Origin: an uncultured Phycisphaeraceae bacterium
Lineage (GTDB): Bacteria > Planctomycetota > Phycisphaerae > Phycisphaerales > UBA1924
Assembly: GCA_964460345.1 (NCBI GenBank)
Contig: CAYWRO010000011.1
Span: forward strand, 1,872-65,871
DNA length: 64,000 nt
Direction of reading: 5' to 3'
In this document: positions 1 through 64,000 of the stretch, piece by piece
Position numbering within the stretch: the first letter of the stretch is position 1
How the letters are laid out: every line of letters begins with the position of its first letter
The notes under the pieces: model-generated
Seen by the model: the letters and a program-made list of their open reading frames with translations, nothing else
What the model was told of the DNA's origin: nothing
Databases searched by the model: none
Program-made: the position numbers and the translations under genes

Positions 1-1039
1 CCGGGACGAGGCGCTGGCGGCCCGCGGCGACGGTGATGTCGATGTCGGTCAGGCGGCCGTCCTGGCGGGCGACCATGCGGTTGGTGCGTCCGGCGAGGAT
101 GAGTTTCATGGCGTGGTGGCCGAAGCCGGTGGCGAGGATGCGGTCGGCGGCGATGGGTGGGCCGCCGCGTTGCACGTGGCCGAGGACGACGTAGCGCGAC
201 TCGACGCCCGTGCGCTGTTCGACGGCGTCGGCGATGAGGTGGGAGATGCCGCCGAGGCGAATGGGATCCGGGCTGGCGGGGTCGAGACGGCGGACGACCG
301 GCTTTCCGCCGACGGGGCGTGCGCCTTCGGCGGCGCAGATGATGGTGAAGCCGCGGCCGCTGGAGCGTCGGCGTGTGACGACGTCGGCCACGGCGTCCAT
401 CGAGAAGGGGATCTCGGGGAGGAGGATGACGTCGGAGCCGGAGGCGACGCCGGCGTGCAGGGCGAGCCAGCCGGCGTTGCGGCCCATGACCTCGACGACC
501 ATGGCGCGGTGGTGGCTGGCGGCGGTGGTGTGGACGCGGTCGAGCGCTTCGGTGGCGATGGCGGCGGCGGTGAGGAAGCCGAAGGTGATCTCGGTGCCCT
601 CGATGTCGTTGTCGATGGTCTTGGGGACACCGATGCACGGAACGCCGCATTCGACGAAGCGGGCTGCGCCGGTGAGGGTGCCGTCACCGCCGACGACGAC
701 GAGGGCGTCGATGCGGGCGTCGGAGAGTGTCTGGAGGCAGCGGTCGGTGAGGTCTTCAAAGACGAGCGCGCCGTCGGGGGCTTTTCCTGTCGGGTAGCGG
801 GCGGGGTTTGCCTTGTTGGAGGAGCCGAGGATCGTGCCCCCGATGGTGAGGATGCCGGAGACGTCCTGGAGGTTCAGTTCGCGCCAGCGTCCCTCGATGA
901 GGCCGAGGAAGCCGTCCGGGATGCCGACCACCTGGATGCCGTGGAAGATCGCCTCTTTGGTGACGGCGCGGATGACGGCGTTGAGGCCGGGGCAGTCGCC
1001 GCCGCCAGTGAGGAGGCCGATTCTGCGAGGGGGGGGCAT
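1..1039 (-). CDS. pfkA: ATP-dependent 6-phosphofructokinase, N-terminal ~346 codons (3' end lies beyond the window start)
   Basis: Absent from the ORF track because it is open at the window edge. My reverse translation from ATG at 1039 reads MPPPRRIGLLTGGGDCPGLNAVIRAVTKEAIFHGIQ, later VVVGGDGTLTGA and GVPKTIDNDI, the canonical PFK motifs. The 113..1513 + ORF is its antisense shadow. Confidence 0.9.
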   Translation of the reverse strand, partial: MPPPRRIGLLTGGGDCPGLNAVIRAVTKEAIFHGIQVVGIPDGFLGLIEGRWRELNLQDVSGILTIGGTILGSSNKANPARYPTGKAPDGALVFEDLTDRCLQTLSDARIDALVVVGGDGTLTGAARFVECGVPCIGVPKTIDNDIEGTEITFGFLTAAAIATEALDRVHTTAASHHRAMVVEVMGRNAGWLALHAGVASGSDVILLPEIPFSMDAVADVVTRRRSSGRGFTIICAAEGARPVGGKPVVRRLDPASPDPIRLGGISHLIADAVEQRTGVESRYVVLGHVQRGGPPIAADRILATGFGHHAMKLILAGRTNRMVARQDGRLTDIDITVAAGRQRLVP

Positions 1040-1153
1040 GGGGGATTGTTGGCGCGAGGCGGATTTGTGATCGGGCTCCGGGGTGCGAGGTGCGCGAGGG
1101 CCCCTTTCAGGGGAGCAGCTGGTACAACTTGCCCGCCAGACCCCCCTGTTGCG

Positions 1154-1405
1154 GGGCCAACTTGCGGTAAAAGCGGGCCGGAACACTTTATTTGTCCAGC
1201 CACACACTCTCTTTGTGGGCCCACGAAGAAACTTCTCGGGCCCGAGAAGAGACTTCTTTGGCCCATGAACGTCCTTCTCGGGCCCGCGAAGAGGCTTTTT
1301 GGGCCCGTCGACCTTCTTCTTGGGCCCATCAAGAGACTTTGCGGGCCCGGCAACGCTCTTCGTGGGCCCATCGACTCTCTTCTCGGGCCCGCGATGGACT
1401 GCCGT
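1154..1405. repeat. Tandem array A: about 12 units of 21 bp (9 well conserved) built around palindromic GGGCCC
   Basis: GGGCCC or a one-mismatch variant starts at 1154, 1175, 1217, 1238, 1259, 1280, 1301, 1322, 1343, 1364 and 1385. Every interval is 21 or 42 bp. Units read GGGCCC-nn-GAAGAnnCTTCTy. Confidence 0.9.
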
Positions 1406-1522
1406 GCCGCGGGGAGCTTCGCATCTGCCGCGTTGGCACCCGGCTGTCGCGCGGGTTGTCAGAGCGGCGCGCCGGGAAGGATCGGCTGCGGCCGCGGCGG
1501 CCGGGGGCCTTGATGCGGCGGC

Positions 1523-1539
1523 TTGGCACGCCGGTTGAT
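1523..1539 (+). promoter_or_regulatory. Candidate sigma54-type -24/-12 promoter upstream of the hsp20 cluster
   Basis: TTGGCACGccggTTGAt compared with consensus TGGCACG-N4-TTGCW; only the C of TTGC differs. It lies 68 nt upstream of the hsp20 ATG at 1607. Confidence 0.35.
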
Positions 1540-1606
1540 ATCCGCTCCGACGAAGGGTCAGAAGGCCGGGTGTGGCAGCCCGGATGTTTGAGAAGGAGGA
1601 CAACCG

Positions 1607-2059
1607 ATGTTGACACGAACGCTGTTGCAAAATGATCCGTTTGTGGCGCTGTCGCGTGAAATGGATCGCCTGTTTGAGACGTTTGCACCGACGGGGACTT
1701 CTGCGCCGGCGCTGGTGCGCGGGCAGTTTCCGATGCTGAACATCTGGCAGACGGATGAGGAGGTCCATGTCGAGGCGGAACTGCCGGGCTTCCGGCGCGA
1801 GGATGTAAGCGTGCTGGTCTTCGATGATGAACTGACGCTCAAGGGTGAGCGGCGCATCGAACATCCGGAAGAGGCGCGCATCGTCCGCGCCGAGCGGGCC
1901 GCGGGCAGCTTCGAGCGCTCCGTCAGGCTTCCGGTCGCGGTTGACGCCGACGGGACGACGGCGTCGTTCACCGACGGCGTGCTGCACATCACGCTGCCGA
2001 AGGCCGCGGCCGCGCTGCCGCGCCGGATCGAGATTACATCCGGCGAGCAGCGCGAGTAA
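1607..2059 (+). CDS. Hsp20/alpha-crystallin family small heat-shock protein
   Basis: 150 aa with an alpha-crystallin core (NIWQTDEEVHVEAELPGFRREDVSV ... GSFERSVRLP ... ASFTDGVLHITLPK). AAGGAGGA RBS sits 7 nt before the ATG. Confidence 0.9.
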   Translation: MLTRTLLQNDPFVALSREMDRLFETFAPTGTSAPALVRGQFPMLNIWQTDEEVHVEAELPGFRREDVSVLVFDDELTLKGERRIEHPEEARIVRAERAAGSFERSVRLPVAVDADGTTASFTDGVLHITLPKAAAALPRRIEITSGEQRE

Positions 2060-2107
2060 GCGTGGGGAGCAGGCGTGCGTGTTGGTTTGAAGAAGGAGGA
2101 CTGCACC

Positions 2108-2521
2108 ATGGCTGAGACGAACGCTATTACGAGAACGGAGCCGCAGAACGTGACCACCCGGCGCGCTGAGCCGGACTCGCGCAGCGCCGCCTGGTCGTAC
2201 CGCCCGCCGACGGACATCGTCGAGACCGGCGAGGGGTACACCCTCTGGGTCGATGTGCCGGGCGCCTCATCGGAGACGATCGACCTGAGCGTGGAAGACG
2301 GCGTGATGAGCATCCAGGCGCATGTGCCGCCGCGATATCCGGAGAATGTTCGTTTCGCGCACCAGGAGTACGGCGTCGGGAACTATCACCGCCGCTTCCG
2401 GCTGGGCGATGACATCGATCAAGAGGGAATCCGCGCCTCCTGCGAGCGCGGCGTGCTGACCGTTACGATGCCGAAGCGCGCCGCCGCGCGGGCTCGGCGC
2501 ATCGAGATCACGAGCAACTGA
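2108..2521 (+). CDS. Hsp20/alpha-crystallin family small heat-shock protein (second copy)
   Basis: Motifs TDIVETGEGYTLWVDVPGASSETIDLSV ... GNYHRRFRLG ... ASCERGVLTVTMPK. I prefer the ATG at 2108 (AAGGAGGA RBS just upstream) over the track start at 2075. Confidence 0.85.
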   Translation: MAETNAITRTEPQNVTTRRAEPDSRSAAWSYRPPTDIVETGEGYTLWVDVPGASSETIDLSVEDGVMSIQAHVPPRYPENVRFAHQEYGVGNYHRRFRLGDDIDQEGIRASCERGVLTVTMPKRAAARARRIEITSN

Positions 2522-2535
2522 CGGTGAACAGATGC

Positions 2536-2570
2536 GGGGGCGGCGGCGTAGCAGCGCGGTCGCCCCCTTT
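2536..2570 (+). terminator. Possible intrinsic terminator after hsp20 copy 2
   Basis: GGGGGCG (2536-2542) pairs with CGCCCCC (2561-2567) and is followed by TTT. The loop is long (18 nt). Confidence 0.35.
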
Positions 2571-2641
2571 CTCATGCCGCCATGCGGTGTGGCGGCTCGC
2601 GGCCCCGGGGCGGCGCACCACGAAACACAGGGGAAACTTCC

Positions 2642-4129
2642 ATGAACCGTCATTCGTTACGAGGCACGCTCGGTCGTTCCGCTGCGCTCACGGCGGCCCT
2701 CAGCGCAGTCGCGCTGTCGGCGCCGCTGGCGCTGGCCGACCGCCAGGATGTCACACCGGAACAGGCGATCGCGACGGCCGAAGCGCTGTCGGTCGCGTTT
2801 GAGCGGGCGGCGGCCCAGGTACGGGACTCGGTCGTGAGCATCACGACGCGTCGCGAGCCGGAGCAGCGGCAGCAGCCGATGCGCCAGCCCTTCCGCAACA
2901 GCCCCTTCCGCGACTTCTTCGGCGACGACTTCTTCGAGCGCTTCGAGATGCCGCCGCAGCAGCCCCAGATGGGGCAGGGCTCCGGCTGGATCTTCCGCGA
3001 AGACGGCTACATCGTCACCAACGCGCATGTGGTGGCGGGCGCCGACACCGTGACGGTGCAGTTCACGGACGACCGCCAGATGGAGGCCGAGGTCGTCGGC
3101 GTCGACCGCCAGACGGATGTGGCCGTGCTGAAGGTCGACCAGTCCGGCCTGGCGGCGGTGCAGATCGGCGACTCCGATGATCTGCGGATCGGGCAGTGGG
3201 TGATCGCGGTGGGCACGCCGTTCGGACTCGATTCGACGATCACGGCGGGCATCGTCAGCGCAACGGGGCGCTCGCGCGTCGGGCTGGCCGACTATGAGGA
3301 CTTCATCCAGACCGATGCGGCGATTAACCCCGGCAACTCCGGCGGGCCGCTGGTGAACCTGCGCGGCGAGGTCGTGGGGATGAACACCGCGATCTATACG
3401 CAGAACACCTTCGGCGGCCGCGGCGGCAACATCGGGATCGGCTTCGCCATTCCAATGCGGATGATCCAGGCGGTCGCCGCGGACCTGATCGAGGACGGCC
3501 AGGTGACGCGCGGCTTTTTGGGCGTGAACATCCAGGATTTGTCGGAGGGGCTTGCGCAGTCGTTCGGCTTCTCCGGGACGGAGGGCGTGCTGGTGGCGGA
3601 CGTCGTGGATGGCACCCCCGCGGCGGAAGCGGGCCTCCAGAGCGGGGACATCATCACGAGCATGAACGGGCGGAAGGTGTCGGACATGAACGACCTGCGG
3701 ATGCGGGTCGCCTCGACCGAGCCAGGCACGGAGGTGGAGTTCACCTTCTTCCGCGAGGGCGTTGAGAAGCAGGCGACGATCACGATCGGGAAGCTGGATG
3801 CGGAGCAGCCGGTCGCCTCGCGGCGCTCGGAGGGGCGGCTGGAGGCGAATCTGGGGCTGACGGTGCAGACCCTGGACGCGGCGACGGCGCGGCAACTCGA
3901 GGTGGATCCGAACCTCGGCGGGGCGGTGGTGATGAACGTGCAGCCCGGCAGCGACGCCCAGCAGGCGGGGCTGATGCGGGGCGACATCATCCTCCGGGTG
4001 GGCCAGGAGCGGGTGCGAACCGCGGAGGAACTGCGGTCCGCCCTCGCCGAGCATGACCTTAAGGAGGGCGTGCGGCTGACTGTGCGGACCGGGACGGCGA
4101 ACCGGTTCGTGTTCCTGCAGGCGAGGTAG
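2642..4129 (+). CDS. HtrA/DegP-family periplasmic serine endoprotease with two PDZ domains
   Basis: Catalytic triad contexts TNAHVV, DVAVLKV and GNSGGPLVN, followed by two PDZ-like segments. A signal-like N-terminus (MNRHSLRG..ALSAPLALA) supports the start at 2642 rather than 2582. Confidence 0.9.
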   Translation: MNRHSLRGTLGRSAALTAALSAVALSAPLALADRQDVTPEQAIATAEALSVAFERAAAQVRDSVVSITTRREPEQRQQPMRQPFRNSPFRDFFGDDFFERFEMPPQQPQMGQGSGWIFREDGYIVTNAHVVAGADTVTVQFTDDRQMEAEVVGVDRQTDVAVLKVDQSGLAAVQIGDSDDLRIGQWVIAVGTPFGLDSTITAGIVSATGRSRVGLADYEDFIQTDAAINPGNSGGPLVNLRGEVVGMNTAIYTQNTFGGRGGNIGIGFAIPMRMIQAVAADLIEDGQVTRGFLGVNIQDLSEGLAQSFGFSGTEGVLVADVVDGTPAAEAGLQSGDIITSMNGRKVSDMNDLRMRVASTEPGTEVEFTFFREGVEKQATITIGKLDAEQPVASRRSEGRLEANLGLTVQTLDAATARQLEVDPNLGGAVVMNVQPGSDAQQAGLMRGDIILRVGQERVRTAEELRSALAEHDLKEGVRLTVRTGTANRFVFLQAR

Positions 4130-4552
4130 CACTCTGGCGCAGCGAGCGCGCTGCGCCCATGCTTAGACAGTGGTTTGACGCGACCGGTGCACCTGTGTGC
4201 GCCGGTCGCTGTTATTTTGGTGTGCGGGCACGCGCGTCGCTGAGGGGCCAAAAACGCGTTGGCGCAGCGGAAAACAGGGTGGAAGTGCTACTTTCGCAAA
4301 TTGGGCATTTGGGCGGGAGGGTGGAAACGGAACCCATCATGTACACCATCGTAAATTTGGGGTAAGTTTCCCAAGCCAAGGGAAAAGCCGCGTCGGGAGG
4401 ACGCATCCCAACCGGAGCGGCACGGGGCAAGCGGCGAGAGGACAAGGGCGCGACCAACGGGGCGTTCAGACGAGCCCGGCGGAGCCGGGACGGGTGTTCG
4501 CTGTTTCCTGCGGCCGCACGAGCATTGACACTCAAGGAAGGGGGCCTTTGAA

Positions 4553-4810
4553 ATGCCCGCACGCAGAACGATGGAAATGCACCGTTTCACACTCGCCTGT
4601 GTTGCCGCCCGAGTCAGCCATGGGCAGCAGGGGGTGGGCTCAACGACGAGCCGCCGCGGCACCGATCCGCGGATCACGTATGAAATCATCGCCCCCCGCG
4701 GCGACTATGCCGGGGCCCGGGCACGCGCCTTCGCCCAGTTCAAGGCGGAGTTCGGCGCTGATTCCTCCCCGCGCCTGATGGGGTGGTCGATCGGCCCCTG
4801 CCTGAACTGA
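4553..4810 (+). CDS. Hypothetical small protein (85 aa), weak call
   Basis: ORF preceded by AAGGAAGGGGG about 10 nt upstream, with mostly G/C third positions. A strong hairpin plus T-tract follows at 4911-4953. No recognisable motif. Confidence 0.3.
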   Translation: MPARRTMEMHRFTLACVAARVSHGQQGVGSTTSRRGTDPRITYEIIAPRGDYAGARARAFAQFKAEFGADSSPRLMGWSIGPCLN

Positions 4811-4910
4811 CTCTCCAGGATTTCCCGGGCCTCCTGCCCGCGGCTGCGGCCTGCGAGAGACCGAGCCGCGGGCAGGCGGACCCTGCTCGCACGACAACCA
4901 AGCTCCTGGC

Positions 4911-4953
4911 GCGGCCGGCCTCCCTCTCTCTCCTGTGGGCCGGCCGCTTCTTT
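4911..4953 (+). terminator. Intrinsic-terminator-like hairpin
   Basis: GCGGCCGGCC (4911-4920), 17-nt CT-rich loop, GGCCGGCCGC (4938-4947), then TTCTTT. Confidence 0.5.
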
Positions 4954-5009
4954 GCGCGCGGGCTGTGGCGGAAGAGCAACCGGCGTGGTCCGGAGCGGGT
5001 ACGACCCGC

Positions 5010-5816
5010 ATGATTCCACCTTCTGCAACTGCTGCTGCTTCCGCCGCGGGTTCGGCTTGGGCGCAGCCCGTGACCCGGGCACGATTGATCGACACGCTGA
5101 CGCACGCCCTGCGCGAGGATGAAGCCGTTCTCGCGGCATGGCTGGGGGGCTCTGACGCCAACGCCCGAGCGGACGACTTGTCCGATGTCGACCTCTGCCT
5201 GATCGCGGCGGACGGTCGAGTCGAGGAGGCGTTCGCGGCGACGGAGCGGGCGCTGGAGTCGCTGTCACCGATCTCGCGTCGCTACCGACTGCCCTCGCCG
5301 ACGTGGCACGGGGCGGAGCAGTGCTTCTACCAGCTCCGCGATGCGCCGGAGTGGGTGATGGTCGACCTGTGTGTCTTCGGGCGCTCGCAGGAGCACCAGT
5401 TCTTTGATGGATCCCGGCACGGCGCGCCGGTGGTGCTCTTCGACCCGGAAGGGTTGGTGCGGCCTGTTGCGGGAGACGAGGCCGCGCGGGATGCCGCGAT
5501 TCGCAAGCGGGTTGAGGATCTGCGGGCCCGCTTCGAGCTGCTGGCGCACCTGCCGGTGAAGGAAGTACAGCGCGGCCGGAGCGTCGATGCGCTGGCGTTC
5601 TATCACTCGCTGGTGCTGCGGCCGCTGGTGGACCTGCTGCGCATCCGCTACTGCCCGGACCGGTACGACTTTTCGATGCGATACCTGGATGCGGATCTGC
5701 CCGCTGAGATTGCCGGGCGCGTGAAGCGCCTTGCGTTTGTGGGGGAGGCGGCGGAGATCCCGCCGCGTGTGGCGGAGGCGAGGCAGTGGTTCGCCGAGGT
5801 GATGGCAAGCCTCTGA
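5010..5816 (+). CDS. Nucleotidyltransferase-domain protein (Pol-beta-fold NTase, aminoglycoside-adenylyltransferase-like)
   Basis: NTase signature LGGSDANARADDLSDVDLCLI. The track start at 4935 overlaps the terminator hairpin, so I prefer the ATG at 5010. Confidence 0.7.
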   Translation: MIPPSATAAASAAGSAWAQPVTRARLIDTLTHALREDEAVLAAWLGGSDANARADDLSDVDLCLIAADGRVEEAFAATERALESLSPISRRYRLPSPTWHGAEQCFYQLRDAPEWVMVDLCVFGRSQEHQFFDGSRHGAPVVLFDPEGLVRPVAGDEAARDAAIRKRVEDLRARFELLAHLPVKEVQRGRSVDALAFYHSLVLRPLVDLLRIRYCPDRYDFSMRYLDADLPAEIAGRVKRLAFVGEAAEIPPRVAEARQWFAEVMASL

Positions 5817-5846
5817 TGCGCGGGGAGGCGGAGCTACCCTTCCGCA

Positions 5847-6734
5847 ATGCCCTCCGCGTATGACCTCATCGCCATCGATCTTGATGGCACGCTGCTGGAC
5901 CCGGCCGGCCAGGTTCGCGACGCCGAAGTCGCGGCGATCGAGCGCGCGCGCGAGGCCGGGGTGGTGGTGACGGTCTGCACCGGGCGCGGCCTCGTGGAGT
6001 GCCGCGGCATCCTGGATGCGATCCGTCAGGCAGAGCCGGTGGTGGTGGCCAGTGGGGCGATTCTCGCCTCGCCCGTGAGCGGGGCGACGATTCACCGGTT
6101 TCCAATGGACCTTGGGCTGGTGCGGCGGCTGGCCGCTTCGATGCTGGCGCACGACCATGCCGTGCTCGTCCTGAAGGATGCGGCCGAGGTCGGGTACGAC
6201 TACCTCGTTGTGTCGCCGAAGGGGATGCGGGCGGTCAGCCCGGTGTCGCTGTGGTGGTTTGAGCAGCTTAAGGTGCGAGTGCGCTTCGCGGCGTCGCTGG
6301 AGGAGGATGAGCATCCGGAGCACACCGTGCGCGTGGCGGTCTGCGGGATGCGGCGCGAGACGGAGCAGGTGGCGCGGGAGGTGCGCGGGGAGTTTGATCG
6401 CGAGATCACGGTGCATCATTTCGCCGCGGTCGTGCCGGATGGGGATCCGGACAACCCCGATGACCAGGTCGTGATCCTGGAGACGTTTGATCCGCGTGTG
6501 AACAAGTGGACGGCGATTGAATGGTTTGCGCGGCAGCGCGGGCTGGATGCAGGGCGCGTTGCCACGATCGGCAACGATGTGAACGACCTGGTGATGCTCG
6601 AGAAGAGCGCGCTGGGAGTTGCGATGGGGAATGCGATTCCCGATGCGAAGGCCGTCGCGGACCGCGTCACGGTCGACAACGATGCGGGCGGCGTGGCGCA
6701 CGCGATCGACCGGATTCTCGCGGGAGAGTGGTGA
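5847..6734 (+). CDS. Cof-type HAD-IIB family hydrolase (sugar phosphatase-like)
   Basis: HAD motif I IAIDLDGTLL, motif II TVCTGRG, motif IV GNDVNDLVMLEKSALGVAMGNA. Confidence 0.85.
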   Translation: MPSAYDLIAIDLDGTLLDPAGQVRDAEVAAIERAREAGVVVTVCTGRGLVECRGILDAIRQAEPVVVASGAILASPVSGATIHRFPMDLGLVRRLAASMLAHDHAVLVLKDAAEVGYDYLVVSPKGMRAVSPVSLWWFEQLKVRVRFAASLEEDEHPEHTVRVAVCGMRRETEQVAREVRGEFDREITVHHFAAVVPDGDPDNPDDQVVILETFDPRVNKWTAIEWFARQRGLDAGRVATIGNDVNDLVMLEKSALGVAMGNAIPDAKAVADRVTVDNDAGGVAHAIDRILAGEW

Positions 6735-6744
6735 GTAACGGTGT

Positions 6745-7590
6745 ATGCAGACGGTTTCGCAGATCAGGGCGATGCTGGATGAGCGCGGGCTGCGGCCGAA
6801 GCGATCGCTCGGGCAGAACTTTCTGATTGACCAGAACCTGATCCGCAAGCTGGTCGACGCCGCGGGCGTTGGAGTGGGCGACACAGTTCTGGAGGTTGGC
6901 CCCGGCACGGGGACGCTGACGGAGGAACTGCTTGCCCGCGGCTGTCGCGTGATCGCGAGCGAGCTGGATGATGCGCTGGCGGACCTGCTGCAGGAGCGGG
7001 CGGAGCGCATGGTCGCAACCAGCGGGGCGGCGGGGGCGAGCCTTTCGGTCGTGCGCGGCGACTGTTTAAAGAGCAAGCGGGAGATCAATCCGGCAGTGCT
7101 GGAGGCGCTGGGGGATGGGCCGTTTTCGCTGGTCGCGAACCTGCCGTACGGCGCGGCGACGCCGCTGCTGCTCACGCTGTTGACCGAGCACTCACGCTGC
7201 GGGGTGATGGCGGTGACGATTCAGCGCGAGGTCGCCGACCGACTGCTCGCGAGCCCGGGCACGAAGGAGTACGGGCTGCTGACGGTGCTGGCGCAGGCGA
7301 TGGCGCATGTCGAGCGGCTGGCGACGCTGCCGCCGTCGTGCTTCTGGCCCGCGCCGGAGGTGAGCAGCGCGATGGTGGTGCTGCGCCGGCGCGCGGCGGG
7401 CGAGGCGTTGACCGATGACCCGGCCTCGTTGCGTGAGACGTGCGAGCGCCTGTTCGCCTCGCGGCGCAAGCAGATCGGCGGCGTGCTGGGGCGTGAAGCG
7501 GTGCTGCCGGACGGGGTGACGCCGTCGATGCGGGCGGAGGAGTTGACGCCGGAGCAGTTGGTGGAGATTAGTGGGCGGCAGGGGAAGTGA
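6745..7590 (+). CDS. rsmA: 16S rRNA (adenine1518/1519-N6)-dimethyltransferase
   Basis: LGQNFLID, SAM-binding EVGPGTGTLT and VANLPYG motifs; 281 aa. Confidence 0.92.
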   Translation: MQTVSQIRAMLDERGLRPKRSLGQNFLIDQNLIRKLVDAAGVGVGDTVLEVGPGTGTLTEELLARGCRVIASELDDALADLLQERAERMVATSGAAGASLSVVRGDCLKSKREINPAVLEALGDGPFSLVANLPYGAATPLLLTLLTEHSRCGVMAVTIQREVADRLLASPGTKEYGLLTVLAQAMAHVERLATLPPSCFWPAPEVSSAMVVLRRRAAGEALTDDPASLRETCERLFASRRKQIGGVLGREAVLPDGVTPSMRAEELTPEQLVEISGRQGK

Positions 7591-7631
7591 GGCTGTGCGG
7601 GTTAGGACGTCTGCACGGCTGCGCCGCGGAG

Positions 7632-7695
7632 TACCGCGGCGAGCCGTGGCACCCATCGCGATGTACCGCGTCGAGCCGTGGCACTTATCGCGGTG
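7632..7695. repeat. Two tandem copies of a 32-bp unit in the convergent rsmA/mcsB spacer
   Basis: TACCGCGgCGAGCCGTGGCACccATCGCGatg (7632-7663) and TACCGCGtCGAGCCGTGGCACttATCGCGgtg (7664-7695). A CCGCGG-agta-CCGCGG hairpin precedes them at 7624-7639. Confidence 0.7.
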
Positions 7696-7719
7696 ACGCG
7701 TCGGATCGGGGCGCCCGGT

Positions 7720-8931
7720 TCACGTCGGCGTCGAGTTTGAGTCCTTTTCTCCACCCAGCCAGCGTCTGACGAGGTCGGCGCGCGCCTCGCGCCGCTCGTT
7801 CTGGTCCATCACGCGTCCGGCGACGCGTTGCAGGTGGGCCGGCTGCGTCAGGAGAAGCAACTGGTTCACATCGCTGATGCGGACGTCAGGGATGAGTTCC
7901 GTCAGAATGCCAAGCCGCACGTAGCTGAGCAGCGTCAGCGATTCCTCGGCCGTCAGGAGCCGCGCGTAACGGAGCGTGCCGAGGGCGCGGAGGACCTGGT
8001 CCTCCAGCCACCGGCGGCGCTTGCTCAGAAGCTGCTGCCGCGAGGCGCGCTCATAGAGCAGGACTTTCGGAAGGATCTCGCGCGAAAGCTCGTGCAGGAT
8101 GACGCGCTCGGATTTGCCGAGTGTGGTCTGGTTGGAGACCTGGTAGAAGTCGCCGACGTTGTCGGAGCCTTCGCCGTAATAGCCGCGGACCGCCAGCGAC
8201 ATGTCGCGCGCGGCGCGCTTGACCTTCTCGAGTTCTCCCATGAGTCGGATCGCCGGAAGGTGAAGCATCACGGAGACGCGGATGCCGGTGCCGACATTGG
8301 TGGGGCAGGCGGTCAGGTAGCCGAAGCGGTCGTCGTACGCGAAGCCCGGCCCTTCCTGGCCGGGGGCTGCCGCGGCGTCTCCCGCGCTTTCGTCCGCGCC
8401 GCCGTGGCGGGCGAGTTGGTCATCGACCTTGTCGATCTGCGCAAAGGCATTCTCAAGGGCCAGGCCCGGACGAATCACCTGGATGCGCAGGTGGTCCTCC
8501 TCGTTGACCATGATGGAGAGCTGTTCATCGGGGAGGGAGATCGCGACGCCGCGGGGCTCGTGTCCCTTGGCGTGGTCGCGCGAGATCAGGTGCCGCTCGA
8601 CCATGAGCGTGCGATCGAGTGCGGTGGCGCGATGGATGTGGACCCAGAGCAGCTTGTCGGCGGGGCGGGCGCTCATGATGCGCTGCCTGGCGAGGTCGAG
8701 CAGGGCCTGGCGCTGCGCCAGGCTGGCGCGCGAGAGGAAGGGGAAGCCCTCGAAGTTGCGCGCAAGACGCACGCGTGAGGAGACGACGACGTCGGCCTCC
8801 GCGCCCGCGCCGCTGAGCCAGCCGGCGCCGTGGCGGATCTGGTCCGGTGAAAGCGACGGTTGCGGCCGGCCCTCGCCGGGATTGGGCGAGCCGGCGGGCT
8901 GCGGTGTCGAAGGGGGCAGAGACTCAGGCAT
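7720..8931 (-). CDS. mcsB: Protein arginine kinase McsB (ATP:guanidino phosphotransferase family)
   Basis: Guanidino-kinase signature YLTACPTNVGTGIRVSVMLHLP, plus EEDHLRIQ and VSSRVRLARN. The 584-aa track ORF 7720..9474 is an in-frame upstream read-through. The ATG at 8931 overlaps the mcsA stop by 8 nt. Confidence 0.88.
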   Translation of the reverse strand: MPESLPPSTPQPAGSPNPGEGRPQPSLSPDQIRHGAGWLSGAGAEADVVVSSRVRLARNFEGFPFLSRASLAQRQALLDLARQRIMSARPADKLLWVHIHRATALDRTLMVERHLISRDHAKGHEPRGVAISLPDEQLSIMVNEEDHLRIQVIRPGLALENAFAQIDKVDDQLARHGGADESAGDAAAAPGQEGPGFAYDDRFGYLTACPTNVGTGIRVSVMLHLPAIRLMGELEKVKRAARDMSLAVRGYYGEGSDNVGDFYQVSNQTTLGKSERVILHELSREILPKVLLYERASRQQLLSKRRRWLEDQVLRALGTLRYARLLTAEESLTLLSYVRLGILTELIPDVRISDVNQLLLLTQPAHLQRVAGRVMDQNERREARADLVRRWLGGEKDSNSTPT

Positions 8932-9556
8932 CGCCCCCTCCCGCGCCGGCTTCGCGCGCCTGGTCCATGGCCTGTTGCAGCTCATCGCGAAGCTGGGCCG
9001 CACGCTCGTACTGCTCCGCCGCGACGGCCTCGGCCAGGCGCCGCTGGAGAGTCGCGATGCGGGCGAGCTGCGCTTCGGCCTCTTCCTCGCGCTTGCGCGC
9101 TTCGACCTTGCGCATCGCCGCGGCGTGGGCGCTGTCGCGACCAAGGCGGCCTCCGACGGCGGCGCTCCCGGCGGGCGGGGCCTTGCCGACGTGGTGGGTT
9201 CCCCCCTCGTGCGCCCGGGCCAGCAGCGGCCCGAGGGCGTCGGCGAACGCCTCGTAACAGTCCGGGCAGCCGAGCACCCCCGCCTGACGGAACTGGGCGA
9301 AGGAGAGCCCGCAGGTGCTGCAGATGGAGGCGGCCGCACCGGCGGGCTTGCGCTTCTTGCCCGCGCCGCCCGCGGCGGCCTGTCCGTGGGCGAGCACGAA
9401 CTGGGACACGACTTGCGCGCCAAGCGTTGCGGCAGGGGGCGGCTGCATGCCCTCGCGCACGGCGCAGCGCTCACACAGGTGCTTTTCCACCTTCTTGCCG
9501 CCCATGATCATGACTTCATGGACGGTGGCTTCGTTGTCGCAATGGTCGCACTTCAT
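8924..9556 (-). CDS. mcsA: McsA-like protein arginine kinase activator (zinc-finger plus UVR motif)
   Basis: Paired Cys motifs CDHC, CERC, CSTC and CPDC, plus a C-terminal UVR-like AAEQYERAAQLRDEL. Positioned immediately upstream of mcsB. Confidence 0.8.
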   Translation of the reverse strand: MKCDHCDNEATVHEVMIMGGKKVEKHLCERCAVREGMQPPPAATLGAQVVSQFVLAHGQAAAGGAGKKRKPAGAAASICSTCGLSFAQFRQAGVLGCPDCYEAFADALGPLLARAHEGGTHHVGKAPPAGSAAVGGRLGRDSAHAAAMRKVEARKREEEAEAQLARIATLQRRLAEAVAAEQYERAAQLRDELQQAMDQAREAGAGGGDA

Positions 9557-9689
9557 CCGTTCAAGTATGGTATCGGCGGTTCTGAGGGGGCGGTCCCAGT
9601 GGACGCCGGCGGCGATTGGGACCCGTGGCCCATGGGTGCGGCGGGCGTCGGTCCGCTTTCATGGGTTTGTCGGCTCGGAGGGACCAACC

Positions 9690-9914
9690 ATGATTGCCAG
9701 GTACCGCATCGGCCAGCGAGTGAGGTGGCGGTGGGGGCGCGGCTGGGGCCGCGGCGTGGTGCGGGAGCGTTTCACCTCGCCGGTGACGCGCTCGATCAAG
9801 GGCGCCCGCATCACGCGGAACGCGACGCAGGATGAACCGGCGTACCTCATCAACCAGGATGACGGCGCGCGAGTGCTCAAGTCGCACTCAGAACTGAGCC
9901 GAGCCCCGCGATGA
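9690..9914 (+). CDS. DUF2945-like (HVA Tudor-type) small protein
   Basis: 74 aa: RVRWRWGRGWGRGVV..TRSIKGARITRNATQDEPAYLINQDDGARVLKSHSEL, matching my memory of the DUF2945 pattern. GGAGGGA RBS precedes the ATG at 9690. Confidence 0.7.
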   Translation: MIARYRIGQRVRWRWGRGWGRGVVRERFTSPVTRSIKGARITRNATQDEPAYLINQDDGARVLKSHSELSRAPR

Positions 9915-10264
9915 AGAGCCGCGCGGACGAACTCGCCGACCATGAGAAGCGGAAGATCTACCGCGACTTCCGGGCGGCTGTGAACATGGCTCCGGCGGCG
10001 CTGGAGACGTGGCTTAAGTCGACTGAGTCGAAGCGCGTCGGGCAGAAGGTGAATGGGGGAGAGTCGGTCGGCCACGCGTCAGGACGCCGGATCGTGACGA
10101 TCAGGCGCACCAGGAAGGACGATCTGACCGATGCGCAGTATCAGCACATGCGAAAGGTGGTCGGCTACGTCCGGCGGCACCTTGCGCAGCGGCCGACGGG
10201 CGACGTGTCGCACACGCGCTGGCGGTACTCGCTCATGAACTGGGGGCACGACCCGTTAAAGTGA
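9911..10264 (+). CDS. DUF3140-like protein
   Basis: NMAPAALETWL, SVGHASGRRIV, MRKVVGYVRRHLAQRP and WRYSLMNWGHDPLK, recalled as the DUF3140 signature. ATGA overlap with the preceding gene. Confidence 0.7.
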   Translation: MKSRADELADHEKRKIYRDFRAAVNMAPAALETWLKSTESKRVGQKVNGGESVGHASGRRIVTIRRTRKDDLTDAQYQHMRKVVGYVRRHLAQRPTGDVSHTRWRYSLMNWGHDPLK

Positions 10265-10279
10265 ACTCGCGAAGCTTGA

Positions 10280-10576
10280 TCAGCCCTCGGCCGAGTCGTT
10301 GCCCTCTTCCGGCCTGTCGCCCACATCCACCTGGGACCAGTCGATGTTCTTCGCTTCGTCCCGGGCTCGCTGGAGAACGGCTTTCGCCGCGGCGATGTCG
10401 TCGGCGTGGACGAGCACGTCGACGGGCCTGGGCGCTTCGGCGCGCATGGAGCCGGTGATCTGGCCGCTCACGGTGCTCTCGATTCCCTCGGCCTGGAGTT
10501 CCTGGACGATCAGGGCGGCTTCGGCCTCCGTCATCACGCTGACGAGTGTGACGGGCTGCTCATCTGGTCTGGCCAT
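10280..10576 (-). CDS. DUF2007-like small protein (putative signal-transducing fold)
   Basis: 98 aa from the ATG at 10576 with a GGAGGG RBS; VSVMTEAEAALIVQELQAEGIES pattern. The track start at 10702 looks like an upstream extension. Confidence 0.55.
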   Translation of the reverse strand: MARPDEQPVTLVSVMTEAEAALIVQELQAEGIESTVSGQITGSMRAEAPRPVDVLVHADDIAAAKAVLQRARDEAKNIDWSQVDVGDRPEEGNDSAEG

Positions 10577-11031
10577 GGTCCCTCCGGTCTGGTGTGCAGG
10601 CTCCGGGCGCGCGAACACGCCGATGGAGCATTGTTGGCCAGTGCCCCTCGGCGTGCTCGCCGGCGCTGCGCGATTGGCCCAGCGCCGAAGTTCTTGTTCC
10701 ACCGGCCGCGGTTCGGGCAGCCCCTGGTGGGTGGGGGCTTGGAGTTCACGCCCGGGCTACGGACGCGCCGGTCGCTATGTCAGACGCCGGACTTCCCTGC
10801 GGGCACCTGCGGCTGGCCCGATGGCTGATTCCGTTCCATTTCTCGGTCCTTCGGAGGCACGACTCGAGTGACCGAACTGGATTTTCTTGTGTTGGGGCAT
10901 TTGCGAGCCCAAGCGAGTGCTGGAATGGCTGACGCCGGGCTCCTACACTCCGGGCTCGAATCCCCGGTGTCCTCATGGACCCAGGGATCGCGGAGCTGAT
11001 CCCAAGCCCCTCAATGGCAAGGACTTGAGTC

Positions 11032-11265
11032 ATGAAGGACAAGATTCACCCCGGCTACTACCCCGAGTGCAAGGTCTACCACAACGGCGAGGTCGTCATG
11101 ACCGTCGGGGCGACCGTGCCCGAGATGCACGTCGAAGTCTGGTCCGGCTCGCACCCGTTCTTCACGGGCAAGCAGGCGTTCGTGGACTCTGCCGGCCGCG
11201 TGGAGAAGTTCCAGCGCAAGTTCGGCGGGGACTACTTTGCATCGAAGAAGAAGGGCAAGAAGTAA
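11032..11265 (+). CDS. rpmE: 50S ribosomal protein L31 (non-zinc, type-B-like)
   Basis: MKDKIHPGYY...SGSHPFFTGKQ..DSAGRVEKFQRKF. The CxxC pairs of the zinc form are absent. Confidence 0.92.
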   Translation: MKDKIHPGYYPECKVYHNGEVVMTVGATVPEMHVEVWSGSHPFFTGKQAFVDSAGRVEKFQRKFGGDYFASKKKGKK

Positions 11266-11301
11266 GCCGATCCTTCGATCAACAAACACGAGCATTTGAC
11301 C

Positions 11302-11326
11302 CGCGGCGAGCCCCAGGCTCGCCGCG
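11302..11326 (+). terminator. Hairpin after rpmE
   Basis: CGCGGCGAGCC-cca-GGCTCGCCGCG (11-bp perfect stem) followed by TTGCAATT. Confidence 0.5.
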
Positions 11327-11360
11327 TTGCAATTCTGGCCCGAGCGCGCTACCCTCGTAT

Positions 11361-11388
11361 TCATCCATTCATCCGGATTAATGGATGA
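11361..11388. promoter_or_regulatory. 28-bp near-perfect AT-rich palindrome upstream of metH (candidate operator)
   Basis: TCATCCATTCATCC|GGATTAATGGATGA, one mismatch between the arms, 34 nt upstream of the metH ATG. Confidence 0.4.
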
Positions 11389-11421
11389 TATCGCAACTTC
11401 TTCTCTTCAAGGGGCCGGTTC

Positions 11422-14400
11422 ATGCCAGATCGCCAAGGCACCTCTCGATTTGTTCAGGAGCTCTCACGCCGGGTGCTGGTGCTCGACGGGGCCATGGGGA
11501 CGTCGATCCACGATCACGATCTGGATCTGGAGACGGACTATTGCGGCTGTGAGAACTGCACGGACCTGCTTGTCGCGACCCGGCCGGATGTGATTCAGGG
11601 AATCCACGAGTCGTTTCTGGCCGTGGGGGCGGATGCGGTGGAGACGGACACGTTCGGGGCGAACCGGCTGGTGTTGGCCGAGTTCGACCTGGCGGGGCGG
11701 GCGCTGGAGTTGAACCGGGCCGCCGCGGAGGTCGCCCGGGCGGCGTGCGAGAAGTTCTCCACGTCCGATAAGCCGCGGTTCGTGCTCGGCTCAATGGGGC
11801 CGGGGACTCGGCTGGTGACGCTGGGGAACACGACGTGGGACGAGATGCTGGCCTCGTACGCAGAGCAGGCGGCGGGGCTGCTGGCCGGCGGTGTGGATGC
11901 GTTCATCATCGAGACCTGCCAGGATCTGCTGCAGGTGAAGTGCGCGATTAATGCGTGCCTCAAGGCGCTGGCCGAGGCGGGGCGGACGCCGCAGGAGGTG
12001 CCGATCCTGGTGAGCGTCACGATCGAGACGACGGGTTCGATGCTGCTGGGGACGGAGATCGCCGCGGCGGCGACGGCGCTGGCGGAGTATCCGATTCTGT
12101 CGCTGGGGCTGAACTGCGCGACGGGGCCGACGGAGATGGCCGAGCACGTGCGGTGGCTCGGGAAGCACTGGGGGGTGGGGAAGACGGCGGGTCGGCATGT
12201 CTCGGTCGTGCCGAACGCGGGTCTGCCGGCGCTGGTGGAGGGGCGGACGGAGTACCCGCTCAAGCCGCGGCCGTTTGCCGATGCGCTGCTGGAGTTCATC
12301 AAGCGGGACGGGGTGCGGATTGTGGGGGGATGCTGCGGGACGACGCCGGAGCACATCCGGCTGCTGGTCGAAGGGGTGGAGGAACTGCAACGGGGGAGTG
12401 CGGCAACGAGTGGTGAGGGGCAAGCCGCGGAGGACGGCCGGGAAGCGCCGAAGCCTGGGTGCACGTCGCTGTACTCGGTGACGGAGTACCGCCAGGACGC
12501 TTCGTTCCTGATTGTGGGTGAGCGCTGCAACGCGTCGGGATCGCGCAAGTTCAAGCGATTACTGGAGGAGGAGGACTGGGACGGCATCGTGTCGCTGGCG
12601 CGCGAGCAGATGCGCGATGGCTCGCACGTGCTGGATGTGAACGTGGACTATGCCGGGCGCAATAACGCGGCGGACATGGAGGCGGTGGTGTCGCGTCTCG
12701 TTCGCCAGGTGGATGCGCCGCTGATGCTGGATTCGACGCAGATTGCGACGATCGAGGCGGGGTTGAAGCGTGCCGGCGGCAAGTGCATCATCAACAGCGC
12801 GAACTTCGAGGACGGCGAGGAGAAGTTCGACGAGATGTGCCGCCTGGCCCGGACTTACGGGGCGGCGCTGGTGATCGGTTCGATTGATGAGGACAAGGAA
12901 GCCGCGATGGCGCGCACGGCGGAGCGCAAGGCGGCCATCGCGAAGCGCGCGTTTGAGCGCGCCACGCAGGTGCATGGGCTCAGCGCGTCGGATATCTTTT
13001 TCGATCCGCTGGTCCTGCCGGTCTCGACGGGCATGGAGTCGGACAGGCGCTCGGCGCTGGAGACGATCGAGGGGACGCGCCGCATCGCGACGGAGCTGCC
13101 GGAGTGCCAGATCACGTGCGGGCTGTCGAATGTTTCCTTCGGGCTGAACCCGGCGGCGCGGCTGGTGATCAACTCGGTGTTCCTGCACGAGCTTGTGCAG
13201 GCGGGGATGACCAGCGCGATCGTTCACGCGAGCAAGATCCTGCCGCTGAACCGGATCGATGAGGCCCAGCGCGAGGCGGCGCTGCACCTGATCTACGACC
13301 GTCGGGCGGAGAGCCGCGGCGGGACGGGTCTTCCGGAAGGTGTTACCGATGAAGATTTCGATCCGCTCGAGGCGTTGATCGATCTCTTCAAGGACGCCAC
13401 AAGTGCTGCAGACGCGAAGAAGGAGACGAAGAACCTCACTTTGGAGGAGCGTCTCCGCGCCCACATCATCGATGGCGAGAAGGAAGGACTGCACGCGGCC
13501 CTGGATGAGGCGATGGCCAAGTACGCGCCGCTCGACATCATCAATGATCACCTGCTGGACGGCATGAAGACGGTGGGCGAGCTTTTCGGCTCCGGCCAGA
13601 TGCAGCTTCCCTTCGTGCTTCAGAGCGCGGAGGTGATGAAGATTGCCGTCGCGCATCTCGAGCCGCACATGGAGAAGGTGGAGGGCCAGAGCAAGGGGCG
13701 CATTGTTCTTGCGACGGTGAAGGGCGATGTGCACGACATCGGCAAGAACCTGGTCGACATCATCCTCTCCAACAACGGCTACACGGTCTACAACCTCGGC
13801 ATCAAGCAGCCGATCAACGACATCGTGGAGGCGTGGAAGAAGTACGACGCTCATGCGATCGGGCTCTCGGGCCTGCTCGTCAAGAGCGTGAACGTGATGG
13901 AGGAGAACCTGCACGAACTGAACCGGCTCGGCATCACGGCGCCGGTGATCCTCGGCGGGGCGGCACTGGCGCGGCACTACTGCGAAGGCCATCTCCGCGG
14001 CGTGTACGAAGGAACCTGCCTGTACGGCAAGGATGCCTTTGAAGGGCTGCGTCTGATGGACTGCATCACCACCAATCGTCTCGAGGAGGTGATGAAGGAG
14101 GTGGAGGAGCGTCTGAACAAGCGTGCCGCCGCGGAAGCGGTGATCGCGCGCAACAAGGCCGGGAAGGCGGGCGAGAACGGCACGCTGGATGATGAGGCGG
14201 CGCGTGCCGCGGCCGAGGCGGTCCGCAGCGGCAACGGCGCTGTTCCAGCGGGGGCGGGCGCCGGCGGTAACGCCGGTTCAGGCGAGGGGGGCAACGGCGT
14301 CGCTGTCGCGACCCGCACGCGGGTGCGCTCGGAGGTGGCGACGGACGTGGTGGTTCCCGCAGCGCCTTTCTACGGCTCGCGCGTGGTCGAGTCGATCGAC

Positions 14401-15147
14401 CTGGAGGAGATCTATCCGTTTATCAACCGGGTGGCGCTCTTCCGCGGCCAGTGGCAGTTCAAGAAGGGCGCCAAGTCCGACGCTGACTACGAGGCGATGC
14501 TCGAAGATACGGTGGAGCCGATCTTTGAGCGGTTGAAGCGCCAGTGCCGCGAGGAGGAGATCCTGCGGCCGCAGGTCGTCTACGGGTACTACCCCGCCGC
14601 GGCGGACGGGGACGACCTGGTGATCTATGACGCCGACGACCACGATCGGGAGATTGAGCGCTTCAGCTTCCCCCGCCAACCGAACCGCAAGCGGCTGTGC
14701 ATCAGTGATTTCTTCCGGCCCGTTGAGTCGGGAGAGAAGGACGTGGTGGCGTTCCACTGCGTGACGATGGGCAGCCGGGCCAGCCAGATCACGCGCAAGC
14801 TCTTTGAGGGCGGCGACTACACCGAGTACCTCTACCTGCACGGCATGAGCGTCGAGACCGCCGAGGCGCTGGCCGAACTCTGGCACAAGCGCATCCGCCA
14901 GGAACTGGGCATCGCCTCCGAGGACGCCCCGGAGGTCCGCAAGCTCTTCACGCAGCACTATCGCGGCAGCCGGTACTCCTTCGGCTACCCGGCCTGCCCG
15001 GAGATGAGCGACCAGGAGAAGCTGTTCCGGCTGATCCAGCCGGAGCGGATCGGCTGCGTCCTGACGGACAACTGGCAGATCGACCCTGAACAGTCGACGA
15101 GCGCGATCATCGTGCACCATCCTGAGGCGAAGTACTTCAACGTGTGA
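11422..15147 (+). CDS. metH: Cobalamin-dependent methionine synthase
   Basis: 1241 aa with Hcy-binding, pterin-binding, B12-binding (GDVHDIGKNLV, DxHxxG) and AdoMet-activation modules in the canonical order. Confidence 0.95.
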   Translation: MPDRQGTSRFVQELSRRVLVLDGAMGTSIHDHDLDLETDYCGCENCTDLLVATRPDVIQGIHESFLAVGADAVETDTFGANRLVLAEFDLAGRALELNRAAAEVARAACEKFSTSDKPRFVLGSMGPGTRLVTLGNTTWDEMLASYAEQAAGLLAGGVDAFIIETCQDLLQVKCAINACLKALAEAGRTPQEVPILVSVTIETTGSMLLGTEIAAAATALAEYPILSLGLNCATGPTEMAEHVRWLGKHWGVGKTAGRHVSVVPNAGLPALVEGRTEYPLKPRPFADALLEFIKRDGVRIVGGCCGTTPEHIRLLVEGVEELQRGSAATSGEGQAAEDGREAPKPGCTSLYSVTEYRQDASFLIVGERCNASGSRKFKRLLEEEDWDGIVSLAREQMRDGSHVLDVNVDYAGRNNAADMEAVVSRLVRQVDAPLMLDSTQIATIEAGLKRAGGKCIINSANFEDGEEKFDEMCRLARTYGAALVIGSIDEDKEAAMARTAERKAAIAKRAFERATQVHGLSASDIFFDPLVLPVSTGMESDRRSALETIEGTRRIATELPECQITCGLSNVSFGLNPAARLVINSVFLHELVQAGMTSAIVHASKILPLNRIDEAQREAALHLIYDRRAESRGGTGLPEGVTDEDFDPLEALIDLFKDATSAADAKKETKNLTLEERLRAHIIDGEKEGLHAALDEAMAKYAPLDIINDHLLDGMKTVGELFGSGQMQLPFVLQSAEVMKIAVAHLEPHMEKVEGQSKGRIVLATVKGDVHDIGKNLVDIILSNNGYTVYNLGIKQPINDIVEAWKKYDAHAIGLSGLLVKSVNVMEENLHELNRLGITAPVILGGAALARHYCEGHLRGVYEGTCLYGKDAFEGLRLMDCITTNRLEEVMKEVEERLNKRAAAEAVIARNKAGKAGENGTLDDEAARAAAEAVRSGNGAVPAGAGAGGNAGSGEGGNGVAVATRTRVRSEVATDVVVPAAPFYGSRVVESIDLEEIYPFINRVALFRGQWQFKKGAKSDADYEAMLEDTVEPIFERLKRQCREEEILRPQVVYGYYPAAADGDDLVIYDADDHDREIERFSFPRQPNRKRLCISDFFRPVESGEKDVVAFHCVTMGSRASQITRKLFEGGDYTEYLYLHGMSVETAEALAELWHKRIRQELGIASEDAPEVRKLFTQHYRGSRYSFGYPACPEMSDQEKLFRLIQPERIGCVLTDNWQIDPEQSTSAIIVHHPEAKYFNV

Positions 15148-15321
15148 TCAGGCCGTAACTTAGCCTTCTCACATCGGCAGGCGCCATATCGAGGGGGCGG
15201 CGGGGGGTGGCGCAATCTGCACGAGATGGCTGTCGCGTGCGCAGGAAACGGGGAATCACCTCGTACAAGAAGGTGTAGGGCGCGGCAGTTGCGCCCGAGG
15301 TCCACGAAAAAAGGAGGTACC

Positions 15322-16260
15322 ATGCAACCACGACGTGCCTATGCCAGGCCGGACCTGATTGCCATCGTGTCCGTCGCCGCGGTCGCCGCCTGTCTCGTAA
15401 TTCCAGCCCTCTCAAGGTCGCGGCAGGCGGCATGCCAGTTAACCGATGCCGATCATCTTCGACTAATCATTCAGGGGATGGGGGTTTTCGCCTTGGCGAA
15501 TGATGATGCATACCCGTTGCCGGGTGCGATTGACACAGGCAATGCCACGGTGGCAGCCGTGGCTGAAGCCAAGAACACCACGGGTCATCTGCTTTCGTTT
15601 CTGATCTACGAGGGCCATATCAAGCCTGAAACGTGCGTGAGCCCTGCAGAGGCAAACACTGCACAGGTGACGGTGTGCACCACATACGAATACGAAAATC
15701 CCGGATTCGCAGCGGACCCCGCCCACGCGTTGTGGGATCCCGGATTCAGCGGCACGCCAGTCGACCAGGGGCAACGGCACACGCCTCTAGCGTCCAACCA
15801 GTCGTATGCACCGCTGGTGTACTTCGGCGCGAAGCGCACGGAGCGATGGAGCAACCGTGGGGATTCACCGACGGCTTTGTTTGCCAATCGTGGGCCGTCG
15901 TACCAGGGGGTTGAGCATCCCGACAACGGAGTGTGGGAACTTGCGCAGAACGCAGTCGGCATCGGTTCTTGGACCCTGCTCTTTTACGGCGAGCCGAATG
16001 CCTGGGCCGGTCATGCCGCGTACGACGATGGAGCGGTGCTGTTCCACGAAACGCCGAATCCGGATCGGACAACCTACACGCGACCAGAGACCGCCGACCC
16101 GCGAGTGGTTGCCGACAACCTGTTCGTCAATGAGGCGGACGATGCAAGCGGGAGTGGATCCTCTGCGGAACTCAGCACGAGCCTGAACCTGCTGATGCGA
16201 CCGATTGCGCGCATTCAGGTATTCGGGCCATCGACAAGCATCACGATCTGGAATGACTGA
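15322..16260 (+). CDS. Hypothetical membrane-anchored/secreted protein with a degenerate pseudopilin-like N-terminus
   Basis: AAGGAGG RBS before the ATG at 15322. The N-terminal helix LIAIVSVAAVAACLVIPALSRSRQAACQ..HLRLIIQGMGVFA parallels the prepilin gene at 40146 but lacks the G/FTLIE cleavage motif. Confidence 0.6.
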   Translation: MQPRRAYARPDLIAIVSVAAVAACLVIPALSRSRQAACQLTDADHLRLIIQGMGVFALANDDAYPLPGAIDTGNATVAAVAEAKNTTGHLLSFLIYEGHIKPETCVSPAEANTAQVTVCTTYEYENPGFAADPAHALWDPGFSGTPVDQGQRHTPLASNQSYAPLVYFGAKRTERWSNRGDSPTALFANRGPSYQGVEHPDNGVWELAQNAVGIGSWTLLFYGEPNAWAGHAAYDDGAVLFHETPNPDRTTYTRPETADPRVVADNLFVNEADDASGSGSSAELSTSLNLLMRPIARIQVFGPSTSITIWND

Positions 16261-16285
16261 ATCTGTCCGTTCACGGAGATGAACC

Positions 16286-17737
16286 ATGAACTCACGAAGC
16301 GCGCTCACCATTGCGATGATGTTGTTTGCGGTGCATTCGGGCCAGGCGGAGGTTATCGTTGTCCACCCAGGTCCGGGAACGCCCGTTCAAGATGCGATAG
16401 ATAGTGCGAACGCCGGCGACGAGGTCGTTCTGATGCCTGGCGAGTACACTGAAACGATCGACTATCTCGGCAAGGCGATCACCATCCGGTCGGATGCTGG
16501 TCCTGGCGTCACAGTCCTGGACGCCGGCGGGCTTGGCCCCGCCGTTCGGTTTGTTACCGGCGAGGGCGCCGGGTCGGTTCTCGAAGGGCTCGCCCTTACC
16601 GGTGGGGTGGGCGAGTTTCGCGGCCAACTCCGCGTCGGGGGCGCTGTCTACATTGATGGTGCGTCCCCAACGCTGATCGATTGTGTGTTTCAAGGGAATA
16701 CTGCGGATGTCGGGGGGGCGGTAGCCGTGTTGGCCGAGGGCGCACCACTTGTCAGGGGCTGCTCGTTTCAGTCCAACACCGCCGATCAGGGTGGGGCGGT
16801 CTACGTGTTGGACGCCTCTCCTGGATTGCTTCAGTGCGTCTTCCACGCCAACGGTGCTGAGTTCCGCGGCGGGGCGATGCTCATTGACGGCGACGCGGCG
16901 CCGCAGATTGTCAACACAAGGTTTCATGGGTCGAATGCGGCGAAACTTGATGGCGGAGCAATCGCCTGTCTTCGCGATGCCGCGCCGACATTGATCAATG
17001 TCGTGCTGACCGGCAACGCCGCGGAATGCGGCGGAGGGGGCGTCTACGCATTCCACGGCTCTTCGCCTGTGATTGCGCACGCGACGCTGGTGGGTAATGC
17101 GGGGACTACGGGCCCTGGCTTCCTGGCGGAAGCTAGTTCCCAGGGAACAGTGGTCAACTCCATATTCGCCGGCGGCGCAACCGACCTCATCGCCGGCACG
17201 GGCCTCACCGTCAACTACTCGCTCGTCCAGGGGGGATGGAGCGGCGGCGGAGCAGGGAACATTTCATTGCCACCACGGTTGCTGGATCCGGTCGGCCCGG
17301 ACAACCTCCTTGGGACGCCGGACGATGATGTTCGCCTTGCTTCCGGCTCTCCTGCAATCGATGCCGCCAGCGGGGCGCTCCTGCCGGCCGACTCGCTCGA
17401 CGCCGATGCGAATGGTGATGTGAGTGAGCCGATCAGTGTGGATCTGGCTCTGGCCGCCCGCGCGATTGACGCCCTCGCTTACGCCGATGCGGGCGTCCCC
17501 GCCGCGAATGGGGCCGTGCCGGACATGGGCGCGTATGAGGCCGCGGCGGACGTTCTGCCCTTCTGCCTTTGCGAGGTCGACGGAGCGGCGGGGATAGACG
17601 TGATGGACTTGCTGGCGTACCTCGATCTTTGGTTCGAAGGCGCCGAAGCCGCCGAACTCACGGGAGACCAGCCGGCGGTCGTAGATGTATTCGACTTGCT
17701 CGTGTTCCTGAACTGCTGGTTCGTCGGCTGCGGGTGA
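16286..17737 (+). CDS. Secreted right-handed beta-helix repeat protein with C-terminal GC-type dockerin
   Basis: Signal peptide, repeated GGAVY/GGAI beta-helix rungs, and the tail [43 protein letters not shown]. Confidence 0.8.
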
Positions 17738-17958
17738 ATTCGCCTTGGGGCTGTCCCCCTCTAGCCGCGCGGGTGGTATCGGTCCGCCCGCGCGGCTTTG
17801 TTCGTTTGGGGACACATCGCGCGGCGCGCTGGCCGCTTCGCACTACCTCACCTACGCTGTCGGCAATTTGGCCGGGTCGGTCCGTGTGGCCCCCGGGTAC
17901 CAAGCGCCCACCGAACATTGCGGCCCCCGTGGGCCGGAGCGTGACCCGCCTGCCCATC

Positions 17959-20900
17959 ATGCCCAAGCGAACCGACATCAAAACCATCCTCATCCTCGGC
18001 TCCGGCCCCATCGTCATCGGTCAGGGGTGTGAGTTCGACTACTCCGGCACCCAGGCGTGCAAGGCGTTGCGCAGCGAGGGGTTCCGGGTTGTGCTGGTGA
18101 ACTCGAACCCGGCGACGATCATGACGGACCCGGAGTTCTCCGACCGGACGTACATCGAGCCGATCACGCCCGCGGCGGTCCGGAAGGTGATTGAGAAGCA
18201 GATCGAGATCGGGGACCCGATCGACGCCATCCTGCCGACGCTTGGCGGGCAGACGGCGCTGAACTGTGCGTGTGCGCTCTTTGACGATGGGACGCTGGAC
18301 AAGCACGGGATCGAGATGATCGGGGCGAACCGGCACGTGATCCACCGGGCGGAGGATCGCGCCGCGTTCAACGAGGTGTGTGCGCGCGTGGGGCTGCGCA
18401 TCCCGGAGAGCCGGACGGTCTCGACACTTGCCGAGGCGCGCGAGTTTCTGGAGCAGATCGGGCTGCCGGCGATCATCCGTCCGGCGTTCACGCTCGGCGG
18501 CAGTGGGGGAGGAATCGCGTACAACACGGAGGAGTTTGACGAGATTGTCAGCCGCGGGCTTCGGCTGAGCATGATCAACCAGGTGCAGATTGACAAGTCG
18601 CTGCTGGGGTGGAAGGAGTACGAGCTGGAGGTCGTGCGCGACAAGCGCGACAACTGCATCGTGGTGTGCGGGATCGAGAACTTCGATCCGATGGGCGTGC
18701 ACACGGGGGACTCGATCACGTTTGCGCCGATCATGACGCTGACCGACAAGGAGTATCAGGTGCTCCGCGACGCCAGCTTTGCGATCATGCGCGAGGTGGG
18801 CGTGGAGACGGGGGGGAGCAATGTGCAGTTCGCGGTGAACCCGAACCCGGAGGATGGGAAGTTCGAGTTCGTCGTCGTCGAGATGAACCCGCGCGTGTCG
18901 CGCTCCAGCGCGCTGGCATCCAAGGCGACGGGCTTCCCGATTGCGAAGATCGCGGCCAAGCTTGCGATCGGGTACACGCTGGACGAGCTGCGCAACGACA
19001 TCACGGGCACGACCAGTGCCTGCTTCGAGCCGAGCATCGACTACATCGTCACGAAGATGCCGCGGTGGACCTTTGAGAAGTTCCCCGAGGCGGATGAGAC
19101 GCTCACCACGCAGATGAAGAGCGTCGGCGAGGCGATGAGCATCGGGCGGACGCTGACCGAGTCGCTCCAGAAGGCGATCCGCTCGATGGAAGTGAAGCGC
19201 TTCGGCCTCGGGCTCGACCGCAACGACGACTGGCTGGAGGCCCGCCGCGCGACGAAGGACGAGCAGGGCGTGCCGCGGCGGACGGACGGCTCGCCGATCG
19301 AGTGGCCGATCCCCGAGGAGAAGCTGAGCCGCAAGCTCACGGTGCCGAGCCAGGGGCGGCTCTACTACATCCGCTACGCGATGAAGATGGGGTGGCCCGT
19401 CGAGCGCATCAACGCGCTTTCGAAGATCGATCCGTTCTTCTTGGACCAGATCAAGCGGCTCGTGGAGTTCGAGGACGAGCTGTGCGAGGTTGCGCGCCTG
19501 GAGGATTTGCCGCGCGAGACGCTTTTCCGCGCCAAGCAGATGGGGTACTCCGATGCGCAGCTTGCGAACCTGTACCTCGGGAAAATCTCGTCGGAGACGA
19601 TTCTGAAGGTGCGGGCGCATCGGAAGGCGCTCGGGATCGAGCCCGTCTACAAGCTCGTCGACACGTGCGCGGCGGAGTTCGAGGCGGTGACGCCGTATTA
19701 CTACTCGACGTATGAGCAGGGGGTGGAGCGGGCGAGAGACGGAGAGACGGAGAGACGAAGAGACGAAGTGGGGGATTCGCAAACGTCGTCCGACGCGCGA
19801 CACTCCGTCTCTTCGTCTCTAAGTCTCTCCGTCTCTCCCGACGACGAGATCCGCGTGACGGACCGCAAGAAGGTGATCATCCTCGGTGGCGGACCCAACC
19901 GCATCGGCCAGGGGATCGAGTTCGATTACTGCTGCGTGCACGCGGCGTTCGCGGCGAAGGAACTCGGCTTCGAGTCGGTGATGATCAACTCGAACCCGGA
20001 GACGGTATCAACCGACTACGACACGAGCGATCTGCTCTTCTTTGAGCCGTTGACGCTGGAGGATGTGCTGAACGTGGTGGAGCGGCTGAACGGGTCGGGG
20101 CCGGCAGTGGAGCAACTCGTCACGTCGGACGGGATCACGCTTGGCTTGGATCGTGCAAACGATGGTCAGCAGGTCCCTCCAGATTGGATTCAGCAGATTC
20201 GTCAGGCCGCGAGTGGCGCGGGTATCGGCCCCGTTGCAGTCGTGGACGCATTTCAGTCGCGGCACGAGACCGGAGTTCATGCCGTCGATCTTTCGGGAGG
20301 GTTGTGGAGGTTTGCGTTCAACGCTAAGAGCGGGGGCCCGGTCCACGTCGCGCAGTGGAACTGGGATGAAGCGCTGGGCGGTGACAATCGCGAGGAACGT
20401 GAACTGGCAGCGGCGTGGAGGGAACGTCGACGCCTCGTCAACGGCCTCATCGTCCAGTTCGGCGGCCAAACCCCCCTCAACCTAGCCCACGGCCTCGCCC
20501 GCGCCGGCGCCCCCATCATCGGCACCTCTCTCGACTCGATCGACCTCGCCGAAGACCGCGACCGCTTCGACAAGCTCCTCACGCAGCTCAATCTTCAAAA
20601 ACCTCCCAGCGGCATCGCCCGCTCCGTCGATCAGGCCGTTGAGATCGCCGGCCGCATCGGCTACCCCGTTCTCGTCCGCCCCTCGTACGTCCTCGGCGGC
20701 CGCGGCATGGAGATCTGCTCCGACGAGAAGGCCTTGCGGCACTACATGGCGACGGCGGTGGACATTTCCGAACTCGACAACGCCCCGGTGCTGATTGATA
20801 AGTTTCTTGATCGGGCGACGGAAGTGGATGTTGACGTCGTGGCTGACTTCGAACCTTCGGGGAGAGACAAAGAGACAAAGAGACGAAGAGACGAAGTGGG

Positions 20901-21936
20901 GGAGCCACAAGGTGCGTCCACCGCACAACACCCCGTCTCTTCCTCCCAGGCCATCTGCTGCGGCGTCATGGAGCACATCGAGCAGGCGGGCATTCACTCC
21001 GGCGACTCCGCCTGCACCACGCCTCCCTGGTCGCTCGCGAAGGACACCGAGCAGGAGATCCGCCGCATCGCCCGCACGCTGGCCGAGGCGCTGCGCGTAA
21101 ACGGCCTCATGAACGTCCAGATGGCCGTGAAGCAGAACGGCGACTCGAACGGCGGGGGTGATGAGATCTACATCCTCGAGGTCAACCCCCGCGCCTCCCG
21201 CACCGCGCCCTTTGTCGGCAAGGCCAAGCACGTTCCCTGGCCGCGGATCGCGGCCCGCGCCATGATGGGCCTCTCCCTCGCCGAGCAGAACGTTCGCGAA
21301 GTCCGCGACACGGGCGCATTCGCCGTCAAAGAGTCTGTCTTCCCCTTCAGCAAGTTCCCCAACGTCGATGTCGTCCTCGGTCCGGAGATGCGCTCGACCG
21401 GCGAGGTGATGGGCATCGACGCTTCGTTGCCGATCGCCTTCGCCAAGAGCCAGTTCGCCGCGAGCGTGGACCTGCCGCTTGAAGGCGCAGTCTTCATCTC
21501 CGTGCACGAGCGGGACCGGCAGGAAGTCACGGGCGTCGCCCGTCTCCTCGCCGAGATGGGTTACACGCTCTACGCGACGGCAGGCACCGGAGCACACCTC
21601 CAGCAGCACGGCGTCGAGGCGCACATCCTTCAAAAGATCGCCTCGGGCGCGCGCCCCAACGTCATCGACCTGATGAGCGACGGGAAAATTCAGTTTGTCA
21701 TCAACACGGCGACAAAGGTTGGCTGGCAGACAGACGAGGGCCGCATCCGTGCCGCGGCGACCCGCCTGGGCATTCCGATGATCACCACCATGACGGGCGC
21801 GCTGGCCGTTGCCAAGGCGATCCTCGCCCTGCGGGAACGGGGCTGGGGTGTCAAGGCGATGCAGGACTACGCGGCGGAGAGCGGAGCGCCGGTGGTGCAG
21901 GTCAAGGCCGCCTCGGGCGAGCCGGCAGCGAGGTAG
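17959..21936 (+). CDS. carB: Carbamoyl-phosphate synthase large subunit (1325 aa, about 250 aa longer than typical)
   Basis: [33 protein letters not shown] at 17959; second half [24 protein letters not shown]; [16 protein letters not shown]; MGS-like C-terminus. The track start at 17569 is an in-frame extension. Confidence 0.93.
19734..19837. repeat. Purine-rich octamer-repeat inverted-repeat element, in frame inside carB
   Basis: The 37-nt arms (GAGAGACG)x3-AAGAGACGAAGTG at 19734-19770 and 19801-19837 are 34/37 complementary, around a 30-nt loop. Confidence 0.8.
20862..20945. repeat. Second copy of the octamer-repeat element, in frame inside carB
   Basis: GAGAGACAAAGAGACAAAGAGACGAAGAGACGAAGTGGGGGA. 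Positions 20879-20903 are identical to 19751-19775 (25 nt). There is a partial right arm CACCCCGTCTCTTCCTC. Confidence 0.75.
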
Positions 21937-21989
21937 GCTGGCGGCTTGATTGGCATGGGGTACAGTACAGGGTTGAAAGGAACCAGCCG

Positions 21990-22265
21990 ATGGACGTGCC
22001 CCTGACACCGGAACTGGAACGCCTCATTCAAGAGAAGGTGGCATCAGGCCAGTATGAGTCGCCGGCGGAGGTCGTGCGAGAGGCGGTGCGGCTCCTGATC
22101 CGGCGCGACGAGGAGTACCAGGCACGTTTGGAGGCATTGCGGCGGGAGATCCAGATCGGCCTCGATCAACTCGATCGCGGCGAAGCGATCATCGCTGATG
22201 ATGAGTTTTTTGAGGCCATCAAGCGCAATGGGCGTGCCCGTCTGCGGGAACGCAGATCCGCGTGA
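21990..22265 (+). CDS. parD: ParD-type (RHH/CopG) antitoxin
   Basis: 91 aa; LTPELERLIQEKVASGQYESPAEVVREAVRLL is the typical ParD4/COG3609 N-terminus. It overlaps the toxin gene by 4 nt. Confidence 0.8.
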   Translation: MDVPLTPELERLIQEKVASGQYESPAEVVREAVRLLIRRDEEYQARLEALRREIQIGLDQLDRGEAIIADDEFFEAIKRNGRARLRERRSA

Positions 22266-22567
22266 GCACACTCAGCTTCTCCCCGCAGGCCCAGGTGGAT
22301 CTGTCGAACATCTGGGATTACGTTGCGCTGTCATCAGGAAGTGTTGAAGTCGCGGACGACTTTATTGACGTACTGCGCACGCGCTGCCGAGAGTTGGCCC
22401 GAGCCCCGCACGTCGGCCGCCTTCGGCCCGAACTGAAGCCTGGTTTGCGGACACTGCCGTTCCGGCTGTACCTGATTGTGTATTGCGAGCGCGAAGATAT
22501 GGTCGAAATCGTACGGGTGCTTCACGGAATGCGCGATACACACCGCGCGATTGCCGAGCCGCCTTGA
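22262..22567 (+). CDS. parE: ParE/RelE-family toxin
   Basis: 101 aa; A..DL..IWDYV, then RLYLIVYCEREDMVEIVRVLHGMRD. GTG start is coupled to the parD stop. Confidence 0.8.
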   Translation: MSTLSFSPQAQVDLSNIWDYVALSSGSVEVADDFIDVLRTRCRELARAPHVGRLRPELKPGLRTLPFRLYLIVYCEREDMVEIVRVLHGMRDTHRAIAEPP

Positions 22568-22568
22568 T

Positions 22569-23714
22569 TCACTTCGTCGTCAGCCCCGCTCCCGTTCCAT
22601 CCCGGTCCCACATCCACGCCGGCCCGTTCCTCTTCTCATAGTGCGACCAGGTCTCGAACCAGTAGCTGCGGAAGCGGTGGGCGCCGAAAGCTTCGTAGTG
22701 GGCGTGCAGGCGCTTGCTGATCTGGGCGTCGGTCCCTTCCATGCCCAGCACCGTCCGTCCGTGCCTGATGCACTCGGAGTCGACCGCCAGGCGCGAGTAC
22801 CGCCCCAGCAGCATCATGATGTTCGCCGCGGCGTACGGACCGATGCCGGGGAGAGCCTTGAGGCGCTTGAAGACCGCCTCATCGATGTTGGCGGGATCGG
22901 TAAGCCAAGCTTCATCGACATCGCCCCTGGCGAACAGCCGTGCGAGTTCCACGATCCGTGCATCGCGGTATCCCACGCCGCAGCGCGATCGCAGCGTCGC
23001 CGGGCGCATCCGCGCCAGCCGGCGGGCGGTCGGAAAGGCGAGTCGTCCGGTTGCGGACTTTCGCCCCGCGACTTCGCACAGGCGCCGGTTCATGTTCACC
23101 GTTCCGCCCCACGTGACGTTGCATGAGGTTACGGTCTTGACGATGTCTTCAAAGAGCGTCGCCGACCGGAACAGCCGGGCGCGGCCGAGCCCGCCGCGGG
23201 AGACGGCCCAGCGCGGGTCGACCCGGTGGAACGCCGCAACCGCGCTCTCATCTTCATCCAGGCGCAGCAGGCGCGAGATCTGTTGCTTTGCTTCGGCACG
23301 CTCGGCATTGCTCAAGGCACGATCGCACGACACAGTCAGCGGTTGGCCTGCCCGTGCCAATGGACCGCCGGCTTCCAGCCGGCCGTTCCGCGTTGCTGGC
23401 GTTGTGGCCGCATCGCCGTTCGAGTGCACGCCCGCTCCCGCACGCTGGCGCACCACCACGTGCACCACGCCGAACTCGCTCACGCTTCCGCCGCCCGCGG
23501 CCAGATCCAGCGTGCACTCCAGCGCCTGCTCTGCAACCATCCACCGGCTCGGTGCGAGCACGAAGTAGCCGTAGGAGGCGACATCCCGCGCCAACACGAA
23601 GTCTGCCGGAACGGCAAGCGTAAACCGCGTCCCGCCCGCCGCACGTTCGGTCGATGCGCGTGAATCCGTCGCACGCGCCACCGCTTTGCTCTTCGTCCGC
23701 GCTCGCTGCGCCAT
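22569..23714 (-). CDS. HhH-GPD superfamily DNA glycosylase (AlkA-like)
   Basis: C-terminal HhH-GPD region FKRLKALPGIGPYAAANIMMLLGRYSRLAVDS, with an AlkA_N-like N-terminal extension. Confidence 0.7.
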   Translation of the reverse strand: MAQRARTKSKAVARATDSRASTERAAGGTRFTLAVPADFVLARDVASYGYFVLAPSRWMVAEQALECTLDLAAGGGSVSEFGVVHVVVRQRAGAGVHSNGDAATTPATRNGRLEAGGPLARAGQPLTVSCDRALSNAERAEAKQQISRLLRLDEDESAVAAFHRVDPRWAVSRGGLGRARLFRSATLFEDIVKTVTSCNVTWGGTVNMNRRLCEVAGRKSATGRLAFPTARRLARMRPATLRSRCGVGYRDARIVELARLFARGDVDEAWLTDPANIDEAVFKRLKALPGIGPYAAANIMMLLGRYSRLAVDSECIRHGRTVLGMEGTDAQISKRLHAHYEAFGAHRFRSYWFETWSHYEKRNGPAWMWDRDGTGAGLTTK

Positions 23715-23748
23715 CTCCGCGTCTCTGCGTTTCTACTGTCCCTTGTTC

Positions 23749-24465
23749 CTACAGCGTCACCTTGCGCGACAGCGGGAACAGGAAGGACGCCATGTTCACG
23801 AAGAGCCGCCTGGAGAGCCGGTCGAACGTGGCGTAGTGCTCCGTGATCTGCCTTTCGATGTCGACATCCGTCCATCCGCGCGCCATCGTGCGGATTGTGT
23901 CCGCATCGCACTCGGGGTGATACTGGAAGCCGTACGTGCGCATCCCCGCCGTGAAGGCCTGAACCTTCGAGCCTGCGGGATCGCCCGCCGTCTGCAGGAG
24001 CGTCGCACCCGGCGGTGGTCCCTTCACCTCCCACTCGTGCGACTGAAACTGCCAGGAAGTCCACGGCACGCCGGCCAGAATGCGATCGGTATTGCCCGCG
24101 GGCGTCTGCACGACGCGCGTGAAGCCGCGCTCGCCGCGCTCGGCCCGGCCGACTTCGCCTCCCAAGGCCCTGCCGAGAAGCTGGCAGCCGAGGCAGATCC
24201 CGAGCACCGGCAGCGCCGCCTCGTGCGCTGCGCGGAGGAACTCAATCTCCTGCTCGACCCAGGGCTCCTTTGTCATCACGTCCTGCGGCCCGCCGAGGGA
24301 GATCACGCCATCCACATCGTCCAGGTCGCCCGGAATCGGCGCTCCGCCATCGGCCGCGGCAAGGTCGACGCGTCGAACATCAAGCGCAAAGCCATGGTCC
24401 CGGAACACCCGCCCGAGTCGCCCGGGCCCGCCAACGTCGCTGTGCTGAAAGACAAGAATCGGCAT
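23749..24465 (-). CDS. Class I glutamine amidotransferase-like protein (GMP-synthase-type GATase1 domain)
   Basis: Nucleophile elbow PVLGICLGCQLL and the C-terminal FQYHPE histidine motif. Confidence 0.85.
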   Translation of the reverse strand: MPILVFQHSDVGGPGRLGRVFRDHGFALDVRRVDLAAADGGAPIPGDLDDVDGVISLGGPQDVMTKEPWVEQEIEFLRAAHEAALPVLGICLGCQLLGRALGGEVGRAERGERGFTRVVQTPAGNTDRILAGVPWTSWQFQSHEWEVKGPPPGATLLQTAGDPAGSKVQAFTAGMRTYGFQYHPECDADTIRTMARGWTDVDIERQITEHYATFDRLSRRLFVNMASFLFPLSRKVTL

Positions 24466-24599
24466 GCCCGATGGTAGGGTGGCATGCTTCAGCCGGTGCC
24501 AAGCGCGCAGATGCGCACCAGGCCATTGAACGCCGATGCGGCTGCCGCTGCGCCTACATCATCTTGTCTGGAAAATGCCCGCTGCTACTCGTAGTCGCA

Positions 24600-24878
24600 T
24601 TACCGCTCGCGACGTCCCGCCTGAAACCACGGCAACTCAAACACGGCCAGCAGCAGCCCTGCACCGACCGCCGCCGCTCCCGCCGAGCCGAAGTAGAGCG
24701 CCTGGCGATCGTGGTCGTCCACCTGCCATGCTTCCAGTTCGGTCTCCTGGCCGTAACGTGCCTGCACCCACGCGCCCTCGCGCTGCTTGAAGTCCATGTA
24801 GATGAGGCCGAGCGCGATTCCCACCAGCCCCAGCCCACCGGCGAAGAGCAGCACGGCGATGATGCGACGAATGGACAT
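24600..24878 (-). CDS. Small two-TM membrane protein, hypothetical
   Basis: MSIRRIIAVLLFAGGLGLVGIALGLIY ... AVGAGLLLAVF. GGAGG RBS before the ATG at 24878. Confidence 0.5.
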   Translation of the reverse strand: MSIRRIIAVLLFAGGLGLVGIALGLIYMDFKQREGAWVQARYGQETELEAWQVDDHDRQALYFGSAGAAAVGAGLLLAVFELPWFQAGRRER

Positions 24879-25175
24879 GGGCAGGGACCTCCGCGGCGTT
24901 GATGAGGGGCCCCATTGTAACCCTGAGTGTGATCCGACCCGCCGCGGTGGGGCCTCTGGCAATATGGATTCTTTGCCGCGGGCCGCACGGTCCGCCGCGG
25001 CCGAGGCGGCGACGCTGCCGATGGACCCGCCGGCCGCCCCCTCCCTGCTATCATGCGCAGCGCTTCAGCGGTTTCATTCTTCTGGAGAGCGAGCTAAGTA
25101 GCCGGTCGTCGCGTGCCCCCGTCGCGTCGACTCGTGGTTCAGTCACGGGAACGGGGCGCTGGAGATCCGCCTCAC

Positions 25176-25409
25176 ATGGCGAAAGATGATGACAAGTTCA
25201 CGCTTGAGGGCGTGGTGACCGAGGCGCTGCCGAACGCCATGTTCAAGGTGAAGTTGCCGGGCCAGGCGGGAGGGCCTGACAATGAGGTTCTGGCCTATCT
25301 CTCGGGCAAGATGCGCAAGTTCCGCATCCGAATCCTCCCCGGCGACACGGTCACGGTCGAGTTGAGCCCGTACGATCTGACCAAGGCGCGGATTACCTAC
25401 CGCCGCTGA
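25176..25409 (+). CDS. infA: Translation initiation factor IF-1
   Basis: S1-like fold sequence [14 protein letters not shown]...[34 protein letters not shown]; 77 aa from the ATG at 25176. Confidence 0.92.
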
Positions 25410-25503
25410 AGCCGTGCCCGGCGCGGAAGCGCGGCCGGGACGGAGCGGGGGGCCAGCAAGGGGGGACGTCATGAGGGCAGGGGAAACATTGGGAGGGCGC
25501 TCA

Positions 25504-25905
25504 ATGAGCCAGGCAGACCGGCTTCGGGTTCCGCCGCGTGAGCGATTTGCGGGGGATGAACACTTCTACGACCTTGCGGAGGCGTTCGCGCGCCTTCCGC
25601 ACGAGAGCACCGGCGAGCACGGGGTCATCGGCAAGACCCTCTACAAGCATGGCGCCTGCACCACGGCGATCTTCGCCTTTGAGCAAGGGGCGTCTCTCAG
25701 GCGTCATGTGGTCGAAGGGGAGGCGATTCTCCAGGTCATCACCGGGCGCCTCTTTGTCGGCACCGCGGGCGATGTCAGTGAGCAGGGAGGGCACGAACTC
25801 GCCCCGCACCAGATTCTTCTGCTCGCTTCCGGCGTCGGCCACGATCTCCGGGCCATCGAGCCGACGCGCGCTCTAATGCATGTCATTCTGAACGAGAGCG
25901 CCTGA
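25504..25905 (+). CDS. Cupin-domain protein
   Basis: Cupin-like GKTLYKHGACTTAIFAFEQGASLRRHVVEGEAILQVITG...ASGVGHDLRA. GGGAGGG RBS before the ATG at 25504. Confidence 0.6.
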   Translation: MSQADRLRVPPRERFAGDEHFYDLAEAFARLPHESTGEHGVIGKTLYKHGACTTAIFAFEQGASLRRHVVEGEAILQVITGRLFVGTAGDVSEQGGHELAPHQILLLASGVGHDLRAIEPTRALMHVILNESA

Positions 25906-25930
25906 TCGGCTCTGAGCGTGGAAGACGCCC

Positions 25931-26944
25931 TCAGAGGCGCTGCCGGCCAGGCCACACCCGCGCCGGGAACCCCGGCGGCCCAACCTCCGGCCTTCCGTTC
26001 AGCCAGCCGACCAGCCATTCCTGCGCTTCGACCAGCCGCGGCCCGGGGCGGTTGAACATCGCGTTCCCGTCGACGACCGCGACGCGGCCCATCCGAACGG
26101 CCGGCAGGTCCTCCCACCACGACTCGCCGCTGAGGCGTTGCACGTACTCCAGCGCCCCCTCCAGCCCCACCCCGCACGGTGCAATCACCAGCGCTTCGGG
26201 ACCAATCGCGGCCAGTTCCTCCGGCGACGCACGCCTGGAGGGCCCCGCCTCACGCATCGTCAGCCCGATCGGCCCCGCCGCGGCCCCCGAGCCCTCGACC
26301 GCCTGGGTCGGGTTGAGCGGGTGCCGCGCTCCGGCCCGCTCCACCATCTGGGCGGTCCAGTGCCCCGCGACGTAGAGCGGGTCCGTCCAGTCCAGGAACA
26401 CCGCCACCGGCCCATCGTCGTAGGGGTTCACGTAGTCCGCGGCCTGGTAGAGCCGTTCGCGGAGCCGCAGGACGGTCAGTTCCGCCTCGCGCTCCAGCCC
26501 CGCCGCTGCCCCGATCCGCAGGTGATCGTCCAGCACCCCCTCGACCGTCGTCGGGTTGAGTGACAGCACCTGGGGGGCTGGATCCAGCGTCGCGGCGACC
26601 CGCCGGACAGATTCCAGATCGATCGAGCAGACGCTGCAGAGGTCCTGCGTGAGGATCAGGTCCGGCCGCAGGTCCGCCAAAAGGGCCTCATCGATCTGGT
26701 ATAGAGGTTTGCCCGCCTCGACCCGCTCGCGAACGGCCCGATCGATCTCTTCCGGCTTCGCGGGCTCGGGACCCGCCTCCCCACCCCACGTCGCACGGGT
26801 GAGGACGGCCGCGTCCTCCAGCCCCGCTGGATGATCACATTCGTGAGATCGCCCGACCAGCAGCCCGCGGCCGCCGATCGCGCACACGATCTCCGTTGCC
26901 GATGGCAGGAGAGACACGATCCGCATGGTCGATGGTAGTGGCAC
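25931..26944 (-). CDS. TroA/BtuF-like periplasmic-binding-fold protein (cobalamin/iron-chelate binding family)
   Basis: RIVSLLPSATEIVCAIGG..LVG.SHECDHP, then PDLILTQDLC, typical of BtuF-like class III binding proteins. No obvious signal peptide. Start is uncertain (GTG 26944 or ATG 26926). Confidence 0.7.
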   Translation of the reverse strand: MPLPSTMRIVSLLPSATEIVCAIGGRGLLVGRSHECDHPAGLEDAAVLTRATWGGEAGPEPAKPEEIDRAVRERVEAGKPLYQIDEALLADLRPDLILTQDLCSVCSIDLESVRRVAATLDPAPQVLSLNPTTVEGVLDDHLRIGAAAGLEREAELTVLRLRERLYQAADYVNPYDDGPVAVFLDWTDPLYVAGHWTAQMVERAGARHPLNPTQAVEGSGAAAGPIGLTMREAGPSRRASPEELAAIGPEALVIAPCGVGLEGALEYVQRLSGESWWEDLPAVRMGRVAVVDGNAMFNRPGPRLVEAQEWLVGWLNGRPEVGPPGFPARVWPGRQRL

Positions 26945-27120
26945 CCAGACGGGTGTACGCTCGATGCAGAGCGCTTCCGTCTCGAAATATGGCTGTTACC
27001 GGCCCCGGAGGCCGATCCAGCCGCCCACCGCACGACCATCCACCCCCGTTCAGTGCACTAAAACGGGGGGCCTACCGTTGGACGTTCCGTCAAGGGAGGT
27101 GCAGCATTCTTCACCGGCAG

Positions 27121-29814
27121 ATGAACACGCCACGCATGCAAACTCGCCATCGGAACATCGCTTGCAGACACCCGCGCCTCGCCGCGGCTCTTCTGGCCGC
27201 GTGCGGCCTGGCCGTCACGCTCGCCGTTCCGGCCGTCTCGATCGCGCAGGAAGGCCAGCCGGACGAGATGATCCAGCGCGAGATTCGCCAGCTTCGCAAC
27301 TCGCTGGAAGACCTTGAAGCCCGCGCGCTGGAGGTCCGCATCAGCATCGCCGAAGCCGACGATGGAGATGAGCGCGCTCGGCTTCAGGACGAACTCTTCG
27401 GCATTGAGTCGGAGATCGAGACGGTCCGCGAGTCGATCATCCGCCGCGGCGGGGACCCGGACGCCGCCGCACAGCCTGCGCCGGCCCAGCCTGCCCGGCC
27501 CGGTGTTGACCGCAGGGCCGAGGCATTGGCCGCCCTGCAGCAGGCCGAGGCCCAGGAGGGCATGGTCGAGATCGGTCCGTTTTCCGAGCCGGTCGACATC
27601 ATGCGGCTCGTTGAGTTCGTCCAGCAACTGCTGGATCTGAACCTCATGGTGGTCGACCCCGGCCTCGAGGGCCAGCAGGTCGTCATCCGCACCCCGATCT
27701 CCGTCCCGGAAGAAGGACTGCTCGACTTCCTCGTCCTTCTGCTCGAGCAGAAGGGCTACACGCTCGTGCCCGATCGCGGCGTCTACCTCATCGTGCAGAG
27801 CGTCAATCCGCCGGCGGGGCCCGCCACGACGCAGATCATCCCGACGCAGGGGCTGCGTCCCAGCCAGGTGGCTCAGCTCATGAGCAGCATCGTGGCGCAG
27901 AGCGGCCGCATTCAGCCGCTGGATGAGATGGGTGCGCTGCTCGTCACGGCGACGCCGCGCCAGATCGGGCTGGTCAACGACCTGCTCAACGACCTGGTCG
28001 CCAAAGCCAGCGAGGTGCAGTGGTTCCGCTTCGATTTGAAGCACGTCACGGCTGACATCGCTCGTCAGCGCATTCTCGAACTTCTCGATCCGGCCCGGGG
28101 CGCACCGCGCACGCCGGTCCCCGGTCAGCAGGCCGACCCCCGCAGCGCCGTCGCCGTCACCGCTTCCGTCGTGGATCTCCCCCAGCGCCTCACCGTCGAC
28201 AGCCAGTCCAATGCGCTCATCTTCAAGGGCCGCCCGGATGAGCAGCTCATGCTTGAGGATCTGCTCAAGGTCGTCGACCAACCGAGTGAACTCGTCACAC
28301 GCTGGTACGAGGTCAGCATGGAGACCGCCACGAAGATGGTCAATGCCGGCCAGCGCGAGGGCCTCGGCCGCGTTGTCTATGAGGACGCCGTCGGCCAGCA
28401 GCCCGCCTTCCGCAGCGTTCGGGCGCCGCAGCTTCAGAATCAGTTTGATACCACCGGCGGCCCCGCCTTCATCATCTATCCCGACGCCTCCGGCTTCATG
28501 TACTACGGCACCGAGACGCAGCACCAGCGCATCGAACAGCTCATGTACCAGTTCGAGGGCATCGAGAGCGGCGACACGATCGTTTACGAGTTCTACAAGC
28601 TCAAGCACTCCGACGCCGCCGAGGTCGCCGCGCTCATCCAGGATCTCATTTCCTCTCAGGGGCAGGCCGGCAACCGCGGCCTTGTCGGTAGCGATCTCTC
28701 CCGTCGTGGCGAGCTCACGCCCCCCCCGCAGACGCCCCAGCCGGAGCCGCAAGTCCAGTCTCCCGCAGCGGGGGGCCTGGAAGCGCAGATCGGCGCGATC
28801 CTCCCCACGGAGGACATCAATGTCCTCGCCGACGAGTTCAACAACCAGATCATCGTGAAGGCGCCCAGCCGCCTGCAACCGGTCTTCGCCCGCATCATCG
28901 AAAAGATCGACCTCCGCCGCCCGCAGGTCTACCTCGAGGCGATGATCGTCACGGTGACCCACGACGACACCTTCAACTGGTCCGTCGATACCCAGGGCGT
29001 GTTCGGGCAGTTCGGCATCCAGAGCGTCTTCGGCCTCACCAGCGCCAGCGAGGGCGCCACGCTCCTTGATCCGCGTCAGGCAGGCACCGGTTTCAGGGGC
29101 CTCACGGCGGCCCTGATCCGCTCTGACAGCGTGCCGTTTGTGCTCAACGTGCTCGCCTCCGACGCGGACACCCGCATCGTCGCCAGCCCCCAGGTTTTGG
29201 TGGACGACAACGAGACGGCCACCATCCTGAGCCAGGAGGGCCAGCCGACCACCTCCATCAGCCAGGGCACGACCACCGACGTCACGAGCTTCCAGGGCTT
29301 CGAGGAGGCCGGTCCAGAGCTGACGATTACCCCCCATATCAGTGAGGGCGGCTACGTCCGGCTCGAGTTCGCCGCCACGCTCTCCTCCTTCATCGGCGAA
29401 TCCCCTTCTCCGGGGATCCCGCCGCCACGCCTCGAGAACAGCATCGAGACCAGCAGCGTACGAGTTCCATCGGACTCGACGATCATCGTGGGCGGTCTCT
29501 CCTTCGAGACCACCAGCGACACGGTCTTTAAGGTGCCGATCCTGGGGGACATTCCCCTGCTGGGGCTGGCCTTCCAGGACATCCGCAAGAACAACAGCAC
29601 AACCACGCTCTACGTCTTCATCACGCCGCGGATCATGCGGGATGACCACTTCCTCGGCGAGATCCTCAACACGGCCGAGCCGATCGCCGCGGCGGGCGTT
29701 GAACCCGCCGGGCCGCCGCCGCCGACCATCGCCAGGATGCGCCTGCGGTCGCACGACCGGCTTGCCGACGAGGTTGAGGAGACGTTGATGCGGTACGGAG
29801 ACACGGGCGAGTGA
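27121..29814 (+). CDS. gspD: Type II secretion-family secretin (GspD/PilQ-like)
   Basis: Signal-like N-terminus, repeated secretin N-domains, and a C-terminal secretin domain ending VPILGDIPLLGLAF....TTLYVFITPRIM. The track start at 26896 is an extension. Confidence 0.85.
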   Translation: MNTPRMQTRHRNIACRHPRLAAALLAACGLAVTLAVPAVSIAQEGQPDEMIQREIRQLRNSLEDLEARALEVRISIAEADDGDERARLQDELFGIESEIETVRESIIRRGGDPDAAAQPAPAQPARPGVDRRAEALAALQQAEAQEGMVEIGPFSEPVDIMRLVEFVQQLLDLNLMVVDPGLEGQQVVIRTPISVPEEGLLDFLVLLLEQKGYTLVPDRGVYLIVQSVNPPAGPATTQIIPTQGLRPSQVAQLMSSIVAQSGRIQPLDEMGALLVTATPRQIGLVNDLLNDLVAKASEVQWFRFDLKHVTADIARQRILELLDPARGAPRTPVPGQQADPRSAVAVTASVVDLPQRLTVDSQSNALIFKGRPDEQLMLEDLLKVVDQPSELVTRWYEVSMETATKMVNAGQREGLGRVVYEDAVGQQPAFRSVRAPQLQNQFDTTGGPAFIIYPDASGFMYYGTETQHQRIEQLMYQFEGIESGDTIVYEFYKLKHSDAAEVAALIQDLISSQGQAGNRGLVGSDLSRRGELTPPPQTPQPEPQVQSPAAGGLEAQIGAILPTEDINVLADEFNNQIIVKAPSRLQPVFARIIEKIDLRRPQVYLEAMIVTVTHDDTFNWSVDTQGVFGQFGIQSVFGLTSASEGATLLDPRQAGTGFRGLTAALIRSDSVPFVLNVLASDADTRIVASPQVLVDDNETATILSQEGQPTTSISQGTTTDVTSFQGFEEAGPELTITPHISEGGYVRLEFAATLSSFIGESPSPGIPPPRLENSIETSSVRVPSDSTIIVGGLSFETTSDTVFKVPILGDIPLLGLAFQDIRKNNSTTTLYVFITPRIMRDDHFLGEILNTAEPIAAAGVEPAGPPPPTIARMRLRSHDRLADEVEETLMRYGDTGE

Positions 29815-31562
29815 TGAGCCCTTTGACGAAGGTACGGCTGAAGAATCCGCTCAAGCGGGCCGCGGCGGGGCACGCCAACGGCGCCGCCGGTGCGCCGGAG
29901 AGCGGCGGCGGTGCGCTGGCGACCGCGCAGTGGGCCGCCGTGGCGCGCCGGTTTGGGGAGCTGACCGTTCATCCGGAGCAGCTTCGCTCTTACGCGCAGC
30001 TTCCGGACGCCGACAACGAACCGTGGGACGTCCTGCTGTCCGTGCTGGCGATCGATGAGCACACGGCCCTGGCCCGCCTCAGCGAGCGCACGGGCCTGCC
30101 CCTGCAGATCGAGCCGAAGTACCAGGAGTCCGCCGGCCGCTTCTACGAGGTCGTCTCGCCGAACACCGCGCGCGAGCGGCTGCTGGCGGGCCTGTCCAGC
30201 GATGGGCACGTCATGACCGTGGCCACCGCCCAGCCGATGCAGCCGGCCGTCTTCAACCAGCTTGAAGAGCAGCTCGGCATGCCGATCCGGCTCGTGCTCG
30301 CGCCGCGGGCGGCCGTGGTGAACCTCATCAACCGCGGCTACGAGCAGCGCCAGGACCTGGTCACCGAGATCGTCGAAGAGCTGCCGCTGGACGAGCGCGC
30401 GATCGAGTCCGCCGCCGGCTCGCTGCGCACGAGCACGGACCTTCTGCAGCTTGCGCGGCAGACGCCCGTCATCCGCCTCGTCAACATGATTCTCTTCGAG
30501 GCGCTGCGCCGCCGCGCCTCGGACATCCACGTGCACCCGATGGAGACGAAGCTGGTCATCCGCTTCCGCATCGACGGCATGCTTGTGGACGCCTTCCAGC
30601 CGCCCCTTGCGCTCGCGGCCGCGATCTCCAGCCGCCTGAAGGTGATGACCGAGCTGGACATCGCCAACCGCCATTCGCCGCAGGACGGCCACTCGACCGT
30701 GCGCGTCGGCAGCCGCAAGATCGACATCCGCCTCTCGTGCATTCCGACCGTGTACGGCGAGCGCGTCGTGCTTCGCCTGCTCGATCAGTCGCAGACGCAG
30801 CTCTCGCTCGACGAGGTCGGCATGACGCGCGAGATGCAGGAGGAGTTCGACGATCTCGTCGAGCGCCCCACGGGCATCATCCTCGTCACCGGCCCGACCG
30901 GCTCCGGCAAGACGACGACGCTCTACGGCGGGCTCGGCAAGATCGACCGCACCAGCCGCAACGTCATGACGATCGAGGACCCGGTCGAGTACCACCTTGA
31001 GGGGATCAGCCAGACGCAGGTGAACGTGAAGCGCGGCGTGACCTTCGCCGCGGGGTTGCGCTCGCTGCTGCGGCAGGATCCGGACGTCATCCTCGTCGGC
31101 GAGATCCGCGATCCGGAGACGGCGCAGCTCGCCGTGCAGGCGTCCTTGACCGGCCACCTCGTGCTGGCGACGCTGCACACCAACGACGCCCCGAGCGCCA
31201 TCGCGCGACTGATCGACATCGGCGTGGAGCCGTACCTGATCACCTCGACGCTGCTGGCGGTGATGGCCCAGCGCCTGCTTCGGCGCACGTGCACGGCCTG
31301 CGCCGGCAGCGGCCTCGACCCCGCGGGCGCGGAGGGGCGCTGCGAGCGTTGCTTCGGCAGCGGCTATTACGGCCGCATCGCGGTCTTTGAGATCATGCGC
31401 ATGACCGATGAGCTGCGCCACCTGACCATCCAGGGCGCCGACGCCGTCACGCTCGCCAACACGGCCCGCACGGGCGGCATGCGCACCATGACGGACGATG
31501 CGCGCGAGAAGGTCGCCCGCGGCCTGACCACCGAGGCGGAAATGCGCCGCGTCCTGCACTGA
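29811..31562 (+). CDS. gspE: GspE/PilB-family type II secretion ATPase
   Basis: Walker A VTGPTGSGKTTTLY, Walker B DVILVGEIRD, His box GHLVLATLHTNDA, tetracysteine CTAC...CERC. ATGA-type overlap with gspD. Confidence 0.9.
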   Translation: MMSPLTKVRLKNPLKRAAAGHANGAAGAPESGGGALATAQWAAVARRFGELTVHPEQLRSYAQLPDADNEPWDVLLSVLAIDEHTALARLSERTGLPLQIEPKYQESAGRFYEVVSPNTARERLLAGLSSDGHVMTVATAQPMQPAVFNQLEEQLGMPIRLVLAPRAAVVNLINRGYEQRQDLVTEIVEELPLDERAIESAAGSLRTSTDLLQLARQTPVIRLVNMILFEALRRRASDIHVHPMETKLVIRFRIDGMLVDAFQPPLALAAAISSRLKVMTELDIANRHSPQDGHSTVRVGSRKIDIRLSCIPTVYGERVVLRLLDQSQTQLSLDEVGMTREMQEEFDDLVERPTGIILVTGPTGSGKTTTLYGGLGKIDRTSRNVMTIEDPVEYHLEGISQTQVNVKRGVTFAAGLRSLLRQDPDVILVGEIRDPETAQLAVQASLTGHLVLATLHTNDAPSAIARLIDIGVEPYLITSTLLAVMAQRLLRRTCTACAGSGLDPAGAEGRCERCFGSGYYGRIAVFEIMRMTDELRHLTIQGADAVTLANTARTGGMRTMTDDAREKVARGLTTEAEMRRVLH

Positions 31563-31605
31563 GCGCGCGGCGGCGTTCTGCGGTTGAGCCGCGCGGGGGC
31601 GGGGG

Positions 31606-31710
31606 AGTTCACGACAGAGACACTGAGACACGGAGAGGTCACGGAGAGTGCCGGGCGCTTTCTGTCCCTCTCGCCTGACTTTTCTCTGTGCCTCTGCGCC
31701 TCTGTGGTTC
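31606..31710. repeat. Intergenic purine-rich octamer-repeat imperfect hairpin
   Basis: Left arm CACGACAGAGACACTGAGACACGGAGAGGTCACGGAGAGTG faces the CT-rich right arm CTTTCTGTCCCTCTCGCCTGACTTTTCTCTGTGCCTCTGCGCCTCTGTGG. Both have an 8-nt periodicity. Confidence 0.6.
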
Positions 31711-31780
31711 AATTTATCAGTTGCACGGAGCGTCGCGTGGGTCCGCGGTTTGTTCGGGTCGAAGGTCCGGATAACGCAGG

Positions 31781-32011
31781 CAAATGATCAAATGAGCGGC
31801 CCAAATGATCAAATGGACCGGGCAAATGATCAAATGGACGGAGCAAATGATCAAATGGACGGGCCAAATGATCGAATGAGCGGGCCAAATGATCAAATGG
31901 ATGGAGCAAATGATCAGATGGCCCGTTTCATTCGTTCAGATGGATGGTTCAATCGTTCAAATGAGCGGCCCATTCGTTCAAGTGGCTCGTCCATTCGTTC
32001 GAATGAAGCGT
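31781..32011. repeat. Tandem array B: 11 units of exactly 21 bp (7 x CAAATGATCAAATGnnnnGnn, then 4 x yCATTCGTTCAAATGnnnnGn)
   Basis: CAAATGATC starts at 31781, 31802, 31823, 31844, 31865, 31886 and 31907. The variant units start at 31928, 31949, 31970 and 31991. Confidence 0.9.
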
Positions 32012-32069
32012 TTGAAGAGCCTGTCGCCGAGGCGCGCGGGGCGGACCGGTTGACCACCGGTTGCAGGCC

Positions 32070-33545
32070 CTAACACGCCCCCGCGCTGGCCGGGAACCAG
32101 CAGTCCAGGTACATCAGCAGGTCGAAGACGTCCACCCCCGCCTGGCCGTCGAGGTTCGCCGAGGCATCGTGCGCGAACCACGCATCGAGGTAGGCCAGCA
32201 GGTCGAAGACGTTCACGCCGTCCGCACCGTCGAGTTCGCACAGGCACGCCTCGACCGGCAGGAAATGGTGCTCCGCGATGTAGTCGGCGATCTCGGAGCC
32301 GACCTGGCGTCCGACCGTGTCGTCGAAGTTCCAGTGAATCCCGAGGTAGACGCGGCTGCGGCCGTTCTCTTCCATCGCCTGGCTGAAGCTGCTGAAGGAG
32401 CGCACGACGCCCGGCAGTTCCGGGCTTTCAAGCTGGAAGGGGATTGAATCGGTGCCGTAAAAGCGTTCCAGCGCGCGAAAGGCTGCGCCGCCGAAGGTCG
32501 CGTGCCCGGAGAGATACGTCGGAAACGGCGGCGTGAAGTTGTTGATGGTTGACCCATCCGGGTGCACCCCGCCCGGCGCGCCGAGCGGCGTCCATGTCGG
32601 ATCGCCGACCGTGTCCGGGTTCCCGTCGAAGTCTCCCTGGCGGATCCCCGTCACGGGCCGCCAGAAGTCGTAGCGGTACTTGGCGTCCCACGCGACGCAT
32701 CCGGCGTCCGCCATCGCCACCCCGGCCATGGCAAAGAGGTGCGCGTTCTCCCACAGGTCATTGCCCTGCTGCTCGGCGACGACGAGCAGCGCATCGGTGT
32801 AGATCACCATCGGCGTGCCCATCCCCGCGCGGTCGAGCGCCCAGAAGAGGCCGATCTCCGTCTGCTCCGCCGTTCTCGTGGTGCTGTTGAGCGCGCCGAG
32901 CGACTTCACCTCGTTGTACGATTCGGCATACTCAACGCTTGTCATGTCGCCCACCGGCGGGACGTGCATCTGAAAGACCGACGAGATCGCAAACGTGCGC
33001 AGTTCTCCCCACGCCGGGCCCCACGCTTCCTGGTGCGGGTTCAATGGATCCGGCTGCCAGTGCCCCGGCAGGGGCGTCGGTTCATACTCGACCACGGTGT
33101 CGAAACCATCGTCGGCCCGCAGCGCGACGATGTGCGCGCCGACGGCGTCGCCGTAAGCGATGCCGTCCATCTTGCCCGGGCCGTCCGGCATCTCCGCGAG
33201 CATGTCGGCGACCGCCGCGTCCAGCAGGGCCGCCTGCTCCGGATAGATCGACATCAGCACGCGGTACGCCGCCTGCGCGCCCGCCGCTTCGGCCGAAGCG
33301 CCCGCCGGCGCCGGCGCGTGTTCGTAAAACTGTTCGTGGCGAGGCGAGACGCCGTTGATGGCGTCGTACATCGCCAGGTTCACCAACGCGAGCGTGCGCG
33401 ACGTCATGCCTGGATTCTGATAGGGCAGGTCAGCCGTCATCACGGCCTTGGTGACCTCGTTCCACTCGAGCACGACATCGGCCGATGCCGGCGCGCCGAC
33501 AGCGCACAGAAGACTCACCGCCGCGATTCGCCTGACGCTACTCAT
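32070..33545 (-). CDS. Secreted PAP2/vanadium-haloperoxidase-family protein with C-terminal GC-type dockerin
   Basis: PAP2 motifs PTYLSGHATFGGAAF and SRVYLGIHWNFD; signal peptide MSSVRRIAAVSLLCAVGAPASA; tail CLCELDGADGVNVFDLLAYLDAWF...VDVFDLLMYLDCWF. Confidence 0.8.
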   Translation of the reverse strand: MSSVRRIAAVSLLCAVGAPASADVVLEWNEVTKAVMTADLPYQNPGMTSRTLALVNLAMYDAINGVSPRHEQFYEHAPAPAGASAEAAGAQAAYRVLMSIYPEQAALLDAAVADMLAEMPDGPGKMDGIAYGDAVGAHIVALRADDGFDTVVEYEPTPLPGHWQPDPLNPHQEAWGPAWGELRTFAISSVFQMHVPPVGDMTSVEYAESYNEVKSLGALNSTTRTAEQTEIGLFWALDRAGMGTPMVIYTDALLVVAEQQGNDLWENAHLFAMAGVAMADAGCVAWDAKYRYDFWRPVTGIRQGDFDGNPDTVGDPTWTPLGAPGGVHPDGSTINNFTPPFPTYLSGHATFGGAAFRALERFYGTDSIPFQLESPELPGVVRSFSSFSQAMEENGRSRVYLGIHWNFDDTVGRQVGSEIADYIAEHHFLPVEACLCELDGADGVNVFDLLAYLDAWFAHDASANLDGQAGVDVFDLLMYLDCWFPASAGAC

Positions 33546-33782
33546 GCACATCTCCGGGCTTGCTTCATTGTGCGGGTAAGGAACCGCGCCATGCACCGCG
33601 CACGGCGCGAAGATCCGCCCCCCATGATCTCGTGATAGCGTACACAGAATCACCACTCCCGCAACACGCGCCAGGCGAATCAGGGAGAACCCGAGGGGGT
33701 TACCTTGAGTGATTCTTAGTTGCGCGCACGAATGGGCGCAGATGCTCCCCGAATGCCTTCCGCACGCGCGATGCGCAAGGTG

Positions 33783-34853
33783 TCAAGCGACGGCGCTGCT
33801 CTCTCGCACGATGAACGTCGTCGGGATGCGCACATGCACCGGCTCGGCGCTCGGCTCGTCAATGCGGCGCACGAGCGTGGCAATCGCCGCCGCGCCCAAC
33901 TCCGCCAGCGGCACGCGCACGCTTGAGAGCGACGGCCGCACCAGCGATGCGATGCGCGTGTCGTCAAACCCGACCACCCGCAAGTCTCCCGGCACCGCCA
34001 GCCCGGCATCCTCCGCGCCGCGAACAATGCCAAGCGCGATTTCATCGTCCCCCGCCAGCACCGCTGCGCTGCGCAGATCGACGCGCTTGCGATAGTCCTT
34101 CACCCAATCGAGCCCCCAGTTCAGGTCATACTGCCCGAACGCGAACTGCTCCTCCGTCGGCTCATGCCCCGCCTGCCGCAGCGCCTGGCGGAAGACCTCG
34201 GCTCGCCGCTGCGTGTCGAAGTTTTCCCGCGGCCCGCCCACGAAATAACAGCGCTCCGGCGGCGTGTGCGCCAGCAGGTGCATCATCGCCTCGCGCGCGC
34301 CCGTCGTGCTGTCCACCATCACCGAATCAATCTGCTCATCGCGCTCCTGCGAATCCAGCACGACGATCGGCATGCCGAGCTGACGCGCTTCTCGCCACAG
34401 CCGCTCGTTCGGCTCCGTGATCATCAGCACCAGCCCGTTGATGAGCCCGAAAGCGAGGGAACCCCCCCCGCTCCCAGCGCCCCCGCCGCCCGAGCCGGCT
34501 CCGTTGCCCGCCTCGCTGTCGCCCCCGTTGAGCGCTTCGGATGAAACCAGCAGGTGGTACCCGAGACGATGCGCCTCCGCGTCCGCCCCGCGCAGCAGGC
34601 CGGAGTAAAACTCGCCGTGAATGTCCGGCAAGGCGATTCCGATCACGCGCGTCCGGCGCGTCATCAGGCCCTGGGCCATCAGGTTCGGCCGGTAGCCAAG
34701 CTCGCGGATCGCCGCCTGCACGCGCTCGGCCGTTCCCGCCGCCACCAGAGACGGGTTGTTGAGCACACGCGAGACCGTCGCCGTCGACACGCCCGCGGCG
34801 GCGGCGACATCCTGAATCGACGGTGGCTGCCGCTGAGGGCTGGGGTCGGGCAT
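33783..34853 (-). CDS. LacI-family transcriptional regulator
   Basis: HTH SIQDVAAAAGVSTATVSRVLNN plus a periplasmic-binding-fold effector domain. ATG at 34853. Carries a Gly-rich insert (GNGAGSGGGGAGSGGGS). Confidence 0.88.
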   Translation of the reverse strand: MPDPSPQRQPPSIQDVAAAAGVSTATVSRVLNNPSLVAAGTAERVQAAIRELGYRPNLMAQGLMTRRTRVIGIALPDIHGEFYSGLLRGADAEAHRLGYHLLVSSEALNGGDSEAGNGAGSGGGGAGSGGGSLAFGLINGLVLMITEPNERLWREARQLGMPIVVLDSQERDEQIDSVMVDSTTGAREAMMHLLAHTPPERCYFVGGPRENFDTQRRAEVFRQALRQAGHEPTEEQFAFGQYDLNWGLDWVKDYRKRVDLRSAAVLAGDDEIALGIVRGAEDAGLAVPGDLRVVGFDDTRIASLVRPSLSSVRVPLAELGAAAIATLVRRIDEPSAEPVHVRIPTTFIVRESSAVA

Positions 34854-34908
34854 GCTGAGGAACCTTGTGGCTGCGCGATTGTAACGGTCTGCGGGTGGCT
34901 TACCGTCC

Positions 34909-34922
34909 TGTAAACGCTTACA
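34909..34922. promoter_or_regulatory. LacI-type operator candidate O1
   Basis: TGTAAACGCTTACA (LacI-family consensus TGTAAnCGnTTACA) in the divergent spacer between the LacI gene and the GH144-like gene. Confidence 0.6.
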
Positions 34923-34954
34923 TTCTTCGCAGCCACAACGCAAGGAGGACAAGC

Positions 34955-36559
34955 GTGCCGACGCCCAAACGCCCCGCCACAGCCGCCCCACGCCGCGTAC
35001 CCCTCCTGGCGATCCTCTCGGCCATGGGGGTTGGCTTCACAGCGCCCGTGGCATCATGCCAGACGGAGCCCGCTGAGCCTTCGGCCCCGGCCCGAACCCA
35101 CCCCGCCGTTCGTGCCGCGGATGTGACGATCGAGGCCCCGCCGGGCGTTCAACGGCCCCCGTTTGAGTTCTCGAAGGAGGATGATGCGCTGCTGGAAGAG
35201 ATTCAGCGCGCCGCGTTCGGCTATCTGTGGCACGGCTGCTCCCCCGACACGGGCATGGTCTACGACCGATCGAGCAAGACGGTTGTCAGCGTCGCCGGGG
35301 TCGGGTTTCAGCTCTCGGCTATCCCGATCGGGGTCGAACGTGGCTGGATCAGCCAGGAGGAGGGCACGGCCCGCGCGCTCAAGATTGTCACCGCCCTCCG
35401 CGGAAATCCGAACAATCGCAAGGCCGGTCTCTTCTACCACTACCTCGACCCGCGCGACGCCGGCCCCTCGCGCGAGGCGTATGAGCACATCGTCAGCACG
35501 GTCGACTCAGCCCTGCTGATGGCCGGGCTGGCGACGGCCTCCAGCTACTTCGGCGGTGAGGTTGCCGAACACGCCGATGCGCTGCTGCGCGAGGCGGATT
35601 GGGCGTATTTCGTGAATGAGGGCACCATCGACCCGCGCCTCGATGGCTTCATCTCGCTCGGCTGGAAGCCAGCCGACCCGGATGAACCCACAGGCGAGGG
35701 TGAGCTGCTCGATTACGGCTGGGTTGATGCGGGCGATGAGCATCGCCTGGTCACGTTCCTGGCGGTCTGCGCGCCGGAGCGGGACCATCGCGTGCCCCCG
35801 GCGTTGTACTACCGGCTGCGCCGCACGCTCGGGCACCACGAAGATTGCGACCTGATGGTCTGGTTTCCCTGGTCGGGCGCGCTCTTCACCGCCTTCTTCG
35901 CCCACTGCTGGATCGACTACGCCCACATGGGTCCGGACAACCCCGCGGCCTTCGGCGTCGAGCATCGCGCTCGCGTTGACTGGTGGGAGAACAGCCGGCG
36001 CACCGCCTGCCTGCACCGCGCGGAGGCAATCCGGAACCCCAAGGAGTTCCCGGGGGTCGGCCCGAACCTCTGGGGTTTGAGCGCCTCAGACTCGCCTGAC
36101 GGCTACAGCGTCCCCGGGCTCTTCCCCAGGTTTGTCGAGATGATCGGCGCGGAGCCGGAGATCGACTTCCCGGTCGCCGCGGCGGAGCGGGAACACACAA
36201 ACTGGGGGGATGGTACCATCGCGCCGTACGCCTCCGGGTGCACGATCATGTTTTCGCCCGATGAGGCGGTTGCCGCGCTACGGTACTTCCGGGAGTTGAA
36301 GGACGCCCAGGGAAAACCCTGGATCTGGCGTGACCCAGGGGAGAGTCCGGATAACCACGGGCTGCTGGATTCGCTGAACATCGGCAAGTCTTGGGTGGCC
36401 GACGATTACGTGGCGATCGACGAGGGGCCGCTCGTCCTGGCGATCGAGAACGCCCGCTCGGGGCTCATCTGGCGGTTGTTCCACGAGCATCCGTTTGTCC
36501 GGGAGGGGAGCGCCCGGCTCCGCCTGGTGCGGGATTTGCCCGAGGCGGCAGAGGAATGA
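34955..36559 (+). CDS. Glucoamylase-family (GH144-like) candidate endo-beta-1,2-glucanase, lipoprotein-like
   Basis: AAGGAGGA RBS plus GTG at 34955, signal with ..APVASC. Recognisable segments AFGYLWH, GMVYDRS, VAGVGFQLSA, LFYHYLD, STVDSALLMAG and LWGLSASDSPDGY, recalled as the PF10091/GH144 type. Confidence 0.7.
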   Translation: MPTPKRPATAAPRRVPLLAILSAMGVGFTAPVASCQTEPAEPSAPARTHPAVRAADVTIEAPPGVQRPPFEFSKEDDALLEEIQRAAFGYLWHGCSPDTGMVYDRSSKTVVSVAGVGFQLSAIPIGVERGWISQEEGTARALKIVTALRGNPNNRKAGLFYHYLDPRDAGPSREAYEHIVSTVDSALLMAGLATASSYFGGEVAEHADALLREADWAYFVNEGTIDPRLDGFISLGWKPADPDEPTGEGELLDYGWVDAGDEHRLVTFLAVCAPERDHRVPPALYYRLRRTLGHHEDCDLMVWFPWSGALFTAFFAHCWIDYAHMGPDNPAAFGVEHRARVDWWENSRRTACLHRAEAIRNPKEFPGVGPNLWGLSASDSPDGYSVPGLFPRFVEMIGAEPEIDFPVAAAEREHTNWGDGTIAPYASGCTIMFSPDEAVAALRYFRELKDAQGKPWIWRDPGESPDNHGLLDSLNIGKSWVADDYVAIDEGPLVLAIENARSGLIWRLFHEHPFVREGSARLRLVRDLPEAAEE

Positions 36560-36670
36560 CGGGCGATATCGGCGGGAGGGGGCTTGCCATCGGGCGGGAG
36601 TCGTGGCAGAATGAAAGCGTTTACAGGAGGAGGCGCGGCCACGCCGCGTCCACATAAAGGGAGAGATCGC

Positions 36671-37468
36671 ATGAGAACTCAGAGTTTTGGTGTCGGCTGC
36701 GCGTGCCTTGTTGCGTTGGCCGGGTCTGCGGGCGTCGCATTCGGCCAGATCGATGGCGCCGTGCTGCACACGCGCATTTTCAATGACTTTCCAGGGTCGA
36801 CGCTGACCACCGTCAACAACTACCCGGCGACGGTCGAGTTCATGGACGGGCCGATCGGCGGCCCGGCGGGCTGGGCGAACCTTCACAACTTCCACCTCTC
36901 CGAAGACGGCGGTGTGAGTGATGCGCTGTTCGCCAACGGTGATGCGTTCAGCATCCAGGCCGATGTGACGCTGCTGGGTAACGGGACGGCCGAGGCCGGC
37001 CTGCAGGTCGCGCCGTGGTGGTCGCCCAACGTGGACGGCCGCTTCAACATCCGCAACACGGACGGCGAAGTGGCAGTCTTCGGGGGTCGTCTGCCGTTTT
37101 ACAGCTTCACCACCTCGCATGGCGTGACGTACACCCCGGGCACGACCATCACCCAGAAGATCATTTACAGCCCGAACAGCCTCACCGAGATGGACCCGGC
37201 GACGATCGAGTACATCTACACCGACTCGAGCGGCACGTATTCGAGTGGTCCGTTGGCCTTCGACATGGGCAACCCGGCCGAGCCGTACGGGCTGTGGGGG
37301 ATGCTGGATGACGCCCGCATCGGTGGGTACGTGCAGGTCTTCAATGGCCTGGGCGGCGCCGAGCACACGAGCGGCGCTCGGTTTGAGAACATCGTGTTCG
37401 TCCCCGCGCCCGCCGCGGCGGGCCTGGGCCTTGGTCTCGGGCTGCTGGGTCTTCGCCGCCGGCGCTGA
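36671..37468 (+). CDS. Secreted hypothetical protein with PEP-CTERM-like sorting tail
   Basis: Signal peptide ..LAGSAGVAFGQ and C-terminus VPAPAAAGLGLGLGLLGLRRRR (P-x-P, hydrophobic helix, Arg cluster). Confidence 0.7.
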   Translation: MRTQSFGVGCACLVALAGSAGVAFGQIDGAVLHTRIFNDFPGSTLTTVNNYPATVEFMDGPIGGPAGWANLHNFHLSEDGGVSDALFANGDAFSIQADVTLLGNGTAEAGLQVAPWWSPNVDGRFNIRNTDGEVAVFGGRLPFYSFTTSHGVTYTPGTTITQKIIYSPNSLTEMDPATIEYIYTDSSGTYSSGPLAFDMGNPAEPYGLWGMLDDARIGGYVQVFNGLGGAEHTSGARFENIVFVPAPAAAGLGLGLGLLGLRRRR

Positions 37469-37574
37469 TTGAACTGGCCTGAATGGCTGTTTGCTCTGTT
37501 CGGGGACGGGCATCCGCCCGTCCCCGTTCTCTTTCCCCTTATCAGGGGTGTGTTGATCTGGCGCGCGCTTCGGG

Positions 37575-37603
37575 TTGACAGAACGCCGGACACCCCCCAT
37601 ACT
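37575..37603 (+). promoter_or_regulatory. Candidate sigma70-type promoter for the GH94 operon
   Basis: TTGACA (37575-37580), 17-nt spacer, CATACT (37598-37603). Confidence 0.4.
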
Positions 37604-37607
37604 GCTG

Positions 37608-37623
37608 ATGTAAGCGATTACAT
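37608..37623. promoter_or_regulatory. LacI-type operator candidate O2
   Basis: ATGTAAGCGATTACAT lies directly downstream of the putative -10 and is identical to the site at 44732-44747. Confidence 0.65.
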
Positions 37624-37635
37624 TGAGCCTTCTCC

Positions 37636-40149
37636 ATGCCCCACAGCACACCACGAGCCCAGCCGCCCGGACACTTCACCGACGATGGTCGACGCTTTGC
37701 GATCGCCCGGCCCGACACGCCGACGCCGTGGGTGAACGTCATCTCCAACGGGCGCGACGAGGACGGTTATGGACTCGTCGTCAGTCAGGCTGGCGGCGGG
37801 TTCTCGTGGATGGGCAACAGCCAACTCAACGTGCTGACGCGCTGGGAGATGGACCTGGTGCAGGACCGCCACGGCAAGTTCCTGTACCTGTGCGACCTTG
37901 ACGCTGACACGACCCGGCCTGGAAGGCCGGCCTACCCCGAGGTGTGGTCGCTCGCCCCGGCGCCGTGCCGCCCCGCGTACGACTCGTACCGGTGCGAACA
38001 CGGTCCGGGCGCGAGCGTGTTCACGACCGAGTGCCGCGGCATCCGGGCGCGCTGGACGCTGACGGTCAGCCCCTCTGATCCGGTCGAGATCTGGGCGGTC
38101 GAGCTTGAGAACGTCTCCGGGCGCGACCGCCGGCTGCGCATCGCTTCGTATTTGGAGTGGTGCTGCGGAGTTGCGCCGGATTCCAAGCGCGAGTTTCACC
38201 GCCTGTTCATCACGACGAAGCATGATGCGCAGCGCCGGGCGATTTTGGCGACGAAGAACATGTGGGACGTTCCGCCCCGGCACGAAGGGGAGCACTGGAA
38301 TCGCCCCTGGCCGTATGTTGCCGCGCACGCGGTGAACCTTGAAGCCGGCAGGGCGTTTGAGCGTGAGATTGCGATCGGCGACAAGACGCTCTTCATCGGG
38401 CGCAACGGGGACACCCACGCGCCGGCTGCGCTGGCTGCGCCGCCGGAGGCGGGGGCCGGCATCGGCCGGTTCGCGGACGGCATCGCGTCCCTTGGGGGGG
38501 ACTTCACGCTTGAAGCCGGGGAAACGATCCGCCTCTCCTACCTCCTGGTGTGCGCGGAGGATGAGCAGCGCGTTCTGAGTCTGCTGGACCGCTACGCGAA
38601 TCTGCGCATCGTGGACGAAGCGATTGAAGCGGCGGAAACCGCGTGGGAAGACCGGCTCAGCACGACGCGCATCAACACGGAGCGGGCGGACTTCGACCTG
38701 CTCAACCACACGTGGCTGCCGTACCAGGCGATCAGCGGACGGATGTGGGGTCGCACCGGGTACTACCAGCAGTCCGGCGCGTTCGGCTTCCGCGATCAGC
38801 TTCAGGACAGCCAGGTGTGGCTCCCGATTGATCCGCAGCGCACGGCCGAACAGATCCTGCTGCATGCCGCGCACCAGTTTGCTGACGGAAGCGTCTATCA
38901 CTGGTGGCACCCGTTGACCGAGAGCGGGCTGCGCACTGCGTGCAGCGACGACTATCTCTGGCTTCCCTTCATCACGGCTTCCTACATCCGCGAGACAGGC
39001 GACGCATCGATCCTTGAGCAAGTGGCGCCGTTTGTGGATGACAAACGTCCGGCGACACTGCTTGAACACTGCAAGCGCAGCGTCGCACGCGCGTTCTCGC
39101 GCATGTCGCCGCGCGGGTTGCCGTTGATCGGATCCTGCGACTGGAACGATGGGCTCTCGGCGATGGGGATCGAGGGCCGCGGCGAATCGGTGTGGCTTGC
39201 ATTCTTCCTGGCGGAGCTGTTGCAGCAGTTCACGCATGCGCTGCGGCTGATCGACGACGACGTGACGGCCCACGACTGGCTCGCCGGGCGCGACAGGCTC
39301 GTTCGCGCCGTGAACCAGCACGCGTGGGACGGCGCCTGGTTCCGGCGCGCGACCAACGACGATGGGGAGTGGATCGGCTCATCGCGGAATAATGCGGGGC
39401 GCATCTACCTGAACCCGCAGACCTGGGCCATTCTTACCCGCGGCAGCACCGCCGAACGTCTCACTACGGCGTGGGAGAGCGTGAAGGAACACCTGGTCCG
39501 CGACATGGGGCCGCTGCTGCTCGCCCCCGCGTATTCGGTGCCGGACCCGTCAATCGGCTACATCACGCGCTACACGCCGGGCTCGCGCGAGAACGGGGGC
39601 GTGTACATGCACGCCGCAACATGGGCGCTCGCCGCGGCGTGCGCCATGCAGGACCGCGAGACAGTCGGGCGGATCTGGGAGTCCATCTCGCCGCCGGCGC
39701 GCTCGGCGCGTGATCCGGAGCTCTATGCGGCGGAGCCGTACGTGACGCCCGGGAACGTGGACGGCCCGGATTCGGCCACGCCCGGCCGGGCCGGTTGGAC
39801 GTGGTACACGGGGTCCGCGGCGTGGCTGAACCGGGTGTCGCTCGAAGGCATTCTGGGGATCCGGCCCACCTGGGAGGGGCTGAGCATCCGGCCGTGCGTG
39901 CCGGCGTCGTTCGGCAAGGTGGAGGCCAGGCGCCGCTGGCGGGGCGTGGATGTCGTGGTGCGGTTTGACGCTGCGGCGTGGTCGAGCGTGGAGCCGCGAC
40001 TGACGGTCAACGGAGCTCCGATCGCCGGGTGCACGCTGCGGGCGGAGGATATCGTGGGTCTGAAGGAAGTCGTCGTCGATCTTGACTGGGGCGTGCAGAC
40101 GCGGCCGGTTCTCGGCCAGGTCGGCGCCCCCGGGAGGGCCACTCCATGA
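37636..40149 (+). CDS. GH94-family glycoside phosphorylase (cellobiose/beta-glucan-oligosaccharide phosphorylase type)
   Basis: 837 aa. [48 protein letters not shown] and WYTGSAAW align with the cellobiose-phosphorylase sequence I recall. Confidence 0.88.
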
Positions 40150-40952
40150 GCGCCCAGACAGAACATCGGGTGGCACGGGCAACGCTTCTTGCCTGTGCGC
40201 GGCAGTCGAGACAGCAGGCGCAGCGCACCTGCGGCGCTTTCACGCTGATCGAACTGCTGGTCGTGATCGCGATCATCGCGCTGCTCATCTCGATCCTGCT
40301 GCCCGCGCTGGAGGGGGCGCGCCGCAGCGCGTGGGATGTTCTGTGCCAGAACAACCTGCGCCAGATTGGGATTGCGATGCAGGTGTACATGGATGAGCAG
40401 GACGATCCTCGCTATCCGGACCTGTACCCGCGTCATCCCAACGCGCGCGATCAATGGAACATCATTCCAACGCTGGAAGAGTACCTCGGTGCTGATCCGA
40501 GCATTCTCAACCGCGGTCTGGCGACGGAGGAGTTCGTCGGCGCAGCGCCCAACAAGATTTTTGCCTGTCCGGCCGCACGGGGCGAAGCGAGCGTGACGGA
40601 CCCATACACGCGCGCCTTCCTGGAGAGCGGCGGGCGCATCTTCGTCTGGGACTATGACCGGGACGGCAAGGACGATTACATTACTGAATACTGGTTCAAT
40701 GACTCGCCGATCCAGAGCCAGGGCAATGTTCGGAGCGGCGTCTCCAACCAGTTCATCCGCGCCATGAAGCGGCCTGAGAATGTCGTTTGGGCAACGGACG
40801 CGTACGACGAGGTTCCGCGGCACGATGGCGAGAACTTCTTCCTGTTCGGCGACCAGCGCATCGAGCGGCTGACGCGCGCTGAGTATTACGGACCGGACCA
40901 GTATGGCGCTCCCCAGCCGTTCTACAACTGGGGTCACTACTACCCGAACTAG
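40146..40952 (+). CDS. Prepilin-type N-terminal cleavage/methylation domain protein (pseudopilin-like, H-X9-D C-terminal motif)
   Basis: [26 protein letters not shown] plus the C-terminal [18 protein letters not shown] overlap with the GH94 stop. Confidence 0.85.
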
Positions 40953-40961
40953 GACCGAGCC

Positions 40962-41339
40962 ATGCAAGCACTCCGCGAGATCGCCCGCGAGAAGCCGTGT
41001 GTGCTGTGGGCGGCCATCGGCGCCCTGGTCCTGGCGGCGGTCCTGGTGCTCGTGCGCTTCACCGCCGGCGGGCATGCTCCCGACAGCATCGAGGCGCTCA
41101 GCCAGGAGGTGACGATCCGCTGCAGCGAGACCGGCAAGGAGTGGACCGTGCAGCGCGGCCGGATGGAGCGCGACCTGCTTCTACGCGGCGTGCCGATCGA
41201 TCCCTCGGTGGGCCTTCCAAACCCGGATACGGGTCGCCCAACCGGCTTTCCCGCCGATCGCGACATGTGGGAGCGGACGATCAAGCGCCTGAACAACGAA
41301 GCCGCTGAGGCTGGGGCATTGAAGAGGCGCGGGTCGTGA
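40962..41339 (+). CDS. Hypothetical membrane-anchored protein
   Basis: Single N-terminal TM (VLWAAIGALVLAAVLVLV). No recognised domain. Sits in operon position between the pseudopilin and the ABC binding protein. Confidence 0.5.
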   Translation: MQALREIAREKPCVLWAAIGALVLAAVLVLVRFTAGGHAPDSIEALSQEVTIRCSETGKEWTVQRGRMERDLLLRGVPIDPSVGLPNPDTGRPTGFPADRDMWERTIKRLNNEAAEAGALKRRGS

Positions 41340-41355
41340 CCAACACTGTTCTGCC

Positions 41356-42885
41356 ATGCGCAGCGATCTCAAGCCGCTGACCGTCACCCGCCGCGCCGCC
41401 ATCGGCGCGCTCGGGGCGGCGGCGCTCGGCTTTGCGGCGTTCGGCCCGCGTCCGCGGCGTGAGCGCGTGGATGGGCGCATCGTGCTCGACTACTGGGAGA
41501 AGTGGACCGGCCACGAGGGCGCGGCGATGCGCGCGATCGTGGATGAGTTCAACGAGTCGCAGTCAGATTGCTACGTCCGCTATTTCGCGATGAGCGCGAT
41601 TGATCAGAAGGCGCTCATCGCCATCGCGGGCAACTCCCCGCCGGACATCCTCGGCCTGTGGAACTTCAACATCCCGGCGTACGCCGAATCCGGCGCCCTC
41701 ATGCCGCTGACGGAAATGGCCGCCGCGGCGGGGCTGACGCGCCAGCGGTACGCGGCGGGGGTGTGGCCGCTCATCACGCATCAGGATCAGCTCTGGGGGC
41801 TGGTGAGCACGTGCGGCAGCATCGCCCTCTTCTACAACCGCGCGTTGTTCCGTGAGGTCGGACTCGACCCTGACCGCCCGCCGCGGACGATTGAGGAACT
41901 GGACGAGTACAACCGGCGGCTGACGGTTGTGGAGGGCGGCGGTGGGGCGGGGAGTGGGGGTGGCGGCGTCAAGGGCGGGCGGATCGCGCGCATGGGCTTC
42001 ATCCACACGGAGCCGGGGTGGTGGAGCTGGCTGTGGGGGTACTTCTTTGGAGGCACGCTCTACGAACCGTGGCGCCGGCCTCTGGCCGGTGAGGAACTGT
42101 GGCACCGGCCTCTGGCCGGTGAAGGAGAGAACCAAAGCAACCGAGCCGGTGAGCCTCTAGAGGCGGACGTCACCGGCCAGAGGCCGGTGCCACGGGGCGG
42201 GCGCGCCACCGCGGCGAGCGCCGCGAATGTACGCGGGTACGAGTGGGTGCAGACGTGGCCGGAGCGGTTCGGTGTCGAGGCGCTGCAGACCTTTCAGAGC
42301 GGGCTCGGCTTTTACGGCAGCGCTGAGCATCCGTTCCTGACCGGGCGCGTGGCGATGACGAACCAGGGGCCATGGCTGGCGAACAACATCGTGGCGTTCA
42401 AGCCGGATCTGGACTACGCCGCAGCGCCGTTTCCGGTGGCAAGCGAGTTGTATGACCCCCAGCAACCGATTGGGCTGCTGGATGCCGATGTGCTCGTGAT
42501 CCCGCGCGGAGCTCGGCGCCCGGAGCTGTCGTTCCGGTTTATCGAGTATTGCCAGCAGCAGGGTGTGATGGAGCGGCTTGCGCGGGCGCACTGCAAAAAC
42601 TCACCGCTGGCCGTGTCTTCGTCGGCGTTTCTCGAGGACCATCCGCACCGTTCCATTCGCGCGCACGACGCCATCGCCAACAGCCCGCGCGCGTTCGTCT
42701 TTCCGCGCACGCGCACGTGGCCGCAGTATGAGGCGGACTTCAACGCGGGGATGCAGCGCATGTGGACACTGGCGGCCGATGCAGCCACGACACTGAAAAG
42801 GATCGAGCGCCGCGCCCAGGCGGCGATCGATCATGCCGCCCGGCAGCGCGAGCGCCGGGCGCGCCTGAAGGAACAGTCCTCGTGA
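41356..42885 (+). CDS. Carbohydrate ABC transporter substrate-binding protein (family 1) carrying an in-frame repeat insertion
   Basis: Tat-like leader TRRAAIGALGAAALG and typical SBP_bac_1 segments (LDYWEKW, PPDILGLWNF). Followed by two MalF/G-type permeases. Confidence 0.85.
   Translation: MRSDLKPLTVTRRAAIGALGAAALGFAAFGPRPRRERVDGRIVLDYWEKWTGHEGAAMRAIVDEFNESQSDCYVRYFAMSAIDQKALIAIAGNSPPDILGLWNFNIPAYAESGALMPLTEMAAAAGLTRQRYAAGVWPLITHQDQLWGLVSTCGSIALFYNRALFREVGLDPDRPPRTIEELDEYNRRLTVVEGGGGAGSGGGGVKGGRIARMGFIHTEPGWWSWLWGYFFGGTLYEPWRRPLAGEELWHRPLAGEGENQSNRAGEPLEADVTGQRPVPRGGRATAASAANVRGYEWVQTWPERFGVEALQTFQSGLGFYGSAEHPFLTGRVAMTNQGPWLANNIVAFKPDLDYAAAPFPVASELYDPQQPIGLLDADVLVIPRGARRPELSFRFIEYCQQQGVMERLARAHCKNSPLAVSSSAFLEDHPHRSIRAHDAIANSPRAFVFPRTRTWPQYEADFNAGMQRMWTLAADAATTLKRIERRAQAAIDHAARQRERRARLKEQSS
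42069..42193. repeat. Palindromic (REP/RPE-like) element: two direct and one inverted copy of a 24-nt self-hairpin unit
   Basis: GTGGCgCCGGCCTCTGGCCGGTGA at 42069-42092, GTGGCACCGGCCTCTGGCCGGTGA at 42099-42122, and its exact reverse complement at 42170-42193. A central 12-bp palindrome GCCTCTAGAGGC lies between them. Confidence 0.85.
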
Positions 42886-43820
42886 CGGTGCGCCCTCTCC
42901 ATGACGCGGCGGAGACCGCGCCGGCCGCTGCGCCCCGCCGATCGGCCCGGCGCGTGCCGCAGACGCTGGTGGGGCTTGCCTGGGTCAGCCCGTGGATCAT
43001 CGGCTTCGGCGTCTTCTTTGCGTTCCCGATCGCGCTGAGCTTCTACTACTCACTCACAGATTACCCGCTACTCGAGCCGCCGCTGTTCGTCGGCGTCGAC
43101 AACTATCGCAACCTGCTGACCGATGACCTCTTCGGCATCGCCATCCGCAACACGCTGGTGTATGCGCTGATCGCGATCCCCGCCGGAACCGTGATTGCAC
43201 TGGTCGTGGCCGGGTTGCTCAACCAGCGCGTCCGCGGCGTGGGGCTCTTCCGCACGGCTGTTTTCGTGCCGACGCTCGTGCCGATCGTGGCGTCGGCCAT
43301 GATCTGGCTGTGGCTCTTCAACGGCGAATACGGCCTGATCAACAGGGGGCTTGCCGCCGTCGGTGTGCAGGGGCCGAACTGGCTGCAGGACCGCTTCTGG
43401 GCCATGGCGGCGATCATCATCATGAGCCTGTGGATCATCGGCCAGCCCGTCGTGATCTACCTGGCGGCGCTGCAGGATGTGCCGCGGTCGTTGTATGAAG
43501 CGGCCGCGCTGGACGGCATGGGGCCACTGCGCCGGTTTTGGCACATCGCCCTGCCGGCGATCTCGCCAATCATCCTGTTCAACGTGATCATCCTCACCAT
43601 CGATGCGTGGCAGGTCTTCGCCGTGCCGTACATCATGACGGAGGGCGGGCCGGACCGGGCGACGTACTTCTACTCGCACTATCTGTATGACACGGCGTTT
43701 CGCGACCAGCAGATGGGGTACGCCAGCGCGCTGGCGTGGGTGCAGTTCATCATCATCCTGGCGTTGACGGGGCTGATGTTTCTCGTCAGCCGTCGCCTCG
43801 TGCAGCGGGGGTTTGCATGA
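42882..43820 (+). CDS. Carbohydrate ABC transporter permease (MalF/UgpA-like)
   Basis: EAA loop YEAAALDGMGPLRRFWHIALP and six TM-like segments. The GTG at 42882 overlaps the SBP stop. Confidence 0.88.
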   Translation: MTVRPLHDAAETAPAAAPRRSARRVPQTLVGLAWVSPWIIGFGVFFAFPIALSFYYSLTDYPLLEPPLFVGVDNYRNLLTDDLFGIAIRNTLVYALIAIPAGTVIALVVAGLLNQRVRGVGLFRTAVFVPTLVPIVASAMIWLWLFNGEYGLINRGLAAVGVQGPNWLQDRFWAMAAIIIMSLWIIGQPVVIYLAALQDVPRSLYEAAALDGMGPLRRFWHIALPAISPIILFNVIILTIDAWQVFAVPYIMTEGGPDRATYFYSHYLYDTAFRDQQMGYASALAWVQFIIILALTGLMFLVSRRLVQRGFA

Positions 43821-44671
43821 GGTTCCGTCCGCTTCACCGCACGCTCGTCTGGCTTCTCCTGGCCATCGTCGCGCTGGTCTACGCCGCGCCGCTGCTCTGG
43901 ATGCTTGCCACGTCGGCCAAGCCTGCCGACCAGGCGATGCAGCGCGACATCACGCTGCTGGCCGACCCGCCGGGCGAGACGGTCTCCATCGCGGCGGAGA
44001 ACTACGCCGCCGTCTGGAACGATCCGGTCGTCGACTTTCCGCTTTACTTCCGCAACACGCTTGTCGTTGCGCTGCTCGCGGTGACCGGGGTGGTGCTCTC
44101 CAGTGCGATCGTGGCGTACGGCTTCGCCCGCATCCGCTGGCGCGGCCGCGGCGCGTTCTTCGCCGTCACGCTCGCGACGATGATGATCCCCTTCCCCGTG
44201 CTGATGGGGCCGTTGTACGTGATGTACTCCGAACTCGGGTGGGTGGGAACGTTCAAGCCGCTGTGGGTGCAGTTCTGGTTTGGGAATGCCTTCAGCATCT
44301 TCCTGCTGCGGCAGTTCTTCCTGGGGATTCCGCGCGAGTTGGATGAGGCGGCGCGGCTCGATGGGTGCGGACACTGGGGAATCTTCTGGCGGATTGTCCT
44401 GCCGCTCTCCAGGCCCGCGCTGGCCGTCGTGGCCCTGCTGCACTTCACGTACATGTGGAAGGACTTTCTGGCCCCGCTCATCTTCCTGACGCATCGCGAT
44501 CAGTTCACGCTGGCTCTCGGGCTGCACCTTTACCAGAGCCAGGCCGGCAACACGCCGTGGAACCTGCTCATGGCGGCCAGCACGATGGTGGTCGCCCCGG
44601 TGCTGCTCCTGTTCTTCCTGACGCAGCGAACGTTCGTGCAGGGGATGGCGATGGAGGGACTGAAGGGGTAG
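43817..44671 (+). CDS. Carbohydrate ABC transporter permease (MalG/UgpE-like)
   Basis: EAA loop DEAARLDGCGHWGIFWRIVLP. ATGA overlap with the upstream permease. Confidence 0.9.
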   Translation: MRFRPLHRTLVWLLLAIVALVYAAPLLWMLATSAKPADQAMQRDITLLADPPGETVSIAAENYAAVWNDPVVDFPLYFRNTLVVALLAVTGVVLSSAIVAYGFARIRWRGRGAFFAVTLATMMIPFPVLMGPLYVMYSELGWVGTFKPLWVQFWFGNAFSIFLLRQFFLGIPRELDEAARLDGCGHWGIFWRIVLPLSRPALAVVALLHFTYMWKDFLAPLIFLTHRDQFTLALGLHLYQSQAGNTPWNLLMAASTMVVAPVLLLFFLTQRTFVQGMAMEGLKG

Positions 44672-44731
44672 CGGCCCCTTCGGGCCGCCGCCAAGGCGAT
44701 TTCGCTTGACGCGGCGGCAAAATCCATCACA

Positions 44732-44747
44732 ATGTAAGCGATTACAT
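44732..44747. promoter_or_regulatory. LacI-type operator candidate O3 with an adjacent promoter-like TTGACG-17-CACAAT
   Basis: ATGTAAGCGATTACAT is identical to O2. TTGACG lies at 44705-44710 and CACAAT at 44728-44733. Confidence 0.65.
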
Positions 44748-44837
44748 ATGGCCCCGGCCCCCGTGTCAGGTATGTTGGCCGGGCCCGCCGCCGCTCCCCC
44801 GCCGCGGCGACGACCCCAAACGGAAAAGGAGGCACTC

Positions 44838-45569
44838 ATGTTGACACGTCTGACGGCAGCCACCCTCGGTCTCGCGGCGCTGGCCACCCCGACTCTGGGC
44901 CAGAACCTCATCTACAACCCCAGTTTCGAGGAACTGAACGTCCTCGGCCCTGTCGGCTGGCGGGCGTTCAACTCCGCCCGGTACCGCACGACCACAGACG
45001 GCCTCACGCCGGCAGTGACCCCCCGTACGGGTGACGTCTGCATCGAGCTCGTCGGAGACGGGAGTACCGACTTCTCCGCCTTCACTACGGACGTCTTCAA
45101 CCCAATCGAGGCCGACTTCTACAACCCGGATCTGGAGGTCCCCAGCGGGGACGTCACCGTCACCGGCTGGTACATGATTCCCGCCGATCGTCCGCTGACG
45201 GACGCCGCGGGCATTAAGCTCGAGTTCCGGCGCGAGAACAGTTCAATCTGGCAGGCGATCGAGACGCGCACGATTACCGGTCACACGAACGGCGAGTGGG
45301 TGCAGTTCAGCGTGACCATCCCGGCCGGCGACCTCGACCCCTCCAACCAGGGCGGGGATCCGCCGACGCAGGTCAGCGTTCTGCCTCTGTTCTTTTCACC
45401 CGGCGGCGTCGAGACCGGCACGATCTTCTGGGACGATTTTGAACTGACGCAAGGCGAGCCGCCCTGCATTCTCGAAGGCGACTTGAACAACGACGATGTC
45501 GTCGACGTCTTCGACCTGCTCGCCTATCTCGACATCTGGTTTGATGAGAGCGCCAACGGCTGCCCGTAA
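44838..45569 (+). CDS. Secreted carbohydrate-binding-module-like protein with a single GC-type dockerin repeat
   Basis: AAAGGAGG RBS, signal ..LATPTLGQ, NLIYNPSFEE start typical of CBM4/9-like jelly rolls, and the tail [33 protein letters not shown]. Confidence 0.7.
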   Translation: MLTRLTAATLGLAALATPTLGQNLIYNPSFEELNVLGPVGWRAFNSARYRTTTDGLTPAVTPRTGDVCIELVGDGSTDFSAFTTDVFNPIEADFYNPDLEVPSGDVTVTGWYMIPADRPLTDAAGIKLEFRRENSSIWQAIETRTITGHTNGEWVQFSVTIPAGDLDPSNQGGDPPTQVSVLPLFFSPGGVETGTIFWDDFELTQGEPPCILEGDLNNDDVVDVFDLLAYLDIWFDESANGCP

Positions 45570-45594
45570 GCGGCAGCAGCTATTGTCGAAGTCG

Positions 45595-47601
45595 ATGTGT
45601 ATGCCCCGTTCCATCCGAACCGCGGCCGTCTACCTGGCGGCCGCGGTTCTCTTCATGCTGCTGGCGGTTTCCGGGGCGCAGGCCTGTCCCGTTACGGTGA
45701 CGCCGCCCGCTGGCGCGACGCTCGAGCGGTCGGTATTTGCTGTAACCGAGTTCGCAAACCTCACCTACCACGACAGCTTCTCCGGCCAGGTTGGCCAGAC
45801 CGCGACGTGGCCCGGCGAGATGGGGTGGCAGGGGGATCGCATCGATGTCGGCTTCATAGTGCCAGAGCTTCCCGCCGGCGAGGCCGAGCCGCTGCACTAC
45901 CGGCTGTCGATTCAGATCACCCAGCAGTTTGCGCAAGAGTTCCATCTGGCAGTGCTTGTCGGCGCAGACGCGGCCGACCTGGAAGAGGTCCACCGGGAGT
46001 TCATCGATTCACCACGCACGTATGTGGCGTTGATTCCCGCGTGCCAGCTCACACCGGGCGGGCAGAACCTGATCCGTCTTCAGGGAGTCGGCGTGAGTGT
46101 CGGCTTCGGCGAAGCGCCTGGTGTTCTGTGGAGCAACTGGAGCCTCGCAGCGGTGCACGAGGCAGATCTGGATGCCGTGCGCGCCGATCAGCTTCAGCGC
46201 CTGACGACGTACATCACGGATGCAATCACGCCCTCCGGCCTGGTTCGCGACACACTGCCGCTTTCGCCGGACGTCGCGGCGACCCCGGCCACGCCGGATG
46301 CCGCGGGCTTCGCCCTGCTTGGTCTCGCCGCGGCGGACCACCTCGGTCTGATCGCCGATGCGCCGGATCGCGTGCGTTCCATCCTCCGCGCTTACGCGGG
46401 GTACGCGCCGGGCGTCACGCCGCAGCGGTCCGCGGATGGATTCTGGATTCACTACATGGATCCGGCCACCGGCCGGCATCCCGGCGGCGGCTACGACAGT
46501 GCGTACACGCCGATCGGCGCAGCGCTGCTTGTGACAGGCGCCCGCTTCGCGGCGAATCACTTCATCGACGATGCCGAGATCAACGAACTCGCTGCGGAGC
46601 TCGAAGCAACGGTCGACTTTGACGCGGCGATTCATCCGTCTCTTGACGGCCGCATCTTCCTGAGCATGGCCCCGGGCGGTGGGGGGGATACCAACTTTGG
46701 CGTCACGCGCCCGTGGAATGAGTACATGCTCGTCGTTTCCGCGGCGTTACGCCAGCCTGGGCCCGCGCCCCGGGCCCAGGCGGTGCGCCACCTGTGGATG
46801 AATCCCGCGAACCTGCCGCGGGCCAGCCACAACGGCATCAGCACGCTGACCGATGTGCCCGGCGTCTTCGCGCCCGCGTTCTGGGTTCATCAGAGCCACT
46901 ATTTCAACGCGGACTTCTCAACGGATGCGGCGCTGACGCCGTTCTTTACCAATCACCGCGTTGCGGATCGGGTCTACTGCCTGGATGCGCTCAGCGAGCC
47001 ATTTCGTTACGGGCTGACCGCCGGCCCGACTCCCGGCGGCTACGGCGTCGAGCGCATCGGCAACAACAATCGCGTCTTTTCTCCCGAGGCGGTCGCGGCG
47101 TGGGGAGACATGGACACGTTGCTGAAGTTTTACGCGGCGCAGCCGATCGCTCCCTCCGACCCGCGCGCCCGGTACGGCATGGTCCGCGTCAGCGCCATCG
47201 ACCCCGGATGGATCCCACCCGATGCGCCGCTGGTCGATCACCTCTTCCTCATGTTCGGTCTCGTGGAGAGCCTCGACCCGGTCTTCTTCAAGCAGCGCCA
47301 ACCCGGGCAGATCGACGCCGATGCGGACGGCATCGCCGATGCGTTCGACAACTGCCCGGGGCTCTACAACCCGGCTCAATCCGACGCCGATGCCGATGGA
47401 ACAGGTGATGCGTGCGACTGCACGCCGGACCTGACCAACGACGGTACCGTCGATGTCTTTGACCTGTTGGCGTATCTCGATCTCTGGTTCGCTGCGGATC
47501 CAGCCGCCGACCTCGTGAACGGTGGCGGAGCGACCGTGGTCGATGTGTTTGACCTCCTGGCTTATCTCGACTCCTGGTTCGCGCCGCCCGCCGCCTGCTG
47601 A
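45595..47601 (+). CDS. Secreted (alpha/alpha)6-type glycoside-hydrolase-like protein with TSP3-type Ca-binding repeats and GC-type dockerin
   Basis: Signal peptide; central region resembling the glucoamylase/GH144-like fold (weak, by eye); DADADGIADAFDNCPGLYNPAQSDADADGTGDACD; tail [14 protein letters not shown]...VDVFDLLAYLDSWF. Confidence 0.7.
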   Translation: MCMPRSIRTAAVYLAAAVLFMLLAVSGAQACPVTVTPPAGATLERSVFAVTEFANLTYHDSFSGQVGQTATWPGEMGWQGDRIDVGFIVPELPAGEAEPLHYRLSIQITQQFAQEFHLAVLVGADAADLEEVHREFIDSPRTYVALIPACQLTPGGQNLIRLQGVGVSVGFGEAPGVLWSNWSLAAVHEADLDAVRADQLQRLTTYITDAITPSGLVRDTLPLSPDVAATPATPDAAGFALLGLAAADHLGLIADAPDRVRSILRAYAGYAPGVTPQRSADGFWIHYMDPATGRHPGGGYDSAYTPIGAALLVTGARFAANHFIDDAEINELAAELEATVDFDAAIHPSLDGRIFLSMAPGGGGDTNFGVTRPWNEYMLVVSAALRQPGPAPRAQAVRHLWMNPANLPRASHNGISTLTDVPGVFAPAFWVHQSHYFNADFSTDAALTPFFTNHRVADRVYCLDALSEPFRYGLTAGPTPGGYGVERIGNNNRVFSPEAVAAWGDMDTLLKFYAAQPIAPSDPRARYGMVRVSAIDPGWIPPDAPLVDHLFLMFGLVESLDPVFFKQRQPGQIDADADGIADAFDNCPGLYNPAQSDADADGTGDACDCTPDLTNDGTVDVFDLLAYLDLWFAADPAADLVNGGGATVVDVFDLLAYLDSWFAPPAAC

Positions 47602-47603
47602 GC

Positions 47604-47688
47604 GTGGCACCGGCCTCTGGCCGGTGACGGGGACGAGGCGCTGGCGGTGGGACCATTCCTACACACACCGGCCAGAGGCCGGTGCCAC
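47604..47688. repeat. Intergenic copy of the palindromic element (24-nt terminal inverted repeats, 38-nt core)
   Basis: GTGGCACCGGCCTCTGGCCGGTGA at 47604-47627 is identical to 42099-42122. CACCGGCCAGAGGCCGGTGCCAC lies at 47666-47688. The element starts 3 nt after the upstream stop codon. Confidence 0.85.
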
Positions 47689-47707
47689 GGGCCACTACCA
47701 TCCGGAC

Positions 47708-49306
47708 ATGCCGAACACTCGACGGGCGGTCCTGCACGGATATCTCGTGATCGTCGCCACCGCCGTTCTCGCGGGCTCGGCGGCGCTTGCTCAGCCAGAC
47801 CCGGCAAGCGCGGATCAATCCGCCGACGCCCCCTTCGTCATCACGATCGTCGACGAAGCCACGAATCGCGGCATCCCGCTCGTCAAGCTCACGACAACCA
47901 GCAACATCGCCCTGTACACCGACAGCGCAGGCGTCATCGCCTTCGACGAGCCCGGCCTGATGGACAGGAAGGTCTGGTTCACGATCGAAAGCCCCGGCTA
48001 CGAATATCCGGCTGACGGCTTCGGTTCCCGCGGCCGCGCTCTTGTCACCAGGCGTGGTGACAGCGTCACCATCCCGCTCAAACGCACGCAGATCGCCGAG
48101 CGTCTGTACCGCATCACCGGACAAGGGATTTACCACCACAGCACACGCGCCGGCCTGAACGTCCCCCTCGGTGAAGGCAGCGCCAACCTCAACGGCCGCG
48201 TCACAGGCCAGGATTCAGTCATTGCTCTGCCGCACGGGGGCAAGCTCTACTGGTTCTGGGGAGACACCGGACGCCCTGACTACCCCCTCGGCAACTTCGG
48301 CACGTCCTGCGCCACTTCACCACTGCCCGGCGAGCCGGGGTGTGATCCTGCCACCGGAATCGAGCTCACGTACCTCGTCAACGATGACGGCTTCAGCCGT
48401 CCCGTCTTTGATCTCGACCGCCCCGGCGTGGTCTGGATGGGCGGCGCGGTGGAACTGCCGGCTCCCAACGGCGGCAGCGATGGGTCGCCGCGCATCATCG
48501 CCGCGTGGTCACGACTGAAGGGGCTGGGCGAGTTGCTTGAGCATGGCATCGCCGCGTTCGACGATCAAACGCAGATGATGGAGGTCGTCGCCACCTTCCC
48601 GCTTGATGCGCCCCTCATCCCGAGCGGACATACCGTCCGCCACACTGACGACGGCGTCGAGTACGTCTACTTCACATCGCCGTACGCCCTCGTACGAGTT
48701 CCCGCGACCTGGGAGGCATTCATCGATCCGGACCAATACGAGGGGTTCACTCCGCTGGTGCCCGGCACGCGCACACTGAATCTCGAAGCGCCGCAGATCG
48801 AGCGGGATGCAGAGGGCCGGCCCGTCTACGGCTGGAAAAAGAAAACCGCCGTCCTCAGCCCCCAGGACCAGCAGAAGCTCATCGACGCCGGTCATCTCGC
48901 CGCGGAACAGGCGCGCTATCGAACGAACGACGCCGGGACGGGTGAGCCGATCCTCCTCCACGGCGGCACGATCCGCTATAACGAGCGCCGCAACGCCTGG
49001 GTCATGATCGCCACGCGCATCTTCGACGAGGCGTCTCTGCTGGGCGAGGTCTACTACGCGGAAGCTCCGACCATCCACGGCCCCTGGCCGCGCGCCGTCA
49101 AGGTCGCGACGCACCCGAAGTACAGCTTCTACAACCCCGTCCACCACGAGTTCTTTGATGCAGACGGCGGCCGCGTCATCTACTTCGAGGGCACCTACAC
49201 GATGATGTTCTCAGGAACCACCGTTCCCACGCCCCGCTACGAGTACAACCAGCTCATGTACCGGCTGGACTTGTCCGACGAGCGTATAACCAGCGTCTTC
49301 GATTGA
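47708..49306 (+). CDS. Secreted hypothetical protein
   Basis: Signal/TM LHGYLVIVATAVLAGSAALAQ from the ATG at 47708. The track start at 47522 reads through the palindromic element. GC3-rich; no domain I can name with confidence. Confidence 0.65.
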   Translation: MPNTRRAVLHGYLVIVATAVLAGSAALAQPDPASADQSADAPFVITIVDEATNRGIPLVKLTTTSNIALYTDSAGVIAFDEPGLMDRKVWFTIESPGYEYPADGFGSRGRALVTRRGDSVTIPLKRTQIAERLYRITGQGIYHHSTRAGLNVPLGEGSANLNGRVTGQDSVIALPHGGKLYWFWGDTGRPDYPLGNFGTSCATSPLPGEPGCDPATGIELTYLVNDDGFSRPVFDLDRPGVVWMGGAVELPAPNGGSDGSPRIIAAWSRLKGLGELLEHGIAAFDDQTQMMEVVATFPLDAPLIPSGHTVRHTDDGVEYVYFTSPYALVRVPATWEAFIDPDQYEGFTPLVPGTRTLNLEAPQIERDAEGRPVYGWKKKTAVLSPQDQQKLIDAGHLAAEQARYRTNDAGTGEPILLHGGTIRYNERRNAWVMIATRIFDEASLLGEVYYAEAPTIHGPWPRAVKVATHPKYSFYNPVHHEFFDADGGRVIYFEGTYTMMFSGTTVPTPRYEYNQLMYRLDLSDERITSVFD

Positions 49307-49327
49307 CTTGCCTGTCGCGTGCGACGC

Positions 49328-49819
49328 TCACGCATGCAGGAAAGACAAGTGCAGCTTCGCGTGGCCGAGGTGCAGGCTCGTCCACTGCTCGTGTGTCAGC
49401 GGTCCGAAGGCGGGGCTGGGGTGCGCAAACCGTTCCCCATTCAACGCGCGATCCACCTGCTTCAACAGCAGCGCTTCCCCTTCCTCCAGCGACACCACGT
49501 CCCGCGGCAGCATGAAAGTCGCCTCGGCCGGCAGCTTCAGGCCGGCCGGCGCCGGCTTCCCCGCAACGGCGTGTCCCTTCATCAATCGTGCAAACGCGCG
49601 CACCCACCATGGCGGCGTCGCCTCCGGCGGGAACCCGTCAAGCGACATCGCCATGAACTTGCCGAGGTGCTCGAAAATCTGGCCCGTGCTCCAGTTGCCC
49701 GTTCTCCGCAGCGTTCCGGCCCGCTCCGCCGCGGCGAGGCGCTCAACCTCCGCGCGCAGATCCTGCAAGGAACCAAGCCGCACCTCCCGCCGCTCCGCAC
49801 GCCTCGTGTTCACCGCCAT
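49328..49819 (-). CDS. DinB-superfamily (DUF1569-like) protein
   Basis: 163 aa, four-helix pattern with His motifs (IFEHLGKF, HLGHAKLHLSF). Confidence 0.6.
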   Translation of the reverse strand: MAVNTRRAERREVRLGSLQDLRAEVERLAAAERAGTLRRTGNWSTGQIFEHLGKFMAMSLDGFPPEATPPWWVRAFARLMKGHAVAGKPAPAGLKLPAEATFMLPRDVVSLEEGEALLLKQVDRALNGERFAHPSPAFGPLTHEQWTSLHLGHAKLHLSFLHA

Positions 49820-49825
49820 ACCGAT

Positions 49826-50380
49826 CTACCTCGCTTCCATCCCCGGCGTGTCCCGCCCGGTCACACTGCGGACGAATGACAGAAAGCGACCCTCCGTCGG
49901 AAACGCCAGCAACATCGCCACCACCGCCGCGGCGGGCGCGGCCAGAGCCTCCGCACGGCCGGTGATCATGTACACCACCGCGCCGAACAGGCCGACCGAC
50001 TCCGCCATGGCTGCGCTGATGATCACGTAGGTCATCCAGGGGCCCGCCAGCCGCTCGGGCGCATCGACCTCCGCGGGCGCATCGCCCCAGACGACGCGGG
50101 CGGTCTTCATCCGGATCATCGGGACGACGAGGTACGCCATCGGCAGCAGTGTGACGGAGAAGACTGCCAGCATGATCAACATCGGGCCGTGCGCCGAGCC
50201 GCCGGGCGGGCTGCCGATGCCATTCCCCGCCCCCGTGCCGCCCGTCCCGCCGGTGGCGCCGGTTGCACCCTGTTGCACCACCAGCGTCATGACCACCGTC
50301 ATCACGACCACACCGCTCGCGAGGACGGCGGTGAGGAGTTGGGCGGTGCGAATGCGGGTCCGGATGGTTGGGGAGAGCAT
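49826..50380 (-). CDS. Hypothetical integral membrane protein
   Basis: Four hydrophobic segments plus a Gly/Thr-rich loop. Tightly spaced with the downstream gene. Confidence 0.5.
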   Translation of the reverse strand: MLSPTIRTRIRTAQLLTAVLASGVVVMTVVMTLVVQQGATGATGGTGGTGAGNGIGSPPGGSAHGPMLIMLAVFSVTLLPMAYLVVPMIRMKTARVVWGDAPAEVDAPERLAGPWMTYVIISAAMAESVGLFGAVVYMITGRAEALAAPAAAVVAMLLAFPTEGRFLSFVRSVTGRDTPGMEAR

Positions 50381-50540
50381 GGCCCAGTGTAGAACGGGCG
50401 GCGCGTCGCCTCGCCGGGAGAGCAGAAACGCTGCGTCGGACGCAAAATCAGGGTTGGCAGCGGGCCAACCTCCTGTATGCTCTCCGTGCCGGGAATCTCA
50501 GGTGCGACCCGGCGTCCGATAACACAGGAGCCTCACACCC

Positions 50541-52352
50541 ATGCGCAGAACGGCCGATCGTTGTCGTCTCCTCCAGTTGCTCTGCGCCGCCGGCGCGCTT
50601 TGCAGCGCCGCCGGCCTCGCCTCGGCAAAGGACATCATCTATGTCTCCGCCGCCACGGGCAGTGACTCGGCCGACGGCTCCTGGGCCCAGCCGCTGGCGA
50701 CCATTCAGGTCGCCCTTGCCCAGGCCGATGCCATGCCCGGGGTGCAGTCGATCTTCGTTGCCACCGGCAACTATGAACCCATTCAGTTGGTTTCGGACGT
50801 CCGTCTCTTCGGAGGCTTCGATTCATCGACCTGGCAGCGCAGTCAGGCCGGATTCGATCTCACTGTGATCCGCGCTACCGACGGACCGACCAATGCCGCC
50901 GTGCACGGCAGCAACGTCGGCAATGTCCTCATGGATGGGTTCACCATTCTGACGGACGATCGCACCGCTGCTCAGGAGAGCGCCTACGGCGTGCGCCTCT
51001 TCAGTTGCACGGCAGTTGAGATCAGCAACAGTTCGATCGTTGTGGGCGCGGGCGGTGACGGCGTGAACGGCGGTCCCGGCGCTTCAGGTGCGCCGGGCTC
51101 GCCGGGGGCGACCGGGCAGCCGGGATGCGAAAACAGCGCCGCCTTCTGCGGCACGTGCGCTCAACCCATGGGCGGTTCTGGGGGCTTCGGGGGCGGCGGC
51201 GCGGGGGCGGGAGGCAGAGGCGGCCGCGCCGGTCTGGCCGACGCGCACGGCGAGGCTGGTCAAACCGGCCAGTCCGCGATCGGAGGCGCCCCGGGCGGTA
51301 GTGGAGGGGCGGGAGTTCCGTCCGGGAGGGGCCAACTGCCGCCTCCGGGTTCCAGCTACGGCCAGCCGGGCACCCCCGGTCAGGCTGGCGCGCACGGCTC
51401 AGCCGGCGAACCGTACGGAACGGATGTGCCCGGCGCGGGGTACACGCCGAGTGACGGCAGTCCGGGTTTGAACGGCCGCGGCGGCGCTGGCGGCGGGGGT
51501 GGAGGCGGCGGGGGTGGAGGCACTAGCTCTTGCGACAGCTACGGCAGCAGTGGCGGGGGTGGGGGCGGTGGTGGTGGACCCGGCCAGGGCGGGCAGCCGG
51601 GAACCGGTGGCGGCGGCTCGTTCGGCATTTACCTCACAAGCTGTGCGGGCATCACCGTGGTGCACTGCCACGTCGCGACAGGTCCGGGCGGCGAAGGAGG
51701 CGCCGGCGGCACTGGCGGCAACGGTGGGGCTGGCGGCCCCGGCGGCTTTGGCGGTCCCTACGGCGGCGCTGCGGAACAGGACGACGGCTCAAACGGTGCG
51801 CCGGGCGGCCAGGGAGGCGCCGGCGGTTCGGGCGGACATGGCGGTGGCGGTGGGGGCGGCCCCTCGGTCTGCATTGTCAATGCCGATGCAGCAGATCCCG
51901 TCATGCTCGCATCGGTCACCCTCATGCCGACGGCGTCTGGCAATGGTGGCCTCAGCCAGGGCAACAGCGGGCCTGACGGCTTTGTTGCCCCGGTTCGCGG
52001 ATCATCGGCAGGCGCCATCGTCAACCCCGACTGCGATGCTGACAGCGTCAACGACTTCCTGCAGATCGCGGAAGACCCGTTCACGCGCGACTGCAACTGC
52101 AACGATGTGCTGGACGCCTGTGAAATCGCGGCGGGAACGGCCGTCGACGCCAATGGCGATGGGCTGCTGGATGCCTGCCAGACCTGTCCATGCGACATGA
52201 ACAACCCGTACGACGGTGTCGATGTGTTCGATTTGCTGGCGTACCTCGATCTCTGGTTCGCCGGTGCGCCAAACGCAAACTTCAACCTCGACGGCGGGGT
52301 CGATGTATTCGATCTGCTGGCGTACCTGGATTGCTGGTTTGAGGGGTGCTGA
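50541..52352 (+). CDS. Secreted beta-helix/DUF1565-like protein with a long collagen-like Gly-rich region and GC-type dockerin
   Basis: Signal peptide, IYVSAATGSDSADGSWAQPLATIQVAL, GxP/GGxG-rich tract of about 250 aa, and the tail [15 protein letters not shown]...GVDVFDLLAYLDCWFEGC. Confidence 0.8.
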   Translation: MRRTADRCRLLQLLCAAGALCSAAGLASAKDIIYVSAATGSDSADGSWAQPLATIQVALAQADAMPGVQSIFVATGNYEPIQLVSDVRLFGGFDSSTWQRSQAGFDLTVIRATDGPTNAAVHGSNVGNVLMDGFTILTDDRTAAQESAYGVRLFSCTAVEISNSSIVVGAGGDGVNGGPGASGAPGSPGATGQPGCENSAAFCGTCAQPMGGSGGFGGGGAGAGGRGGRAGLADAHGEAGQTGQSAIGGAPGGSGGAGVPSGRGQLPPPGSSYGQPGTPGQAGAHGSAGEPYGTDVPGAGYTPSDGSPGLNGRGGAGGGGGGGGGGGTSSCDSYGSSGGGGGGGGGPGQGGQPGTGGGGSFGIYLTSCAGITVVHCHVATGPGGEGGAGGTGGNGGAGGPGGFGGPYGGAAEQDDGSNGAPGGQGGAGGSGGHGGGGGGGPSVCIVNADAADPVMLASVTLMPTASGNGGLSQGNSGPDGFVAPVRGSSAGAIVNPDCDADSVNDFLQIAEDPFTRDCNCNDVLDACEIAAGTAVDANGDGLLDACQTCPCDMNNPYDGVDVFDLLAYLDLWFAGAPNANFNLDGGVDVFDLLAYLDCWFEGC

Positions 52353-52402
52353 GACGAGCGCTGGTGCGCACTGGCCGCGGCCCGAACGAGTACCATCGCC
52401 CG

Positions 52403-52717
52403 ATGCAACCGCGCGAGCGTTCAACACCGTCTTCCACGAATCCTGCGCCACCGCCGACGCGGCAGGGCGATGATCCACTCGCCGACTACCACCGGGTCGC
52501 CGACACGATCGGCGGACTTCCGAACCTGCGCCTGAAGGACAACCTTTATCAGGCCGCGTTCATCTTCGCCGTCACGGGCGCGGCCGCCTTTGTCGGCTTC
52601 TTCATAAGTGGCATGGGCGGGCTGATCATCGGCAGCCTCGCCGGGCTGGTCGGCTCCGCGTTCATCAGCGGCGTGGTCCTGATGGTCCTCGGCTTTATCC
52701 GTGCCGCGCGGAAGTGA
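52403..52717 (+). CDS. Hypothetical small membrane protein
   Basis: Two TM-like segments (AAFIFAVTGAAAFVGFFI, LVGSAFISGVVLMVLGFI). Start chosen at the internal ATG 52403. Confidence 0.45.
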   Translation: MQPRERSTPSSTNPAPPPTRQGDDPLADYHRVADTIGGLPNLRLKDNLYQAAFIFAVTGAAAFVGFFISGMGGLIIGSLAGLVGSAFISGVVLMVLGFIRAARK

Positions 52718-52824
52718 GGGAGTGCGAGATTCCGCTCGCGCTCCCAGGGCGGCGAGTCACTGCCGCGGGCAGTGACCACTCGCTCGCCGCGTTCATCCAA
52801 CACGCAGGGCAGGTGTGGCCTGGA

Positions 52825-52944
52825 TCATTGGCCGTACAGCAGGATTCCAATGATGACCAGCGCAAGATCGGCTCCCAGGAATGCCCACCAGAGTCCTCGC
52901 TGAAAGCTCCCAGCCGACGCCACGAACTCCATCTTGTTCGCCAT
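52825..52944 (-). CDS. Candidate 39-aa single-TM peptide (below the ORF-track length cutoff)
   Basis: My translation: MANKMEFVASAGSFQRGLWWAFLGADLALVIIGILLYGQ*. AGGAG RBS sits 7 nt upstream. Divergent from the XRE regulator. Confidence 0.35.
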   Translation of the reverse strand: MANKMEFVASAGSFQRGLWWAFLGADLALVIIGILLYGQ

Positions 52945-53048
52945 AGTAGAATCTCCTGCGGCTGATCCAGCCTGCCAAGCAGCCTCAGTCCGCTATAGTA
53001 GTAGATGCTCGCAATAGCGAGCAAGATTCGCGATAGTAGGATTTTTCG

Positions 53049-53603
53049 ATGCAGATCGGTCAGAACATCCGGCGCAAACGGCTCGACATGGGCCTGACAC
53101 AATCCGAACTGGCCGACCGTTCGGGTGTCTCCAAGGCGATGATCTGCGACGTTGAGGCCGACAAGAAGAACCCCACGATCAAGGTGGTTGGGCAGCTTGC
53201 CGCCGGGCTTGATTGCACGATCTCAGACCTGCTCGACCTTGAAGACCGTCCCCGCTTCGTCCCCTGCCGGCGCGATCAACACCGCGTGCTGGTCGATCCG
53301 GAAACCGGCATCGAGCGGCGGCTCCATTCCCCCGTACTGGTCCGCCGCGGCGTCGAAATTCTCGAGTACGTCTACCCCCCCGGTACAGGGATGGCCGACT
53401 TTCCGCCGCACCCCTCCGGCGCCATCGAGCATGCCACGGTCCTGCAGGGGCGGGCTCGCGTCGTCGTCGGCGACGATTCCGTTGAACTCGAGGCCGGCGA
53501 CAGCGTCACCTACGAGGCCGACCGCGAACACGGCGCGATCAACATCGGAGACGGCGTCGCCCGCGTGCTCTTCGTGCAGATGTTCCCGGAACGCCGGAAG
53601 TAG
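53049..53603 (+). CDS. XRE-family HTH regulator with C-terminal cupin domain
   Basis: HTH LTQSELADRSGVSKAMICDVEADKKNPT and a cupin core GDSVTYEADREHGAIN. Confidence 0.85.
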   Translation: MQIGQNIRRKRLDMGLTQSELADRSGVSKAMICDVEADKKNPTIKVVGQLAAGLDCTISDLLDLEDRPRFVPCRRDQHRVLVDPETGIERRLHSPVLVRRGVEILEYVYPPGTGMADFPPHPSGAIEHATVLQGRARVVVGDDSVELEAGDSVTYEADREHGAINIGDGVARVLFVQMFPERRK

Positions 53604-53638
53604 TCATCGCGGCGCCGTCTCGGAAGGCGATGCCACGA

Positions 53639-56600
53639 TCACCAGTCCAGCGTTCCGCGCCAGGCTCGCGCCAGCTCCTCGACGCCCGCTTCCTCATCGA
53701 CATCCCCCTCCAGCCGCAGGACGCCGTCGTCGGTGGTCTCGCCCAGGCGCGTCAGGGAGACATCGCGCGTCTCCATGAGCTGGAAGAACTTGCCGTGATG
53801 CTCCGGCGTGATCTCGAGGATGTATGCGCCCGGGCGCTCGCCGAACGCCCGCGCCATCTCCGGCTCGATGAGCGTGAAGGTCGCCCCGATCGGCGACTCC
53901 GGCGTTGAGCCGGCAATCAGCATCTCCGCGACCGCGCACAGCGCGCCACCGTCCGACACATCATGTGCGGACGCCACGAGCCCAAGTCGGATCGCCTCGG
54001 CCACGGCCTTCGCCACGCGCGGGCACCACTCCAGGTCCACGAACGGCATCAGCCCGGCCCCGTCCGTCTTCGGCAGTCCGAAGAGGCGCTCGTAGTGTGA
54101 CCCGCCCAGGCGCACGCCGTTCGGCGCATCCATCTCCCGCTCGTGCGGCTCGACGAGATACAGGTGGTTGCCCGGCCGCTTGGCATCCATGCTCACGGAT
54201 CGTGACACATCCTCCACGATCCCCACGCCGGAGATCAGCAGCGTCGGCGGGATCCGGATCTTGCGCCCATCTTCCATCGTGAACTGGTTGTTCAGCGAGT
54301 CCTTTCCGCTGATGAACGGCGTGCGGTACGCCTTCGCCCCGTCGTAACACCCCTCCGCGGCCCGCACCAGCCACCCCATCGACTCAGGATCGTCGCACGA
54401 CGGCCAGCAGAAGTTGTCCAGAATTGCAATCCGATTCGGGTTCGCCCCGGTGCAGACCAGGTTGCGCACGCACTCGTCGATCGCCGCGAGCGTCATCTGG
54501 TAGGGATCGCCGCCGCGGGCCGGGTCGCCGATGCCTGTCGCCAGTCCGCACGCGATGGCCAGACCCTTGTCCGACCCGGCGACGGGCTTGATCACCGCGG
54601 CGTCCGAGGGCCCGCGCCCCAGGGGTCCGACCAGCGGCTTGCCGACGGTTCCGCCCCGCACCTCGTGGTCGTACTGCCGGATGATCCAGTGCTTGCTGGC
54701 AATGTTCGGATGGGCCAGAAGCTTCAGCAGCGCCTCCCGCGGCGAGGGAGTTCTACTCTGCGCGCCTCCCTGCCGCCTTACCTCCGCGCCCCTTGCCCTC
54801 CATGCTGCTTCGCGCGTGACCTGCGGGATCCCCTCGTGCAGGAATGCCATCGGCAAGCGTCCGACTTCCTGCCCGTTGTAGTTCAGGATCAACTCCCGTC
54901 CCGGCGTGCCGAAACGACCGAGCACGGCCAGTTCGACGTGCTCTTCATCGCAGATCCGCTGCAGCGCCGCAAGGTTCTCCTCGGGCACCGCCAGCACCAT
55001 GCGCTCCTGCGCCTCGCTGATCCAGATCTCCGTGTAGGTGAGCCCCTCGTACTTGAGCGGCGCCCGCTCCAGGTGGACCTCGGCCCCGAGCTTCTCGCCC
55101 ATCTCGCCGACCGCCGATGAAAACCCGCCCGCTCCGCAATCGGTGATGGCGCTGAAGAGGGGCGCCGACACCGGCGAGACGCCTGTGCCACTCTTCCCTC
55201 CGCCCCCCCGTGCGCGCATGATCGCATCCAGCAGCCGCTTCTCCTCGATCGGGTTGCCGATCTGCACCGCGTGCGCGAACTCGTCCGCGTGCGTGTCGGT
55301 CAGCTCCGCGCTGGAGAACGTCGCGCCGTGGATGCCGTCCCGCCCCGTCCGTCCGCCCATCGCGACGATCAGGTCGCCCTCCTTCGCCTCTCCTTTGATG
55401 AGATCCGCCGGCATCACGCCGATGCACCCGCAGAAAACCAGCGGATTCCCGACGTACCGGTCATCGAAGTACACCGCGCCGTTCACCGTCGGGATGCCCA
55501 TCCGGTTCCCGTAGTCGCGCACGCCCGCGACCACCTGCGTCAGGATCCGCCGCGGATGCAGGCAGCCGGCCGGAAGCGTGTCGCCATCCCCATTGGCCTC
55601 GGCGCTCCAGTGTTCCGGGAATGCCACGCAGAACACATCCGTGTTCGCCACCGGCAGCGCCGCCAGCCCCGTGCCCATGATGTCGCGGATGCACCCGCCC
55701 GCGCCGGTCGCTGCGCCACCGTACGGCTCGATCGCCGAAGGATGGTTGTGCGTCTCCACCTTCACGCACACCGCGTGCTGATCGTCGAACCGGATGATCC
55801 CCGCATTGTCGACAAACACCGAAAGCGTCCAGTCCACCCCGTCGGCGATCAACTCGTGCGTCGCCGCGGCGACCGTGTGCTTCAGCAGGTTGTCGATCGT
55901 GACCGACCCGTCGGCATTCACCGTGTGCCCCGGACGATTGTTCCAGTCGATCACCGCCGGCCCGGGAGCGTCGGTCGACTGCGTGCCCTGGCCGGTCTCC
56001 CGCGTCCCCTTTCCGCTGGAGGTAAACGCAAACGAAACGTCCCCGTCTGCTTTCTGTCCCCTTGTGCTGTTCCCCTGTCCCTCTTCTGGAACGGCCTCCT
56101 CCCAATACACAACCCGGCTCTTGAGCGTCTTGTGAACACAGTGTTCCGACCAGGTCTGCGCCAGCGTCTCCAGTTCGATGTCCGTCGGCTCGCGCCCCAG
56201 CCGCTGGTACTCCGCCTGGATCGTCTTCATCTCCTCCAGCGACAGGAACAGGTGAGCCTCGCGCGACAGCTTGGCAAGCTGCGCATCGCTCAGGTCGCGG
56301 ATGGCGATGTGCCGCAGCACGGACTCGCGCTTCACGCCCCGCGGCAGCGATTCCGGCGTAAACGGCGTGTCATGGATCGCGTGGATCACGGTGTTGGCCA
56401 GCAGCCGCTCGGCGAGACGCCGAGACTCGGCCTGGTCGATCCCCGCCAGTTCGTACCGCCACCCCGTCGCAACCGCCGTCTCCACGCCGGCAAGGTCCTT
56501 GATCGCTTCCCGCACCGACTGGGCCACCGGGTCCATCACCCCCGGCAGCGGGTGTACCTCGATCAGCGAGCCGCCTTCCCCCGCCGGCGTCGCCCCGATC

Positions 56601-56866
56601 CTCACCTCCTCCGTGACCGGGTCCGCCAGCAACTGCTCCGCCACCGTCCGCCGCTGCCGCTCGTCCAACTCACCCTGTACCAGGTAGACACGCGCGGTCC
56701 GCGCCGCGGCAAGCTCCACGCCAATCGCCCGCGCATCGCGCACGAGCGACGCCGCGGCGGGGTCGCCGATCCCTTCCCGAGGCCGGACCTCAAACCGATG
56801 AACCGGGGCGCTGGCCGGGACAGTGGGGGAGGTGGCGGACGTCGACGGTGGAGAGAGCGTGCTCAT
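53639..56866 (-). CDS. purL: Phosphoribosylformylglycinamidine synthase, PurS-PurL fusion type
   Basis: 1075 aa. N-terminal PurS-like repeats, then WSEHCVHKT, VETHNHPSAIEPYGGAATG and the duplicated AIR-synthase-like fold. Confidence 0.92.
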   Translation of the reverse strand: MSTLSPPSTSATSPTVPASAPVHRFEVRPREGIGDPAAASLVRDARAIGVELAAARTARVYLVQGELDERQRRTVAEQLLADPVTEEVRIGATPAGEGGSLIEVHPLPGVMDPVAQSVREAIKDLAGVETAVATGWRYELAGIDQAESRRLAERLLANTVIHAIHDTPFTPESLPRGVKRESVLRHIAIRDLSDAQLAKLSREAHLFLSLEEMKTIQAEYQRLGREPTDIELETLAQTWSEHCVHKTLKSRVVYWEEAVPEEGQGNSTRGQKADGDVSFAFTSSGKGTRETGQGTQSTDAPGPAVIDWNNRPGHTVNADGSVTIDNLLKHTVAAATHELIADGVDWTLSVFVDNAGIIRFDDQHAVCVKVETHNHPSAIEPYGGAATGAGGCIRDIMGTGLAALPVANTDVFCVAFPEHWSAEANGDGDTLPAGCLHPRRILTQVVAGVRDYGNRMGIPTVNGAVYFDDRYVGNPLVFCGCIGVMPADLIKGEAKEGDLIVAMGGRTGRDGIHGATFSSAELTDTHADEFAHAVQIGNPIEEKRLLDAIMRARGGGGKSGTGVSPVSAPLFSAITDCGAGGFSSAVGEMGEKLGAEVHLERAPLKYEGLTYTEIWISEAQERMVLAVPEENLAALQRICDEEHVELAVLGRFGTPGRELILNYNGQEVGRLPMAFLHEGIPQVTREAAWRARGAEVRRQGGAQSRTPSPREALLKLLAHPNIASKHWIIRQYDHEVRGGTVGKPLVGPLGRGPSDAAVIKPVAGSDKGLAIACGLATGIGDPARGGDPYQMTLAAIDECVRNLVCTGANPNRIAILDNFCWPSCDDPESMGWLVRAAEGCYDGAKAYRTPFISGKDSLNNQFTMEDGRKIRIPPTLLISGVGIVEDVSRSVSMDAKRPGNHLYLVEPHEREMDAPNGVRLGGSHYERLFGLPKTDGAGLMPFVDLEWCPRVAKAVAEAIRLGLVASAHDVSDGGALCAVAEMLIAGSTPESPIGATFTLIEPEMARAFGERPGAYILEITPEHHGKFFQLMETRDVSLTRLGETTDDGVLRLEGDVDEEAGVEELARAWRGTLDW

Positions 56867-57077
56867 CGGCCATGATATGAACCGACAATCAGCACCAACC
56901 CGCCGACCGCCGCACGCGTATCATCGACGCCGGTCGGAACGCCACGAAGCCTGTTGCCCACACACGCCGCGGCGACACCCGGCCGGATGTACGCGCGGGC
57001 GGGAGCGAGCAGGGGCGAGCCGGGCCGGTTGCCGCCAGGCAGCGGGCGCGGCAGAGAACGCGGCGAGTACTTCCAGC

Positions 57078-58523
57078 ATGACCTTTGCGGGCTCGGATCG
57101 GCGGCTGCGGTGGTTCTCCCGGATCATTCGGGCAGCGGTGGTCGGCGCAATCGTGGTGGTCTCCATCGCGATCGCCTTCTGGCTGATCGCCACGCGCCCT
57201 GCCATCGATCGCGCCCCGCCCACCGAACACGCCCGCTCCGTCACCGCCATCCTTGCCGAGCGGCGGCCGGTGGCCCGGCTCTGGCAAGGGCACGGCGCGG
57301 CCCGGCCCCGTGACGCCGCGGACGTCGCCGCGGAGGTCGCCGGCGTGGTGCAGGTCCGCCCGGAGGGGATCGAGGCCGGCGCGCGCGTCCGCGCTGGAGA
57401 TGTCATCGTCCGCCTCGACGACGCCGACTACGCCAATCAGCTCGAGGCCGCGCAGCAGAGCGTCGCCGCGCTCACGGCGCAGCGCGCCACGCTGGAGGCC
57501 GAGCAGGCCCAACTCGATTCGCAGATCGTCCAGATCCAGGAGCAGATCGACGTCACCGAGGAAGAGATCCGCCGCTGGGGGGAAGCCCGCGCCAGCGGCG
57601 CGGCCTCCGAGATCGAGCAGCTTCGCCTCCGCGGCACGCTTGCCGGCCTGCGCGAGGCCTTGGCCGCCCTGACGGGGCAGCTCAGCCAGATCCCTTCCCG
57701 GCGCGAGCGCATCGAGGCGGAGATCGGCGCTCAGCGAAACAGCGCCAACACCGCCCAGCGCAACCTCGAGCGCACGCGCATCATCGCGCCCCTCGATGGC
57801 TACCTGCAGTCGGTGAACGTCGACGTTGGCGAGTTCGTCGCGGTGGGCACGCCCGTCGCACGCATCGTCGACCTGTCGCGCATTGAAATCCCCATCCGCA
57901 TCGGTGCCTCGGCGTTCGGACGAATCCGGGTCGGTGACCAGGTCGATCTCCGCGCTCCCGGGCCCACGCAGGACCGCTGGACCGGCCGCATCGCGCGCAT
58001 CGCCCCGGAAGTTGACGAGGCCCGCACGCTCACCGTCTTCGTCGAGGTCGATCAATCTGCCCCGGCGAGCCTTGACGCCGCGGCGGACAGCGTCACCGCC
58101 GCCGCGGACTCGCGCTCAGCCTCACCGTTGCTCCTCCCCGGGCGCTTCGTGGTCGCGGCCATCCGCAGCGCCGATCCCGAACCGCTCTTCCTCGTTCCGC
58201 GTTTCGCCGTCCGTGACGACCGCGTGCTTGTCGCCGTGAATGGACGCGACGTTCCCCGCATCGCCGCCCGCCAGGTCGAAGTCCTTTTCCATCTTGAGGG
58301 GGAGTATCCCGAACTGGACCCCGGCGTGCGCGAGTGGGCCGCCATCGCCAGCGGGATCAACGAGGGCGACCTCGTCGTGACCTCCAACATCGATGAACTC
58401 GAACCCGGCGAGGCAGTCGCCGTTCGCGACGTGGGCGAGCGTGCCTCCACCAGTGAGGCCGCGGCGGGTGGGGACGCCTCCCCCGAGTCTCTCGCCGAGC
58501 CCGAGAGGGGCCGCGGCGGATGA
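57078..58523 (+). CDS. Efflux RND transporter periplasmic adaptor (HlyD/MFP family)
   Basis: N-terminal TM, lipoyl-like GDVIVRLDD, a long coiled coil, and RTRIIAPLDGYLQSVNVDVGEFV. The stop overlaps the RND pump start. Confidence 0.85.
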   Translation: MTFAGSDRRLRWFSRIIRAAVVGAIVVVSIAIAFWLIATRPAIDRAPPTEHARSVTAILAERRPVARLWQGHGAARPRDAADVAAEVAGVVQVRPEGIEAGARVRAGDVIVRLDDADYANQLEAAQQSVAALTAQRATLEAEQAQLDSQIVQIQEQIDVTEEEIRRWGEARASGAASEIEQLRLRGTLAGLREALAALTGQLSQIPSRRERIEAEIGAQRNSANTAQRNLERTRIIAPLDGYLQSVNVDVGEFVAVGTPVARIVDLSRIEIPIRIGASAFGRIRVGDQVDLRAPGPTQDRWTGRIARIAPEVDEARTLTVFVEVDQSAPASLDAAADSVTAAADSRSASPLLLPGRFVVAAIRSADPEPLFLVPRFAVRDDRVLVAVNGRDVPRIAARQVEVLFHLEGEYPELDPGVREWAAIASGINEGDLVVTSNIDELEPGEAVAVRDVGERASTSEAAAGGDASPESLAEPERGRGG

Positions 58524-61500
58524 TGCGCGCCATCGCCCACTACGGCGTTCATCACCCGGTGGTCGTTAACCTCCTGGTCTTCACGCTCGTCGCCGCGGGG
58601 CTCATCTTCGGCGTGACGCTGCGGCGCGAGTTCTTCCCCGAGGTGCGGCCGAACCTCGTCGTGGTCGCAGCGCCGTATCCCGGCGCTGCGCCCGATGAGA
58701 TCGAGCAGTCCCTCGTCCTCAAGATCGAAGACGCGATTGCGGACCTCAACGACGTCGTCGAGATCCAGACGACCGTGACCTTCGGCGCGGCGAGTGTCCA
58801 GGTCGAGTTCGCCGAGGGCGTGGACATCGAGGACGCCGTCGCGCAGGTCAAGCGCAAAGTCGACGCCCTTGAAGACCTGCCCCCGCAGAGCGAACGCATC
58901 GTCGTGCAGGAACTGGAGCCGAACCTCCCCGCCATCGCGCTCACGTACACCGGGGAGGGCGATGAACGGCAGATGAAGCGCATCATCCGCGGCATGCGCG
59001 ACGACCTCGAGTCCTTCCCCGAGATGGGGGGCATCGTCGTCTCAGGCGTCCGCAACGATGAGATTTCCGTCGAGGTCCACCCGCCGGCGCTGCTGGAGCA
59101 CTCGCTCTCCATCGCCGCCGTCAGCCAGCGCATCACCGAGGCGATGCGCGAGATCCCCGGCGGCTCCGTGCGCACGAGCAGCGCCACCATCTCCATCCGC
59201 ACCATCGGCGCGCAGGAGCAGGCCGAGGAGGTGCGCGACATCGTCGTCAAGGCGCTGCCGGAAGGGTCGGCCATCCGCATCCGCGACATCGCCGATGTGA
59301 CCGTCGGCTTTGAGGATGTGGACCTCATCACGCGCCTCAACGGCAAGCCGGCCGTCTCCCTGACCGCCTTCAAGGTCGGCGATGAGGACGCCGTGCTCAT
59401 CAGCGAGATGGTCCGCGCCTACGCCGCCGGACGCACGCGCCAGCCCCTGGAGCTGTCGCGCCGCGAGAGCCTGTCCATTGCCGCCGTCGAGCGCTCCGGT
59501 TCGGCTCTCCCGCCGCGCATCGCGGCGTACCGCCTCGGCCTTGCCCGCCCGCCGATCGACGCCGAAGACCTCATCCCCAATACCGATCTGGCCCGCTTCA
59601 TCACCGACCGCCTTGAGCTGCTCAGCCGCAACGCTTTCTGGGGCGGCATCTTCGTGTTCGCGTCGCTCCTGCTGCTCTTAAACCTGCGCGTCGCGCTGTG
59701 GGTCACCGCCGGGCTCATCATCAGCATCCTCGGCACGCTCGCCTTCATGGCCGCGGCGGACATCACGCTCAACCTCATGACGATGTTCGGCCTCATCATC
59801 GTCATCGGCATTCTCGTCGACGACGGCATCGTCATCAGCGAGAACATCACGGCTCGCCACGAGGCGGGAGAGCCGGCGCTGACCGCCGCCGTCAACGGCA
59901 TGCGCGAGGTCGCCTGGCCGGTCGTCGCGACGGTCATCACCACGGTGCTGGCCTTCGGCTCGCTCGTATTTGTGCAGGGGCAGGTGGGGGACATGCTCGC
60001 CGTGCTGCCGGCGGTCGTCGTGGTTGCGCTGAGCGTCTCGCTCATCGAGGCGCTCTTCGTCCTGCCCAGCCACATGGCCCACTCCCTGCACCGCCACGAG
60101 CAGCGCGCCAGGCCCGGGCGCGTGGCGCGGTTCATGGACCGCATGGATGAGCGCCGCCTCCGCCTCATCCAGCAGGTCATCGTGCCGCGCTACCTCGTGA
60201 TCCTGCGCACCTGCGCCACGCACCGGTACATCACCTGCGCGGCCGCCGCGGCCCTGCTCATCATTTCGCTGGCGATGGTCGCGGGGGGGCGGCTGCCCTT
60301 CTCCTTCCTCGGCACGCAGGACGCCGAAACCATCGTCGTCGACCTGCAGATGCCGATCGGCACGCCGTTGTCCGCGACCGAGCGCATCATGGCTCGGATC
60401 GAGCGCGCTGCGCTTGACCAGCCGGAGGTCAGCACCGCGCTGGCCGTCATCGGGGCGCGCTCCAACGCCGACGGCCGCGAGAACATCGCCCAGTCGCACG
60501 TGGGACAGATCTGGATCGAGCTCAAGCCCGGCGAGGAGCGTGACCGCACCAGCGACGACGTCATCGCCTCCATCCGGCAGGGTGCGGGCGACCTTCCGGG
60601 CATCCGCTCGCTGCGCATCAACGGCCTCTCCGGCGGCCCCGAAGGCCCCGCGCTCACGTACACGGTCACGAGCGACCGTCCCTCGCTCATCCCGCCGGTC
60701 GTGCAGGCCGTGAAGGACCTGCTGGCCACTGTGCCCATGGTCTACGACGTCGCCGACGATGCCGACGCCGGCGCGCGGGAGCTGCGCATCGAGCTTCTTC
60801 CCGGCGCGCGCGAGCTCGGCTTCACCGTCGAGTCGATCGCCATGCAGATCCGCGGCTGGGTCTACGGCCTGGAGCCGCACACCTTCGCCGCGCCCGATGA
60901 GGACGTCGATGTGCGCGTCATGCTCGATGCGCCGTGGCGGCGCTCGCTCGCCGCGATCGAGCACCTGGACGTCTTTACGCCGGATGCCGGAGGGGGGGGA
61001 GGGGGAAGCCGCGCGGTGCCGCTGCGCGAGGTCGCCCGCCTCACCGAGGCGGAGGCATACGCCACCGTGCGCCGCCTCGACCGCCGCCGCGCCGTCTCCG
61101 TCACCGCCGAGGTCGTCGACAAGGCGAGCCAGACGGAGAAGATCGCCGCGCAGTTGGCGCCGCTCATCGCGGAGATCGAGCGCGAGCACCGCGGCGTGCG
61201 CATCCTCGAGCGCGGCCAGCAGGAGGAGGTCGCCGACTCGCTTTCGACGCTTCCCCTGGGCATCCTCGTCGCGTGCTCGCTGATTTACGTGACGCTCGTC
61301 ATCCTCTTCAACTCATTCCTGCAGCCGGGGATCATTCTCTTCACCGTTCCCTTCTCAATCGTCGGGATGGTGTGGGGGCACCTGGCCCTCGGCTACGACC
61401 TGACGATGCTGTCGCTCATCGGCTTCATCGCCCTGACCGGCGTCGTCGTCAACGACGCCATCATCTTCATCGAGTTTTACAACCACAAGCGCCGCGAAGG

Positions 61501-61819
61501 GGTCAACGTCTTCGACGCCGTGATGGAGGCCGGCCGCGCGCGCCTCCGTCCGATCATCCTCACCACGCTCACGACCGTCCTCGGCCTGCTCCCCCTCATC
61601 ACGGAAACGTCCTTCCAGGCCCGCTTCCTGATCCCCATGGCGATCACGATCAGCTTCGGCCTCCTCGCCGCGACGGTCGGCGTGCTGCTCGTCACCCCGT
61701 GCGTCATCCTCATCGGCGACGACCTCCGCGCGCTCGCGCGGCTGCTGTGGAAAGGCGAGCGCCGCCCCGACCCCGCCGAGGCGTACACCATTACGCCGTC
61801 CGAGCACGCCCGGATGTGA
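58520..61819 (+). CDS. Efflux RND transporter permease (AcrB/CzcA superfamily)
   Basis: 1099 aa with the 12-TM, two-large-loop architecture. Typical GLIIVIGILVDDGIV and GFIALTGVVVNDAII TM4/TM10 motifs. Confidence 0.92.
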   Translation: MMRAIAHYGVHHPVVVNLLVFTLVAAGLIFGVTLRREFFPEVRPNLVVVAAPYPGAAPDEIEQSLVLKIEDAIADLNDVVEIQTTVTFGAASVQVEFAEGVDIEDAVAQVKRKVDALEDLPPQSERIVVQELEPNLPAIALTYTGEGDERQMKRIIRGMRDDLESFPEMGGIVVSGVRNDEISVEVHPPALLEHSLSIAAVSQRITEAMREIPGGSVRTSSATISIRTIGAQEQAEEVRDIVVKALPEGSAIRIRDIADVTVGFEDVDLITRLNGKPAVSLTAFKVGDEDAVLISEMVRAYAAGRTRQPLELSRRESLSIAAVERSGSALPPRIAAYRLGLARPPIDAEDLIPNTDLARFITDRLELLSRNAFWGGIFVFASLLLLLNLRVALWVTAGLIISILGTLAFMAAADITLNLMTMFGLIIVIGILVDDGIVISENITARHEAGEPALTAAVNGMREVAWPVVATVITTVLAFGSLVFVQGQVGDMLAVLPAVVVVALSVSLIEALFVLPSHMAHSLHRHEQRARPGRVARFMDRMDERRLRLIQQVIVPRYLVILRTCATHRYITCAAAAALLIISLAMVAGGRLPFSFLGTQDAETIVVDLQMPIGTPLSATERIMARIERAALDQPEVSTALAVIGARSNADGRENIAQSHVGQIWIELKPGEERDRTSDDVIASIRQGAGDLPGIRSLRINGLSGGPEGPALTYTVTSDRPSLIPPVVQAVKDLLATVPMVYDVADDADAGARELRIELLPGARELGFTVESIAMQIRGWVYGLEPHTFAAPDEDVDVRVMLDAPWRRSLAAIEHLDVFTPDAGGGGGGSRAVPLREVARLTEAEAYATVRRLDRRRAVSVTAEVVDKASQTEKIAAQLAPLIAEIEREHRGVRILERGQQEEVADSLSTLPLGILVACSLIYVTLVILFNSFLQPGIILFTVPFSIVGMVWGHLALGYDLTMLSLIGFIALTGVVVNDAIIFIEFYNHKRREGVNVFDAVMEAGRARLRPIILTTLTTVLGLLPLITETSFQARFLIPMAITISFGLLAATVGVLLVTPCVILIGDDLRALARLLWKGERRPDPAEAYTITPSEHARM

Positions 61820-61868
61820 CGCTCGCCTCCCCCATTGCGTGCGTCCTCCCCGTTATCGGTGGCTCGTT

Positions 61869-61887
61869 GCCGCAAAAGCGGCTTTCT
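61869..61887 (+). terminator. Small hairpin plus T-tract after the RND gene
   Basis: GCCGC-aaaa-GCGGC followed by TTTCT. Confidence 0.3.
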
Positions 61888-61925
61888 GCCTCGCCACAGC
61901 GGTTTTCACGTCCGAATAACCGGCG

Positions 61926-62156
61926 CCTGAAATGATTTCTGACGCACCAGAATTGATTTCGGACGAGTCGGACACGAGTTTGCACGCGTCGGAAGTGGGT
62001 CCGCACGCGTCCGAAACGACATCCGATGCGTCCGACACGAAGTCGCACGCATGAGAACTCAAGTCGGACGCATCAAAAACGAGGTTGCACGCGTCTCAGA
62101 CGAACTCGCACGCGTCTGAGATGAAATCGCACGCTCCTGAAATGAAGTCGCACACA
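61926..62156. repeat. Tandem array C: 11 units of exactly 21 bp (consensus TCnGAnAcGAnnTcGCACGCG)
   Basis: Unit starts at 61926, 61947, 61968, 61989, 62010, 62031, 62052, 62073, 62094, 62115 and 62136. A degenerate extra unit lies at 61905. Confidence 0.9.
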
Positions 62157-62172
62157 CGCCTCCCCGCCCCCC

Positions 62173-62235
62173 ATTCTCTATTCTCTCTTCTCTATTCTCT
62201 AATCACTACCCACTGTCCACTATCAACTATCAACT
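62173..62235. repeat. Nine tandem heptamers (ATTCTCT x4-like, then AnyCACT / ATCAACT)
   Basis: ATTCTCT ATTCTCT CTTCTCT ATTCTCT AATCACT ACCCACT GTCCACT ATCAACT ATCAACT. AT-rich, and immediately 3' of the rnr stop. Confidence 0.8.
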
Positions 62236-62241
62236 GCCAAA

Positions 62242-64000
62242 CTACTTCTTCTTCCCCTTCCGCGGGTTCCGGTGCTCCGTCTTCCCGCGGTCGCGCTGCT
62301 TGCTGCGGCGTGAGCGCTTCTCCGCCCCCGTGCTCTTGCGGCCCTTGAAGGCGTCCCAGTCGATGTTCAAGCCGCCCTCGCCCAGCCCGCCCGTCAGGTC
62401 GCGGCGCTTGCCGACGTCGCGCGACTTGGAGTCCGCCAGCACGACGGTCAGCCGACGCGCGGACAGGTCGATCTCCGCGATCCGAACCGTCACGCGGTCG
62501 CCGATGCGGAAGGAGCGCCCCGTCGAGGCGTTCACGAGCGAGCCGGTGCGCTGGTCGATCCGCCACCCGCCCGGCCCGCCCTGGCCCCCCGGCAGGTCCG
62601 ACGTCGGGATCGCGCCGTCGGCCCGGTACTTCTCGATCTGCACGAAGACCTGCCGCGGCGACACGCCCGTGACGATCGCGGGGAAGTCTTCGCCCGCCTT
62701 GGTCTCGAGGAACTGCAGCACGAGGAACTGCCGCAGGTCGCGCTCCGCCTCCTGCGCCTGCACTTCCGTGTTCGAGCAGTGCCGCCCGATGATGACGAGC
62801 TCATCCTGGTTGGGCACCTTGCCGGAGTCGAGCATGTCGCTTCCGAGGTTGCGGCGGGCGTTCTCGTTGGTCGGGATCTTCTCGCCGTTGTCGGTGCGCT
62901 TGAGGTACTCGGCCAGCGCGCGGTGCACCGTCAGGTCCGGGTAGCGGCGGATCGGGCTGGTGAAGTGCGCGTACGCCTCGCTGGCGAGCGCGAAGTGGCC
63001 GACGAGCGCGGGGGAATACTCGGCTTTCGAGAGCGTCCGCAGCAGCGCCATGTGCACGGCGGGGGCGATCGGCGTGCCGGCGGTGGCGTCGAGGATCGAC
63101 TGCAACTCTTCGCGCGTCGGGCTCTTGGGGATCTTGATCCCCGCGACCGAGGCGCTGATGCGCAGCTCTTCCGTGTCTCCCGGCGTCGGCTCCGGGTGGA
63201 TGCGCCGCAGGAGCGGCACGCCGAGCCCTTCGAAGAGGCGCGCGAGGACTTCGTTCGCCTCGACCATGAACATCTCGATGAGCGTGTGCGTGAAGGCGTC
63301 GTCCTCCGGGTGCACATCGATCACGCGGCCGGAATCGTCGAACTCCAGCTCGGCGTCCGGCAGCTCCAGGTGGATCATCCCCGCCTTGCGGCGCCGCTCG
63401 CGGATGGCGTGGGCGAGCGTGTTCATCTCGCGCAGCGCCTGGATGAGCTCATCCGTGTACTTCGGCTCCGTTTTGGCGTGCTTGCGGGCTTCCTTGATGT
63501 CGCCGTCGATCAGCGCCTGGGCTTCGAGATACGTCAGGCGCTTGTTGGACTTGATCACCGTGTTGGCGACGCCTTCTCCGGTGCGCCGCCCCTGCCGGTC
63601 GTAGCGCATGAACGCGCTCTTGGTGAAGCGCGTCACGCCCTCGGCCAGCGAGCAGATGCCATTGGAGAGAATCTCCGGCAGCATCGGGATCACCAGCCGC
63701 GGCAGGTAGACGCTGTTGCCGCGCTGGTGCGCCTCGACGTCCATGGGCGAACCCGCCGTGACGAAGTGCGAAACGTCCGCGATGTGCACGATCAGTTCCC
63801 AGCCGTCGCCATCCTCCGTGCGGCGGATGCTGATCGCATCGTCGTAGTCGCGCGCATCGGGCGGGTCGATCGTCGCGGTGAACGTCTCGCGATGATCCTC
63901 GCGGATCGTCCGGTCGTACCCCTCCTTCTCCAGCCGCTCGACCTCTTCCTCAAACTCCGCCGTGACGCGCCGCGCGTGTTCGACGACCCCCTTCGGAAAC
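62242..64000 (-). CDS. rnr: Ribonuclease R (N-terminus beyond the window end)
   Basis: RNB motif TIDPPDARDYDDAISI upstream of the track ORF (read by me in frame to position 64000), then a C-terminal S1 domain and a Lys/Arg-rich tail. Confidence 0.9.
   Translation of the reverse strand, partial: FPKGVVEHARRVTAEFEEEVERLEKEGYDRTIREDHRETFTATIDPPDARDYDDAISIRRTEDGDGWELIVHIADVSHFVTAGSPMDVEAHQRGNSVYLPRLVIPMLPEILSNGICSLAEGVTRFTKSAFMRYDRQGRRTGEGVANTVIKSNKRLTYLEAQALIDGDIKEARKHAKTEPKYTDELIQALREMNTLAHAIRERRRKAGMIHLELPDAELEFDDSGRVIDVHPEDDAFTHTLIEMFMVEANEVLARLFEGLGVPLLRRIHPEPTPGDTEELRISASVAGIKIPKSPTREELQSILDATAGTPIAPAVHMALLRTLSKAEYSPALVGHFALASEAYAHFTSPIRRYPDLTVHRALAEYLKRTDNGEKIPTNENARRNLGSDMLDSGKVPNQDELVIIGRHCSNTEVQAQEAERDLRQFLVLQFLETKAGEDFPAIVTGVSPRQVFVQIEKYRADGAIPTSDLPGGQGGPGGWRIDQRTGSLVNASTGRSFRIGDRVTVRIAEIDLSARRLTVVLADSKSRDVGKRRDLTGGLGEGGLNIDWDAFKGRKSTGAEKRSRRSKQRDRGKTEHRNPRKGKKK

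Follow-up and report, generated by a model that had tools for sequence, protein, structure and literature searches.

REP sequences carry a 5' GT(A/G)G tag and a short stem-loop (Di Nocera et al. 2013, PMC3733652), and two REPs in inverted orientation make up a REPIN, which forms one long hairpin (Bertels & Rainey 2011, PMC3116915). GTGG is a documented variant of the GTAG tag in some REP families (PMC3733652). [quoted passage not shown] The most intragenic GTAG repeats, with GTGG-tagged ones among them, were found in Opitutus terrae, a member of the PVC superphylum, whose GTAG-19 family is translated as GTGVPPV or HGRHARAT, and REP families together with several RAYT genes were reported for Rhodopirellula baltica and Planctomyces species (PMC3733652). 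The classic in-frame case is that of the Rickettsia palindromic elements, or RPEs (Ogata 2000, as cited in PMC3733652 and PMC10969869). Two of them, RPE-4 and RPE-6, are CGTC-tagged REPs inside genes of R. conorii, and CGTC repeats occur without an associated RAYT (PMC3733652). Small non-autonomous MITEs (Correia, ERIC, BOX, Nezha) can also form in-frame fusions with host ORFs (PMC10969869).

Here we describe a 24-nt hairpin unit that recurs in a 64-kb stretch of DNA (64,000 nucleotides, hereafter the window) from a Phycisphaerae-like planctomycete, where it lies both between and inside genes. GTAG/GTGG REPs and REPINs (Nunvar 2010; PMC3116915; PMC3733652) share with this unit a length of ~24 nt, a 5' GTGG tag, a stem of 6-9 bp and a short loop. 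Common to both are also inverted doublets that give long hairpins and are sited just past stop codons, a RAYT gene with the unit on both sides (here in the metagenome contig L063), and occasional intragenic in-frame dimers or clusters encoding 20-80 residues. With the RPEs, which are likewise in-frame palindromic mobile repeats adding fold-compatible surface peptides, the likeness is one of behaviour, a functional analogy and not family membership: RPE-1 measures ~100-150 bp and belongs to a different sequence family, and RPE-4 and RPE-6 bear the CGTC tag, whereas the unit here is tagged GTGG.

The phenomenon is already known in other bacteria, and the locus adds a further case of it. The sense of novelty in the original prediction was overstated, since intragenic in-frame GTAG/GTGG REPs and REP families of Planctomycetes were catalogued in 2013 (PMC3733652). 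The CACCGGCC-TCT-GGCCGGTG variant and its peptides were not found in the supplementary tables of that catalogue, and a literature search pairing the REP term with Phycisphaerae returned no paper. Its interpretation of the locus as a REP-like mobile element that has colonised a coding region was supported by each check that we ran. In our reading, to which we assign a probability of about 0.85, the intragenic block described below is a GTGG-tagged REP cluster in the form of a REPIN-type inverted doublet, non-autonomous, probably moved by a RAYT and tolerated in a loop of a solute-binding protein.

A palindromic block in frame within a solute-binding protein gene

The host gene (41356..42885, plus strand) encodes an ABC-transporter solute-binding protein (SBP) of 509 aa that matches the Pfam profiles SBP_bac_1 (3.6e-20) and SBP_bac_8 (residues 60-402). 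Homology to both profiles lies on either side of a palindromic block of 129 nt (42067..42195, plus strand), which corresponds to 43 codons (residues 238-280) and is marked out by an inverted repeat and by a gap in the orthologues. Two permease genes lie downstream, and the called permease overlaps the SBP stop codon by 4 nt.

The block is a REP cluster consisting of a REPIN-like inverted doublet and one duplicated unit. The unit, GTGGCACCGGCCTCTGGCCGGTGA, has the layout GTGG-CACCGGCC-TCT-GGCCGGTG-A and folds as a perfect 8-bp stem with a 3-nt loop and the GTGG head 5' of the stem. At 24 nt and 8 bp it falls within the range of REPs (20-40 nt, stem of 5-13 bp), and each copy in the window starts with GTGG. 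As predicted, three units lie inside the coding sequence, two direct and one exactly inverted. Unit 1 (42069..42092, plus strand; GTGGCGCCGGCCTCTGGCCGGTGA) differs from the consensus by one mismatch, unit 2 (42099..42122, plus strand) is exact, and unit 3 (42170..42193, minus strand) is an exact inverted copy. The outer arms of the block (42067-42092 and 42170-42195) are 26 nt long each and 96% complementary. The perfect GCCTCTAGAGGC palindrome reported amid the units was located at 42153..42164, where it forms a small inner hairpin within the 47-nt spacer of units 2 and 3. The block has a predicted folding energy of -54.8 kcal/mol (z = -8.8) when treated as DNA and of -97.3 kcal/mol (z = -8.3) when treated as RNA. 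A search of the window against Rfam found no family at gathering score, with the block giving only sub-threshold generic hairpin matches. Altogether the window holds five matches to the unit with up to three mismatches, compared to 0.01 expected by chance from 100 dinucleotide-preserving shuffles of the window.

The two units described as direct copies are both part of a tandem duplication of 30 nt (42064-42093 and 42094-42123, plus strand, spacing 30) whose copies are identical at 27 of 30 positions. GAAC opens both 30-nt copies, and the GAA of the first is the host's conserved Glu codon in LY[D/E], a motif kept at the block's start in the aligned SBP orthologues; at the other unit loci compared, GAAC was not found 5' of the unit. 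Because the host Glu codon lies inside the first copy and GAAC is missing elsewhere, the doublet appears to have come first, and the second direct unit probably arose after insertion through an in-frame tandem duplication of 30 bp, or ten codons.

In the SBP frame the block is translated as ...LYEPWRRPLAGEELWHRPLAGEGENQSNRAGEPLEADVTGQRPVPRGGRA... with no stop, and the ORF is open throughout, as the claim of translation without a frame break had it. Only two of the six frames across the block are free of stops. For a single unit five of six frames are open, the sole stop-bearing frame being GTG GCA ... TGA, so that, for survival in frame, the main requirements are a multiple of three in length and a site that tolerates the insert. 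Ribosomal bypassing, in the manner of the GC-rich 'byp' elements of yeast mitochondria, was considered as well and is needless, given that the SBP frame is open.

The block as an insertion at a predicted surface loop

Most of the 120 best homologues of the SBP have 440-470 aa, and its orthologues 450-465 aa, compared to 509 aa in the window. We aligned 24 orthologues with 52-68% identity, and the relatives bearing names, here as for the window SBP at large, belong to Phycisphaerae or Planctomycetota. A 41-column gap opposite the window's WRRPLAGEELWHRPLAGEGENQSNRAGEPLEADVTGQRPVP is present in all 24 of them, which settles in favour of an insertion the proposed check for presence or absence of the peptide. 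The twin-arginine leader and every conserved SBP position are unbroken in this alignment. No empty-site allele of the block was found among the orthologues, the nearest of which is about 65% identical.

An AlphaFold2 (AF2) model built from the orthologue alignment reached a mean pLDDT of 85 and a pTM of 0.82. Its best matches in the PDB are oligosaccharide-binding SBPs, with the sugar SBP 4r9g at the top (TM 0.83, target-normalised). Residues 246-279 have a pLDDT below 50 and are placed between two strands, 236-238 and 282-284, in agreement with the surface loop that had been anticipated within a confident SBP fold. A PDB sequence search left the insert region unaligned, so the loop placement rests on the AF2 model together with the orthologue alignment. 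According to both, the block is an insertion predicted to form a disordered surface loop of ~40 residues. An RPE-like insertion in frame with the host fold preserved is indicated by the SBP alignment and model and by the purL gene discussed below.

REP-type repeats do break assemblies, and one could suppose that a repeat-induced chimera placed REP sequence in the SBP gene. One contig of the Logan collection, L022, indeed breaks off at 47673, inside a second doublet of the window. This account is nonetheless hardly credible, with the reading frame and the flanking homology unbroken in the SBP gene and the identical 509-aa protein found on nine Logan contigs. Four of these contigs, each from an SRA run of its own, match the window over 6.6-12 kb with 1-2 mismatches. 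Since SBP-bearing contigs from four separate runs match the window, an artefact of a single assembly is excluded for the SBP block.

Further units in the window, including one in purL

A unit was also reported in an intergenic spacer 5.4 kb away. An exact copy is present there (47604-47627, plus strand); it is not a lone unit, however, but the first arm of a REPIN-like inverted doublet (47604..47688) whose second arm carries one mismatch (47665-47688, minus strand). This doublet begins 3 nt past the stop codon of the ORF at 45496..47601 and folds as RNA at -69.4 kcal/mol (z = -7.6), so that fold z-scores of the two doublets, with their inverted arms as in REPINs, span -7.6 to -8.8. Its function as an intrinsic terminator was rejected, as no T-run follows. 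The spacers of the SBP doublet (47 nt) and the intergenic doublet (37 nt) are unrelated in sequence, whereas classical REPIN populations share their spacer. A candidate GTGG-tagged hairpin, GTGGCACGGGCAACGCTTCTTGCCTGTGCG (40170..40199, plus strand), with a 9-bp stem containing one mismatch and a 6-nt loop, was detected in the leader of a DUF1559/N-methyl gene.

The third clear locus is a single sister-type unit, GTGGCACAGGCGTCTCGCCGGTGT (55168..55191, minus strand), with seven of eight stem pairs. It lies in frame in purL (ORF 53639..56866, minus strand; Pfam AIRS and AIRS_C; PDB 3viu at 1.7e-80), where it is read SGTGVSPVS within ...RARGGGGKSGTGVSPVSAPLF...; the GTGVSPV contained in it is close to the GTGVPPV of the Opitutus terrae GTAG-19 family. 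At this site a gap of 13 residues is present in both of the PurL structures shown from the PDB, and a gap of 10-15 residues in 37 of the 40 best PurL cluster representatives; the representatives P0322 and P0341 carry other inserts there. In total, these 64 kb of the genome contain three clear REP loci and one candidate, and two of the three clear loci are intragenic.

Concerning the consequence of the insertion, as distinct from the nature of the element, the SBP gene could have been inactivated, or its output cut by the mRNA hairpin or by misfolding, which would make it a young pseudogene. RNases specific for double strands can in principle act on an RNA stem of 26 bp. Such a stem lies here in a coding region, with a total fold of -97 kcal/mol, and could impair expression. 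We nevertheless regard inactivation as unlikely: the ORF is wholly open where most frames of the block are closed, neither the length first inserted nor the 30-bp duplication that followed shifts the frame, the leader and the conserved positions are intact, the 4-nt overlap between the SBP and permease genes resembles that in a working operon, and the essential gene purL holds an in-frame sister unit. The SBP presumably remains functional with its insert.

Copies of the unit in other genomes

Exact-match scans recovered the 24-mer from 19 stretches of GTDB genomes and from 53 metagenome stretches, and after removal of duplicates 65 distinct external places remained. Together with the additional copies in the window, this answers the question of whether further copies exist. 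Carriers among the GTDB genomes are Desulfobaccales and other 'delta' MAGs, Gemmata/Gemmataceae, Acidobacteria/Terriglobia and one MAG labelled Alcaligenaceae. Within 90 nt downstream, 24 places have an inverted copy of the unit, 25 have a different hairpin ending in GTGCCAC, and the unit stands alone in 16; a partner hairpin with the GTGCCAC ending is thus found in 49 of 65 places (75%).

The external copies are almost always extragenic. In GC-rich contigs, long frames that run through the unit without a stop were tried as coding candidates and turned out spurious by a codon-position GC test, with the exception of contig L006, the only one of the 65 places where a single frame has coding-like GC3 before and after the unit. 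There a PKS ORF of 1470 aa carries a 54-nt doublet of the unit between its PP-binding (768-831) and KS (869-1121) domains. In this ACP-KS linker the unit is translated in the frame used in the SBP, WHRPLAGE, as ...DLWHRPLAGEGTHRPEAGAT... The unit was also located at the tip of helix IV in one 5S rRNA gene copy.

These copies bear on the view that the SBP simply has an ordinary loop of 43 residues specific to its lineage, with the palindromy and the intergenic match due to coincidence or local gene conversion. The site is a variable loop, and among the orthologues P0009 has a small insert of its own at the block's position. Against a mere loop stands the exact 24-mer in unrelated intergenic contexts, in other phyla, beside a RAYT, in the PKS linker and in the 5S rRNA gene copy, and the chance expectation in the window is as low as stated above. 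The external copies effectively refute this view, and we give it next to no weight.

A RAYT gene flanked by the unit

No RAYT was detected in the 64-kb window, as tblastn with an E. coli YafM sequence and the RAYT of contig L041 as queries gave no significant match. The search for such a transposase that the original prediction had suggested therefore failed in the window itself and succeeded elsewhere. L063, a metagenome contig with a GC content of 0.66, contains an uninterrupted minus-strand RAYT ORF that matches NCBIfam NF047646 ('REP-associated tyrosine transposase') with 97.8 bits at a cut-off of 80 bits. The protein has PDHVHVL as its HUH motif and YDYIRHNPV as its tyrosine motif, and its gene is flanked by an exact unit (19-42) and by a second copy that differs at one position (654-677). 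An adjoining GyrB fragment has its named relatives in Phycisphaerae, Tepidisphaeraceae and Planctomycetota, the same group as the relatives of the window SBP. In view of the lack of a RAYT in the window, the cognate transposase of its element is taken from L063, and RAYT-mediated transposition in the window's own genome is inferred from this association.

RAYT homologues with 55-59% identity are present on four further loci, each flanked by GTGGCAC-headed REPs of the form GTGGCACAGGC(GTCTC or TTCCA)GCCTGTGC on one side and the inverse on the other. On the strength of these sequence associations, the L063-type RAYT clade travels with REPs sharing the GTGGCAC head. In L077 and L081, the REPs on either side of the RAYT homologue match the purL unit at 22 of 24 positions. 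The RAYT of L041 lies ~470 nt from a unit and was rejected as cognate transposase, as it is flanked by an unrelated REP, GTTCCCAAGCTGGAGCTTGGGAAC.

MITEs typically carry terminal inverted repeats inherited from an IS of the DDE type and duplicate their target site on insertion. The block might accordingly be the deletion derivative of such an IS, moved by cut-and-paste and not as a RAYT-mobilised REP. The ends of the doublets are inverted and the spacers vary among copies, as in heterogeneous MITE families, and in the Gemmata contigs L012 and L014 the palindrome runs well beyond the units. IS-derived terminal inverted repeats and target-site duplications are both features that the window element was not seen to have: around the two doublets, with flanks ACC/GGG and AGC/GGG at putative boundaries drawn with no empty site, no direct repeat was found. 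Every arm is instead a self-complementary hairpin with a GTGG head, a hallmark of REPs (PMC3733652). Single units also exist, in purL of the window and in 16 of 65 external places, and the only transposase found adjoining a unit is a RAYT; no DDE-type parent element came to light in searches aimed at the unit and at RAYTs. We consequently judge a classical MITE to be very unlikely.

The GTGG tag, the stem-loop, the inverted doublets and the position just past ORFs identify the element as a REP/REPIN. For the block in the SBP gene, we propose that a RAYT, an HUH/Y1 tyrosine transposase encoded elsewhere in the genome, would move the doublet after recognising, in single-stranded DNA, the hairpin with its GTGG head. 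One copy may then have landed in the SBP segment encoding the turn between two beta strands. The insert would have persisted with a length that keeps the frame, a used frame free of stops and a surface loop tolerating ~40 extra disordered residues, and the in-frame 30-bp tandem duplication would later have added the second direct unit.

Distribution and meaning of the unit

The locus is a clean and well-bounded natural case of a periplasmic binding protein that has gained ~40 residues from a mobile hairpin repeat. With it, the range of intragenic REPs comes to include a Phycisphaerae-like planctomycete, whose housekeeping gene purL carries a sister unit within the same 64 kb.

REP sequences are usually lineage-specific. 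Against this background, the identity of the unit across phyla is the one aspect that could repay dedicated study. As a speculative and rather doubtful extension, a single GTGGCAC-headed REP/RAYT lineage might keep the identical 24-nt unit across Planctomycetota (Phycisphaerae-like, Gemmata), Desulfobacterota, Acidobacteriota and the Alcaligenaceae-labelled MAG, and might be unusually prone to insert into loops of proteins such as the SBP and PurL, into a PKS linker and, in one 5S rRNA gene copy, at the tip of helix IV. If so, this would be a horizontally spreading REPIN-RAYT system, and proteins and RNAs would repeatedly gain new loops from REPs. The occurrence of the identical 24-mer in several phyla differs from the mostly vertical inheritance of REPIN-RAYT systems that the RAREFAN preprint describes.

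For annotation, WHRPLAGE, TGQRPVP, GTGVSPV and GTGFQPV are strings to be recognised as translated REPs when they occur in proteins of planctomycetes, acidobacteria and deltaproteobacteria. As a separate observation on the transposases, the N-termini of many annotated RAYTs contain the same peptide strings.

REP units inserted into other genes

A sister-type unit, that is, a GTGG-tagged REP related to the 24-nt unit studied here, lies on the minus strand at positions 55168-55191, in frame within the purL ORF (53639..56866), a housekeeping gene, where it is translated as SGTGVSPVS. When PurL sequences were aligned, the PDB PurLs and 37 of 40 cluster representatives showed a gap opposite this insert. 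Two homologous proteins, P0322 and P0341, carry other inserts in the identical loop, and judged from these sequences the PurL loop therefore looks like a recurrent tolerant spot.

In a metagenome-assembled genome labelled Alcaligenaceae (L006), the linker between the ACP and KS domains of a modular polyketide synthase (ORF 3543..7955, minus strand; REP unit at 5416-5439) contains an in-frame 54-nt doublet of the same unit as in the window. The doublet is translated as WHRPLAGE...HRPEAGAT, using the same reading frame as the copy in the SBP gene of the window.

An insert was also observed in a 5S rRNA gene copy of locus L060 (3269-3429), and likewise in L056 around position 620. The L060 copy, one among several 5S copies, aligns over the whole Rfam 5S model, scoring 66.4 bits. 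At the tip of helix IV, 8 model positions are replaced by 50 nt, which consist of the studied REP unit and a partner hairpin. This 5S rRNA gene copy carries an inserted REP doublet; intact 5S rRNA gene copies are found near the interrupted one.

Hairpins and variable loops in SBP orthologues and the neighboring DUF1559 gene

A 30-nt GTGG-tagged hairpin, GTGGCACGCCCTTTCCAGGGCGTGTCTGAA, is repeated 6.7 times in tandem at positions 2863-3063 of contig L082, which carries the gene of the orthologous SBP P0010 (GCA_964490785.1). These repeats form the annotated C-terminal extension of the protein, ~70 residues made up of repeats of ARPFQGxSEV, and the array overlaps the permease start. The duplication in the SBP gene of the window has the same 30-nt period. 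Three further orthologues (P0028, P0046 and P0049) share an insertion of ~35-55 residues at columns 212-257 of the SBP alignment A1, which differs from the SBP insert of the window and occupies another loop. Within the window, G-rich DNA at 41938-41990 encodes a glycine run, GGGGAGSGGGGVKGG, at SBP residues ~195-210. The run varies in length among the orthologues, with low pLDDT at residues 197-203, and represents a second indel-prone SBP loop with no relation to the REP.

A GTGG-headed hairpin, GTGGCACGGGCAACGCTTCTTGCCTGTGCG, with a 9-bp stem containing one mismatch, is present on the plus strand at 40170-40199, in the N-terminal leader of a DUF1559/N-methyl protein (ORF 40146..40952). This hairpin may represent a degenerate REP, and the true start of this ORF may lie downstream of the annotated one. 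All four Logan contigs shown (L020-L023) start within 25 nt of one another, at 40250-40274, where the DUF1559 gene encodes its conserved N-methyl/FTLIELLVV segment. Their common start probably means that assembly broke off at a paralogous motif present in multiple copies, not at a REP.

RAYT genes and their flanking REPs

Many annotated RAYT homologues (P0121-P0190; loci L077-L081) have a REP-encoded peptide at their start (GGTGFQPV, GGTGVSPV) or at their end (TGQRPVPP, HRPEACAT). The called ORFs take in the flanking REP, and the terminal peptides likely arise from mis-called starts or read-through.

A second REP family, GTTCCCAAGCTNNAGCTTGGGAAC, unrelated to the studied unit, was observed in contig L041 at 1860-1884 and 2501-2525, on both sides of its own RAYT (NF047646, 112 bits). 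Since L041 also contains the studied 24-nt unit, several REP/RAYT systems coexist in one genome.

Follow-up and report, generated by a model that had tools for sequence, protein, structure and literature searches.

Array C, a tandem repeat of 11 units of 21 bp lying between the genes for an efflux pump and RNase R, is a real, non-coding repeat. It is a member of a genome-wide class of arrays with an exact unit length in common, and often also a short signal at the flank, whereas the repeated sequence itself is not shared; this combination is not accounted for by any bacterial repeat class so far described. The explanation favoured here, to which we would give about an even chance, is that array C forms the repeat component of a dispersed leader-plus-minisatellite element that resembles BrickBuilt and turns over by in-register slippage. 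Bacterial intergenic repeats such as REP, BOX, MIRU and MITEs are usually defined by a common sequence, whereas here the definition is by length, exactly 21 bp, in around 100 arrays. No description of a 21-bp rule in prokaryotes was found in a full-text literature search.

Structure and surroundings of array C

The window analysed here is a stretch of 64,000 nucleotides (contig C11, positions 1872-65871) from a 3.83-Mb draft genome of 152 contigs and ~67% GC, the closest sequenced relatives of which show ~60% amino-acid identity. By the homologs of its RNase R and RND proteins the genome falls in the Phycisphaerales (Planctomycetota). When the sequence is laid out in rows of 21 bp, array C is seen on the + strand at 61926-62156 as 11 units in a register without an indel. 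At lags 21, 42 and 63 the self-identity is 0.68, 0.60 and 0.63 respectively, and it lies at 0.19-0.28 at lags 7, 10, 11, 14, 19, 20, 22 and 23, which bears out the unbroken phase over 231 bp of the original prediction. The consensus is TCTGAAATGAATTCGCACGCG, with which each unit agrees at 14-18 of the 21 positions; the mean pairwise identity of the units is 0.63, and between 0 and 7 of the 11 units are mismatched in any one column. The conserved core and the ACGCGT palindrome that had been reported are both present, the core reading ..TCGCACGCGTC.GA... A lag-21 detector gives the extent of the array as 61916-62178. Within it TRF at default stringency picks up no more than the best three units, at 62087-62153, with 84% matches over 3.2 copies and a score of 85; these look the youngest, and array C is accordingly old and degenerate. 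The array had also been described as open in several frames, which is wrong, as there is at least one stop in each of the six.

Two further arrays in the window were identified by TRF, by sequence rows and by the lag detector. Array B (31765-32011, + strand, with a motif search in addition) has an unrelated unit and is of the same class; a polar motif, GTCCGGATAAC, stands at 31765-31775 and the array runs from 31779. Array A (1177-1405, no strand assigned) is again of this class, with a 21-bp register and a GGGCCC core, and no polar motif was found for it. The view that arrays A, B and C are of one kind, each with a core, a variable part and a strict 21-bp phase, was right and extends genome-wide.

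As had been noted, array C lies between the 3' ends of two convergent genes, the stops of which are at 61819 (+ strand) and 62242 (- strand). The first gene (58520-61819, + strand) was recognised from the ORF list and its translation as an RND efflux permease of the AcrB/HAE1 type; its homologs are named efflux RND transporter permease and carry PF00873. The second is represented by the 3' part of rnr (62242-64000, - strand), identified by translation as encoding RNase R, for which 80 homologs in the Phycisphaerales show 56-65% identity. From the stop of the RND gene it is 23 nt to the leader of array C, which is described below. Directly 3' of the array there is a C-rich, G-poor tract, CGCCTCCCCGCCCCCC (62157-62172, + strand), and similar poly-C tracts occur after a paralogous array on contig C119 and flanking an array in the related genome G006. 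The remainder of the spacer, up to the rnr stop codon, consists of heptamer arrays found by TRF (62173-62241, + strand), namely (ATTCTCT)x4.1 at 62173-62201 followed by heptamers of the CACTnnC type that include (ACTATCA)x2.4 at 62219-62235. Logan contigs encoding an identical RND protein end 16 nt past the gene and give no independent view of array C; the genome is present in the metagenomes SRR11843814, SRR11843824 and SRR11843832. Nothing suggests that array C serves rnr or the RND pump, and the spacer that it shares with the heptamer repeats is a tolerant one.

The 21-bp class in the genome and in relatives

Over the whole genome TRF returned 235 rows with a period of 21, and 97 of these reach four copies or more, as against 17 rows each at periods 20 and 22, almost none of which do so. 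A lag scan of the genome gave 118 segments (25.8 kb) at lag 21, a single segment at lag 22 and none at lag 20, 10 or 11, with lags 42 and 63 echoing lag 21. Once heptamer and period-3 runs had been taken out, 134 arrays locked to 21 bp were obtained, with edges that are uncertain by 10-40 nt when set by the lag detector. At least seven units are present in 82 of these arrays, the mode being 9-12 units, and this corresponds to ~21 arrays of at least seven units per Mb. Contig ends coincide with 16 of the 82 and five lie beside N gaps, so that the array counts and unit numbers are lower bounds. On the practical side, 21-bp arrays break short-read assemblies and inflate ORF calls in high-GC MAGs.

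A convergent setting is not characteristic of the class: only 5 of the 46 classifiable arrays lie between convergent genes, the others being found between tandem (28) or divergent (13) genes in proportions near the background mix. These assignments depend on a gene map from a crude GC3-based ORF picker, and the 25 arrays that it placed within genes mostly reflect over-extended ORFs. Since the class occupies every kind of spacer, it is incidental that arrays B and C lie between convergent genes.

Comparison of 77 consensus units showed that most unit sequences are private to one array and that relationships exist only within small families. In 31 pairs the two units agree at no fewer than 15 of the 21 positions (4.8 such pairs in shuffles), and near-identical dispersed copies are found on contigs C75, C113 and C101 and on contigs C45 and C98. 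Perfect palindromes are in excess, those of at least 6 bp occurring in 47 of the 77 units (28 +/- 4 when shuffled) and those of at least 8 bp in 26 (9.4 +/- 2.6). Alternating purine-pyrimidine runs of eight or more occur in 17 units, compared with 6.9 +/- 2.5. The variable columns are grouped in blocks (328 runs vs 376 +/- 9), giving a layout of core plus spacer, and unit GC is 0.645, about the level of the genome. There is no excess of A-tracts in the units and no sub-period of 10-11 bp in the arrays (lags 10 and 11 at background), so the unit has no obvious bending code.

The relatives were sampled over ~2.1 Mb, which is a small sample. Among 80 other Phycisphaerales (1.0 Mb) no array was found near rnr. 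Within the family, G044, which belongs to another genus, has three arrays in 100 kb, all with private units and one of them placed after GGGTCCGGATATGG. In G006 there are three segments in 420 kb, of which one or two are arrays of the 21-bp class and one looks coding, and G043, G086 and G113 have no arrays in the 100 kb sampled from each. At lags 20 and 22 nothing was detected in any relative sampled. Many non-coding arrays per genome, with unrelated units and an exact period of 21 or 42 bp, are found in the genome studied here and also in G044. For one array of G044 just a single neighbouring gene could be aligned, and within 1.5 kb of that gene the array is absent in three congeners (DNA identity 85-87%); an array related to it lies 1.3 Mb away within G044. 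The distribution is patchy, and on the sequences compared the class is at least family-wide and is gained or lost at about the species level.

A polar motif and the leaders

The most informative feature of array C was overlooked in the original prediction. This is a flanking signal, GTCCGAATAAC (61910-61920, + strand), together with the leader of which it forms the proximal end. In a k-mer analysis of the array flanks, words containing ATAAC stood out as 20-38 fold enriched. The motif G(T/G)C(C/A)(G)GATAAC, counted within ~25 nt of the array edge, is present at one edge and points inward in 38 of the 82 arrays, where ~3 would be expected from the intergenic background, and it is present at both edges in none of the 82. 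The arrays are therefore polar, and this polarity is new here. Variants of the motif, GTCCAATAAG and GTCCAATATG, push the share above 38 of 82; in about half of the arrays no motif can be recognised. Arrays begin 3-25 nt past the motif, the gap being 3 nt at array B (motif at 31765-31775) and 5 nt at array C. The window contains three copies of GTCCGRATAAC (0.01 expected), two of them adjoining arrays B and C and one within a gene. No link was found between the orientation of the arrays and that of the neighbouring genes (22 to 12 and 18 to 14, not significant). A one-sided signal at about half of the arrays offers a concrete experimental entry to what fixes the period, and it suggests that some arrays are transcribed units.

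The wider distribution of the motif bears on what it may be. CnGATAA(C/T) is ~5-fold denser per base in intergenic DNA, where 121 of 231 sites fall in ~17% of the genome, and of the intergenic sites away from arrays 28 point toward the 5' end of a gene and 13 toward the 3' end (51% expected). Across 61 genomes of the family GTCCGGATAAY was counted 124 times against 25 for a reversed control (totals summed from a table), a ~5-fold excess, and in genome G244 it stands 26 nt before a clpX-like start. As the motif is also found before ordinary genes, it looks like a promoter. It does not make arrays alone, given that in four other genera 20 sites carry the motif and are not followed by an array. 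A housekeeping -10 element was considered and rejected as the identity of the motif, the tRNA promoters having an ordinary TTGAC / TAnnnT. The -10 element of sigma-28 (FliA/WhiG) promoters is GCCGATAA, to which the proximal motif of array C bears a likeness, in that CCGATAA or a one-base variant of it lies within the array-flanking (G/T)CCG(G)ATAAC. A FliA/WhiG sigma factor above the family cut-off is encoded in the genome. No TAAA signal of the -35 region was found upstream of the 121 intergenic motif sites, and the motif is absent upstream of the three genes matching Flagellin_N. On sequence grounds the match to sigma-28 is only a resemblance.

The leader of array C is ~85 nt in length (61843-61925). 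Its distal end, GTCCTCCCCGTTATCGGTGG (61843-61862, + strand), is a GATAAC-type motif on the opposite strand that points away from the array. In a genome search allowing up to four substitutions, paralogous leaders were found at C17:27213, C117:2987 (- strand) and C119:427 (- strand), each of which keeps the proximal motif and is followed by a 21-bp array. Alignment of these three with the leader of array C shows ~20 invariant columns and a sharp left boundary to the left of which there is no similarity. A 16-mer scan of the genome contigs for the type-1 leader gave chance matches only. The units on C117 and C119 have the orientation of those of array C and agree with them at 14-15 of the 21 positions, and the C17 unit agrees at 9 of 21, which is not a match. 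Inside the leader an MFE fold predicts a GC hairpin, GCCGC-AAAA-GCGGC followed by TTTCT (61866-61885, + strand), that may be a weak candidate for a terminator of the RND operon; it was not called by a terminator scan. A GC hairpin is seen at the matching place in the paralogous leaders without supporting covariation, and the alignment of the four leaders gives no support for a conserved RNA fold.

Leaders of types other than that of array C are present on contigs C5, C22, C24, C75, C101 and C113. One type, ending in ...GCAAACGCGGGTGCACGTCAGATAACCCTCGC, is found on C24, C75, C101, C102, C113 and C5, and a further type of 75 nt on C5 had no true homologs when searched for in 200 genomes of the order. 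Among 630 pairs of oriented elements, related units were found in 5 of 11 pairs with related leaders, compared with 3% of pairs with unrelated leaders, and in 6 of the 11 the units were no more alike than chance. Leaders and units thus descend together in part. At C5:64806 and C5:65205 two leaders in tandem are 89% identical and have 13-14 units each, and the two arrays are mutually dissimilar by eye. The shared descent of leaders and units, taken with the near-identical copies described above, suggests that the elements spread as leader plus array, with the array changing much faster than the leader or being replaced. No downstream module common to the oriented arrays was found. The only inverted pair at the array C element is GTTATC/GATAAC inside the leader, and terminal inverted repeats matching a known IS, a target-site duplication and a link to a transposase were likewise not found.

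Explanations and known repeat systems

If array C is part of a leader-plus-minisatellite element, this would consist of the ~85-nt leader, bounded by inverted GTTATC/GATAAC motifs, followed from 5 nt past the proximal motif by about ten 21-bp units. The array would probably be transcribed from the leader motif, as this is a family-wide promoter-like signal, and copies of the element would have spread to other intergenic sites. Whole units could subsequently be gained and lost by in-register slippage or unequal recombination. Slippage of this kind would keep the 21-bp register while the unit sequence drifted, or was replaced, faster than the leader, and the arrays would as a result have a common period and mostly not a common sequence. 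The six of 11 related-leader pairs with unrelated units count against descent and drift, which would need either strongly constrained leaders or the wholesale replacement of arrays. Inheritance alone does not account for near-identical leaders with unrelated arrays, and pure descent fails to account for the lack of drift to a period of 20 or 22 bp.

It is possible, if unlikely, that the arrays are protein-binding platforms similar to iterons or centromeres, in which each unit would provide a dyad site for a cooperative dimeric DNA-binding or nucleoid protein. A spacing of 21 bp, or two helical turns, would put the sites on one face of the DNA, and nucleation might take place at the GATAAC motif. 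Iterons and type II centromeres have periods of ~20-22 bp, a range that includes the period of the arrays, and the fairly uniform array size (9-12 units), the palindrome excess and the block-clustering of variable columns into core and spacer are all consistent with binding sites. In array C, moreover, TC(G/C)GA and CT(G/C)AG flip the central base and keep the dyad. Against this, such platforms would call either for a separate specific protein for each of the ~100 unit sequences or for a single protein indifferent to sequence, and the arrays are not conserved at orthologous loci. The palindromic columns are not significantly better conserved (0.765 vs 0.733, p = 0.10), and with no A-tract excess and no half-period signal the units have no shared shape signal. 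A different proposal, which we consider quite unlikely, is that a sequence-blind ruler, whether an enzyme or a quirk of replication or repair, duplicates arbitrary DNA in 21-nt steps, preferentially beside GATAAC, so that arrays are born locally. The absolute lock of the period (0-1 segments at lags 20 and 22) argues for this, as do the unrelated arrays behind nearly identical leaders, the start of arrays within 3-25 nt of the motif and a unit that is not built of heptamers. However, many arrays clearly share ancestry with their leaders, the motif stands without an array at the 20 sites in other genera, and no candidate enzyme was found, a Piwi gene being absent. That a ruler of two helical turns (21 nt), blind to sequence, both builds and maintains the arrays in this Planctomycetota lineage, starting at the promoter-like GATAAC, is in our view rather unlikely; were it true, the polar leader motif would be its first cis-acting handle.

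We attach little probability to the view that the arrays specify functional repeat RNAs, each made by transcription from the leader motif and serving as a sponge or scaffold or being cut to ~21-nt pieces. The promoter-like motif does point into the array, array orientation is independent of the neighbouring genes and the tract 3' of array C, being rich in C and poor in G, would by its sequence suit Rho-dependent termination, but the fold of array C barely beats shuffles (z = -2.4 on the + strand and -1.1 on the - strand) and the four leaders lack conserved structure. There is no significant Rfam match, the best being to a miRNA model at 28 bits, below threshold; units are not conserved between loci or species; and an Argonaute gene, which might be linked to the 21-nt size, is absent, no Piwi gene having been found in six genomes. 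The two readings that concern array C itself, as a terminator and as a coding sequence, are unlikely. That array C terminates transcription in both directions, or insulates the convergent RND and rnr genes from each other, is very improbable in spite of its location between the 3' ends and of the ability of neighbouring units to pair, as for example TCTCAGACG with CGTCTGAGA, since the terminator scan called no terminator-like site, so few of the arrays share the convergent setting and no array lies beside rnr in other Phycisphaerales. It is extremely improbable that the array encodes a small peptide of heptad repeats, 21 bp being equal to seven codons. Frame +0 would give a heptad resembling (S/T)(D/H)AS(E/D)xx with only one stop, and its mismatches are somewhat commoner at third positions (15, 15, 27), an excess that is not significant (chi-square ~5, 2 df). 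Stops interrupt every frame, however (exactly one in four frames and four in the other two), the ATG at 61932 has no visible ribosome-binding site ahead of it, and GC3 in the best frame is 0.65-0.66 compared with 0.83-0.93 in the neighbouring genes. Across 76 arrays there is no period-3 pattern of mismatches and this, with the low GC3 of array C, means that open frames carry no weight for the class.

Among known systems the closest to the leader-plus-minisatellite element proposed here is the BrickBuilt MITE of Porphyromonas gingivalis, which is always intergenic and combines a leader with tandem repeats of 23 nt and a tail (Klein et al. 2015, PMC4596501). The BrickBuilt leader has promoter activity and whole units are gained or lost between strains; MITE464/PgRS of the same species also bears a minisatellite, with a repeat of 41 nt (PMC4596501). 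The likeness to these elements lies in a conserved leader, as found at array C, adjoining a tandem repeat of about two helical turns without spacers, and extends to an exclusively intergenic location, multiple dispersed copies and units with a conserved and a variable half. BrickBuilt has one 23-nt unit in all copies, a tail and IS5-like terminal inverted repeats. In contrast, the arrays described here have units of exactly 21 bp that are mostly private, lack a tail or ends of the IS type and follow several unrelated types of leader with the ~11-nt motif alone in common.

Minisatellites, VNTRs, MIRU and the prokaryote satellites are likewise tandem repeats of non-coding intergenic DNA, in which change probably takes place by whole units. 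A survey of prokaryote satellites reports no common unit length, but in a few species it found families of non-coding satellites that had been transposed (Subirana and Messeguer 2019, PMC6749651). [quoted passage not shown] Here, by comparison, ~21 arrays per Mb come from the 21-bp class alone.

Iterons and centromeres such as parC and sopC consist of direct repeats of ~20-22 bp in 4-12 copies, often with internal dyads and in helical register, and are similar to the arrays also in having their own sequence at each replicon or locus. Unlike them, the arrays described here have no adjacent rep or par gene, number ~100 in chromosomal spacers beside housekeeping genes and are not conserved between species. 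The identification of array C as a replication origin or a set of iterons was rejected, as the neighbours are the RND pump gene and rnr and the GC content is about that of the genome; the polar motif resembles a DnaA box in TTATCC only. A CRISPR array was rejected as well, in view of the 21-bp period, the degenerate core of ~12 nt and the lack of unique spacers, and inspection of the DNA beside array C revealed no CRISPR- or cas-like features.

STRR-like heptamer arrays of the kind found at PF05635 genes share spacers with the 21-bp arrays. A heptamer array lies within 250 bp of 12 of the 82 21-bp arrays, compared with 15 of 576 other long spacers. The possibility that the 21-bp unit is a triple heptamer was rejected, as identity at lags 7 and 14 is at background and a sub-period of either length is absent. 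The genome has four genes above the family cut-off for PF05635 (‘23S rRNA intervening-sequence protein’) and a partial one below it, and inverted arrays of 7-8 nt bracket all four of the full genes. Counts of PF05635 genes set beside array density (G000, 5; G006, 2; G044, 1; G086, 1; G043, 0; G113, 0) are suggestive at most, coming from six genomes and small samples. There is no PF05635 gene inside or next to array C. The relationship between the heptamer/PF05635 arrays and the 21-bp arrays is one of co-location, not identity, and it is seen at array C itself, where the adjacent ATTCTCT/CTCTCTT unit is also the unit of one arm of a PF05635 cassette on contig C106.

Contig ends near the leader of array C

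The identical RND protein is encoded in three independent metagenome assemblies (Logan contigs L207-L209, from SRR11843832, SRR11843824 and SRR11843814). Past the RND stop codon all three contigs end within approximately 16-33 nt, either where the leader that precedes the eleven 21-bp units of array C begins or just short of that point. That three of three independent assemblies end near the leader suggests that the leader/array C region is polymorphic or disrupts short-read assembly.

The GATAAC-type motif upstream of ordinary genes

The clearest example of the promoter-like, array-edge motif preceding an ordinary gene by a distance typical of promoters comes from the related genome G244 (L294, G244:C19:30987-31060). 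Here GTCCGGATAAC is found 26 nt 5' of the point where translation of a clpX-like ORF would start; the product of this ORF includes ...CSFCGK.... On contig C1 of the source genome two motif copies, GGCCGGATAAC and GCGCCGATAAT, are present at C1:4380-4450; the gene for the FliA/WhiG sigma factor, fliA (C1:5066-5734), lies approximately 600 nt downstream of them, beyond another ORF.

Clusters of 21-bp arrays and adjoining repeats

The 21-bp arrays of the source genome are often clustered, with two or three different arrays per spacer of at least 1 kb, as at C10:15138-16089, C5:3375-3864, C5:64854-65619 and C31:24200-25502; a tRNA-Arg gene (C10:16399) adjoins one cluster. A REP-like palindromic multi-copy element of approximately 30 nt, CCGCGCGGAGTACCGCGTGGGCATGCCACCC, adjoins many of the 21-bp arrays (flanks on C1, C4, C5, C6, C7, C24, C45 and C98, for example C5:64440-64480). 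It is also present at 7631-7703 of the window as a 32-bp TRF row and is occasionally itself tandem with a period of 42 bp. In G044, another relative, the array on L273 adjoins an element of approximately 400-490 nt (L273:13900-14390, equivalent to G044:C1:533900-534390) that has more than 30 copies in that genome and fewer in its congeners. Copies of this element match both strands and it is therefore palindromic.

PF05635 genes and inverted heptamer and octamer arrays

Four genes for PF05635 proteins ('23S rRNA intervening-sequence protein', four-helix-bundle) were found in source-genome contigs outside the window (C23:3716-4212, C52:18179-18715, C106:611-1153 and C1:63245-63700). Each is bracketed by inverted arrays with units of 7-8 nt, examples of the arm pairs being (AGAGACGA)4 ... 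(CTTCGTCT)4 and (TTGGGCT)5 ... (AGCCCAG)5.7. A longer reading frame seems to enclose the C23 copy. The window carries octamer arrays GAGAGACG, CTCCGTCT and AGAGACAA at 19734-19765, 19803-19838 and 20863-20896, all within carB as annotated in the original prediction, and their unit almost matches the arms of the C23 cassette.
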